Positions 1-64,000 of a stretch of 64,000 nucleotides of DNA are shown here, piece after piece; the first letter of the stretch is position 1, and the number at the start of each line of letters is the position of its first letter. The stretch comes from Carcharhinus longimanus. Taxonomy: Eukaryota. A program made the translations under genes and the position numbers. The stretch spans positions 78,404,844-78,468,843 of the forward strand of contig JASCQW010000132.1 in assembly GCA_030264375.1 (NCBI GenBank). Direction: 5' to 3'. Below the pieces are notes generated by a model that saw only the letters and a list, made by a program, of their open reading frames with translations, had not been told where the DNA came from and did not search any database.

Positions 1-350
1 AGCACCGATCCCTGCGGCACGCCACTAGTCACTGATTGCCAACTGGAAAAGCACCCATTTATTCTGACTCTCTGCTTTCTGTTAGATAGCCAATCCTCAA
101 TCCACGCTAACACTTTACCCCCAACTCCGTGTACCTTTATCTTGTGCAGCAACCTTTTGTGAGGCACCTTACTGAATGCCTTCTGGAAATCTAAATATAC
201 CACATCCACCGGTTCCCCATCAACCACACTCGTTGTAGCTTCATAAAAATCCAGTAAGTTCATCAAACATGACTTTTCCTTCATGAATCCATGCTGCATC
301 TGCTTGATTGAACCATTCTTTTCCAGGTGTCCTGCTATTTCTTCCTTATT
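1..350 (-). mobile_element. CR1 LINE reverse-transcriptase fragment
   Basis: The minus strand encodes QHGFMKEKSCL..., YLDFQKAF.KVPH.RL and WQSVTSGVPQGSV; truncated by the window edge. Confidence 0.85.
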
Positions 351-787
351 GAAGAATGAAAGAAACAGCAATGAGGTGCTGCCTCCAAGTTAGCCTTACC
401 ATTCCTTTTCAATGCATGGACTTTGAGCCTTTATTTTCAAATTCTAATTTAATTTTGTGCATTTCTCTGTCACATTCTGTTCTTCCTCTTTCGAATTCAA
501 GGCTGCAATTTTTTGAGATCCTGATTAGCCCACTAATTTGTTCCAGTCCCTGTAGAGGCTCCCCACAAGTTAAGTGGGAAGAAAACTACAGTAAAAGTCT
601 TTGTTTCTTTAAAAGTAACTTTTCCTGTAACAGACCAACTGAATTCAATATAATTCACAGATTATTTAACAGATAAGGGAAATTTGAAATAAAAAGGCAA
701 ATTTCACCTGAAGTAGTCGTTACAACAAATATATGCCTGGGATTGCTTCCTGCACAAATGTGGAAGATTGTCCAATCTCATCTATGG

Positions 788-1030
788 CTGGGACTCTCCT
801 GTCCCACTGTTGTGAATTAAGATTTGATTGAGCACCAAATTCTCTATTCTTGCTAGTGTACGAGACTGGAGATTTCCAGCTGTTGAAACATAAGGTGAGA
901 TTTTCTGGTCCCACCTGTTGCAGAAATTGTCATGGGCAGGATGGAAAATTTGATGGGCCAGCAAAAGATCAGTTGACTTTGAGCAGGACCTTTCAGTCCT
1001 GAGGGGGCCAGGACTGGAAAATCTGGCCCA
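788..1030. mobile_element. Two adjacent short TIR-bounded (MITE-like) repeats
   Basis: gctgggactctcc...ggagatttccagc (788-880), then a second unit ending ggaaaatctggccc (about 1029). Same terminus type as 2490-2617, 27670-27853 and 53111-53247. Confidence 0.55.
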
Positions 1031-1404
1031 TAGCCTCAAATCTATTTTTAAAAGCCTTGTTTTCAACCCATGGTCTATTCTGAAACTGTCAAACAGAAAA
1101 CTGGTCAACTTGGAGGGAAACCTGCTTGGGGGTTTTTCCTTTACGCAAATTCTCAGTGTGTTTTGAACAGCCAAACAGAAAGCATGGGCTGGCCCAACAC
1201 ACTGTTAACTTTCTGTTTACGCTTTGCTTCTTAGCTGCTCATAACTGTGGCAACCTCAAATCACATGGGCATTTCTCAGAGCCTAATGATGTAATAATGA
1301 AGAAACCTTTTTTCAGAATAGCCCCCAGTCCACTTAGTCTTAAAGGGGCATCACACAAAAAATAAAATACATACTTTCCAAAGCACATGGATTATCACCA
1401 TCTA

Positions 1405-1610
1405 TAATCTTTGGAATTTTCTACTTCTGAGAGCGGTAAAGGCTGAGTGATAAAATATATTCAAGACTGAGTTAGACAAATGTTTAAACTATAAGGACAT
1501 CGAGTGATATGGGAGACAGACAGGAGACTGAAGCTAAAGTCATGATCTTGTTGAATGGCAATCAGTCTCAGGGATGAAATGACCTATTTTTATATTCTAT
1601 GTTCTTATGC
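1405..1610 (+). mobile_element. Decayed CR1 3' end
   Basis: Remnant of ...WN.LP..V.A....FK.ELD..L followed by a tail ending ctatgttcttatg. Confidence 0.65.
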
Positions 1611-2065
1611 CCTCAGGGAATATATTGTCCCTGCATGCCCTTATTGTCTGCAGTTTGATATACAGGGATGCTTCATTGAGACTACATCACTCAAGTTGAT
1701 GTCTCTCTATTGCTAGTTGTAGAATGTTTCCTTTCTATCCCTTGCTGGGGTCCCTTTAAATACTGAGGCTTCAACAGTCAGGTGCAAGTTGTGATCATGC
1801 CTGCCAACTCAGATTGATCATGCAACCTGGAAGTGTGATACTAGTGCTGAGTTAAAGAGCCACAGGGAAACCACTTCATTTCCTTTTGGTTTGCTGGCCT
1901 GTTGTTGGCCACCCCCACTGCGGGTGGGCACAAATAAAGCCCAATGAATCAAGGATACTTGGCCCCATAGCTGAGGAAACTACTTTATTAATATTTTTTT
2001 CATCCAATTATCCTGAGCAATTGGATTGCCTTTGAGAAATGATGTCACTTTATTAGAATCATAGA

Positions 2066-2295
2066 ATCATGCAGCACAGACGATGCCCTTCAGCCCATCG
2101 AGTTTGCGTCGACACAATAGAAACACCCGAACTCCCCCCTAATCCCATCTGCCAGCACTTGGCCCTAAGCCCTGAATGTTATGACGTGCCAAGTGCTCAT
2201 CCAGGTACTTTTTAAAGAATGTGAGGCAATCCGTCTCTACCATCCTCTCAGGTAGCGTACTCCAGACCGTTGCCACCATCTGGGTGAAAAAGTAT
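2066..2295 (-). mobile_element. CR1 3' end
   Basis: agaatcatagaatcat terminal microsatellite, a gcccttcagccc hairpin and an ORF2 C-terminal remnant on the minus strand. Confidence 0.75.
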
Positions 2296-2489
2296 TACGT
2301 GGTATAATTGGAATTTCTCTTACAAAATGGGAATAATGTTAACTTCTGGGTAATTATATAAAATGGACAATGACAGATTGACCACCCATTATTCACTCCT
2401 CTTTTCTTTCCTTTGAAGTTAAAGCTTAAAATTAGCCCAAATATTTCACTAGATAGAGGTATAATATCACTGTTAGTTTTTAGTTATAA

Positions 2490-2618
2490 TGGGTAGGATT
2501 TTCCAACCCCGCCCACCACCAGGATTGTCCATCCCACTGAAAGTCAATGGATCTTTGGCAGGCCTGCCGCATCCCCCATGGCTGATCTCACCATGGCAAG
2601 ACCAGACAATCTCAGCCA
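2490..2618. mobile_element. Short TIR-bounded (MITE-like) repeat
   Basis: Termini gggtaggattttcc ... gacaatctcagcc; internal aaagtcaatgga is the reverse complement of a motif in the copy near 970. Confidence 0.5.
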
Positions 2619-3191
2619 AGGTTTGGAAAAGCTTGCTTTGTGATTGCTGTTTGGAGCATGCCGATATCTAAGTATTAATACCAACCAATAACCTGTCTAT
2701 GACTCTTAGAATTTAGATTGTAACTGCTCGTTGTTTTTTATTATATTGCAGTTGAGTCTGGTCCAGTTCTGTCTCACACATACTTTCCAGTAACTAGCAA
2801 TGATCCTTGTTTGTGCAATTTAATAATGTTTTAAATATTACTGAGTTTATAAATGCTTCTTGATGAGAAACAGACATGTGTCCTTAAAGTGGGAACACCG
2901 CTGATTTTTTTCCCCTCATTAATCCAATGGTGCCAGCTGCGTTCAGTTACCTCAGCACAACCAAGGATGAAGCCTGGGCCTTGCTGCCCTGTATGGTTCA
3001 GTTCCAGCACCACACAACATGAGACATATTTTCACTGAGCAATTGAGGCAGCAGTCATACTTCTTTTAAATGGGGAAGCTGAATGTTATGGATTACTGGC
3101 CTTAGGTGTCTAAAAGATATAGCCTGAACATTTATTTGAAATTGGTGTTTGTGCCGATACGTCACTGCTCAGTAAGTCACTCTTGCCTTTT

Positions 3192-3541
3192 GAATCATAG
3201 AATCATTGAACCCTACAGTGCAGAAAGAGGCCCTTTGGCCCATCAAGTCTGCACCAAACACAATCCCACCCAAGTCCTACTCCCATATCCCTCCATATTT
3301 TACCCACTAATCCCTCTAACCTACGCATCCCAGGACACCAAGGGGCAATTTTTTTAGTATGGCCAATCAACCTAACCCGCACATCTTTAGACTGTGGGAG
3401 GAAACCAGAGTAGCCGGAGGAAACCCACGCAGACATGAGGAGAATGTGCAAACTCCACACAGACAGTGACCTGAGCCGGGAATTGAACCCAGGTCCCTGG
3501 AACTGTGAAGCAGCAGTGCTAACTACTGTGCTACCATGCCG
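3192..3541 (-). mobile_element. Full-length HE1/V-SINE-type tRNA-derived SINE
   Basis: The minus strand has a tRNA-like head (A/B boxes), the V-domain tgtgtggagtttgcacattctcc...gggtttcctcc and a CR1-like tail ending ttctatgattc. Confidence 0.9.
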
Positions 3542-4950
3542 ATTAATAGGATATCGGATATGTGAAACTCATTGGCTTCAATGCGGCACAAAATTATCCC
3601 TGATTCTGAACAACGACTGCAAAGCAAGTTGAGATAAGAGAATGCTCACATGAACCATGTGCCACCATAGGTAAACTAAGGGCAATGACTAATTGAAAGA
3701 CATTGGGACTGGAACCATCTTGGCAACCAAGTTTCTTTTCTTATTGCTTCATTCTTTTATAACCTAATTGTGTATGGCAGAGCAGTAAAATCGACTCTTG
3801 ACGAAAGTATGCAAGAATTATTGGATTTTTACAGTAACTTCTGGAATTCATTGCTCCTGGTGCAATATGCTTTGTGTAATATAAAGTTATAACAATTTAC
3901 AAGCAACTTAATTCCCTTCAAAAGCTGTTATTGATTTACCTTAACCACGTGCTCTACAGATCTGTTTCAAGAAATTTGTAAACAAAGATTATACTAGCAC
4001 CATCTTGGAATAGGAAATCATCTGATTCCACATTGTTCAAGAGTTCAATCTTATTGAAAGTATCATCCCAGCTTTAACATTTTCAACAGTATGAATGGTG
4101 ATTATATATGTTAAAGTCTATGCCAAAACCTAATTGCTTATTTTTATTGAATGAGAAGTGCTCTATATTATGCATTCTTGGCACTTTCATAGAGTGAAGT
4201 GCACGCTTAAATGGGTAAATTAATAGTATATAATAAATTCTTAAATTAATGTATAAATGGACTAAAGACCTTATGTAGCTGTGAAGTACTCTAATCATGC
4301 AATACACTTCAAGCTTCTGTTGGCATGGTGTTTGGTTTCCCTCTACTTCAGGATACGATATCTTTCTATATAAATCTATTTTCAATTTCAACTTACATTA
4401 GTCCTATTGTACTGCTTCTGGCTCTGTGATTGGGAGGACAAGGCTTCACAGGATTGGGATTACCTGATTTTATAAACTGAGCTCCAAAAGAGAAAAGCAT
4501 ATCTCTGAAAAAAAACTTAAATTCTTAGACTACATTCAATCAAACAGCAACACATTAATGTCCTGCGTTATTAAAGAGGGTTTGAACTATGATAAATTTC
4601 CACTTTATAACATGACATCCAGCGTGTCATAATGTTAAGTTTTAATGTTGACATTTTTGTGAATTATCTGAACATTCCTTTTTTTTAATATACAATTTAA
4701 ATGTTACACAGCCGTAGTATATTTGATACAAAGAGTACTGTCTCAAAAAAATAATCAGGAGGATCAAGACATTTCCCATACTAAATGGCTGTAGTGACTG
4801 ACAGTGTGAGAACATCTGTTGAAGGGATTTATCGACCGGGCCTCAGGTCTTCACTGTGTTTATTATGGTTCTGACCGAATGAACTTAATTTGTTGACATG
4901 TTTCTCCAAGTGTCTTATTTGATCCCTCTCACATTTCTTCCTACTGTGTT

Positions 4951-4964
4951 GTTTCCATGGTAAC
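4951..4964. promoter_or_regulatory. RFX X-box-like palindrome GTTTCCATGGTAAC overlapping the 3' splice site
   Basis: Fits GTTNCCATGGNAAC; motif match only. Confidence 0.4.
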
Positions 4965-4966
4965 AG

Positions 4967-5144
4967 CAGCTCCTGGATCATCAGCGTGTCCACCAACTTC
5001 GACTGTACCAAGCTCAGATGGCTATGGTTGGCATGACAGGATTAGACAAACACAGGCCTGTTTCCAGGACACAGTCGTCTCCTGCTGCTTCCACATTACC
5101 ACATCCTTCTACGGACCATCCCATCAGGCACGTCTATACCACTG
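4967..5144 (+). CDS. HDAC9: Class IIa histone deacetylase (HDAC9) coding exon, 178 nt: QLLDHQRVHQLRLYQAQMAMVGMTGLDKHRPVSRTQSSPAASTLPHPSTDHPIRHVYTT(G)
   Basis: Pyrimidine tract then ...taacag| acceptor; donor g|gtagga at 5145. Open frame, phase 0 to 1. The peptide resembles HDAC9 VGMDGLEKHRLVSRTHSSPAASVLPHP as recalled and contains an RxxSxP 14-3-3-type motif. Confidence 0.9.
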
Positions 5145-5448
5145 GTAGGAGCCCCAAAGGAATTCTTTAATAGACGCTCTCAATTCAGTATGCTTAGGAG
5201 CTCAACAAATTCCAATGCTGTAATTGCCACAAATTGCACTTTTGTTATACTTCTGTTACTTCTTGTTTTATTTGTTGTTTGATGTCACGTAAATCCTCAA
5301 TTATTTGCAGTCAGTGACCAGCCGACTCATCAGTCCTACTTTGCTCTACACTCATTTTTTTAATCTTACCTGCACATTGACCAACCAATTTCAAGTTAAA
5401 AGCAGCCTAAAACTCATTCTATCAAAATACTACTGCCACTAGATCCTA

Positions 5449-6258
5449 GGGGCGATTCTCCCAAAAATAATTCTAAGTGCCGAATTCATGTAAAAACTGG
5501 AGTAAATCCTGCTGTTTTTTTTCAGCAGGAATTTCAAAGTGAATCTTGCACACTCTGTGCATCACAGAGAGCCCTAGCGTGAATCACACTGAAAATCAGT
5601 GGTCAGGGCCTATTCCGGCTAGAGAGGCCAGCAGCATAGTGCTGAGCAGGCCACTGCGCATGCACTAATCTGTCAGTGCCGAGATCTGTTTTGCTGGTCT
5701 CCTGATCGCAGGCAAGCTCGATTGCTGGCCAGGCCCGCAACCCCTCATCACTGGCCATACAATTCCCCCACCCTGCCTGGCCTGATTGTTGGCCCCTCAA
5801 ACATGTCTGGGCCAGTCTCAACACACCCCTCCCTGAGCCCCGATGTCAGTCCCCCCCACCGGCAGTCCTGACACCCCCTAGCAGACTGAAGCCATCCCAC
5901 CCAATACCCAGTACCCATCATTGGTCTCCCTCTCTCTATCACTCAGCCCGAGTGCAAAGTGGTAATAGGACCCCCACCGATCTCTCCCAGAGGCCCCGTT
6001 CCCCATTAGACCCTGCCTCCTTGGCACTACCTGATGCCTGGAGATTTCAGTCCTGGGCCCTCTAGTGACGTTAAAAAATTAGAATTTGAATTTATTCAGC
6101 TCCATATCAATTCCTGGCACGGAGCTGATGGTTCCAGAAATCTACCTGCCAGAGACTCGTGGAGGCCGTGGCGCCCAGTGGGAGCCCGTGAAATGGCCTC
6201 CGTTTGAGTCTCCTGGCCCGCTGTCCTACAAAAGCAGCACAGCAGGGAGAATTGCCTC
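5449..6258. mobile_element. About 810-bp non-autonomous TIR element
   Basis: ggggcgattctccc at the left end and gggagaattgcctc at the right end (12/14 inverted match). GC-rich interior related to 20201-21481 in the opposite orientation. Confidence 0.7.
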
Positions 6259-9200
6259 CATTGTATTTGACTATGCAGGTTCTGTTGTACACTAGAGGGC
6301 TGCAGCTAAACAAATACCCAGCTGTTGCTTTATACTTTAACCAGTTCCTAGTCTAGCAAGTCATTCACCTACTGTATTTATATCACTGATGAATCTCTTT
6401 ATCCTTGTGCTTTTGCCCTTTTTCTCCCCCATTAAGTTTAGCTGATACAGAGAATGTTAGCATACGGAAAGAAACTCAAGTGTGCAAACTCAGCTCATAA
6501 AGAACACTGCTTTCTTCAAAATAGCAAAGCAAAAGTATAAAATAGAAGCATAAAGATTGGATAGCTGCATATTCACAAAATTGTAATAGAAAACTCTCTG
6601 GCCCACATTACCTGTAACCAATAGTCATGTAGAAAATCATAACCTAAACTACTCTGACAAATTTATCAGCAATTTCTGGGGAAAGAAAAAGACAAGTGGT
6701 TTTTATGTCATGTTGTTTTGAAAGATTAAACAGAATAGGTTCACATTAAGTGAGATATAAATAAATTAAAAGATCACTTTAATTTAATTCAAACAATGTC
6801 AATAATTGCTACAACGGCTGAATGGGGAAATCCATCAAATCTGCAGTCATTTTGCTAGAGGGCATTCATGGGTATTTTTTTAAAAAAACACATGTTACTT
6901 CTTAGAACCTGCCTTTTTATTTTGTATTTTGCATTTAAAACTGCAAAAGTTATTCTCTGCAACCTTCCAGCAATTAATGTTTTAAAATACAGTTAAAGAA
7001 ATGTACAGAAAGTAGGAAATGCATAACTCTGTATTCAGAAAATAAACAGCAAGTTGTAATTTTGATCTACATTTGCTTTTGGAGCTCTGTCCTTAAAAGG
7101 TTATTAAAGGAATAGCATTTGTATGATTTGCTGATTTTCTAAACTAACTGACAAAGAACTTTTTACAGTTTTTAATCTTACATAACTCGTTGAGTTCAAT
7201 TTAATATTTGCTGCAGCACTGTACTTTTTGTCACGACTAAAAATTATGTCGAGCTGTTATGGAAATTCACAGTCTAATATTAAGTTGCATTGAATTTGTG
7301 TACTGTAAAACATTCTGTTGGACCAATGTAGTGCTCACAAACATTTGATGTAAGTGATAAATTAGTCACAAAGTTATGGCTAAATGTGTTATTCACTATA
7401 AAGAAGAGGAAAGCTTCCATTGAGGGGGCTTCTCCTCTATTCTTATAGACTCCTTTTTGAAGTCTTAAAATAACAAAAAAGTGCTTTTAAGTCTGAGAGA
7501 GGACAACATCCTCCAGCTTTATTTTCTGGATTTATGGTGAGGTGAAAATGTCTAAAATAAGAATAAAACATTTTGGAAATGGTGCCAACATTAATAACTT
7601 GTTCCAGGAGGCATTGCCTGTCCCGTTATTACTGCTTGTGAGCAGTCAGTGATTTCATTTCATTTGTAGTTAACATCGGAGTTTGTTCTTTTGCTGTCAT
7701 TCTTTACATGGGGCAAAGTTTCCATACCAGCTTTCCTGATCTCTTGCCAAAACCCGGGTAAAAGAACAGCAGAAACTCTGGAGAAATGTTGCACATAGTT
7801 AAAACACGACCAATTACACTTCTCTGAAATCTTTGTGAATCAAGTTACAGGGGGTGTCCTGGATAATCCCACGGAAATTAAACCCCAATGTATATCGACC
7901 TAAACAATAAGAGAAAACATTGCAATACACAGCAACAAATCAGCATCTCGATTAAGACGATACAGCGTCAAGTAGAAAACCTTGGAATTCTCAATTTCTT
8001 TTTTATAGATACATACTTGTCATCTATTTCCAACAGTTTTACATTTCCATTATTTACATGTTTTCCTTTGCACTTCTGATGTAAATTTGTGGACCCGTAT
8101 TTTTGCACCAGTGCTAGCGATTGGTAGGAATTGTGAGTGGAGAGGGGGTGGGGGTTTGTGAAGAAGAGGGAATGTCATGCTTCAAACTGACAAATGGGGA
8201 TTAAATTGTGTCCAAGGGATCTGATGCGTGGAATATTTCATCAGTTGAGGCAATAAGCTAACCAAAGTTGATAAATTACTTTTATTCTTTGCCCTTTTAG
8301 ATAATGTCAAACTTTAAAAGAAGTCTGTATTATTTTAAAATGTAAAATTTTTATTTTTTTGTTTTTTAATAACAGCTTCTGGCTGCTAGCTTTAGAGTTC
8401 TAATGATAAGTGATGTACATTTTAACCACTTTGCTGCAGAAGTCGTAAGAATTCAAGCAAATTGTAATGATGTGTTGAAAAATTAATAAAAATTTAAATC
8501 CTTAATATATGTATTTTTTTATTTGTGTTATTCCCACAATCTTAAATACAGCATTCAAATTGCAATGTAATCAATTTCAAGGTAACTTGCGTTTTGAAAA
8601 TTTTGTAAAATTGTTTTGAAGTTATAGATCTACTATAATGTAAGGGTGAAAGTATCAGATCTTGCAGTATTTTTTTCTTAGAAATATAAAATAATGTTAT
8701 GGATTTATTAAAATGATACAGTGCCTTAAATCCTCCTGCTCATCCTGTAGCAGGATTGGTTCATCCAGCAGGAATTGGGAGCATTCAGTTGCCTATGGAA
8801 AATGTAAACCAAAACACATTGAACTTGTAACTGATTAATAATTCTTTAGTAGGTTCCTAATCTATTATTGACAACCAAACATCCTTTTCAGTAAAGGTCC
8901 TCAACAAAATATAATGGCTACACCCAAATTATGTAATAACCACAGTGAATCTGTTTCTGGCTAACAAGTATTTTGTCCAATGGAGGTTATACATTGGACA
9001 GATTGAAAACGCAGCAATGTGTTCTTTCCTGACTCCCATTATACCTAGCATTTATACTGGAACATTTGCAAGCAAAGGGCTCTACATTTCATCTCTCCCA
9101 CTCTTAATTTTGGCTTTTTATGTGGAGTGGCGTCAAAACAAGAGCAATTTAAAAAATTTCTGCGTGGCATTTACCCTTCTATTAAATTGTCCGTAGCATG

Positions 9201-11454
9201 AAGTGACTCTGTTAAGTCATGATTATCAGTTAATGAAATAGCTCTCTCACATTGGGAATGCACAAAGGCACTGACAGTCATTCTCATTCACCTATCCTGT
9301 CCAATCACTCTGTCAACAGATCACTAGTAGACAGAGGCCATTCTATTTGTCGGAGAGAGGCTGTCATGGTGAACAAGAAATTGCAGCATATCAGGGAGGC
9401 CCCACAGGATAACGGGTATTACTTTAGGGCCGTGTTCACAAAGCTTTTTCCAATCTGTTAATTTGCAGCTTTCTGTTATTTTCTTGCCTATTGGTGAACT
9501 TCTCTGCAAATGCATTACAAATGACTAATTGCTGACAAATGACTGAAAATGGTGTTTTAGCAAGTCAGTAAAATTCTTGTTAGCAGGAACTCAGTTTGAC
9601 CAATAAAGTTATCTACCTCAACTGTAAGGAAATAGCACATCCCAAACATGTTAGGAACCTTATTTAAGATACATGATCCTTACATATGTACAAATCCTCT
9701 TAAAACTACATAAACAATAAAAATGATGTCAGCTTTATTGAAGATCTGATAAAAACTCAGTCACCCTGAAGAAAACCCCATGAGGCAGTAACATTAGAGG
9801 TTGCAGTATTGTTGCAAGTACCTTGAGAGACCTGGAAGCGTATTAAAAACAATGTCAAATAAACATAATGACATGGGCTCCGCTATTTGCGGGGAGGAAG
9901 TTGGGAAACATGTAAGTGGGGAGGTTGGGGTAGTCCAGAAATGCTGGAAACATTGGAAACATGGAATTTAATGATTCCTGGGAACCCAGATTGTGTCTGA
10001 TAATTTCAAATGATTCCCAATGATGGAGCATCATTTAAACATTACAATCCCACCTCGTGCAGATTACTTGGATGCTACAAACCCATTGTGGTTAAACTGA
10101 AGTGGACGCATTCATTTTGGGCTGGGATCAGGTTTCACATTTCTGCTATTTTAACCCCAACCTAGACCTTCTCTTGTCCATATGAGGAGCAGGTAGGAGG
10201 ATGTGGGGGTGTTAATATTACCCCCAAAGAAACATGAATGGATTATTTCTTTAGCTGAACTGAGCCACCTCCAGTTTGAGTTTAACAAAAGCTAGCACAG
10301 AAACCCAATGGGGCAAAATGTAAACAAATATAAATTAAATGCAGACCATGGTAAAATGATGAATGGCATTTGGAGTACTCTTGATAACTAGTTATCTTGT
10401 TGCTGGTTTTTGATCCCAGCAAGATTGAGGTCTGAATGTCATTTTTAACCTAATTATTTTTAGATCCACATGCACCTTTTAATAACTATTGAGGTCTCTG
10501 TGTATAATGGGAGATTTAGATCTTTTTGTCGATACTACATTTGTGTACCAGCATTTTGGATTATCAAGCCAAACATTTGCATGTTTTATTTGCATCTGAC
10601 TTCTGTAGATGAAAGAGACTATCTGAAAGGTACGTGTTTCTTGCAACTATGTTTTGATGTTGTATCAATATTTTTATGCAACTCATCTGGTTTATTTGAT
10701 ATATATGGCAGCTCAGTGGGTAAGCTACCCCTTGAGACTTTAAGTCGATATCACCAGTTTCTGTTCCTAGAGGAGCCTAGCTCATTAAGGCTTTTGTTTC
10801 CATGGTAGTTAGGTCTATGTAGATGACATATATATTTCTAGAAATGCCTGAAACTCCCCTATCAACCTGTTTGTATCCATGTTTTCTGCTGGATGTAATA
10901 ACAATCTCACAAGTCATTCAATTTATTCTTGGACACAGCCTACCAAAAGTACTGAAGATAACTATACAGTAGACTGTCATCATACTACAATTACCAGGAA
11001 CATTGAAATAGTTGGAATGTCCTCATGGTGGTATTACTAGAAGATACTTACAATTTTAGATTAGTTCAGATTTCTTCTTCATGAAGGGTTTTGATATAGT
11101 GAGAGCTACAGGGTTTTAAGTTTGTATTTCCTTCTGAAAATTACAATTTCTTTATTCCTGTTTATTCCTTTGGCAAGTTTGTAACCCAAATAAATCTTGT
11201 TTATTTTACAAAGCACCAGCAACAGTGCTATTTGAAATGTAAATTTAAACAATGCATGAGTAAATTAACTTTAAAAAAAACATAAAGTGTATAATGTTAA
11301 TAAAATTCTACTTACCACTGCAGCAAAGTGAAAAATCTTCATCCAAATTGTTCTAAATTGGTCTTCTTTTATGTTATGTCATTTTTTGCAACATGAATAC
11401 AATGCTTAATATTAAAAGTCCACTCTTTATCCCTTTGCTATTCTCTTACTGCAG

Positions 11455-11588
11455 GAGTAGTCTATGACACCATCATGCTTAAACACCAGTGCATCTGTGG
11501 TAACCATAGCAATCACCCTGAGCATGCTGGGAGGATACAGAGCATCTGGTCAAGGTTTCAGGAAACGGGAATGCTCAGCACTTGTGAG
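11455..11588 (+). CDS. HDAC9: HDAC9 coding exon, 134 nt, start of the deacetylase domain: (G)[44 protein letters not shown]
   Basis: Acceptor ttctcttactgcag|, donor gag|gtgagg. Phase 1 to 0 matches both neighbours. Contains the class IIa signature KHQCx[16 protein letters not shown]. Confidence 0.96.
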
Positions 11589-14499
11589 GTGAGGTGGGGT
11601 GTAAGAAATCACTCATTTACATGTCATGGGACTGTGACCTTGAACTGTGGACTAGTAGACATAAATTTCTAAAACTACTTCCAGACACTGAATAAACATT
11701 TCAAAAGTTAAGTGATGAAACTTTCTGGCAAATTCTGCAATTATTTAATATTAATTATTTGCACTGACATACAATATCCAATGAATGTTAATATTCATGG
11801 ATCTCAAAGGAAAACTCATATCTGTTTCAACCATATATTTCAATTAATAGTAGATTGTTGAGAATCTTTTCAATGCATAAAGAAAGCTAGTGTTGTATTT
11901 ACATTTTGAACATCATGAGTACAATTAATAAAAAGTGCATTCTTTACCAGGCTCTCAATTATGAGTTCTTATGTGTTTCATGGAATTATATATGGAGGTA
12001 ATTTTACACTAACGTAATATGGAAGCAAAATCACCAAGAATAAAACAAATAGCTGATTCAATTTACTGCCAGCAATACAAGTTCAAATTAGAATTTACAA
12101 AGATGTTCCTGAATGGGCACAGAAATTTAAACATGATAAAATAATTGCAACTCAAACATCAATTTCTGAGTGAAGGTTTGAATCAGACACCAAAGTCAAT
12201 TGGTTTGAATGCTGGCATTCAACTTCAGTATTTGATGCAGTCAAAAAATGAAGCATTTCACTGGGCTGACTTTAATATATTTAAGGATTAAAAATAAACA
12301 CAACTTATTGTTTTTGCTGATTGGTCAGTTATGTTACCAAGATAATGAGTAAATATCAAAATTGCTTTATCATTCCTGTGATATTAATTCTAAAGACTAT
12401 TACAAAAGTAGAAATTTTGATCCTGTGATTTTTTTTCTCAATATTTGTTTAATAAGTGACCAGGAAGTAATTGTTTAATACAATAAATAACAACAATGTT
12501 AGATCTGTCTGTTTTCAGAGCATTCATATGCTATGCTTTTTGTCTCTAACTCTGTTATGAATTTGCAGTGGGATAATTAGATGGAAAAGTCTCACTGTTT
12601 TAACTTCATTTTTTATGGATGAGGATGTCACTGGCAATATTTATTACCCATCTTTATTTGCCCTTGGGAAGCATGCCAAAGTTTATTTTTATTGAAATGG
12701 GCAAAATCTTTTGCTCTCTCTAGTGGCAGTGTTTAGATGGCATTTAATTGGGCAGGACAATGGTAGGCGAGCACTCCAGCTCCTTCCCACTTCCAATATA
12801 ATTAAATCTAGGGTGGGAAGGTGGGTTTTCCCACCACACTGCCAGCTGACAATTAGCATAAGTTGACAATTATTTATCACTTAAGCGCCTCATCCTACTG
12901 CCACTAATATTAAACCAACTGCAGGTGGACTTATTACCAAGTAGGGGGGAATGACAAACTTGTGTGGGCTGCTTGTTATAAACTCCTGCAAAGGCATAGT
13001 ACCTGGGATTAGGAAGGGGGCTCCACTGAATGCCACACCCTGCCCTTATGGCTGACCTATATTACACCCACTTTTCTCCTCCTATTCCATGATCCCCAAA
13101 TTATGAACCCACCCACTAATACTTACCTCTGGCTGGGTCACTTCATGATCATAGGCCTACAGTGGCTGTCGTTCCAGCAGGAGCCACAAGCCTCTAACTG
13201 AGTGACAGCTGGACCTCTGTGCCCCTTGAGCCCTGATCCTTTAGAAAGGCCCACCTCAATGGAGGCAATGCGAGTGTCTTACCAAGTCTCCAGCAGGCAG
13301 ATTTGGTCCATGTTTCTCCCAAAAGATTCCACCTAATATCTTTGTTGTAAAATGATGTTGGGAACCCAACTTAACTTAAACAGACCATCATTTCTTTCAA
13401 TTTTTCCATCTGAATTTTTGCCTGTTAGCATATTTATAAACATCTTTCTGATAATAGTAATCTATGCAATACACAGTGTGGTTATGAGTATGTGATTGCA
13501 AGTTGGTAATGGCTTGCACTATTGAGATATATTGGGAGGTACATTTTTTCACCTCCTACATCAACAGGCAGGTAATTTTTTTTGTGCTCTGCTGAATTGC
13601 ACTGTTGACTTGGAAAAGTTGGTCAAAACCTGACCCATAACTTCTGGGTTCCCCAGCATTTATTTTGGGGGGTAGCCCAGTGATGTGCTAGGGAATCTCT
13701 CCGGGAAGTTCCCATGTGAGGGTTTTCTGGCAATTACCCAGAAGTGCTAACTTCCTCTGAACAATTGCATTGGGCTGGGAACCATCTGACAGAAGTGATT
13801 TAAATCATTAACTATGGATGGTTCTGACAGTTTTGCCCTGATAATTATTCTAAAAGAGTTAGAAGGCAAAAAGTCCCTTCTAGCTCCAATGACTATTTTT
13901 CCTTCTAACTCTTTCAGAGTCACTATCGAAGCAGCCAGACCCAGTCTCGCAAAATCTGTTCTTCCCCTCCACACCACTTTGGCTCCAAACCACAACTCCC
14001 TGCAGACCCCCCGCTCCTGGCCCTGGCTTGAACCCCCTCTCTGGTCCAACCCCTACCCCCTGACTCTGGTCCAAAACCCCCTCCCTCTCCATTCTGGGAC
14101 CCTTTCCCCGCTCTGACCCACCTCTCACCCTCTCCCATCTGGTCCACCCCACCATTTACCACTGAAACTTACCTGTTCCTTTGTCCCTTTAAACATCCCT
14201 TTTAAGGCAGCTGCAGCTATAAAAGGGGATATGACTGAATATTCTGCACCCCAGTTACTTTGCACTGATTACAATTCACAGCTTTGAGTGAGTAAGGTTG
14301 AGTGAGACACGAACTGTGCAATTGTAGTGAAGATGAGCTTGCCACTCTGCGGAAGTCATGGGCCCATGTGTTTACCCCATTAGGCCCTAATAAACATATT
14401 TTTGAGGCTAAATGCCTAATTTAGACTGGTATCCTGGGGAATTGGAATTCTCTGCCAATTTGGCAGATGATGCATTTCCAGGAAAGATCTTGCCCAAAA

Positions 14500-14960
14500 T
14501 AAAAGAACTACATGATCTGGGGAAGAGCCAAATTCAACTGGTGAGAACAGATCTCGCCTGGATGAATCAGAATCAAAAATTAGCAGAGCAAACTGTAATG
14601 GGACAGTGGGCTAATTTTACAGGGAAAATAGTTTGGGTCATGTCAAAGTACATTCCCATAAAATGTAAAACAAGCAAGGCCAGAACTCCATGGAAGACAG
14701 AAACGATAGACAGTTAAGATAAAGCAAAATAAAGGGAGCATTTGGCAGATGTCAGTTGGATAATGCATTTGAAAACCAAACTGATTTTAGAAAATTCAAA
14801 TGGGAAGTGAAAAGGAATACAAGAAGTAAAGATAGAGTGTGAGAAGAGACCGGCAACTAACATGAAAGGGAACCTAAATTTTCCATAGAGATACATATTG
14901 TAAAAGGTTGATAAATGTAGGAGTGAAATGAATCAGGGACCATAAAAGGGAGTCATGGTT
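14500..14960 (+). mobile_element. Decayed CR1 ORF2 fragment (between endonuclease and RT)
   Basis: Peptide remnants W..F........KYIP.K...K..PW and EKR.A.NMK.N.K.F..Y. Confidence 0.6.
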
Positions 14961-14984
14961 CATGACTGTGGCAGTTGTCCCTTT

Positions 14985-16292
14985 AAGGAATCTGCGATGG
15001 GGATCTGCTGTTGCTAGGACCAGAAGATCCTGCTGGTGGGAATGGCTGGAAAATTCCACCATAAGTATATCAATAATATGTTAAGTTAAATTACTTTCAA
15101 AAGCTATTGGGGATAATTTTAATTTCAGGCAATAGTGGAAATGGAAAATATTGGATCAACCAGCCATGACACACTTGACAAATTTTCCTGTTAATTGATT
15201 TCGTGAAAGGTAATCGAGCAAATGGGTGACCAATTTGATACCACCTAACTTACACCATCAGCCAAAGTTCAAGTTATCCCTTTGAGATGTGAATGCAGGA
15301 TTAGCTGTGTGACTGTGAGCTTTGGCAAGGCACATCTTTTAATTCTTTCACTCATCCTGATGCACAGTCTGTAAAACCGTGATATTGGAGTTAAAATTTG
15401 TACTATGATTTGGAAGATTCCTGGTTAAGTTTTGGGACAAAGTGCTGAGTAAAATCATGAAAATCCTCGATGGAAAGAAGCAATTGGAGGCAGCCAGGGT
15501 AGAACCGAGCCCTCACTTTGGCAATTTGGTTAGTGAGTGGGTTTTGGACCCAACAATAGCAAAGACATTGTAGATGATGATTGCCAATATGATTAGGGTC
15601 ATAGAAGACAAACTCAGCATTTTGGCACAGACTTTCAATGCTCAGATTTTGAACTGCAGAGTACTGATAAGAAGCTTGATGCAGCGAAGGAAATAATTCT
15701 TATTGTCAAGAACACGGCTTTTGCAGTTGAGGCCCACTTTTAATCCTTGGAAAATCAGCCACATGGAATGTCAAATTGATCTGGGGAGCTGGGACCAGAG
15801 GAGGAATGTCCCTGTGACCGGCTTTCCAGAAGGAGGTGAGGGCAAGCTCCTAGCTGAATTTCAGAACTGGCTACCACATTTTCTTAATCTCAACACAAAA
15901 GCCGGCTGCATTAATCTTGAAGGGCCATGTCATATCCTGTGTTTGTGGCTTGCCTCTGGCTGGTAATCATGCGTTTTGATAGCTTTGGTCATGGAGGTTT
16001 AGATGAGGCTGGAAATTATTTGAAAGCCATCCGAATGCAGATTGTCCTGCTTTATCCTGCTACCTTAAGGGTGACAGCTGATGAATCCTTGAGGCTGTAC
16101 CACAATCCTATTAAGGTTTTGGCCTCTCTAAATTCCATGGATAGCAATAATTTGGAGTTATAATCTGCAATTCATTAATAATCTTGGATTTTATTACAAA
16201 ATCAGAATAGGAGTGTAATTTATCATGTTGACAGGGACAATCAAGTATATGAGCAGTGGAGTGAATTTTGGCTGCTACCTTTGAAAAGCAGG
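14985..16292 (+). repeat. Copy 1 of a locally repeated module (MITE end + AT-rich spacer + L1-ORF1-like remnant), no LTR insertion
   Basis: Collinear with 27780-29815 and 16518-16833. Peptide remnants IDLGSWDQRRNV.VTGFPEG.EG and LYPATLRV resemble fish L1 ORF1 (DLE.RSRR.N.RI.G.PE; LYPA.L.V). Confidence 0.75.
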
Positions 16293-16294
16293 GA

Positions 16295-16417
16295 CATAGA
16301 ACACTACAGCACAAACAGGCCCTTCGGCCCACTAGTTGCACCGATCACTTCTATATCTACTAAGCCATAGACCTATCTATAACCCCCAATCCCATTAGAT
16401 CCCATATACTCATCCAG
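16295..16417 (-). mobile_element. CR1 3' tail running into an assembly gap
   Basis: acatagaacactacagcacaaacaggcccttcggccc tail motif. Confidence 0.75.
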
Positions 16418-16517
16418 NNNNNNNNNNNNNNNNNNNNNNNNNNNNNNNNNNNNNNNNNNNNNNNNNNNNNNNNNNNNNNNNNNNNNNNNNNNNNNNNNNN
16501 NNNNNNNNNNNNNNNNN

Positions 16518-16833
16518 TAGATGATGATTGCCAATATGATTATGATTATAGATGACACACTCAGTTTTTTGACACAGAATTTCAATTCTGTCGTTGCTGA
16601 ACTGCAAAATACCGATAAAGAGCTTGAAGCCTCGGAAAGCATCCTTATTGTCGAGAATGCACCTTCCTTAGTTGAGGCCTGCTTTCAATCCTTGAACAAT
16701 CAGCTAAATGGTATGTCAGATATCCTGATTAATCTGGAGAGCCGGGACCAAAGGAGAAGTCTCCATGTGACTGGTTCCCAGAAGGAGCTGAGAACAAACT
16801 CCTAGCTAAGTGTTTGAGAACTAGCTACCACTA
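16518..16833 (+). repeat. Copy 2 (partial) of the L1-ORF1-like module, interrupted by the Gypsy element
   Basis: tagatgatgattgccaatatgatta is identical to 15571-15595; coiled-coil-like ORF 16521-16805. Confidence 0.75.
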
Positions 16834-19800
16834 TGTGGTGATTGATTCTTAAAGGGACAATCTGCAGACTAAGGGCCACCTGACCTGAGGAGCCAATCAG
16901 GGATTAGGGTGGAGGGCCAGCATGGTACGCATGGGCTTTAGTACTCAGAAACATTGCATGAGCTGATTGAAGCCTCTGTATAATTTAACCTGTAAATAAA
17001 CAAATTGCATTTTCCCTAAACTGGTGAACTAGCATCTTTACATTTGACAACAAAGGTAAAATAAGCAATCCTCAGTCTGTGAGTATCCAGTTTCCATTGC
17101 AATTGAATGAAGTGGAGAAAAGGAATAAGTATTTACCAAGATGATCCACTTGACTTCTCCACAGAGGAATGGACACAATATGTAGAGTGCCTTCAGTATT
17201 ACTTCCAAGTCAATGAAATAGAGGAGGAGGTGAAGCGCAAGTCAATTTTACCAAGTACATATGGAACCTAAACTTACTATCTAATTCGCAGCCTCACAAT
17301 CCCAAATATGCCCAACTCCAAATCATTCAGTGTGCTCGTGGAATTGGTGAAGTCGCATTTCCAGCCTAAACTAGCCGTTACACACCAGAGATTCATGTTT
17401 AATGCAAGGGGAAAAGCCCTAGGTGAAACAGTTGCAACTTGTATCACTAAGTTGAAACAGCTATCAGAATATTGGGATTTTGGAGCACCTTCAGTGATAT
17501 GTTACAGGATAGATTAGTCTGCGGGATGAATGACAAGGTGATTCAATGGAGATTACTTGCAGAGTTTGAAATAAATTTTAAAGAGCAATGGAGACAATAC
17601 AGGCAATGGAAAGTATTTAAAAATTTGCACAAGAGTTACAGAACACACAAAATGGCACCATTCAACAGTTCAGGCAGGAACCTGCAATCAACAGTGGCAC
17701 CAAAACTGAAGAAGTAGCCACAGGGCAGGAAACAAACTTAGTCACAAATAAAACAAGAATATTTGGAAGAGACATGTTGATTAGCAAAGTTTGAAGCAGA
17801 ATGTTACTGTTGAGATGGTAACCACTGCCCTGAATCCTACAGATATAAGGATGTTGAGTGTTTTATTGTCATAGGGAAGGCCACTTAAGGCATAGGTACA
17901 GCGGCAAGTCTACCAAGTGGCCAATTAAATAATGCATCATCAGTATATAATGTGGAAGAGTCTAACACCAACAATTTAAATTTTCACTTAATGTTTAATA
18001 TAGAAGCAGGCAAGATAGCCCCTATTACAGTAATGCTTTGAGTAATTGGGAAGCCTCTTGAGATGGAAGTTGATACCAGGACATTAGCTCCTGTGATAAG
18101 CATACATATCAGTACTTGAGAGAAGGAGTTCAACCATTCAATTAAGAGAATTCTGGCCAAGTTAACAACTTATACAGGAGAAGCAGTGAAATAATGGATA
18201 CTGCAAAGGTACTTGTAAGCAGTGGGCAACAGCTTGCCCAACTCCTAGTGATCATAGTGACAGGCACAAGGCTAAGTCTTCTTGGCTGCAGTTGGCTGAA
18301 GGAAATCAAGTTAAATTGGATCAAGATTTTTTTTAAGTGCAGGTAGGAGAACTGCTTGAACTGATGGAAGAATATTAGGACATCTTCAAGTGTGAATTAG
18401 CCAAAATAAAAGCCCTGCAAGTGAATGTCTTTGTGGACCCAGAGGCAACCCTTTGATTCTTTAGGGTGAGACCAGTACAATATGCTTTGACAGAAAGTAG
18501 AAACCATAGTTCCCGTATTGTATGCAGACCAGCCCCATCTGCATTTATGGTGATTACAAGTTAACAGTTAATTGGGCTGCCAAATTGGATAAATATTCAA
18601 TCTCAAAGATTAAAGATCTGTATGTGAAGTTGGAAGGAGGTCAACCTTATATAGAGCTGGACATGAGTCACAAATATCAACAATTTGAATTAGAGGACGC
18701 TTCCTGAGTTAATATCATGATAAACACACACAAAGATTGTTCCAATACACATGCCTGCCATTTGGCATGTCTTCAGCATATGCCATTTTCCAGAGGACAA
18801 TGGAGAGCCTGCTGCAGAGGCTGCCATGAGTTGTGGTATACCCTGATGATCTCATAACCAGATCAAAGAAATCGAACATCTACCAAACTTAGATGAGTTG
18901 CTGAAGAGATTTCAAGAGGCTGGAGTTCACCTCAAGAAGGAGAAATGTACTTTTCAAGCCAGATGTAACCTACCTGGGATAGTGTGTAGATACACAAGGA
19001 TTACACACTAGGGAAGATAAGGTTAAGACCATAAAGGAGACACCAACCCCCCAAAACACACCTGAACTCAAGTTATTTTTGGGAATTATAAATTGCTGTG
19101 GGCATTTTTTTTTATCAAACTTGTCAACGTTATTGGCCCCTTCACACATTCTGCTAAAGAAAATCAGTTGGTCTTGCAAGACTCCGAAAGAAGCTTTCAA
19201 CAGATTAGAACATTTGCTGTATTCTTCAAACTTGTTGATATGTTTTGACCCGTCTAAGAAATTGGTGTTGACCTGTGATACTTCTCCATATGGCGTTGGT
19301 GCAGTGTTGTCCCATGACATGGATGCTGGATCTGAAAGGCTAATAAACTATGTCTCAAGCGCCCTCTCAGAGGCCAAAAAAGGCTACTCACAAATTGAGA
19401 AAGGATTATCAATAGTTTTTGATGTCAAGAAATTCCTCCAGTTCTTGTATGGTAGGTACTTTACCATTATTTCTCTTGAGTCTTTTTAAAGAAGACAAGG
19501 CTATTCCACCTATCACATTGGCAAGAATTCACCATTGGGCGTTATTTCTGTCCACCGACAAAAATACATTCAAGCACCCTGGAACACACATAGCAAATTT
19601 GGATGCACTTAGCAGCCTACCTTTACAGGAAAGTGTTGCAGGTACTCCAGTATCATGGTAAATTGTCATGGCATTGAACTTTTGAACACATTGTCAATGT
19701 CAGCAAAGCAAATCACAGACTGGACTAGTCGGGATTTATCTCTGTCCAGAATGAGACAAAGATACAGGTTGAGACAATGAGCCAGTTTCTGAAGAAATTA

Positions 19801-20316
19801 AAGTATTTGTTTCCTGCAATGATGAATTGAGTTGCCAGGGTGACATCACATTCTAGGGAGCAAGAATCGTCATCCCTGTGCCAAGCAAAGGCCCACTTCT
19901 AATGGAATGACATAGTGCTCGTCTGGACATCTTAAAGATAAAGATGCTCGCCAGAAGTTATACGTGGTGGTCTGGTATTAATGCTGACATCGAGAGCCTA
20001 GACAAGTACTCTGAACAGTGCCAGTTGCAACAAAGGTTGCCTGCTACAGCCTGACTGTACCCTTGGCGATGGCTGGCTATGGGTACAAACTCATATAGAT
20101 TATGTTGGTCCATTCATGGGCACAATGTTTCTGCACAGCAAGTGGACAGATATTTTTGAGGTGAAGTCTCCTACATTGCACACTACCATTGAAAGATTTT
20201 GGCCAGGATTCTCCCAGCCCGCTGCACTACTTGAGCAGCGCAGGAGCCTGGGAGACATCAGCAGCAGCCATTTTGTGAGATTCATGTTGAGTGCCTGGGC
20301 CTCCACATGTCAACAC

Positions 20317-20570
20317 AGTAAAAAGTCTGACAACACCAGGTTTTAGTCCAACCGATTTATTTGATAATACTCACAAGCTTTCGAGNNNNNNNNNNNNNNN
20401 NNNNNNNNNNNNNNNNNNNNNNNNNNNNNNNNNNNNNNNNNNNNNNNNNNNNNNNNNNNNNNNNNNNNNNNNNNNNNNNNNNNNNACAAGCTTTCGAGGG
20501 GACTGCCTCTTCGTCAGGTGAATGGAGAGTTCTGGCCTCAGACAGAGCATATAAAGCACAGAGAGTTACA
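20317..20570 (-). mobile_element. Penelope-like terminal repeat fragment nested in the TIR element (spans a gap)
   Basis: aagtctgacaacaccaggttttagtccaac motif shared with 37661-37747; contains a hammerhead core. Confidence 0.65.
20486..20522 (-). ncRNA. Minimal type I hammerhead ribozyme motif
   Basis: Minus strand UUCAC-CUGACGA-A-GAGG-CAGUCC-CCUC-GAAA-GC-UU-GU, continued as GUGAG by the overlapping left gap flank. Both core boxes, stem II and stem I are present. Confidence 0.7.
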
Positions 20571-22716
20571 TGTCTCCCAGACCATGTTTCTGAGCGTAGT
20601 CTGCTCCACACCGGACATCAGCATGGAGCTGATTATCATATTGAAATCAGCTTTTCAAAATGATTAGCGGGCCTGGAACAGTTTTCTCCAGCCTGCTAAC
20701 ATCGAGTGCTTCCCTCCAGCAGCATTTACAACTAATGGGGAACAGGCACTTGACCTCGCTGGAAAGAACAGAGGCCATTGAGGCCACCCCCCCCCCCCAG
20801 TGTGGTCAGGGGTAAGGGGGCTGCCCCTTGAATAATGCCAGACTAGCAGTGCCATCTTGACACCCTGGCACTGCGCACTGGGCTGTCAAGTGGGTGGGCC
20901 AGATGGGGCAGCAGCTTTTGGGTGGGTGATCATGGTGGGAGGAACTTGCTGCCACTCTACAAGAGGATTGGTGGAAGAGGAAGGGAGTGAGAGCTCTCAG
21001 GGATGGCCTTTGGTAGGGGAGGTGGCATAGGGTTATCCAGGGGTGGGGTGGGGTGGGGGTCTCAGGCCTGGTAGAGGGGGCACAGAGATTGAGGTTGGCC
21101 CAGGGAGGTCCGGGAAGCCAACAATCGGGAGATGGGGGTGGGGGAAGGGCTCAGAGGGCCCTCAGAGGGGAGTTGTGGGGCTGACCAGCCATCTGGAGGC
21201 CATCTGTCGGGAGGCTGACAATGGGGGGCCACTGCGCATGTGCTGATCTCTGCGCTGATGGATCAGCACATATGCAGCAGTCTCTCTGCGCTGGGCTACT
21301 AGCCACTTGGACAGGAACACACTCCAGCCCCCACTCTCCAGAGTGCATGCCACTGAGACACTCTACAGTGCTCAGAGTATCGGAGATTCACTCTGGTAAG
21401 TACGTTTCAAAAAAACGTGGGAATTACTCCCATTATCCCCCACTTTGGAAACTTAGATTTTTTGGGGGGAGAATCCCAGCCGATACCAATGTTTTCCACG
21501 CTCAGAATACCTGAAATCATCGTGTCTGACGATGCTGTCAGTACTCACAATGCTGAGTTTCAGAACTTCACTACAGCCAATGGTATAAAGCACATTATAA
21601 CTGTGCCTTACCACCCAGCACCTAATGGACTAGCTGAGTGTCCACCCAAAACTTAGTTCTGGCTTAAAGAAGCAGTCAAGAGGAACCTTGGAGACCAGAA
21701 TCTCATGTTTCCTTCTGGGCTACCAAACCACTCCACATGCAGCAATGGGAGTCCCGCCAGCAGAGTTGTTAATGAACCGACAACACAGACCAAGATTGAG
21801 CCTCATGTTTCCAAATTTGCTGGGGAGCATAGAGGACAGCCAAAGCAGTCAGAAGGCAAGTCATGAATCATGTCAGTCAACACAGTCATTTATGGTGAAT
21901 GACGCTATGAAAATTTGGTCATGGATTGAGATGGTTCCCTGGAATCGTTGTCTCAAAAACTGGACCCTTGTTTTATTTAGTGGATGTAGGAAGAAGAATC
22001 ATTTGAAAGCACATAGATCATTTGAGAAAAAGAGAAATGCTGCAGCAGCCAGTTTTGACATCAGGAAGGAAAGTGCCAATATCAAATGTTGCTGACTGTT
22101 TTAGTGCTGAACTACCTGGTCCTCCTTTAGCAGGCACAACCGACATCTCCATGGAAACACAGAACTGAAATACCTGTGCCTGAAGAGACATCTGTCATTG
22201 TGGTTTTGGCTGGCAGCAATTCTGTGAATGCGCCCCAGACAGAGGAGTTATACTGCTCCACAAGGATTTGGAAATCCCCTGAAAGATTTGACGCATGATT
22301 GACTGAATTCACATACTAAATATTGAATCATGGGTGACTGTAATTGAGTATTGACATTTGTATGAACAGAGGTTGAGGGGAAAAATGTGGTGATTGCCTC
22401 TTTAAGGATCTGTCTGCAGAGTGAGGGTCAAATAAGCCAATTGGGGAGCAGGGTGGGGGAATCACCCGCACAAGCACGTGCTTCTGTACTCGAGTCATCT
22501 CAGGAGCTGGTTGCAGCCACGAGGCTGAAAGCCTCTGTGTGATGGTGACCTGTAAATAAACAAGTTGTGTTTTCTCCAAACCAGTGATCGAGCATCTTTT
22601 CAATGACCGAGGTATTAAATTAATACTTTGCATACGTCCTTACCAAGAAAGCTGCCTAAGTCATAGATGAAGTGATTGTTGTTGAAACACTGTATAGAAG
22701 GTATTAAATTGGGTGG

Positions 22717-22950
22717 ATTGCTGCTTCATAGTGCCAGGGACCTAAATTCAATTCCAGCTTTGGGTCACTGTCTGTGTGGAGTTTTTGCAATCTCCTGTAC
22801 CTGCTTGGGTTTCCTTCAGGTGCTCCGGTTTCCTCCCACAGTCCAAAGATGTGCAGGTTAGGTGGATTGGTCATACTAAATTGTTCCTTAGTGTCCAAAG
22901 ATGTGTAGGTTAGATGCATTAGCCGTGGAAATGTACGGGGCTGTGGGGTT
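22717..22950 (+). mobile_element. HE1/V-SINE, truncated
   Basis: V-domain ...gtgctccggtttcctcccacagtccaaagatgtgc. Confidence 0.85.
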
Positions 22951-23384
22951 ACTTCTATGGAGTGGCAATCAGTGTCAAAATGCCATTTCGCTCCTAGTTT
23001 CTCACCTGAAAATTCTGTTCATCTTTTCTCACCCAACCTTCTGACTCTGGGTGAGAACTATCCAGTGCAGTGTAGTTCTGACGCTTTCTGTCAGGGGCTA
23101 CAGAGTTGAGGCAAGTAGACGACACCCACTTTTGTTAGAAAAAGGCCAGAGTAAAGCAACAGGAAGCAATTTAAATTCCTCTGACTTTTTCTCCATAAAT
23201 ATTGCTGCAGGACAGTTGGAACTATTCCAAGTTTTCAATTTAAATTACATTTTTAGATGATCACCAGTGCAGGGCAATTGCCCATTGGACATTTGAACTT
23301 CCTGGGCAATTGCCCTGCAATCCTTAGCTAAGAACTCTCGGGTGGAGGGTAGGAGGGATTCCCCAGAACACTTGGAGCTTGCAA

Positions 23385-25440
23385 GTTATAGGCCAATAAT
23401 TTAGGACAAAATTAACAGTCGCTTGGACAAATGAGATTAATTTAGAAAAGTCAACATGAATTTGTTAAGGGACAAATTAAGTTTGACTAATCTGCCTGAG
23501 TTGTATAACAAGGCAACAGAGGGAGCTGACCAGAGTACATGGTCCTATAAATGAGCATTTGATTGTGTGCCACATAACAGGCGTATCAGCAATGGTAAAA
23601 CCCATGGAATAAATAGGGCTGGCAATTTGGATACAAAGTCGACTGAGTGACAGGGAACAGTCAAGGTGAACAGTCCCTTATCAGAACAGAGGAAGGTAGA
23701 TAATGGCGTTCCGAAGTGTTGGTGTTCGGATCACTGTGTTTCCTGACATACACTGATTGATGCTTGGGTATACAAGGCAATGTCAAAATTTGCAGATGAC
23801 ACAAAACTTGGAAGTATTGTAAATTGTGAGGAATTTAGTGATACACTTCAAGAAGACCTAAGGCAGAATTCTTCTAACCCCCTGCTGTTCAATGGTGGAA
23901 ACAGTGAGAGGGTATGGCAGGAGGACGTAAAATCAGTTTCATGCTGGCATGAATTTACAGCACAATTCTCTGGCTGGTGTCCACTATGTAAGGTCAGGAA
24001 ACTTGACAGAGGTCTGAGTGAACCCCATTGGTATGTGGATGAAGGCCTGAACCGCACCCCCACCCCAACATCAGATTCTCTGTGGTGCCAGTGAGAAAAC
24101 ATGCTGACATGAAACACATTCATACAACGCAGCCTGCAAATGTCAGGACTCATCTGAGCAATGCCTGGGGCTGCCTCTGGAGTTCAGGATGGAGGCCCTC
24201 TGCAACACCAGACACTGGAACACCACAGCAGTGAGTGAGGGGAGCATCTATAGATGGATCTTCCAGATTGGGTGTCCTGGAGATGGCCCCTCTTCCAGCC
24301 TCAGTATTCCAGGAGATCCACCTTCTTTCTCATGAGATCTAAGTTCCACTCTCCAAATGTTCTCAGGGATCGATCTTAACTTTCCTTCCTTAATAGAAGG
24401 TCAGTGAAGTTGGGCACCTTTTCAATATGGCACCAGAATACAGAAGTGGATTACATGCCATCCAGGCCTTCCCCATCACTGAGTGCACCGTGAAACGCCA
24501 GGTTGGAACTGGAAGATTTGACGTGTTTGACCATCAGCCACTGCAGTGGAAAACACCCCATGTTCCAGCCATGGGACTTATTCTTAAAATGGAAAAATTC
24601 CTCCCCTAGGCAATGTAGTGGAAATGCTGACAAGTGATAGATGATGTAGGGAAGTGTGCATTGATCCATTTTTTGTAGGAATACTATGGAGAGATCGTAC
24701 AAAATGAAGGATTCAATTCTAAGGGGGGGGTCAGAGAAATCTAGGGATGAATGTGCACAAATTCTTGCAAGTAGCAGGACAAGTTGGGAAAGCCTTTAAT
24801 AAAGCATACAGGTTTCTGGACTTTATAAATAGGGGGATCAAGTACAAATGCAAGGAGGTTGTGGTAAACCTGTATAAACACTGCTTTGGCTTCAAGTGGA
24901 GTATCGTTTCTAGTTCTGGAATTCAGACTCGAAGAAGGACGTGAAGGCTTTAGAGAGGGTACAAAAAAGATTCATGAGAATAATTCCAGGGATAAAACAC
25001 TTCAGTTAGCGAAAAAGATTGAAGAACTTGGGATTGATTGCCGTGCAGAAGAGAAAGTTAAGAGGAGATTTTAAGCAGGTGTTCAAAGTCATGTCGGGTC
25101 TGGACCGAATAGACAGGGGAAAACTGTTCCTACTGGCAGAAGGTTTAAGAGCCCGAGAGTATCAAATCAAGGTGATTGGCAAAAGAAGAACTGCAACATG
25201 AGAAATACTCTTTAATGCAGCTTGTGTTTAGGATCTAGAATGCACTGCCTGGATATGGTGGAAGCAGATTCAACTGTGGCTTTTAAAATACAATTAGACA
25301 ATTATTTGAAGGGAAAAAGTTTTTAGGGCCATGGGGAAAGGCAAGGCTCTAGTTCTAGGTGAGTTACTCTGACGGAGAACTAGCAAAGACACAATGGGCC
25401 AAATGGCCTCCTTCTGTGCTGTCACCGTTCTATACTTCTC
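23385..25440 (+). mobile_element. Decayed CR1 (RT to 3' end) split by a TIR element
   Basis: SKFADDTKLG at about 23783; downstream ORF2 remnants (KAYRFLDFINRGIKYK, KRKLRGD...VFK) and a tail ending at about 25440. Confidence 0.85.
23861..24605. mobile_element. TIR element with 3-bp target duplication CTA (PIF/Harbinger-like, non-autonomous)
   Basis: cta|aggcagaattcttc ... gaaaaattcctccc|cta; the host CR1 resumes on both sides. A related copy lies at about 45880-46592. Confidence 0.65.
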
Positions 25441-25846
25441 TATTTCTTTATTTTGCGCCCCAAAATGAGACATGACAAAATCCAATGACCCAGCACCTCT
25501 TGTTCAACCACCTTACAACACCAACCATCACTCCAACTGCACCACACCCCCCACCCCGCCAAAGTATTATACAACAGAGTCCGATTTCATAACATAGTTA
25601 TGACTCAAAGGGCGTAATCTGAATTTGTCTTGCCTGTTGGGAAGCCAACAGAGTCAGGTGGAACACTAGTTCAATACCACACTCGATTTTACTCTTTATT
25701 GAATTCACTTGAGAGTGATACTGGGCAAGATGTAAAGCAAGTGTTGCATAATAATATCTTTACAAAAAAAATGCATGGGTTTCCTGCCTCATGCATTAGG
25801 TTACAATTGCCATCAGTAGGTGTTATTCAGTTTAGTCGCCCATGTT

Positions 25847-26172
25847 GGATGGCATGGTGGGCACAGTGGTTAGCACTGCTGCCTCACAGCACCAGGGACC
25901 CGGATTCAATTCCTGGATTGGGTCACTGCCTGTGTGAAGTTTGCACATTCTCCCCATGTCTGCAAGGGTTTCCTCCGGGTGCTCTAGATTCCTCCCACAG
26001 TCCAAAGATGTGCAGGTTAAATTGATTGGCCATGTTAAATTGTCCCTTAGTGTCACGGGAATCAGGAGGGTAAATATGTGCAGTTACATGAATAGGGCCT
26101 GGGTGGGTTTGTTGTCAGTGCAGTCTTGATGGGGCAAATGGCCTCCTTCTTCACTTTAGATCCTATAATTCG
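25847..26172 (+). mobile_element. Full-length HE1/V-SINE
   Basis: ggcatggtgggcacagtggttagcactgctgcctcacagc head, V-domain and CR1-like tail. Confidence 0.9.
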
Positions 26173-26410
26173 TTATTAAAAATAGAAGTCATGCTCATCC
26201 TACGCAATTTAGTTGTTGTGATTAGCAATATGTCATAATATGATTAAAGCATAACATGGCCATTTGCTAGAAAATTGCAGGCAGCTTTTGTGATATTAGA
26301 TTAATTTATAGGTCAAGGTGTCTTTAATAATGTTCTCTGTAAGTGTGATAATTGTCAATAAGGTTATACAGATTTCTGAGTGACTACGCTTTACTACTTT
26401 CTTCCTTTAG

Positions 26411-26531
26411 CGAATCCAAGGTCGTAAAGCCACTTTGGAGGAGATACAGATGGTTCACTCTGAATATCATTCGCTGCTCTTTGGCACCAACATCTTCAAC
26501 AGACAAAAACTGGACACAAGAAAGCTGTTAG
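26411..26531 (+). CDS. HDAC9: HDAC9 coding exon, 121 nt: [40 protein letters not shown](G)
   Basis: Acceptor tttcttcctttag|, donor g|gttcgt. Phase 0 to 1. RIQGRKA..EEIQ.VHSE.HSLL is HDAC9-like. Not present in the ORF track. Confidence 0.95.
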
Positions 26532-27299
26532 GTTCGTACAGACTTCTCAACTGACAACAGCACATAATATACATCTGTCAGCTTAAAGCCCTCAGCAAGA
26601 ATTGTGGCAAATTGTTACTTTTCCCAACATATTATCCAAATTTTGAATTGTTCTTTTATAATTTGTTGCCATTTTGGTCAGCGGTATAAGTTCCAGCAAA
26701 ATGTGTGCTCATCCTGTTAAGCCAGCACCTGAAGCTTGAAAATTCTCCCCTTGTAGGTATCTAGAGCAATCCATGCAGAGGGTCTCGAGAAGGTTGGCAG
26801 TGGGATAGAGTTTATTTGTGAGCCTAGGGCACCTGCTATCCACTCAAAATAAAAATTCTAAGCCTTTGCCAGGTCCTTTTCTGAGAGACCTCCAATGGTC
26901 CTTTTAAGGATCACTGTTCAGGCCACTCAACATCTGGGTCAAATGTGTGGTGCATGCTTAACGGGATCCTAGTCAAATGACAAGTATTGTTGCACTATGA
27001 GAATGGGATGGTAATTGACTTGATGCTATTTTCAGATCACGCTGTCCCACCTGGTCCGAGTGGAGTGGATGAAAATCTTCACCTAAAAATACTGTACAGA
27101 TCTATACTTAAGATGCTTGCCTTTTCATTATTTTTATGACCTAATTGCTATAATAGTACTGCAGTTGACATATTAGATCAGCTGTCTAACAGATTTCGCT
27201 ACACACTGAGAAGATGTGCATTTTCACAATTCTTTCCTGGATGTATATTTATGACTTTCTTTAATACAAGACTTGAAAAAAAACAGGGTCACTGAAGGA

Positions 27300-27535
27300 A
27301 CACCAAAAGAAGTGCGTGGAATGATGCATAGCGTGAGGGAATCTAGTTAAAAGGAAATAACCCAACTGGAATACCAATGTCCTTCAGAGAAAGGAACCTG
27401 CCATCCTGACCCGGTTTGGCCTATACATAATGCCAGTCCCATACCATATGGTCGTCCCTTAATGCCGTTTGGGCAACCAATGCTGGACAACAAATGCTGC
27501 CTTGACTGCATTGTCCAAATTCTTAGAACAAAGTA
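27300..27535 (+). mobile_element. Decayed copy of the second tRNA-derived SINE family
   Basis: tgtccttcagagaaaggaacctgcc...caacaaatgctgccttg matches 58310-58660. Confidence 0.6.
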
Positions 27536-27669
27536 TTTCTGCGTAATTTAGTTAAGCAATAAGGAGTGAGAAAGGCAGATTTTATTATTTAATTTTAGAA
27601 ATTCGGTTGGAAGGCCCAAGCGTAAAGTGTAGGTGTATGTCAAAATTGAAAATTGTAGGGAAAAGATTA

Positions 27670-27853
27670 GGGACAGGATTTTCTACCCCCTTCCCCTGCA
27701 ATGGCAGAGGTGGCATGCTATTGGCTGGTGGCAGGAACTTCTGGTCCTGCCACAATGTTCACACTTTTCAGGATTAGGGAACCTGTGATGGGGGCTTACT
27801 GTCAGCAGAACCAGGACTTCCTGCTGGCAGGAACAGCTGGAAAATCCTGCCCA
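27670..27853. mobile_element. Short TIR-bounded (MITE-like) element
   Basis: gggacaggattttc ... gaaaatcctgccc inverted termini. Confidence 0.7.
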
Positions 27854-27998
27854 AGGTAAATCCATAATATATTAAATACTTCCAAAAGCAATTGGGGATA
27901 GTTTTAATTTAAGGCAGTAGTGGAAATGGGGAATATTGGAATCAACCAGCCATTAAACAGCTTGACAAATTTTCCTGTTAATTTTAATGAAAGGAAAT

Positions 27999-28464
27999 TG
28001 TAGGGTCTATTCATTCATGCGAATAGACAAGGCAACAGCACTTGGTACAAATTTTAAAATGGTTTTCTTTTATTGAACAGAACTTAAGAAATTTAACATG
28101 ACAGAAGCAGTAAAAAGAAAAAGAAAAGCTTACTTGGAGACTGGTTTCTAAGCAAGCAAATCCTTTATACTGTGCTGGACTGAATTGGTTCTCGAAAACA
28201 AACTGAAAACTGAACACACAGTTACAATCTATATTTCAATTCTTATCTCATTTTTGTGAATGTCCTTTGCAGGCTGTCTCTGTTAGAGATGTCCATATTA
28301 TTCTGTGTAGAGGAACAAGTCTTGCAGCTGCTGCTGTTTGTCTGCTGCGTACTCTTCAGGAATGCATCAATTTCTAGCTAACCCAGTACGCCTTCTGAAT
28401 TTTAAAATGTAGTCATGTTAGCTTTAAAATGTAGTCAAGTTAGCAGTGTTAGTTAACCCCTACA
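27999..28464 (-). mobile_element. Putative solo LTR of a different family
   Basis: TGTAGGG...CCCTACA termini; ttttatt (aataaa on the minus strand) near 28070; internal 22-bp tandem duplication at 28401-28444. No clear TSD. Confidence 0.5.
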
Positions 28465-29184
28465 GTCTAGCATTTAAGCATAGGCAGACATATCTTAAAA
28501 TTAAGTCTTTGTGTAAACTGAAGCAAACTCAAGGGACCAGATGGCCTACTCCTGCTCCTAGTTCTTACGTTCTAAGCATCCATAGGATCTCTCAGAAATC
28601 AAGTGCCAAGTCTAATGGGTGGCCATCTTTTAATCATTTTATTTATCCTGATGCACAGCTCATAAGTAACTGACCTTGGAGTGAAAACTCCATATGATAT
28701 CCCTGGAAGATTTCTGGTTTGGTATTGGGACAAAGTGTTGAATAAAGTCATGAAAATCCTTGATGGAAAGAAGCAGTTGGAAGCAGCCAGACTGAACCAA
28801 GCCCTCATTATGGCAATTTGTTCAATGAGTGGGCTCTCAACTTGGCAACATTAAAGGCATTGTAGATGATGACTGCCAGTATGATAAAGTTGTAGATGAC
28901 TAATTTGGCCTTTTGGCACAGAATTTCAGTGCTTATATTGCTGAATGGCAGACTATCAATAAGAAGCAAGCTTGATGAAGTAGAGGAAAGAAACCTTATT
29001 GTCAACAATGCAGCATCCTTAGTTCAGATCCACTTTCAGTCCTTGGAAAATCAGCTAAGTGGTATGTCAGATACCCTGCTTGATCTGGGGAACTGCGACT
29101 GAGAAGGAGTGTCCATGTGACTGGCTTTCCCGTAGCAGTTGAGGGCGCGCTCTTGGCTAAATTTTTGAGAATTCGCTACTATGT

Positions 29185-29398
29185 TATGGTGATTGTGCCT
29201 TTAAGGATCAATCTGCAGAGTAAGGGTCACATGACCTGGGGAGCAGAATGGGGATCACCACCATGGTAAGCATGGACTTCTGTACTCAGAATCATCGAGG
29301 GAATTGATTGCAGCCACGAGGCTGCAAGCCTCTGTAGAATTTAATCTGTAAATAAATGAGTTGTGTTTTCCCCAAACTGGTGAGCCAACATCTTTACA
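29185..29398 (+). mobile_element. Solo LTR of the same Gypsy family
   Basis: Collinear with the LTRs at 16834 and 22386; the host module resumes immediately afterwards (cacattttc). Confidence 0.88.
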
Positions 29399-31628
29399 CA
29401 CATTTTCTTTATCTTGACACAAAAGCTGCCATATTATTTTTGAAGGGGCACATCGTATTGTGTTTTCAAGGTTTGACCCCTGGCTGGTAATCACGTGTTT
29501 TGATAGCTTCAGTCATGAAAGTTTTGATGAGGCTGGAAAGAGTCTGAATGCACTTTGCCATGATTTATCCTGCAACCCTGAGGGTGACATCTGACAGATC
29601 CAAAAGACTGTTCAACAATCCTACTAAGGCTTTGGCCTCTCTAAAATCATGGATGACAATAATTTGGAGTCATAATCTGCAGTTCATCGCAAATCCTGTT
29701 CTTTACCCCTTATCATTCTCATTCCTTTTTGTAATGTTATTTATCATGTCAACAGGAGTCATCTAGTATATAAGCACTGAGGTGAATTTTGCTTGTTATC
29801 CTTTAAAAACCGGGTATTTGTTTATAATCAAATGCATCCCTCAGCATGTTCCTGTAATTACTCCAGATTTAACACAAAGATTTGATCCTTATAATACCAG
29901 GAGCTGGCATGGAGGACTACCTGCATTGCTTGCAGCCCTGTGTCAAAATTGAATCCTAGTGGTTTAATAGTCTTAAAAAGCTTGGGGAGTACGCTGGGTA
30001 AATTGTATGGCACTAGGGCTATGTGATATTTATCTGCTTTTTCTTATACAATCCTTGCATTTTCATGGCTAATGTGAGTAGCACAATTGCAGAGAGATGG
30101 GTGGATGGCGGAGATTGCAGGTATGACCCAAGTCCTCACAACTGGTGAGGAAAACCCCTTAGAACTGTTAGTGTCACATAGTTCTGTTATCTTGAAGTCA
30201 AATAATCTCTTACAGACCCCTGAAAGGTACAGACAGAGCACATGTCCTGGGAAAGGACATGTTTTGGATCAATGGTGCCCCGATATAGCTGGGGATGGGA
30301 AATATGCTTTGGTGCATGTCTTAAGTGTGGTGCGAGAATCTTTTCTATCTCTGTGTCAAATCTGATTCCTTCACTGAATACACAATGGCAGTAGCTACTT
30401 GGAATATCCTGGAATTAAGTTACATGGTTCTGTCTCTATTATCCTGCAAGCAAGGTTGTCCACTGTTATACTATGTACTCATGACTTTGTCTTATTATCC
30501 TGTTTTCCCCCCAATCTCTGAAAGACCCCTTCACTGTATCTTTTGAAGGTGCTGTTGGTAATGAATAATGAATGATCTAAACTTTCTGTGAGTATGTAGA
30601 AAAATGATAATGCTGCACTATACCGATCCTTGAGGGTTTGTTGCGTTGTTTGTTAAAAATAGGAAAAAGTTCCAATGAAAATACATATTTAAAAAATTAT
30701 CCCTTCAAACTGTTTGATGTGAGCAGCTTACATTTATTTTATTCCTCAAGAATCACCTGAATGTCCATTGATTACAGTTGCTTTGCAGGATACTTGGAGT
30801 CTATATTGACTCTCTGGCTGTATTTTCCTCCATTATGCCACCCACAATTGGACATGATAATGATAGTTAATGAGGCAAATTCAGTATTTAGGGCAGACTG
30901 AAATGTTCCTGCCATGGTCTCTAGTGCCAGAATCATCAAGGAAAGAGTCATGGATTTCTGAATTCAAAGTGTTAAGCCTCTTAAGTTTATACACGCAAAA
31001 AGACAAAATCTAGAAATAGCCTCTTGACTACCTCTGTAGGCCCCAAACACCTATGCTTTAGATGTCAGACCAGACTGATATCAAAAATAATTTTCTAGTC
31101 CCACACTTTGGGACACTTCAGCCTTCTTTCAAACCTCTCCATCTCTTCAGATGCTGCAGGTCTTGTTGTGTTGGCTTGATCCTGGTGTTGGCAATTTTGC
31201 TGTGAGCTCACATTAAATATTTAACTAGTTTGGCCCAGGAAAGTTGGTCCAACAAAGTGATGGTTCTAATTTCTATCTTGCAGTTAATATGCCAATCAAA
31301 GGAAAATCTAGCCCTTTGTTACCATAAGTCAGCACTTTTAAGCAAGGAAGGGAGAAAATTTTAATTTTAAATCCCAATGCGTGCTGATCTTGGGACATAA
31401 AGCAATGTGTAATAGGCATCTGTGAAATGAACAGAAAATATTCCACATTAGCTCAACCTTGAAATGAACATCTTGTAAGATTGTGCAGACTTGAATGTTT
31501 TCTGTACTCCGTGCTGTTCCACCAAGTTTCCTCTGTTTATGACATGGAACTTGGCTTCTAAACTCTAAAGAATGCAATTCTGAACTCGCAATAATTAAAA
31601 CTACTTACTTTTTTCCTTCTTCATCTAG

Positions 31629-31678
31629 GATTTGTCACGCAAAATTTCTTCACTGCTCTCCCTTGTGGGGGTCTTGGA
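31629..31678 (+). CDS. HDAC9: HDAC9 coding micro-exon, 50 nt: (G)FVTQNFFTALPCGGLG
   Basis: Acceptor ttttttccttcttcatctag|, donor gga|gtaagt. Phase 1 to 0. LPCGGxG motif includes a Cys of the class IIa structural zinc site. Confidence 0.93.
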
Positions 31679-34118
31679 GTAAGTATAACTTGTGTTGCTG
31701 TTCATTCTATATGTTGGTTTGGAAAAAAAATTCTGTGCACTGTATTAAGTCTTAGTCAGGCTTTCATTAAAGTCTGACAGCTGGAGAATTCCCTTAACTA
31801 TTCTTAAGCAAAACACTGGTTGCTCAGTGAGTCACTGAAACAATGTTCTCGAATATTTAACCCCAGATGGAAAAGACATCACTTGTGCACCCTGTGTGTG
31901 ACATGTTCTGCTGTCTTTTCTACTACTCTTTACAAATATCCTCCCACATTCAACCTTAAGGAGCCTTAGCAATACAACGTTAACTCAAAAACATGTCATA
32001 AAGCTCTGCTTGCCAAAGATCCTCCCCCTCCCCCCACCCTTTAATAGAACTGGAGGCTGACCTCACCATACACCAAACAGGAAGTGGCAGTCATTGCACT
32101 GATGATTTACAAACTAGTGGAAATATTTGTCTTGTGATATATCTTACAACAGCAATAAAAAGAAAGCTCTTAGTGACTCATCCTGAAGTAAAAGATATAA
32201 AACTCTTCTGGAATTTTAAGTTTGACTTCCAGACATTCCCCCCCTCCCCAAAAAATTACTACGGATAATAAAGCAGTCTATGATAAGCTGGAAAGGGATA
32301 TGCTGCAGGAAATAATACAAGCCCTCAAGTATGCCTTATGCAATGACTGTCCTGTGTGGAGATTGGAGATTTAGCAAAATAGATATACATGAATGGGAAA
32401 GCCATTGTATAGTTATGTTGCAAACTTCACATTGTAAAATTAAGAATGTGCATCAGTAATTGCAACAAGTCTTCTCAATCGTTCTGTGGCTGGAATGATT
32501 CACTATTGCCACTACTCTAGCAATTTGCGACCACTTCAACTCATGCCAATGCCTGTGGCTTTGAGTCCTATTAGTTGCTGGCCTGAATATTTGTGGAGTG
32601 ATTGCTGATGCCAAAAATTATAACTGCCCTAATTTCTAGATTAGAGGTTGCAAACTATACTGAAGCAGAGCCCACAGCATAATTTTAAAGAGCAAATACC
32701 TTTGAAAGCCATTGCAGCTGCAAAACAATTTGTCCAAATATGCCTTTGAAAATAGGGCTGGTACATGGAACGTCTTTGCAAAAGCTGCACCCATTATTGA
32801 TTCAACTCTTTAAAAATAAGAAGTATGGCAAGCAAGGAAAGGGCAGGGGAATGGGACTGGCTGAATTTTTCTTGCACAGAATTGGCCTGGATCTGAACGG
32901 TTGAATGGCCTCCCTCTGTGCTGTAACTATTCTATGATGCTATGTGAGTAAATCTAGTGAATGTTGGAAATACAGAGTGAACCTCCCAGCATCTGGAAAG
33001 TGAAAAGTCAGGCTGAGATTCATTACCTGGTGCTGATGGACCTGGTGGATGTTTTGAACATTTTCTGTTTCTATCCCATTGTTCTGCATTTTCAGGTATT
33101 TCCTTGTTATTGACAACTTTTATTTAATATGAGTGTAGTGTAGAATAAAAAAACTCCGTGGATGTGTAGATGTAATTAAACTGATACACTGTTGCATACA
33201 GAAGAAAGCGGCAAACAACTGATGCTGCAGTTTAGTTTGCATGTTAGCTGATCTTGGCAATAGAAATATCAATTCTTTTCAATAATTATAGCCTCTAATC
33301 TCCTTGACGGGTGCAAATAGTACTGCAACAAGGAACAAGCCAGATTTTATGACAATACCATCATCAGCTGCCCTGCTTCAAAAGGCTTTGCAGTGTTTGT
33401 TGTCATCTATAACTTGGACCTGAAACAATCCACAACCCTCTAGGCACGCTTAGCAAAATTGATAACAGACCTTTTCCTCCATTTGCACAGCTCAGAGGAG
33501 GCAATTCAAATCATCACCAATGGCAGCAAATATTATTTTTTGACAGGGTCATAAAAATATAAAAGGGCCGGGCTCATGACACTGGATGAGAAATGGACTC
33601 TTAGGTTGGCTAGGGTTAATATATCTAGATTAGCTGCTGGCTGGGGGAATATGATGTTTGCAACCAGGATGTGATTTTGTACAAGATGATTTTGTTCCTG
33701 ATGCCCTGGAGAATACCCAGCACACATCAAAGAATAACAGTTGACTTGTATCATCTGAATTGGAGCAATTCACTGAAATTGTCCTAAAAGCTACAGGATG
33801 ATAAGATTGGTGGAGAAATAACACTGGGTCTCTTTGATGAGTGACTGGATCATTCAAATTAATTTTGACATGAACTGAGTCATTCCCGTTGCATTTTGAC
33901 AGTAATGTCCTTACTGAGACATTTGGCTCAGAAAGATGCGTTTCCGACATCTAAGACTAAATCATTAGTAGTAAAATCACCATCACAGGGATTCAAAGGA
34001 AAAGTTACAAAATTGTAGCCAATTTAGAAGTGGATAGAACTTTGCTCACCCCACCCCATGCTAATGATCTTGCAGTTTGAAAGTTGATGTCTTGTGGGAT
34101 AGGAAAGCTTGCAGCTAA

Positions 34119-34402
34119 AGAATCCATAGAGTCCTCCTGTGCAGAAGGAGGCCACTTGGCCCATCAAATCTGCATTGACCACAATCCCATACAGGCCCTA
34201 TCCCCATAAACCCATGCTAGTCGTCCTGACACTAAGGGGCAATTTAATATGGCCAATCCACCTAACGCACACTTCCTTGTACTGTGGGAGGAACCAGAGC
34301 ACCTGGAGGAAACCCACACAGACAGTGACCTAAGCCAGAAAACAAACCCAGGTCCCTGGAGCTGTGAGACAGCAGTGCTAACCAGTGTGCCACCATGCCA
34401 CC
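34119..34402 (-). mobile_element. HE1/V-SINE (internally deleted)
   Basis: Tail, V-domain and tRNA head on the minus strand. Confidence 0.88.
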
Positions 34403-34710
34403 TACAATCTTTCTTGATGGCTAATTGCATTTCCTTTATGAAATGTTATGCAAGAATAGATGCAATGGATTCACCATATGCCTGTTTCTGAACTTGGCAA
34501 CAAGAAATTGGTACCAAATGGGATTGGGACCAATCTTCTGAGGGTGCAGGATTCTGAGATGAAAATATTATTTTTTTCTAAAACTAAAACACAGCATAGC
34601 TTAACTTCATCAAAGAAAAGTCCTGCAGGGAAAATTTAAGCTTTTTTTTAAAATAAAATTAAGCAACAACTAACTTTGCTGCTTTGCTACACCGTATGTC
34701 TTTTCCAAAC

Positions 34711-36500
34711 AGGGTCAAGGGGAATCCCAAGGCTTTTTATGCATATATTAGGAGCAAGAGGGTAGAAAGAGTAAGAGTAGGCCTGCTCAAGGGTAACGGA
34801 GGGAAGATATGCATGGAATCATAGGAATTGGGTGAAATCCTTAATGAGTACTTTGCATCGGCGTCCACCAAGGAGAAGGCCATCACAGATGTTGAGGTCC
34901 GAGATAGGTGTGTGAACACTCTTGAGAATGTCAATATATCAAAGGAGGAAGTATTGAGTATCCTAGTTTGCATTAAAATAAACAAGTCCCCGGTCCTGAT
35001 GTGATCTATCCCAGGTCGCTACTGGAGGCAAGGGGAGACATGGCTTGGGCCTTAAGACATCTTCACATCCTCTTTGACCACAAGAGAGGTTACAGAGGAC
35101 TGGAGAATAGCCAATGTTATTCCCCTGTTTAAGGATGGAAGCAGGGATAATCCAGGAAATTACAGGCTGTTGAGCCTGACGTCAGTGATGGGGAAGATTT
35201 TGGAGAAGATACTGAGGGACAGGATATATGCAGATTTGGAGGAAAATGGACTATTTAGTGACAGGCAGCATGGTTTTGTACAGGAAAGGTCATGTCTCAC
35301 CAACTTGATTGAGTTTTTTGAAGAGCTGACAAAGATAATTGATGAGGAAAGGGCTGTGCATGTAGTTTTTATGGACTTTAATAAGACATTTGAAAAGGTC
35401 CCACATGACAGACTGGCACAAAAACTAAAAGCACGTGTGATTCAGGTGGGCTGGCTAGATGGATAAAGAACTGGCTTGGTTATAGAAGACAGAGTAGTGG
35501 TGGAAGGATGTTTTTCTGAATGGAGATCTGTAGCTAGCGGTGTTCCATTGGGATCAGAGCTGGGACCTCTGTTGCTCATAGTATGTATAAATGATCTGAA
35601 GAAAAATGTGAGTGGATTGATTAGTAAGTTTGTGGATGACACAAAGGTTGCCGGAATTGCTGATAGTGCCGAGGATTGTCAAAGAATACAACAGGATATA
35701 GATAGATTGGAGTCTTGGGCACAGAAAAGGCAGATGGAGTTTAATCTGGACAAATGTGTGGTGATGCATTTTGGAGAGTCAAATTTAAGTATGAATTATA
35801 TTTTAAATGGCAGAACACTTAGGAACATTAACATACAGAGGGATCTGGGCATGTGGTCCACCATTCCCTAAAAGTGATAACACAGGTGGCTAGGGTGATT
35901 AAGAAGACACATGGTATGCTTGCCTTCATCAGCCGCAGAATTAAGGATAGCAGTTGGGAAATCATGTTGCAGCTATATAAAGCCTTGGTTAGGTTGCATT
36001 TGGAATATTGCACGCAGATCTGGTCGCCACACCAGAGGGCAGCACAGTGGTTAGCACTGCTGCCTAACAGTGCCAGGGACCCAGGTTCGATTCGCGGCTT
36101 GGATCACTGTCTGTGTGGAGCATACATATTCTCCCTGTGTCTGCATGGGTTTCCTTCGGATGCTCTGGTTTCCTCCCCCAGTCCAAAGATATGCAGGTTA
36201 GGTGAATTGGTCATGCCAAATCCTCCTTCAGTGCACAAACAGGTGCTGGAGTGTGGCGACTAGGGAATTTTCACAGTAACATCATTGCAGTGTTAATATA
36301 AGACTACTTGTGACTAATGATAAACATTTATCATGCAGAGAGTGGTGGATGCCTGGAACATGCTGCTAAAGGATGTGAATAGGTACATAATAGGGAGGAA
36401 AAAGAGGGATATGAATGAGTAAGGGCAGAAGTTTTTTCTTAGTGAGGGCATCATGATCAGCTGAAAGGCCTGTTTCTGTGCTGTACTGTTCTTTGTTCAT
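34711..36500 (+). mobile_element. 5'-truncated CR1 LINE (RT region to 3' tail)
   Basis: EDWRIANVIPLFK, PGNYR..SLTSV.GKILE, QHGFV..RSCLTNLIEFF, DF.K.F.KVPH, SGVP.GS.LGP and KFVDDTK; tail ctgtgctgtactgttctttgttc. Confidence 0.95.
36036..36327 (+). mobile_element. V-SINE with an alternative 3' tail, inserted in CR1
   Basis: HE1-type head and V-domain, then gtgtggcgactaggg...cacagtaacatcattgcagtgttaatataagactacttgtgactaat instead of the usual tail. Confidence 0.85.
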
Positions 36501-37057
36501 ATGTGTTGCAATCTGGTTTAAAAACCTCTATGGTGAATTTAATGATCACACTTGCCTTCGGTTACTGCTAAAGTCTACCACAATGATATTGAAATACATC
36601 AATTTAAATGCCAAAGATGACTCGCATATGGACAGAGTGATGCAATGTATTTGGACACTGAATTTCACATCAGGGGTTCGGGTTTGAATCAAGTCCAGAA
36701 TGATAAGATGAAAGCTTCCTCCTACCACTGCAATATTTCTATGTAAAATATGTTTGAGTAGCCTCAGCCCAATTCTCAGTGAACCCACAGTACAAACCTA
36801 TCCATAGTTATTGGCAATCTCACACTGCAGGGCCACAAGGTTGTGTGGTATAAAAATGGAAAGCTTCTGGTATGATGGGGGTGATCGTTCTAAGGTTGTG
36901 CTTGAAGAATGTTATTGGACAGCATAGAGCAAGCCTGATTCGAACTCTCCTATATCTCCTAGGAGAAAAAAAAGTTTTAAAAAAATTGTTTCGTAGAACA
37001 GAATTTGAGTTTTGCAGTAAAAAGATAATTTGTCAACAGTTTTCATCAAAGTAATTA

Positions 37058-37300
37058 ATAGCCACTCATTGCTTCATTCCTCAGGGCAAAGCTTGCCCAA
37101 TCTGGTTTAAATTTTCAAACAATACTTAGAAGTTAACTGTCACCATTAACTGGTGTATTCTCCATGGCAATACCTCGACCAATCAATTAGTACCATCTTC
37201 TCAAATAACATAAAGTTGTTGTTTTCTCTAACATTCTTGAGGTTGTCCTGATGAGTGCAAGAAGAAAAGATTCAGCATTACTAAAAAAAAGTAATTTCTT
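37058..37300 (+). mobile_element. Retroelement terminal-repeat-like unit with a degenerate hammerhead core
   Basis: ccaat boxes, then gtc-CTGATGA-gtgcaagaa-GAAA-agattc at 37245-37273. Confidence 0.5.
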
Positions 37301-37621
37301 TCTTTTCACCTGTCAGGAGGGTGCTTAGTATGAGTACTTAATGTGAATACTGGATACTGCAGATAGAGGAGAACTTAATTTTCCATTTCTAACACTTCGG
37401 GCTGGATTTTGGCTGAGAAAGCAGGATTCAGGAAGTGGGTTCGTTTTCTGGTCATGAATCCGATGGAAAGCAGACAAAACTATTGGCTTTGGTGGAGGTG
37501 GTTGGTTAGTGAGGGGTTGGCAGTGACAGCCAGTTAGTGGCCAGAAGTGCAGGAATGGAGGTGGGCACACCAGGGAAGTGGGCCATCTGTGGACCAACTT
37601 GGCAACCATTTCTGTTACTCA

Positions 37622-37750
37622 TGATGTGGAGATGCCGGCATTGGACTAGATGGCACAATTAGAAGTCTCACGACACCAAGTTAAAGTCCAAAAGCTCATG
37701 ATTCCAAATCAGCCTATTGGATTTTAACCTAGTGTTGTGAGACTTCTTAC
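37622..37750. mobile_element. Penelope-like fold-back remnant
   Basis: 31-bp inverted arms at 37661-37691 and 37717-37747 (27/31 match); same family as 20317. Confidence 0.65.
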
Positions 37751-39188
37751 ATTGCTGTTATTACCATCCTGTGCGTGGCATTAAAAACAATATCTGAATC
37801 TTCAAATTGATCAGGGTAGCTGGAGAACTGGAATCTGGGTTTGAGAAGGGGAATACTCATGTTATTAAAACTTCATTTTTGTGGAATTAGATTTTCTGCA
37901 AACTTTCCACTTTTTTCAATAAAATGTCATGATTTCCACAATGCCGAAACCTGTACCTAAAAGGTTGGAGTTCTGCTTTACGCAGGTTCTAATGGCTGGC
38001 CCCCTGCCAAAACTTTAAAACCTTAGAAAGCGAGTTTTTAAGGGACTGTCTAATTACCTAAATGCATCCAATTTTGGATGTGAACAACTTCACTCTCTCA
38101 TTNNNNNNNNNNATTCTTCACTCCCCTCATTCCGGTCCTCATGAAAATTGGGAGGGTGGGGACAGATGCAGGGTATTGTGACACATGACATTTTTTTCTA
38201 TTGCCCGTCTCTGTTCTAACCCAATCCGAGCAACAAACATCCAGCCAAATGAGTTGGATTTGGTAGGTTAGGATGCAATCTTAATGTTGGTTTCAATTCC
38301 AGGTTGAGAGCGTGGAAGTGGCAATGACAGGATATCAATCACAGGAGTTCCAGGAGTCTGATTAAGGTTGTAGGTGGATTAGAGAAGTGAGTTGACCAAT
38401 CAGTGGGCCTGCAGTGGCTGACAGCGTCACTGGGTGAGGTGGTCAGAGCTGAGGTAGGAAAGCAAGTGTGAGGGTGCTTCAACATGGATGTACCTTCAGT
38501 TGCCTAGCAGAGAAGTCAAGAAATTAAGAGGCCTGAAGTTGGTAGGGACATCAGGGTGGAGGGGAAGCGTCTTTGCAGGAGCAGTGTTAGACAAACTGGC
38601 AGTCAAGGCAGAGAGACCACTCTGACAGTTGGAAAATAAAACTGTCAATGCAAAATGGCTCCTAAGTGGAATCTTAATTATCTGTCCATCTGCGTGAAGC
38701 AAGAAGCTGATGCTGGCCTCCACCCAGAATTTTCTACAGAGGCAAGAATGCATCAGGAAAATCCCCTGATGCGGTTCCTCTCTTTGTTCCAAACACCACT
38801 ACCTCCAATCCCATCTCTACAGGCCCAAGAAAATTCAGCCCTATGCATGGAGGAATCAAGAAAAAGTCCCGTGATTATAAAATGTTGCATCTTATTACCC
38901 CAGCAGACTTCACACTCAGTAAATTTACTGACAGTGCCCTCCCAAGTGCCTCAGTTACTCTACCCACTTAGACAAAATATTTTTAATTACAAGTCTAGAC
39001 CAATGGAAAGCAAAAATATGTCACAATATTTTGTGGTTTTTATAGTTTACTAGCAGGATTCTTGAAATGAAAAGTGAAATTAACACTGCAATCAGCAGTT
39101 GTAGTAGAAAACTGTAAATTAAAGACATGTGTTGACGGAAGAGTTAAATTTTACATACATTTCATTTCCTAGTTAGAGTCACAAAAAC

Positions 39189-39520
39189 CATAGAAACCCA
39201 ACAGCGCAGAAGGAGACCATTCAGCCCATTGAATCTATGCTGACAATAATCCTACCCAGGCCCTATTCCTATAATCTCCCATATTTACTAATCCCTCTTA
39301 CCTACACATCCTGGGATACTAAGGGGCAATTTAGCATGACCAATGCACCTAACCCGCATGTCTTTGGACTGTGGCAGGAAACCAGAGCGTCCAAAGGAAA
39401 CCCATGCAGACACAGGGAGAATGTGAAAACTCCACACAGACAGTGACCCAAGATGGGAATCAAACCAGGTCCCTGGAGCTGTGAGGCAGCAGTGCTAATC
39501 ACTGTGCCACCGTGCTGCCC
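39189..39520 (-). mobile_element. Full-length HE1/V-SINE
   Basis: Tail, V-domain and head (gggcagcacggtggcacagt on the minus strand). Confidence 0.9.
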
Positions 39521-40864
39521 CATAGTTGTGTTTAGACAGTGTACAGTTTACTGAATGCCTGTTTATGATGCACCCACCCCCATTTAAATAAAATCAACTT
39601 GATATGTCAGTTCTGTTTCTTATTGAAAGGGGACTAATGACTGTTTTCAGCTTCAACCACTTTCTTATCATGTGTTTTCGGGCATTGTTGGGGTACAAGA
39701 TGAATCGAGCCTTTCGTGCAAGCATTATGTTTCCCAGCCACTGGCTAATCTAGATACTGGTGTAAAATGGGAGCAACAAAGACCAATTGCTATTCCAGAA
39801 TTCCCATACTATCACTAAGATGAAACATTTAATAATGCTCAGATCTCACACCTAAGGCCATCTCTGAATGGCTCATCATCCCATTCATAACCAAAATACT
39901 CATGTGATAGTGAAATCCTGCCATCATGCAGCACAGATTAGCATACCTATTTTTTCTTTCTCTGTAAATTCATGGAACCTAATAATAAAATTGAAATGCT
40001 CCATGAATTGACTGTCAGCTGAAGCCATTATTGTTTGGCATCAATGCATGGCTATTATTTCTTGCTGACTATAAATGAACTGGAAGATTTTTACCGCTGG
40101 ATATCCCTCCCTTACAAGCAGCAATAATAAAATATCAGTTAAACATATTCAGTGACTGACTTATTCAGTTAATTTCTGAATGGTACTTCTTTTGAAAATG
40201 TGTTTGTCTTTTAACCGTAACAGCACAAAATGTGTAATCATGAGGATAAAATGACAGAAATAATAACAGTAATAAACTAAAACCTCTATTAATGGATAAA
40301 GAATACTAGTAACAGAATTGTATTTTTCTAAATGACATGTAGGCAGATGCATTTAATAAGGCATAATTGAATTACTTATTGCAACGTCATTTAAATAACC
40401 AGACTGTTTTATGTAACTAAAAATACTGGAGGTAAAATCACACATTTCAAGAATGCTTCTAAAATTGCTGAGTATGCTTTCTGTTAGTATCTAATGTGAT
40501 AAACATTCACTTGGTTTTCTTTTCAATTTCTTTGGCACTTGTATAAGAGTCATGCACATACCACAGACCCCTGGCTCATATCAAACCACTACTGTGGCTT
40601 GTGTATAATAGACTTGCAAAGTAAGCCAGATCCGGTCCATGCATGTGATGTTGTTTGTAATGAAGTCTAAACACAGAATGGCAGTGAGGCATGACAGGAA
40701 TGTATTTCCATTGGACATGGCTGTGTATAAAAAAGCATAAGCAATCCGTGTCCAGAAGGTCCGTTCAGCTGGCCAAGAAGGAAGACTAATGTTATTGTAC
40801 ATTGGCTGTCATCCTGCCAGCCCTCCCTCACAGATTTGTTTCTCTTTGCTGTCTGTTTGCTCAG

Positions 40865-40972
40865 GTGGACAGTGACACCATTTGGAATGAGATGCACTCG
40901 TCCAGTGCTGCACGCATGGCCGTTGGCTGTGTCATTGAGATGGCTTCTAAAGTGGCCTCTGGAGAGCTAAAG
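40865..40972 (+). CDS. HDAC9: HDAC9 coding exon, 108 nt: [36 protein letters not shown]
   Basis: Acceptor tgtttgctcag|, donor aag|gtgagg. Phase 0 to 0. Highly conserved class IIa segment. Confidence 0.97.
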
Positions 40973-42767
40973 GTGAGGTCCAGCAACGTTGTGTGTGGGA
41001 ATTATTGAGGAAACAAGAGGCAGAGAAAGTTAACTCACATAATAAGGCCTGTTCTTTGGGAATTAATTGGTTGACTGAGAAACTGCTGATCTGAAGGGTA
41101 ACTGTCCACACAATTGCAGTGCACTGTGAAATAGATAACTTGTACCCCCACATTGTTGTCCTCCCACTGTTCCTTTAACTTCACTTTTCGTTGTACTAAA
41201 GTGTCTGGTATGCTTTATTTCCTGAAAATAAATATTCCCAGTGCAATAAGCCGGTGGTAAACCTAGCGAAGAGCTTTAAATTTATACAGCTCTGACCCAG
41301 CTGAAGATTACTCCAAACGGGATACAATCAATTTATGCTTTTCGAACCAAGTTCTTTTTGTTGAAAGTTTATTACAACCCAAAGCAAGACATTTAAAAAA
41401 TAGATAGAGCAATAGAATAATGTACTGAATAAAAATTAAGATCCCTCACACATGCAGTGTTGTTACACTGTGGAATTTTTCAATGGAATAAGTTTGTGAT
41501 GAAGTTTGCCTGGACAGGTTAAGGGAAAAGTATATACCCTGTGTGGCTATAATTTGACAGTGAGGTCCCAGGCTACCAGCAGGAAACATACAGGTATTTT
41601 CTCTTTTTATAATGAATATTGCAGAGCGTTCTTTCAGGCTGGGGAGTAATTGTAATGTTATCACATACCTAAAAACTGTGAGAGAGTGAAGATTTGAACG
41701 TCTGTTATATCCCCACCCCTTCATGGCCCAAAGACTATAAATTAAAGCAAACTGCCTGCTAAATGTTTAAACAATTCCATAGTAACCCCTACTTCAACTC
41801 AGAATAGGAGCTCTCGTTCCACTGTACAATAAATCACTGGCAATTTTTTTCAGGTGTACTCTTTCCTGTTCTGGGAATGCCACATTGTAATTGCTCTCTA
41901 ATTTCATAATTCATCCCACTGTATCCTCCCCTGCCTTACTGCTTAAATTCAGAAATAATTCTTGCCACTTCAGCCCTTGTCCTAATTAAGTTAAAAAATG
42001 CTTTGGGGGAGGGAGGCTTACTGCCCCCATTTTTGGCAGGTGACAAAGCCAGTGGTGGTGGTGGGGGTGGGTGGGGGTGGTGGGAATCCAATGGGAGTCT
42101 CCAAAATAGCTTTTATGCTGGCAGGATTTCCCAGTGGTATTGGCCCCTGCCTCACCCTCAACCAACGACAGTATGGGGTTCCTGCCATGAAAGGTTGGGA
42201 ACCCCATTCCCATACATTTAAATTTAGCAGGCTTCCCCACCTTATCATTTCCATCTCTTTCCCCTGCCCTAAGTAAGGAATTCTCTCCGTGCCAGTGTGT
42301 ATTGCGTCAGCAGGGTTTGTAACAGATTGGGACCAATGGGGACCTGGCAAATGGTCTCCACCAAGGGCGCCCAGGTAAGTAGAGCCTACAGGAGGGAGAC
42401 GGTCATGTCCAGGCGGTATCATGGGCAATACCGGACAGGGGACTTCCACTGGGGAGTTCAGAGTGAGAGGGGTTTCCGTCAGGGAGGGGGAGTCCCATAT
42501 CTGTTGGAGTTTGTTTCTTTTCTAGGGTGGGGGGAGGGGGGTCCTTCCTTAAATTTTTTTTGACAGTGAGGGGGCTCTTTTAAAAATGGTTCTCCAATAT
42601 GTAAGAGTCAAAACTGGCTGGTGGGGTGGGCTCTGCATGATGTTATGGATCCCATCCTTTCCATTGTTTTTAAGTGTTTGAACATTTGGCGGGAAAAGCT
42701 GGCAAGGCAGCTGATGGGCTCCCTCCACTTTTATTTTATAGTTTATTTATTTTTTAGTCACAAGTAA

Positions 42768-44504
42768 GGCTAAAAAGCAGGGCCTCTCGGGTAGCAATCT
42801 CTGGATTACACCCAGTGCCAAGTGCTAGTGAGGCTAGGGACAGGGAGATTGTACAACTGAACACATGGCTAAAGGACTGGTGCAGGAGGGAGGGTTTCAA
42901 ATTCATGGGTCACTGGGAAGTCTTCAAGAGAGGATGGCACCTGTACAAGAAGGACGGGTTATACCTTAACTGGAAGGGCATGAGTATCCTGGCTGGGAGT
43001 TTTGCTACTGTGGTTCGGGTGGGTTTAAACTAATGTAGCGGGGGGGTGGGGATCAAAACAATAGGTCAATGAGCATAGAGGCTGGGGACAAGCTTGGGGC
43101 CAGGACAAGGCTTCCTAAAAGGAAGAGCATTCTGGGGGAGGAAGACCTGGAGGTCTGGAGTTTCAATGCAAGGAGCGTAATGGGCAAGACAGACGAACTT
43201 AGAGCTTTAATACTTGCGCGGAACTTGGATGTGGTTGCAATGACAAAGACTTGGTTAAAAGAAGGACAGGACTGGCAGCTGAATATTCCAGGGTATTAGT
43301 GTTTTAGGTGCGACAGAGAAGGGTCTAGAAGAGGTCGGGGAGTAGCAATACTGGTTAGGGAGCAGAGGATGGACAATATAGAAGGGTCATGTAACGAGTC
43401 ACTGTGGGTGGAGCTCAGAAACAAGAGGGCGCAGTCACTATGCTGGGGGTATACTACAGGCCTCCCAGCAGCCCATGGGAAGTTGAGGAACAGATAAGGA
43501 GATTCTGGATATGTGCAGAAAAAATAGGGTAGTTATAGTGGGAGACTTTAATTTCCCTTGTATGGACTGGAAATCACTTAGGGCTGGGGGACTGGACAGG
43601 GAGGAATTTATAAAATGTGCACAGGAAGGTCCTTTGGAACAATATGTTGATAGTCCAACTAGAGGGGGGGCTATACTGGACCTAGTACTGGGGAATGAAC
43701 CCAGTCAGGTCGCCAAAGTTTCAGTAGGGGAACATGTGGCAAATAGTGACCACAATTCTGTAAACTTTAGGATAGTAATAGAAAAGGATGAGTGTTATCC
43801 TATGGATAAGGTGCTGAATTGGGGGAAGGCTAACTACAGCCGGATTAGGCAGGTTTTGATGGCTGTTGATTGGGAGAGGCTGTTTGAGGGTAAATCCACA
43901 TCTGGCATGTGGGAGTACAAAGAACAAAGAACAAAGAACAACCCAGCACGGGAAACAGGCCCTTCGGCCCAACAAGCCCGCGCCTTTAAAGGAGCAGATG
44001 ATAAGGCTGCAGGACAGGCATGTGCCTATGAAAAGGATGGATAGGAAAGGTAAGATTTGAGAGCTGTGGATAACCAGAGAAATTGTCTAATCAAAAAGAA
44101 AAAAGAGGCATATATAAGGTCCTAGCAGCTAAAAACAGATGGAGCACTGGAGGAATACAGAGAAAGTAGAAAAGAGCTCAAACAGGGAATTAGAAGGGCA
44201 AAAACAGGTCACAAAATGTCCTTGGCAGATAGGATTAAGGAGAATCCTAAGGCATTTTATACATACGTTAGGAACAAGAAGGTTGCCAGGGAAAGGATCA
44301 GACCACTCAGGGACAAAGGAGGGGAATTATGCTCAGAACCCAAAGAAGTAGGTGAGATCCTAAATGAGTACTTTGCACCAGCACTCATAAAGGAGAGTCT
44401 GGTAGTGTCTCAGAGAGATGTGTTGATCCGTTAGAAAAAATCTCAATTACAAGGGAGGAAGTGTTAGGTTTTTTAGGAAACATTAAGACAGACAAATCCC
44501 CAGG
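42768..44504 (+). mobile_element. CR1 LINE: ORF1 esterase C-terminus plus ORF2 endonuclease, running into a gap
   Basis: LNTWLKDWCRREGF...DGLYLN (SGNH/esterase-like), NARS, TWL, YYRPP, GDFNFP, ILDLVL and SDHNSV. A short minus-strand CR1 tail is inserted at about 43916-43982. Confidence 0.93.
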
Positions 44505-44604
44505 NNNNNNNNNNNNNNNNNNNNNNNNNNNNNNNNNNNNNNNNNNNNNNNNNNNNNNNNNNNNNNNNNNNNNNNNNNNNNNNNNNNNNNNNNNNNNNNN
44601 NNNN
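44505..44604. other. Assembly gap (100 N); other gaps at 16418-16517, 20386-20485, 38103-38112 and 60736-60735+100 (60736-60835)
   Basis: Runs of N seen directly; a 100-N length usually marks a gap of unknown size. Confidence 0.99.
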
Positions 44605-44688
44605 AGGGCCTGGGTGGGATTGTGGTTGGTGCAGACTCGATGGGCTGAAGGGCCTCTTTCTGCACTGTAAGGTTCTATGATTCTATGA
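44605..44688 (+). mobile_element. HE1 SINE 3' tail emerging from the gap
   Basis: gggcctgggtgggattgtgg...ttctatgattctatga. Confidence 0.85.
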
Positions 44689-45049
44689 TATAGACAGAAC
44701 TGCCCTCTAGAAACTGAAAAGTGTAAGGACATACCTATCCAAGCTAATTTCTGATTATGTTTGTCTCAAATCCACTGGAAAGACTGACAAGGCAGGATCA
44801 GAAAACTTAGGTGCATTGGCCCGAACTTTCCTTTCAGGGTCAGACAAAAAACTACACACTTGCCTTCCTCCGATATTTCTGAACAATCTTCCAATAGAGG
44901 ATCCTGCAGAATTTCATCAGTGCAGGGAACCTCCTTGGGAAAAGTTGGAAAAACTCCATTGTGCAGAAGCCTCTATTTTTACAGCACTAGCCTCTGTACT
45001 CTGATAAGTAAAAAGTTTAAATTTCCCAGAACTTCTCAAAAAGCTATGG

Positions 45050-45670
45050 AGAAAAGGTAAGTCAGTTAGTAGGTAGGGTGAGTGAAGAGGTATTTTTGCT
45101 GAGGTAAGTAGGTAAGTGACAGGGTGGCTATGGGGCTAGGATGGATACAATTAGTGGGTAAGGGATTAGGGTGAGTAAGGGGATACAGTAGGTAGGTAAG
45201 AGGGTCAGATGGGCATGGGGTAGAGGAGTGAGGGGATGGGGGATAAGGGATAAGCTGGGTGAGGTAAATGTGTAAGGTGGTAGGTAGGTAGGGTAGTGAG
45301 ATTGGATCAGGTCATGTTGGGTCAGGAGGGAGTCAAGTGGTTACAAGGTGTTCGGGGATGGGATTGGAGGGTTGGGGGATAGTCAGGTAGGTTGTGGCTC
45401 AACAGATCGAGAGGGAGTCAGGGGAATCAGGGGGTCAGTGGAGGTGGGGTGTCAGATGTCAGGTTACTTGATCAAGTTGGGGGGGAAGCTTGTGGGTGGG
45501 GGTGTCTAGGGGTTTATCGGAGGAGTCAAGGAAGGAATCAAATGGTAGGGGTTAGTCAAGTCAAGTAAGGGAAAGTCAGGGGAGTAGGGAACAAGAGAGT
45601 CAGAAGGTGTGGTGGTGGTCTGTTAGGGGGCTGTGGGGGGGCACAGTTATCTGGGGGGAGAAGGGTTACT
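45050..45670 (+). repeat. G/purine-rich low-complexity tract inside a larger interspersed repeat (about 44720-45860)
   Basis: Repeated ggtag/ggtaag/gtcagg words and very few C. Confidence 0.6.
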
Positions 45671-47699
45671 ATGTGGGATTTGATGGGTCAGTTCTAAAGT
45701 TACCCAAGTGTTGGACTAAATGTTAATCTGGTTTACATTTGCTGGTATCTTCCAGGTAAATAATTATCCAAAGTCTCAGGCTCTAACTCAGAGTTGGAGA
45801 CTTTTACAGAAGATTTCGGGAAATATTTTAATTGCCTATTGGCAGTTCAAAATTCCCACTCATTAAGCAGAGTCTCCCAACTCCCCACCAGTGGGTTCAA
45901 TGGTGGATGTGGGAGGAGAATATGGCAGGAAGCCCATAAATTTATGCTATTGTGAATTTACAGCAGGATATTCCACTTGTACTTGCCATGGTGGATCAAA
46001 AACCCACCAGAGGCCAACATGAACCAGATTTACATCCCGTTTAATGGAATGCAGGTGAAGACCTGAATCCCCACGCCAGATTCTCTGCAATGCCAATGGG
46101 AAAACGCATTGCGTAAAACACGTTTGGAACAACGTGGTGTGCAGGTATCGAAACTAACCTGAACAATGTCAGAGGTTGCCTCTGGAATTTGGGTTGGAGG
46201 TTGCCTTCAAGCTAGACCCTGGAACACTATAGCAGTGGGCTGAGGGAGCATATGCAGGTGGACCTTCCTGATTCAATTTCTTGGAGGGGGTCCAACTTTC
46301 AGCCTCAATGTTCCCAGAGATCCATTTTCATTTTCAGGTGATCCACCTTTTTTCATCAGAGTGGGTCAGTGATGTTGGGTGCCTTTTCAATCTAGCATCT
46401 GGACACAACAGCAGACTACAGACTAATCAGGCCTGCCCCGCCACATAATATGGCACAAAACACCTGGGTGCTTAATTAATGAAGTCAGGGTTGGAAGATT
46501 CGGTGTGTTTTCCTGCCAGCCTCCACATGAGAAACATTCCACATTTCCACCCCTGCCACAGGACTTGGTCTCAAAATGGGAAAATTCCACCCATGGTCTT
46601 GGGATTTCTGAGAGGTTTACTATCTGGAGATTGGAGATCTGGGCCAAAGGGTTTAATTTCACTGCATCTGGCACCTAGAAAAAAACTTTCCCAAACGTGT
46701 CTTAGGCCATTCACAGAATATTTCCATATTTTATTTCCACCTCCCTTCTTTCAGCAGAAGTTTCTGTTCAGTTACAATTCGTGTCAAATTGTGAAAGGTT
46801 CTTGCTGCATTTATCCACGAAGAACTGAGATCACACTGCCTAAAATGTTTTCTTATAAGATACCCACCTAATAGAATGAGTGTTCACCTTATCACTGTGC
46901 TGTGGATTTTATCCCTGATTTGAGAGGTAAAAGGGCCTAACCACCCCAAATATTGTGACATATATTATACCGCATGTAACGGTTAGCATTGCCATTCCTT
47001 TACTTTAATAAGATATCCATTTTATTCAAAGTAGCAAATAGTGCTGCAGTGACAAAATTCAGTGATAATCGTCTACGTACTTAAAGAAACTCTAGCGTAC
47101 ACTGGTAATAGCTGCTCCCAAAACAATTACAGATAGTAGGAAGTGAGTAAGAAGGTTGTAATTTACTTGAAGGTTTCAAATAACATCATAAACCACAAGA
47201 ACTATGTCCAAGTAGTTTATGGACGTCATATAAACCCTGAAATTAAATTGCAGGCTTTTACTTACTCACTGGCAGCATTTTGATTAATACAGACTTCAAT
47301 TAAAAACATGAAAATTCTATCGATTACAGAAAATCACACTGTCACAACTATATTGTCACAACTTCAGATTTCATGATTCACCTTCTGATACAATATGGTT
47401 AAATCTAGGAATGATTAAAACCAATAATGGAATCTTTGGGCTTAGAAGTTTTTAAACCCCAGAATTAAATCCAAAAAAATTGTAGAATTCATTTAAATCA
47501 TTGAATTGCTTGTAAATAGTTCTATTATGTCCATTCTTTTAAGAATTGAAGAATTTTAAGAATTGAAAATATTTATTCAAATACATGGAGAATTTATTAA
47601 GTTTTGATCTTGATTGTGTGCTGGCCAGGCTCATATGAACATTCAGTGCACTTTGTGTCAATGAGTGATGCCATTCATAGAAACCTGTCTGCAGTTCCA

Positions 47700-48050
47700 C
47701 TGGCTTAATTCCACTTGCCTATCGTTCTCATCCTCAAAGATCTCCAGTTGATTCCAATCACCCAGTCTACTGAATACAAAATCTTTTCCTTGTTAACAAG
47801 TCCCTTCACGACTCCTCATTGCCTATCACCATAACCTCTTCCATCTTTTCACTCTATGCTCATAATCTTCTGACTCTGTCCTCTTTCCTCCTTGTATGTA
47901 TTGCCATTCCCTTTTCAGTTCCAACCAACCAGATCATACTTTTGTAATTCCCTTCCTTAGCCACATCACTGCTTCTTTCCCCATCTTTCAGAACTTCCCT
48001 CCCAGTATTCATATAATCTAATTCTTTGATTTCTAGTTGGCGCTCCCTTT
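47700..48050 (+). mobile_element. Old L2-like LINE 3' remnant
   Basis: Remnant reading ILKDL..IPI....EYKI..LV.KSLH, similar to the L2 L..LHWLP...RI.FKI motif. Confidence 0.45.
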
Positions 48051-49582
48051 CGACGATGTGAATTACAAGTGGCTGTTGTATTATGTTATTACAAATTGTT
48101 GCTATTGCTGACATTTACAATGTTGGATTCTGGCAATTTGTCAAAAAATAGTCTGTAGCTAATTTCTGGCAACTCTGTGAAAAATGTAATTATGTTATAG
48201 TCAAAAGGCAAAATTCCATGACCGGAGCATACATCAATAACAATATACTAGATCTGCATGAATTACTTGGAATGTACACAATTATATATATAATGCAAGT
48301 AAAAATATACAGGCTGTTTGGATTAGTGAGCAGATTCTGGGTAGATTTGATAAACTCTTATTAACTTTAAGGAATAATGTACATCTCCATCAAATATTTA
48401 AGCTCTGATTTAATAACAACACATATGACCTTTTTCTGCCATTATTGCACTTACATTAGGTTCAAAGGTACTAAATATTGATAAATGAATAAACTATATT
48501 TGACTGTCCTGACAGTTCACAAGGTGATGTGATAAGCTAGCCAGTGAAAAGAATGCAGAGGAAATCAAGCTTGGCATCGAATAATAATCAATCCCACCTG
48601 TAACAAGCTCAAATTTTTCTGCAAGTGATAAATCATATCATCACTATTCTGAGCCTTAATCCCTGAAAAGGGCGGTGGGGGGAAGTTTCATACCAAAATT
48701 TATGGCCAGTTACAAGATAAAGGATACCATCCTCAAGGCCTTTCAAGAGACCTAAATATGTTTGCAAATGTTTAGGGCCATTGGGATAATCTGATCGGTT
48801 GAAATCTTTCAAAGTTGCGTGGATTTTATTAGGAGAACATGCTTTTTCAACAGGCTAGAGTAATTATGCAGGGAAAGGAAAATTGCGAGCAATCTATCAT
48901 CAGGAGTATGTGTAATGTGATTATGAGGAACTAGCCTAAATCTTTCAACAGCTGAGAAATCTGTAAATGGAATGAAACTTCTATTAAACTTGCATTTTGC
49001 ATCACTTCCTGTGTAAGTATTGTCACTTCCTTGCAGATTTGGCAGTGGTCTCTTTGAAGATTCCAGTAAAACTATATTTGTGGCAATAAATCTCACTGAG
49101 CATTACTTTTGAAAATTAAACTTCCTGTTGATTGGAAATTCACATAATTGTTGTGCCCCACTGATTATTCTAAAAAGTACAGATTCTATAATGTAACACT
49201 TGGCTTTCTTTAGAAGCGAATTCAAGCAGCTAATTGACCCTGAGGGATTATGAACTGTTGGCAGTTAATAAGTCATAAAATTCTTGCATAAAGTAGGATA
49301 CTAGATTCTATCACCGAGACAAATAGTACAAAGACCCAGGGTATAAATATCTAAATGTAGAAAAGAGCTGGAATTTTTCAGTGACTGCTCTTCTGGAGTC
49401 TCCAGGGCATGTTTGCTATGGTTTCCTGACTAGAGAAACAAGCTTAAAAAATGAGCACATTAAGGAGTAATTTGTTTGAAGGTTCAGGAAGTTTGTGAGG
49501 GGGAGGAGGGGGAAGGCAAAAGTGACCTTTAAGCAAGAGCTGGACATTATTACATTTGTCATTTGTTTCCTTTCACCTTTAG

Positions 49583-49756
<174 letters not shown>

Positions 49757-49979
49757 TGATTATTCCTAATTAGCTCATTCTTCGCTGTTGCACTTTAAAT
49801 TGCTGCGGATTGCAAAATTGTCCACTGGGACTGACTCCCAGTACAGACCAAGTGCATGGCCCCAACCAGTGCTTGTCAAGCATCGTCTGGTTGATTTTGG
49901 TATGCTCTTTGATGTTGTTTTCAAAGCTATGTTATCCAAAAATATATATTTTTCTTTCTTGGTGCCGTCCCATTTTCAG

Positions 49980-50077
49980 GTTGGAAGCGGCCCTGGTGAA
50001 GGCTTCAATGTGAATATCGCCTGGACAGGTGGTCTCGATCCCCCTATGGGAGATGTGGAATACCTTACAGCTTTCAG
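49980..50077 (+). CDS. HDAC9: HDAC9 coding exon, 98 nt: [32 protein letters not shown](R)
   Basis: Acceptor cccattttcag|, donor ag|gtgtgt. Phase 0 to 2. Follows a 277-nt intron. [18 protein letters not shown] is HDAC9-like. Confidence 0.97.
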
Positions 50078-51126
50078 GTGTGTTCCCACCTGTAGTAATA
50101 TTTGGTTAAGTTCAAAGCAAATGTACTCTTTTAAATAGCTTCACACAGACGTCATTGGAAAAGTGTGTAAAATTTTAACTCAAAATAAATGTGTACACAT
50201 TGGATGGCTGGGGCAGAGGGCAGGATGGGGAAAGGGAAGGTTTTAACTTTCCACCCAGTAAGAATGGGGCGGTCTGGTCACATATGGGGGTTTACCCATA
50301 TTCTCTGGATTTTTAGCTCCACAGCAAACCTGTGCCATTACTAGTAGGTTCCCCGCCTGGAAATTAACCTGATTGATAGGCCAAACTTGGCTGCCAGCTT
50401 GATGGGAGCATTGGGACGAGGTTGAAGGGCCAGGTAGATTTGAGCCCTCACCCAGAGTGTGAGGTGGGCTCCAGTTCCTACATGGGGCAGGGGGAGCAGA
50501 GTGAGGGAGGCATTACAGAGGTGGGGGGAAGCAGCAAGAGGTCAATCACTTTGGTGGTTGGAGGATGGAAGCCTTCGAAGTTGGGGTGGTAGGATTGGAG
50601 GCCTCAGCAGATATGAGGTCAAGGAAAGATTGCATAACTTTGGAATAGGGTGTATAACTGTAGTAGGGGTGGCAATTCAAGGTGCATTGAATCCAACAGG
50701 TAAATGGAATGAGACTTATCTCTTTGGTCTAACAATTCTCACCTTTCTGTAGCTATTAGTTTTCAGAAGGTTTGGGAGACTGGGATGCGCGGAGTTAGGT
50801 TTGAAATAGTGGATAAATATGATAATATGAGACATGCAGCCTCATTATAAACTTCAAATTGCCAACCCTCCTCCTGGAAGTGAATGGTTGTCTTCTGCTG
50901 CCACTTCCCCCCAGCTTGTTAAAACTGCAAGTGGGTGGATTAGAAGTAGATCGGAGGTGAGATTCAGTTATTGAACATTTTAATCTCCCATGTGATACAA
51001 ATCCACCAGGTCTTTGGGGGCTAAAATTTCATTCTGGATTTCAATATTGTGGCTGTTCCCTACACCATCCCCAGCACTTGACTATCTTCCTTGTTTGTCA
51101 ATATCCAGAACTCGATTTAATGCTTA

Positions 51127-51247
51127 AAATAAAAGCAAAATTGGTCTGATGAAGGGTTATCTAGACTTGAAACATTGGCTCTATTCTCTCCCCACAGATG
51201 CTGTCAGACCTGTTGAGACTTTCCAGCATTTTCTGTTTTTGTTTCAG
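51127..51247 (+). mobile_element. Penelope-like terminal repeat with a degenerate hammerhead core
   Basis: CTGATGA-a-gggtt-atcta-gactt-GAAA-catt at 51146-51176, followed by cacagatgctgtcagacctg...ccagcattttctgttttt. Confidence 0.6.
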
Positions 51248-51619
51248 TACTCAAAATGACATGTAACCAGGGCATCGTATAGTTTGATTACTACTCTGTC
51301 TCACTAGTGTTCTTCTAATTTGTTGTGTAATTCAATATCCTATTGCCTCTGTTGATTGCGACATTGTTGTTTGAATATGACGAGTGTCTAGTCCAGTTCT
51401 CCATTAATTTTATCCATGGCTACTTCAATACATTCAGATAGTGTTTATATTGCTTGCTATATCTTTCAATATTCAACACTTTACACTCATTTATACGAAA
51501 TTTCATCTGCCTTGATGTGCTACTCCTATCTTTTGTTCAGCTCATTCGGCATTTTCGGATCTTCCCTGTCAATTCAGTTTGGTAGCATTTGTAAATTTAA
51601 TTAATTTGCATTGGGTTTC

Positions 51620-51990
51620 AGAATACAACTCATTGATGTAAATTAGAAACAGAGTTGGTTCTACTAATGAGCCCTTGGGCATCCCATTCAATACTTACCC
51701 GCCTCCCCCAGCCTCACTCCAACTTCCCACCCTGTTACTCTCTCTAGAGCCTTTACCTGTTGTTTCCTAAATGTCAGACAACTTTTTATTCAAACATACG
51801 TTTTCCTCTGAATCTCCAGAGTTTTGAGCTTAATTGGCAACCATTCATGTGGAACTTTATCAAGTGTGCTTTGGAAAATTGAATATATAATATTGTAGGA
51901 TTTACCACAGTTGACTTGGGTTGTTGCTTCATTGAAGAAATCAAAGAGGTCAGTCAGGCAGAATCCTCCCAGACAAGATGCATTGTTGAA
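51620..51990 (-). mobile_element. Decayed CR1 RT fragment
   Basis: Minus-strand CLTDLFDFFNE and FQSTLDKVPHE.L..KLK. Confidence 0.7.
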
Positions 51991-52744
51991 TGTTGTTTGT
52001 TTGGGATACAACCAAATGAAAACTAAATTGACTGTGTGGTGTCACACACAATGTGCATAATGTGTACAGGACCCACTGTGAAATTGTGCTGGTTCATAGT
52101 ACAACACTCAGCTGAACACAATATAAGTTTTTCAAGGGATTTTCTGCTAACATTCACATTTAAGCAGGTTCAGCGATGGGAGTGGAAAATATCATGAGAA
52201 GGCCAAAGTCGCATTTCACAGGAAGCGATAGTCTCCTCCCTCCATCAGTGATGGGTCACGTTTCCTGACATTCAATGTTGGAAGCCTCATTATAAGAAAT
52301 TAACATATAATTATCAAGTCCATATCCCGAATATACCCCCAAGTCCAAATGATCTATCCAAAGCTTGTGATGGCAGAATGGCGTGAAACATGTTTAATTT
52401 CAGAAGGTATGCATCTGGCGAGCAATGCTCCAGGAAAGCTCAGAGGTGAGCCCAGAGCTCAGGGGAGAATGGATAATGCCTGGAAAGTGCCAGCTTGGTA
52501 TGAGGGGAGTGCTGTGGGGCAGGCAAGGAGGGGGTGTCAGGGTGTGGGTGGGTGCAATTAGGTGAAGATTGTTTCCTGGTTTGCAGCTGTGTACTGGGGT
52601 GACCTTTAAAATTGACAGCTGGATTATCAAGTGTCTGGTTTGATGGAAAGGCCAGCAATAGTCATAGAACCCAAGGAACTCCATGTTCGTTTTCCTAAGT
52701 ACTATACTGTAGGGTGCAATTTTGTCTGCAGATACAATTTTGTC

Positions 52745-52908
52745 TTTTAAAAAGATTTAGACAGTTACATGGGTATGATGGGTATAGAGGGATATGGGCC
52801 AAATATGGGCAAGTGGGATTAGTTTAGGGATTTTAAAAAAGGGCAACATGGACAAGTTGGGCCCAAGGGTCTGTTTCCATGCTGTAAACCTCTGTGACTC
52901 CATGACTA
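52745..52908 (+). mobile_element. CR1 3' tail
   Basis: gggtatagagggatatgggcc...ccatgctgtaaacctctgtgactc; near-identical to 60836-60975. Confidence 0.8.
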
Positions 52909-53110
52909 TATGGCAGAGAAAATTGCCATTGCCATTGGCAGCTTTAGTGCTGCATTTCCTGACCTACATCGGCCTTTGCCGATATTGGAGGAAATCCCAG
53001 CCTTTGTCAAACATCATATTGTTGCTAAGCACCAATCTTCCATCGTCATAACACAAAACTATGTGTAGATGGAACAAATTAAAGGTTTGAATGCTGGTTA
53101 ATAAGGATAA

Positions 53111-53247
53111 TGGCCAGAATTTTCTGAACTCGCCTGCGGCTAGGATTTTCTGGTCCCACTGCAGTGAAGAATGTTTTACTGATCACCAAGTTCTCTGTTT
53201 CCACTGGCAGCGGTGGCAGGGGATACGGCATCAGAGAATCCTGGTCA
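53111..53247. mobile_element. Short TIR-bounded (MITE-like) element
   Basis: tggccagaattttc ... gagaatcctggtca termini; interior related to 788-880. Confidence 0.6.
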
Positions 53248-55043
53248 ATGACCAATACAAATCACTGAGAACACAGCACAGTGATATTCTATTTAAAAAT
53301 ATACCTGGCCTGTTGTGTTCTATTTAACAAAGAAACTCTTCTTGAGAGAATATGTTGCATGCAGTTTTAGGTTGAATGATTGAGTGTGATGCTATTTAAA
53401 CCATTTGAGTGTGTCATAGCCTGATCACATTCTCCTAGTCAATTTTTTTTCTCTGTTTTATCACCATTGAACTTATCATTATGTAGGAACTGTTAGGAAG
53501 TTAGAAAATGCACCATGAGATACATAAGATAAAGTAAGAAAGCCTTCTTATGGGAATTAGTCACTGGTGGTCTGATTACTCTGATACACATCCAAGCACT
53601 TGAATGACTAGTGTACTTTGATGAACTGTTATGATTAAATATTAAACAGGCAATAAATTTCAGAATGATGTGTTTTCACATGCATGCAAGGATCACCTTT
53701 TGTTTATGCCTCCATTTTCGAACCTTGCTGTAAGGGAATAATCTAAGCAACAACATTTGTGATTGAATGTTATGCATATATGTTACTTTCACAGCAGAGA
53801 GGTGGATTGTCACCAATTTGTTTTCAAGTAACTTCAGCAAAGATGGATGAAGGTTTTTTTTTCTATGCACATGAGCAGTTCAGTCATCCTGATAATTTAA
53901 GTGGTAAATATGTTAAGGTCAAAAACTGAAACATCATAGCAGATGACCCATATAACTTTGATTGTAACCACTATGTGGAGGGAATATTCCTTCACGATAA
54001 TGTCATCTTGTTTACTCTGGCTGTAAAGTGAAGCTGTAACAGTGATTTTCTTTTCAGTATAGGGTAATAATGATAAAAGCAAAGTCATTGGTGAGCAATG
54101 CAAAACCATTGACCTGGGCAGGACTGGAAGATCTTGCTGATGACCAATGGCTCGTCCCATCCTCCACAAGAATAAACTGCTAGGGGAAAGAGTGAAAAAT
54201 CCTAGCCATAATGCTAAAAATCCTGAACATGCAAATACAATGTGGGGAATTCTCTGGCCTCCCCATGGCATGTTTCTCATGGTGAGAGAAGGCAAGTTAT
54301 TCACCAGTGGAGGATGTTCTGATCCTGCCACTGTCAATAGGATTTCCCAGTGTTCCAGCAAACCAATTTCATGATGAATCTCATTTTCTTTCTGAAATCT
54401 ATCCAAGGTCCACTTCAATCAATGTAGCATATCTTTTCCAGCAATGTGACCCACAACTCTGGGATGCAAATTAAGTATGCTTTATAATATCCATACAATC
54501 CATTCTGTTAACAGATAACAATCCAGGTAGTGAAGGTGAAAATTGACACTAAAAGATTTCAATGTGCATGTTGACAGCGTTGAATAGCTCTTTGGGAACC
54601 AAAGTTACATTGTGCATTTAACGCTACAGGACAATGCTTTCACATTCAGCCAGCTTATGCTGCCAATAACTTCAGGCTGCTTTTATTAAAGTTTGACATC
54701 TAATTGGGTGTTATGTTAAGGTAGAATAAATTTTCAGGAGAAAGGGTTTGTATACTTGCTCCCATTCCAACTGAATGAATGGCTGGAACGTGCAGAGGAA
54801 ATTTTGTCCTCAGAGCCTACAAGGTGTTATGCATTCAAACTGTCATTGTTTTCAATGCAAAAGTGGTTTAGGTAATTTCAATTATCTTGAATTTACCAAA
54901 TGGCACATCAGATCCTGATTCCTTTTTTGAGCAAATTGATTCTGTAAATCTTTTGAATTTTGAGTAGTTCATTATTTGAATTGAACATAGTAGGCTTGAT
55001 TTCACCTCAGGATATAAATGAGGCATATGAGGATCAGTTCTTG

Positions 55044-55372
55044 GAATCATAGAATCTACTGCGCAGACGGAGGCCATTTGGCCCATACGTCTGTACCGAC
55101 AACAATACCGCCTAGGCCCTATCCCTGTAAGCCCACAAATTTACCCCGCTAATCCCTCTAACCTACACATCCCCAGACACTAAGTGGCAATTTAGCATGG
55201 CCAATGCACCTAACCGGCACATCTTTGGACTATGGGAGCACCCGGAGGAAATCCATGCAGACATGGGGAGAACATGCAAACTCCACACAGACAGTGGCAC
55301 AAGATGGGAATCAAACCCATATCTCTGAAGGTATGAGGCAGCTGTACTAACCATTATGCCACCATGCCATCC
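55044..55372 (-). mobile_element. Full-length HE1/V-SINE
   Basis: Tail, V-domain and head on the minus strand. Confidence 0.88.
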
Positions 55373-55709
55373 AGTTGTGAATTGGGACACCTAGGACGGC
55401 ACTGGCATAATGCCTCTGTTCTTTAAAATCTTGGGCCTGACTACCAGTTTTTGAAACTGACTCCCAACCATACCTGGCAAGAATGAAAGGAATTCCACAG
55501 GAATGAGTGCAACCACAAACACCAGAAGGCTGCTGGAGGAAATCAAAAGAAAGAGATCCCGCCACAAAGACAAATGCTGAGGTGCAGTGAAGAGGTGGGC
55601 AACAGGATCAAAGTAGGGAATCTGGGTGACAGAGGAGGTACTGGGTTTCCTTTGAATCTACAAGGAAACTTACTAAAAACAAATTAATTGGAATAAACAG
55701 GCACATAAT

Positions 55710-56180
55710 TTTATTTTATTCATTCACTGGATGTGGGTGTCTTTGACATGGCCAGAATTTATTGCCTATCCCTAATTGTTCTTGAATTGAATGTCTTGCT
55801 AGGCCTTTTCAAGGGCCTGAAGTTACATGAAGGCCAGACTGAGTACAGTATTATGGAATCCCTACAGTACAGAAGCCGGCCATTCGGCCCATCAAGACTG
55901 TACTGATTCTCCATAAGATATTTTACCCAACCACCGCAATGTGTGGCATTATTGCTAGCCGCTGTGCCACCCTGAAGGCAGACATTTGTAAGCCATATAT
56001 AGTTTTATGACAATTGATGGTAGTTTCATGGTCACATTACTGACACTAACTTGCAATTCCAGATTTATTAATTATATTTGAATGTTAGCAATTTCCATGA
56101 CGGGGTTTGAACCCATGTCCCCAGATTATTTGTTTGTGCCTTGCCATTACGAATCCAGTGATATTATCATTATGCCACTG
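55710..56180 (-). mobile_element. Second-family SINE containing a short HE1-like insert (about 55850-55972)
   Basis: Reverse complement of the 58310 tail (atttattgcctatcccta) and head (gggtttgaacccatgtcccca). Confidence 0.65.
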
Positions 56181-56269
56181 TATCCCCTTTAAGCCAATAA
56201 AGTGGGAAGTGAAATATTTTCATGTGTAGAACAAGGAGAGGTAATACAAAATAAGGGTACAAATCTAAA

Positions 56270-56620
56270 GAAGTTGCAGGAGGTTGCAAGAAGTTGCAGA
56301 GTGATCGGTGGGTATAGATGCACATATAATTGAAGTTGGCAGGGCTGCTTGAGAAAGTCATTACAAAAGCGTACATGATTCTATGTATATAAATTGAGGC
56401 ATACAGTGCAAGCAAGGAAATTATGATGTACCTATAAAACATTGGCTCGACCTCAACTGGAATATTTTGTCCAATTCAATGCACAACACTTGAGGAAGAG
56501 TATGCATGCTTTAGAGAGAGAAAGATCGATAAAAACAGTTCCAGGGATAAGGGACTTTGGTTACATGGATAGATGGGAGAACTTGGGGCTGTTCTGTTTA
56601 GAGAAGCGAATGTTATAACC
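56270..56620 (+). mobile_element. Decayed CR1 ORF2 C-terminal fragment
   Basis: YKTLARPQLEY.VQF remnant. Confidence 0.65.
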
Positions 56621-58309
56621 CTTCAGATTTCATTCCTGTTGGACAAGCAGTGTTAAATTCAGGCCTTAAAAATTATACAGCTGCACGTTGTACAATTAAT
56701 CAGGAATTCTATGTTGAGAATAAATATGAAATGCAAAATATGAACAATTTGGTCCTTCATGATTGCACTGTGTGAATAGACCATAAAAATAACTAGTTAA
56801 GGATGTTTTATAGGATAAACAATAAAATTAATGAAAATAATAAGGAAAATTATTTGGACAAGCATTATTATCATATTTAATTATCAGAGGCAGGGGGTAA
56901 GTGTTTTAATTAGCAGGTCCTCGGGACATTGAATGACTACAGGCTTTCTTAAACAACCACACAAACATACTGACTCGCTGCCTGCCAGCCTTAGGGTCAG
57001 GCCTAAGATGAAAAAGATAAGATAATTGGCTCTAATGAAATCCAGAAGTTTGGAGCTTTCTTAGGGCAGAGCGTGTGGAAGTGAGCTTAATTCAAACCAG
57101 TTCAACTCTGAGCCCACTCCTGTGACTTTGATATCGTTTGAAGTTATAAAAGTGTTTGGTGCACCATTAGCCTGCTGGGCTCAGCCTCCTTGGTTACCTT
57201 AATTACCAGACTTTACAGCCGACTTTACTGCACAGGAAAGGAGCCATTATATGTTTCATCAACATTGGCTGTTTTCAGATTTTAGGAAAAGCAAGGGTAA
57301 AGGTCACCGTGGAAAAAGGCAGGGGGATAAATGAACTGGTTGAAACCTTCTTAAAAAAAACTTTTAACAAAAATTTATTGCAATCCTATACTTTCAAGTA
57401 TTTTGTGTGCCATACAAAACAACTTCACATGACAGAGCACTTCACAAGCATTACATCGACATTATACATTGCCAGCCATACATGAACTTCACCTTCTAAC
57501 TTTAATTTTCAAATGTTTTCTCAAGTATGCACCTGATTACCTCATTAGTAAGTTTTCTTAGTTTATCTGTTCATGCTCACGAACATGGAGACAGCCCACC
57601 CTTTCCTGCTTTCCGGCAACATATGATCACTCCACTAACTTTGCCATTCTCATCCTTTCTGCTCCCAGCTGATGAATTATTACCCACTGGTATGAAATAT
57701 TTCTCCTTATAAAGTATTTGAGCTGTATGAAAGCTGTGTTGAGGCATAGTGTCTTTTTTTTGTAATTTCAACATGGAAGGAGAATCCAGCAGAATTTGTT
57801 ATCATGCAGGCCTCCCACCAGATTTTTCTCTGCAAGCTGCACCCAGCTGATGCTTAATGCCCAGGAGTTAAAAAGAAAGGCCCCCTCTTTGCTCTGTATC
57901 TATGGCCGCTTCATTGCCATTTATTGAATCTGTTTTCGGGTTGGAGTAAACTTCTGTGTGTGCTACTCCCTAATGTCCACCATAACTTTAGCATATCTGT
58001 GGTTTTCAAAGCTCTATTTTTTACACGAAGACAGTGTGAGCATTTGAGTGGAATTACGTTCCCATTAATACTTTTTCTACAGTTCTGTTATGTTTTATTG
58101 AGATGAATTTAATCCTGGCAGCAGTGGCCTTGATGGTAAGCATAAAGGTGGAGGCAATCCTGCCCCCACTGTTTCTGACAAACTGCTCATCCATCTCTTT
58201 AACTTCTCAGCCTTCAAACGTTATGAGGTGAAGCCTCCATCCTGCTTCAGGAGGGTGTCTTGTCTCATAGAGCTGCCAATCAGAGAAAAGCTGCTCTGTA
58301 GTGTCAGTG

Positions 58310-58660
58310 GGGAGCCGATGGCCAAGTGGTATTATTGCTAGACTATTAATCCAGAAACTCAGCTAATCTTCTGGGGATCTGGGTTTGAATCCTGCCATGG
58401 CAGATGGTCAATTTGAATTCAGTAAAAAAATCTGGAATTAGGAAATTACTGATGACCATGAAACCATTGTCGCAAAAACCCAGCTGGTTCACTAGTGTCC
58501 TTTAGGGAAGGAAATCTGCCATACTTATCTGGTCTGGGCTACATGTGACTCCAGATCCACAGCAATGTGGTTGATTCTCATCTGCCCTTGAGCAAGTAGG
58601 GATGGGCAATAAATGCTGGCCAGCCAGCGATGCCCATATCCCAAGAATAAATTTTTTAAA
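58310..58660 (+). mobile_element. Full-length tRNA-derived SINE, second family
   Basis: A-box-like tggccaagtgg, B-box-like gggtttgaatcc, central tgtcctttagggaaggaaatctgcc and tail gggcaataaatgctggcc...ttttaaa. Confidence 0.8.
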
Positions 58661-58892
58661 ATAAGCAGTGACACAAGCAATGGTGGCCACTGGTAAAACC
58701 TCAGGCTGAATCTCAGCTGATCAGCGATGGACCCAGACCTCTGGGGACATCGGGCAGGTCCTGGCAAAGGGGGTGACGGGTATGAGAGGGTGGGGAGGGG
58801 GAGGCGTATTAGATAGGCAAGTGGGCGAAGGTGGATATGAGGAGGGGAAACTGGCAGCAAGGACCTGGAAAGGAGGCTTGCCACCTTCACTC

Positions 58893-59150
58893 TTGATCAA
58901 TTGGGCCAGTGGGGTGACGAATGGCAGATGGAGTTTAATTTGGACAAATGCAAGGTGATGCATTTTGGTAGATTGAACCAGGACAGGACTTATTCAGTTA
59001 ATATTAGGGCACTGGGAAGAGTTGCAGAACAAAGAGATCTAGGAGTACATGTTCATAGCTCCTTGAAAGTGGAGTCACAGGTGGACAGAGTGGCGAAGAA
59101 GGCATTCGGCATGCTTGGTTTCATCGGTCAGAACACTGAATACAGAAGTT
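58893..59150 (+). mobile_element. CR1 ORF2 fragment
   Basis: WQMEFNLDKCKVMHFGR..., QRDLGVHVHSSLKV, KKAFGMLGFI. Confidence 0.88.
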
Positions 59151-60615
59151 CCAAGTCAGGATGTTGTGTGGCTAGGAAGGGAATTTACAGATGGAGGTAA
59201 TACCTTACAAAATATTTAGATTAAGGATTCTTGGCACAAAACTTTACAATAGTACAACAGTAAGTTTGGGACCCCCGATATTAGACTTTACAAAAGCAAT
59301 GTCTACCCACAAAAAACTTTATGCTTAGCCCACTTCATAGTGGGCGACAATATGAAACTACTAAAGTAGGGTACCATGGAAAATCTCTTACTTGGTGATA
59401 TAACACAAAGATTGAATGAACATTTGCATAAGTCACAAATGATACAGCTTATTCTTACAGATTCAAAGAAAAACAAATTAAAACTTTGCAAAGGACAAAG
59501 AAAACAAGATGTGGATACTGACCTGGTCACTGATGGAATATTGACACTGACAATCTTAGTATCCCTAATCCTTTGAGGGAAAGAACCACTCAAGCAAGTT
59601 CTGAATTAAAAGAAACAATGAAAGAATAGTCAATTATTGTCAAAAGAGTGGACAAACATCAAAATAAAATAAGACCATTACCAGCAAAAATTCTAATATG
59701 CAGGTATTTCTGCACTCAGCCAGCATTCAAATTATAGGGGAAAGGATGATGTAATTGACCACATCCCATGTACCAACTTGGGGAATGATAGAAATAAAAC
59801 CTCCAGCTTTATCTTAAAGCAAAACACCTTAAACATTGACTTGGAAAAGATTGAGCTGAGAATCAACAATGAAACACTGCAGCATTTATCTGTGCAAAGC
59901 TATTAATTTTGCAACTTCTGCACCATATCACATGGAGAAATTGAGGGAAAGATTATTAACCTCAATCTTAACTCCACCTACCAGGAGCAGGATGGTAGGT
60001 GAGTGGGAAGGGGGGGGCTTAAGAGGAGGAATTTTAAATTGCAGGTGGCAAGGAGACCTGTCCCAGCCCTCAGAAACCTGCTCAATAATGCAAATCATTC
60101 CCCAGTGACATAATCAGGACCTAATCAGCGATATGAACCAAAAGCCTGGCAGGCCAATGGTAATTTCCCCTCCAAGTCAAACTTGCCTGAAGTTGGGTCG
60201 AAGTCCAAACATCTTTTTAAAGTTTCCTTATGAACCGAAAGTAGAATGACTCTTCCACACCCCACAAAGTCCTGGATCACTTCACTGGTTTGGGTATGCA
60301 TCATTCTTAATGGATCCCAAACTTAGTGTATCCAAACCATGCTTAAACTTCTTATTCTAAGTGGTTCAGCAAGCACATGTCTGTTATCCTCATTGCCAGT
60401 TTTGTTGTGTATTTGGAGAATAACACTCAGGAACATTCAATAAACAAACATGCCTTCATAGTATGTTCTCTCTCATACTTGCTGAGTCTGTTTCCCCACT
60501 CTACATTATGTCTTTGCATTCATTATTGGTTCTACATTGAGCCAGAAGAGACAAATATATTTAACAGAGACTTCCCCCGATTCTCAAATGACTTCAATTT
60601 TGCTAGGCCTCTGTG

Positions 60616-60735
60616 ATCATAGAACCATACAGTGCAGAAAGAGGCCCTTCGGCCCATCAAGACCGCACCAAACACAATCTCACCCAGGCCCTACCCCCAC
60701 ATCCCTACACATTTACCCACTAATCCCTCTAACCT
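60616..60735 (-). mobile_element. HE1 SINE 3' portion running into a gap
   Basis: atcatagaaccatacagtgcagaaagaggcccttcggccc. Confidence 0.85.
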
Positions 60736-60835
60736 NNNNNNNNNNNNNNNNNNNNNNNNNNNNNNNNNNNNNNNNNNNNNNNNNNNNNNNNNNNNNNNNN
60801 NNNNNNNNNNNNNNNNNNNNNNNNNNNNNNNNNNN

Positions 60836-60975
60836 ACGATGGGTATAGAGGGATATGGGCCAATGCGGGCAATTGGAATTAGTTAAGGGGTTTAAAAAAA
60901 AAGGGTGGCATGGACAAGTTGGGCTGAAGGGCCTGTTTCCATGCTGTAAACCTCTATGACCCTATGACTATGACT
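60836..60975 (+). mobile_element. CR1 3' tail after the gap
   Basis: Same tail as 52745-52908. Confidence 0.8.
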
Positions 60976-61274
60976 CATTGACTACCATCCTCCAATGACA
61001 AAAAAGTTATTGTTGCCATGGAAAAGTGTACATTGGATTTATTATTGGAGGAGAAAAACAAGTGAAGCTTCCGCAGGTACTTCACAGGCACATTATCAAG
61101 CAAAATCTGGCACTGAATTAGATGAGGAGAGATTAGGGCAAATGACCTAAAACTTGGTCAAACAAGAAGGCTTAAAGGAAGAAAGAGAGAAAACGAGATG
61201 GGGTAAATTTAAGAGTTCAGGGGTCTCAAATAGTTCAGAACATTGCAGATGCTCCCACTGTAATCTTGATTTGG

Positions 61275-63305
61275 GAACCATTGCTTTAGATTGAAAAATG
61301 GAGGATATCGCTTCATTATTTAAGAAAGGTGAGAGGGGAAATTATAGACCAGTTAACCTAATATCTGTGGTTGGGAAATCATTAAAGACCAGAAGTATAG
61401 GATGACTAAGGGGACTGGGAGGGTAAATATATGAGGCTACGGGAATAGGCACTGGGTGGGATTGTGGTGGGTGCAGACTCGATGGCTGAATGGCCTCCTT
61501 CACTATGATTCCAGCCGATCACAGAGAACAAGCATGGCTTTGAAACTGGGCACGTTTGATGAAGCTGATCAAATTGTTCACAGAGGTGACAAAAGTGGTA
61601 AATAGGGGATGTCATTTATATAGACTTGCAGAAGGATTTGATAAAGCCCCTGCTTTATAAGAAACTGCTGGCTCAAGTGGAAGATAAATTATTGACCTGA
61701 TTGGGAAATTGGCTGAGTGGCAGGGATAATGGGCTGATACACACAGAACCTGAATGTGACGCATGATATCCTAAAAGGATATGTTTTGGGCCATAGCTAT
61801 TCACCACATGTAATAATAACATAGATGATGGAATGGAAAACTACATGTCCAAATTTACTACTGGCATATGATGGACGATATTGTACACAGTGTAAAAGGG
61901 AGCATAAAATCACAAGGAAATTTTAATAGTTTAAATGAATAGGCAAACTGTGACAAATGGATTTCAAATGTGAGGTTAATGACTTTAGCCCTAGAAAGGA
62001 TGGAGCAAGTTACTTTCTGAATAGTGGAAAGATAGAAACAGTGCATGTCCAAAAAGGCTTCGAGATTCAGCGATATAGATTGTTAAAATATCATGAACAG
62101 GTACAGAAAATAATTTAAAAGACTAATGAAGTCCTTGCCTTTATATTTAGATCAATCAAATTCAAGGGGCTAGAAGTCATGCTTCAGCTTTGGAAAGCCC
62201 TGTTTAGGTCACACCTGTGGCATTGGGAGTAGTTCTGGACACCGCACCTTAGAAAAATCATATTGAGCTTCAAGATGTGTAACGCAGACTTACTGATTGA
62301 TACCTGGGTTTGGATTTTTAGGCCCCAACACAGGCAGAACAGGAGCAAACAGCGTTACTATAGTCATGTCAATCAATGTGCGAGTTCCCCATCTCCATTC
62401 TGCTGTGGGTGATTTCCCCAGGAGTGGATTGGGGTTTTGGTGGAAGCTGAATCTGGTTTTTTAGTCAGCATCCAGAACCCCATAGGCAGTGGAGGGGATT
62501 GGGGGAGGTGGGCACTACGTTGGCTTACAGGCACCCCCCCCTGCCCCAACCTGTTGCAGCGACTGCCACAAACTACCTTGCGGAGAGGTTCCCAACCCAT
62601 CCTCCACAATGGTGGCCCAATTGCTGGATCCATTTTCCACTTAAAATCTTTAAAAAGTTGGAGCAGGTGTCCCAATTTTGGTGCCTCTCTCTTCTCACTT
62701 AACCTGCTACTTCCAAGCCTCCCGTTTTGCGAACTTGCACATCTTCCTAAATTGGATAGAGAGCACATCTTCTGACCATTAATTGGTTAATTCAAGAAAA
62801 GTCCCAGCTGAGTGATAGTCCTGGCTTCTGAAAACCACTTGAGCCTGATGGTGGGGTCCTGAAGCCCGCAGAAAACTCTATTAAATTATGAGGAGTGATT
62901 CAACAAACTAGGTTTGTATTCGCTGGAATTTAGAAGCTTAAAGGGTGATTTGTTCAAAGTTTCCAAGGTTTGAAAGGATAGATAGAGAGAAATTATTTCT
63001 ATCATTTGGAAAGTCTGGGACTGGGGGCACAGGCTGTAAATTAAAGCCAGATTTTTCAGGGCTGAAATTAGGAAATATCTCTACATACAAAGAGTGATTG
63101 ACATTTTGAAGTCGCTGTTGCAAGAGCAAATTAATGCTAGATTAATTGTTCATTTTAAACTGAGATTGATAGACTTTTGTTAACCCAAGTTCTTAGAGGA
63201 TATGGGCCAAAAGCACGTTTTTGGAGTTAAGTTACAGATCAGTCATAATCTCACTATATAGCAAAACAGGCTCCAGGGATTTAAGGTCTACTTCTGTTCC
63301 TATGA
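61275..63305 (+). mobile_element. Decayed CR1 (RT to 3' end) with a nested SINE tail (61408-61511) and an unrelated repeat insert (about 62305-62880)
   Basis: LFKKG.R.NYRPV.L.SVVGK, IYIDLQK.FDK and RRLKGDL remnants, plus the tail ctacttctgttcctatg. Confidence 0.8.
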
Positions 63306-63556
63306 ACAGGAGTTGGTGTGAGTTGGAATATAGACAGGAAAGTTTTAGATGAGCTTAACTTTTCAGAGGCTGGAAGATTGTTGGCTGGCCAGGATGGCAT
63401 TGGAATAGTCGAAGGCATGGATGAGTGTTTCAGCAAAAAGTTAACTGAAGATGGGTCAAAAATTATGACTTCATTCTTAGCTGAATCAGAGATGTGTGGA
63501 TTTCATAAATAAAATTACCAGACACTTTTCCCATAAAGTCAGGGTCCCTTTACAAA

Positions 63557-64000
63557 TTATACATACTCGAGCAATGATCGATCTTCTGTAAAAGTCGACA
63601 AGCGACATTTGGACAAAAAATCCGAATATTTTGTACTTACCGTCTGCTCACCACTGAAGTCAAACTCATTCTGATGCAAATCTACATATTGATAGGATAA
63701 TACAATAGCAGAGCATTGAGGTTGGCTGTTCAGCTTCTCATTTTTGTGCATGTCAACATGTGATGTCAAGGCCACCACCTCACTGGTATGCACTGCATGC
63801 CTGCCGATCCCGTCCTTCAATATGGTATCAAGAAGGAATGCCAAATACACAGCCCAGTTCAAACATAAAGCCACTGAGATTGCAAAAGGGACAAATAACT
63901 GTGCAGCAGCTGGAGTATTCCAAGTAACAGAAAATAACATTAGATATTGGAGGAAACTGTCTGCACAGATAGGCAGATTGCTAAAGAGTGATGTGCACAA
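63557..64000 (+). mobile_element. pogo/Tc2-type DNA transposon 5' end with transposase N-terminus (ATG 63822, open to the window end)
   Basis: Degenerate terminus atacatactcgag...aagtcga. MVSRRNAKYTAQFKHKATEIAKGTNNCAAAGVFQVTENNIRYWRK resembles the Brinker-type DNA-binding domain of pogo/POGK transposases. Confidence 0.7.

What the first reader, a model, noticed from the sequence alone, without database searches (positions are those of the whole stretch)
40973..49582. Two active-site exons of HDAC9 are absent, and the flanking exons join in frame
Seen: the 108-nt exon ends ...GELK (phase 0) and the next recognisable exon begins DVHHGNG (phase 0). Reading 40973-49582 by eye, I found no coding for NGFAVVRPPGHHAEES.AM or GFCFFNSVA...KILIVDW/L. 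Known: class IIa HDACs have two exons here (about 56 and 88 nt, 144 nt or 48 aa in total) carrying the catalytic His-His pair and the GFC pocket residues. Inference: either both lie in the gap at 44505-44604, or the lineage has an in-frame deletion giving a scaffold-only, catalytically dead HDAC9. The gap is the likelier explanation, because its flanks are two unrelated repeats (so sequence is truly missing) and the two exons are closely spaced in mammals as I recall.
Basis: partly seen in the sequence, partly recalled or inferred. Interest (0 to 1): 0.7.

Follow-up and report, generated by a model that had tools for sequence, protein, structure and literature searches.

The report
Misplaced HDAC9 exons, assembly artefact
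The two exons missing from this shark's HDAC9 gene sit intact on another scaffold of the same genome assembly, so this is most likely an assembly error at a repeat-bounded gap and not a real gene deletion.

Summary
In detail: the 108-nt exon (40865-40972) and the DVHHGNG exon (49583) are both phase 0, and the 48 residues between them are not encoded in the window. They are not lost. One copy of the two exons (56 + 88 nt, AG/GT intact, 257-nt intron) lies on scaffold C72, between an SPT2 homologue and a YhhN/TMEM86A-type gene, 48/48 identical to catshark and Mustelus HDAC9. The rest of HDAC9 is collinear over 570 kb on the window's scaffold, beside TWIST1. The 100-N gap lies between a LINE and a SINE; 9 of the 10 nearest copies of that LINE also run into gaps. 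All 39 cartilaginous-fish models with both flanks keep the segment. Best reading: a misjoined contig, HDAC9 intact (0.85). The join is not shown: no contig of four runs bridges the gap, and the exons lie inside a gap-free 25.5-kb contig that reaches SPT2 exon 1. A true deletion would not be 'scaffold-only', since it removes SMRT-binding residues. No earlier scan note on HDAC9 was found.

The parts
11455..11588 (+). HDAC9 exon, start of the deacetylase domain (...[10 protein letters not shown]...)
   Evidence: best hits shark HDAC9-like, 95% and 91%; bounds read from sequence
26411..26531 (+). HDAC9 exon (RIQGRKA...)
   Evidence: tblastn 90% to P0004 756-796; bounds
31629..31678 (+). HDAC9 50-nt exon (...LPCGGLG)
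40865..40972 (+). HDAC9 108-nt exon ending GELK, phase 0
   Evidence: 36/36 identical to P0004
42770..44504 (+). LINE (CR1-like, name recalled) broken off at the gap; start approximate
   Evidence: high repeat depth in four runs; 40 listed copies at 84-100% (the window's own included); 9 of 10 nearest copies also hit a gap
44505..44604 (.). 100-N assembly gap; inferred true place of the 56-nt and 88-nt exons, which are assembled on G000:C72 minus strand at 80331622-80331567 and 80331309-80331222
   Evidence: gap; displaced exons; placement here is inference
44605..44688 (+). 3' tail of a high-copy SINE
   Evidence: 40 local matches, most of the 25 printed preceded by SINE-like body sequence; depth over 1e6
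49583..49702 (+). HDAC9 120-nt exon starting DVHHGNG, phase 0
   Evidence: 39-40/40 identical to five shark and chimaera HDAC9 proteins
49980..50077 (+). HDAC9 98-nt exon (VGSGPGEGF...)

Best explanation
The two HDAC9 exons are present and intact in this genome on scaffold C72, and they most likely belong in the window's 100-N gap, from which the assembler likely displaced them by misjoining contigs at shared repeats. Inferred mechanism: the intron piece holding the exons is bounded by a LINE and a SINE; short-read assembly broke there, and the piece was joined through a similar repeat to sequence upstream of the SPT2 homologue and scaffolded with it. The animal would then make an ordinary full-length class IIa HDAC9.
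For: Shown: (1) one copy of the pair in the assembly, 56 + 88 nt, canonical splice sites, in frame; (2) HDAC9-specific: 48/48 to P0004 and to Mustelus HDAC9, against 38/48 and 44/48 for the pairs of the two paralogous loci, which have their own copies in place; (3) no other HDAC9 exon in 240 kb around it; (4) all other scored HDAC9 exons, residues 8-1132, are collinear on C132 78.00-78.58 Mb, followed by TWIST1; (5) six window exons of the domain are 208/209 identical to Mustelus HDAC9, with no decay; (6) 39 of 39 cartilaginous-fish HDAC9 models with both flanking motifs (of 47 listed; 8 lack one or both motifs) have the 48 residues in place; (7) the gap sits between high-copy repeats, 9 of 10 nearest copies of the left LINE hit a gap within 1.25 kb of the matched start, and median contig length is 3.8-5.3 kb in three regions examined; (8) the C72 contig is the longest in its 240-kb region (weak hint of a join). 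Inferred: the misjoin itself and its position.
Against: The join was not shown. The exons lie inside a gap-free 25,530-base contig that runs on for 15 kb to SPT2 exon 1. Neither end of that contig matches the window's gap flanks: its upstream end is a LINE in the opposite orientation, only 67% like the window's. The nearest same-orientation SINE downstream of the exons is 90%, not 100%, like the window's SINE tail. No junction was located. No listed contig of four public runs bridges the gap, and adjacency on the C72 side was not tested with reads.
Confidence: 0.85

Rival explanations
1. The C72 pair is a real, recent duplicate of an HDAC9 intron segment inserted between SPT2 and TMEM86A-type genes, and the original pair is unassembled in the gap. 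HDAC9 is still intact.
For: The C72 contig is gap-free from the exons to SPT2 exon 1; its ends do not fit the window gap. A recent copy could still be 48/48 identical.
Against: Only one copy is found in 68,774 contigs, unplaced ones included. It needs both a duplication and a failure to assemble the original, although collapse of two near-identical copies could do that.
Confidence: 0.08
2. True cut-and-move: a segment with both exons left HDAC9 and inserted on another chromosome, so HDAC9 splices 40972 to 49583 in frame and lacks 48 residues, while any enhancer in that segment left the TWIST1 neighbourhood.
For: Exons absent from the window, present once elsewhere in a gap-free contig; phases allow an in-frame join; the HDAC domain is dispensable for repression in the MITR isoform (PMC8516780, passages).
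Against: An assembly gap lies exactly where the exons belong. Neither the displaced exons nor the remaining exons show decay, though a recent event would leave little. No cartilaginous-fish model has the joined form (0 of 39). In a junction-centred search only the query itself had it (1 of 28). The 3 of 73 models with the join are unverified or hypothetical predictions that also lack or garble a neighbouring small exon.
Confidence: 0.06
3. The C72 pair is a remnant of another class IIa gene (such as HDAC7), and the HDAC9 pair is hidden in the gap.
For: No HDAC7 locus turned up (both are floors).
Against: 48/48 identity to shark HDAC9 models; no other class IIa exon nearby.
Confidence: 0.01

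Closest known systems
Cartilaginous-fish HDAC9 (Mustelus asterias XP_078094572.1 = P0248; Scyliorhinus torazame XP_072365285.1 = P0004)
   Same: 208/209 and near-identical residues over the window's domain exons; 48/48 over the displaced pair; same exon order
   Different: only the assembled position of the two exons
MITR/HDRP and HDAC9a, natural HDAC9 isoforms without a full catalytic domain (PMC8516780, passages)
   Same: show that HDAC9 can repress without its deacetylase domain
   Different: they are C-terminal truncations made by splicing, not an internal genomic deletion of two core exons
False exon loss from repeat-induced gaps and chimeric contigs in short-read assemblies (general knowledge; search listing only)
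   Same: fixed-size gap between high-copy repeats; missing exons found intact elsewhere
   Different: here the exons are inside a longer contig on another chromosome-scale scaffold, not on an unplaced scrap
HDAC9 'eExon 18/19' TWIST1 limb enhancers (PMC3371700 passages; PMC6233932 passages and S1 Table)
   Same: same part of HDAC9, and TWIST1 is the neighbour here too
   Different: which shark exon equals which eExon is unverified: counting back from the last of 26 exons gives 18 and 19 for the pair, but the published human fragments are about 4 kb apart, which fits eExon 18 at the pair and eExon 19 at the DVHHG exon better

Membership tests
Class IIa HDAC, HDAC9 orthologue | C-terminal Hist_deacetyl domain (PF00850) | tested here: met
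   (window exon over cut-off); for P0004
Class IIa HDAC, HDAC9 orthologue | N-terminal glutamine-rich domain (PF12203) | tested here: met
   P0004 109-199 is matched by exons at C132:78.212-78.216 Mb, 86-88%
Class IIa HDAC, HDAC9 orthologue | His in place of the catalytic Tyr (LEGGH) | tested here: met
   exon at C132:78550693 reads LEGGH; compare 2vqj and 2vqw
Class IIa HDAC, HDAC9 orthologue | Best hits HDAC9; TWIST1 as downstream neighbour | tested here: met
Class IIa HDAC, HDAC9 orthologue | His-His and GFC exons physically within the gene | tested here: inconclusive
   present and intact in the assembly but on C72; no contig bridges the gap
True in-frame deletion allele | Continuous genomic sequence across the intron without the exons | tested here: not met
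   an N gap interrupts the intron
True in-frame deletion allele | Exons absent from the genome or decayed | tested here: not met
   one intact copy
True in-frame deletion allele | Transcripts joining 40972 to 49583 | not testable with these tools
   no RNA run holding the stretch was listed

The most novel reading that the evidence does not exclude
A shark lineage recently moved the two active-site exons of HDAC9, with a likely TWIST1 fin enhancer around them, to another chromosome between SPT2 and TMEM86A, leaving an in-frame HDAC9 that lacks 48 core residues and TWIST1 without one enhancer.
Probability: 0.06. Interest if true: 0.65.

Novelty: not a real feature. Interest (0 to 1): 0.08.

Why it matters
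As biology it most likely does not. It is a concrete warning for this assembly: exons can sit inside a gap-free contig on the wrong chromosome-scale scaffold, so gene-loss, exon-loss and translocation calls here need read support, and an automatic annotation would produce a false in-frame HDAC9 deletion. If the move were real, it would be a natural knockout of the HDAC9 domain and a shift of a conserved TWIST1 enhancer region.

Tried and rejected
Read support: no RNA holder was listed for the exon stretch. Contigs of four runs laid on 42100-45040 break inside the flanking repeats, so adjacency stays open; X1 is identical in the unique parts and may be the source data. The C72 side has no read test. 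Duplicated or overlapping contigs that might show the true neighbours: none for 8 kb of the C72 contig or 4.8 kb of the right flank (40 best matches each, only self and repeats). End-to-end fit of the C72 contig in the gap: rejected. Locating the junction by repeat family: inconclusive, because most LINE copies end in gaps before their tails. Pfam scan of the long SPT2 exon alone found nothing; the gene was named by homologues and PF08243. The structure model has mean pLDDT 58.7 and is under 50 at residues 187-197, so it was used only for secondary structure. Literature searches listed no report of this two-exon deletion or of HDAC9 domain loss in sharks; only titles and abstract starts were seen for papers not named as read. 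Supplements of PMC3371700 were not opened and may fix which exons the eExons are.

Full report
Observation. The window is G000:C132:78404844-78468843. The exon at 40865-40972 ends GELK in phase 0, and the exon at 49583 begins DVHHGNG in phase 0. No RPPGHH or GFCxFN motif occurs in six frames of the window, and tblastn with catshark HDAC9 (P0004) finds nothing for residues 849-896 in the window plus 20 kb on each side. A 100-N gap lies at 44505-44604, one of four of that exact size in the window.

Gene identity. The exon at 11457-11588 hits shark HDAC9-like proteins first (95% and 91%). P0004 maps in order along C132 from 78.00 to 78.58 Mb, residues 8-1132 (a search that may miss weak matches), the last exon lies at 78.581 Mb, and TWIST1 follows at 78.617 Mb. 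Six window exons of the domain are 208/209 identical to Mustelus asterias HDAC9.

Where the exons are. A PF00850 search of the own genome gave 21 matches. Two paralogous class IIa loci, on C32 and C154 (HDAC4-like and HDAC5-like by their sequences), each have the 56-nt and 88-nt exons in place. A further pair lies alone on C72, minus strand, at 80331622-80331567 and 80331309-80331222, with AG/GT sites and a 257-nt intron. It is the only HDAC9-type copy found (4 matches, itself and three paralogue exons at 78-86%). Its 48 residues are identical to those of P0004 and Mustelus HDAC9, while the C32 and C154 pairs score 38 and 44 of 48. It fills P0004 849-896 exactly, between the two window exons. 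No other HDAC9 exon lies in 240 kb around it. Its neighbours are an SPT2 homologue (exon 1 at 80316185, 94% to Mustelus over the long exon) and a YhhN-family, TMEM86A-type gene (80360945) (the name TMEM86A and the vertebrate gene order are recalled).

Why an assembly error is likeliest. The gap lies where the exons belong, between a LINE broken off in its coding part and a SINE tail, both at very high copy. Of the 10 nearest copies of that LINE that I fetched (of 39 other copies listed), 9 meet a gap within 1.25 kb of the matched start. Median contig length is 3.8-5.3 kb in the three regions measured. The gene is collinear on both sides of the gap, so a real event would have to be a cut-and-move of a middle piece. 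Nothing has decayed in either place. All 39 cartilaginous-fish HDAC9 models that have both flanking motifs (47 listed; 8 lack one or both) keep the 48 residues. Of 73 proteins with both motifs in the first search, 70 keep them; the other 3 are unverified or hypothetical models that also lack or garble a neighbouring small exon. A search centred on the joined junction returned 28 proteins, and only the query had the join.

What speaks against it. The pair lies inside a gap-free contig of 25,530 bases that continues 15 kb to SPT2 exon 1 and 9.5 kb the other way, so the error must be a misjoin inside a contig, not mere misplacement. The contig's ends do not fit the window's flanks, and I could not locate a junction. 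A same-orientation SINE about 3 kb downstream of the second exon is a candidate, but its tail is only 90% like the window's. Contigs of four public runs break inside the flanking repeats, and none listed bridges the gap. No RNA run holding the stretch was listed. A real duplicate (0.08) or a real move (0.06) is therefore not excluded.

If the deletion were real. It would not give a clean scaffold protein. Class IIa domains already have cryptic activity and serve to recruit SMRT/NCoR-HDAC3, and mutations at HDAC4 P799, P800, G801, H803, A804, F812 and C813 block that binding (PMC4498904, passages; the H803-G811 loop forms a wall of the peptide cleft, PMC6294515, passages). These match the PPGHHA and GFC motifs of the missing piece. 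In a model of sawfish HDAC9 (P0014; mean pLDDT 58.7) the piece, residues 180-227, holds strands 181-184 and 222-226 and helix 205-217. The likely product would be a misfolded domain on an MITR-like N-terminus (inference; MITR from PMC8516780, passages). This part of HDAC9 also carries TWIST1 limb enhancers in mammals (PMC3371700, passages; PMC6233932, passages and S1 Table), a second reason for it to stay in place; the match of eExon numbers to these exons is unverified.

Earlier scan notes. None on HDAC9 or near this window. One note on another piece of this genome mentions a piece of an unrelated gene wrongly assembled (e1-8573952); I did not check it and do not count it as support.

Verdict. 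Real in the assembly, most likely not real in the animal. Interest 0.08.

Noticed in passing
G000:C72:80315557-80341086 (L023-L026): The contig with the displaced exons is the longest in its 240-kb region (25.5 kb; median 3.8 kb) and carries the CpG-rich first exon of the SPT2 homologue; it should be flagged as possibly chimeric.
   Followed up: partly
whole genome: Only three class IIa loci were found (HDAC9, an HDAC4-like and an HDAC5-like one); no HDAC7 locus appeared, but both searches are floors.
   Followed up: no
window 43917-43984: About 70 bases of another repeat's tail are inserted in the left-flank LINE; other copies of the LINE skip them (joints).
   Followed up: partly
G000:C132:78616601, 78634062, 78669699 (L084, L085, L089): Three bHLH reading frames follow HDAC9 on the minus strand: TWIST1, a FERD3L-like one (name recalled) and a third, unnamed one.
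   Followed up: partly
proteins P0016, P0067, P0122, P0017, P0251: Three automatic database models join GELK directly to D(V/I)HHG, and whale shark P0017 and draft catshark P0251 lack the DVHHG motif: small exons of this domain are often dropped in gene models.
   Followed up: partly
window 16418-16517, 20386-20485, 38103-38112, 60736-60835: Four more gaps in HDAC9 introns; no coding exon of the domain is missing at them.
   Followed up: partly
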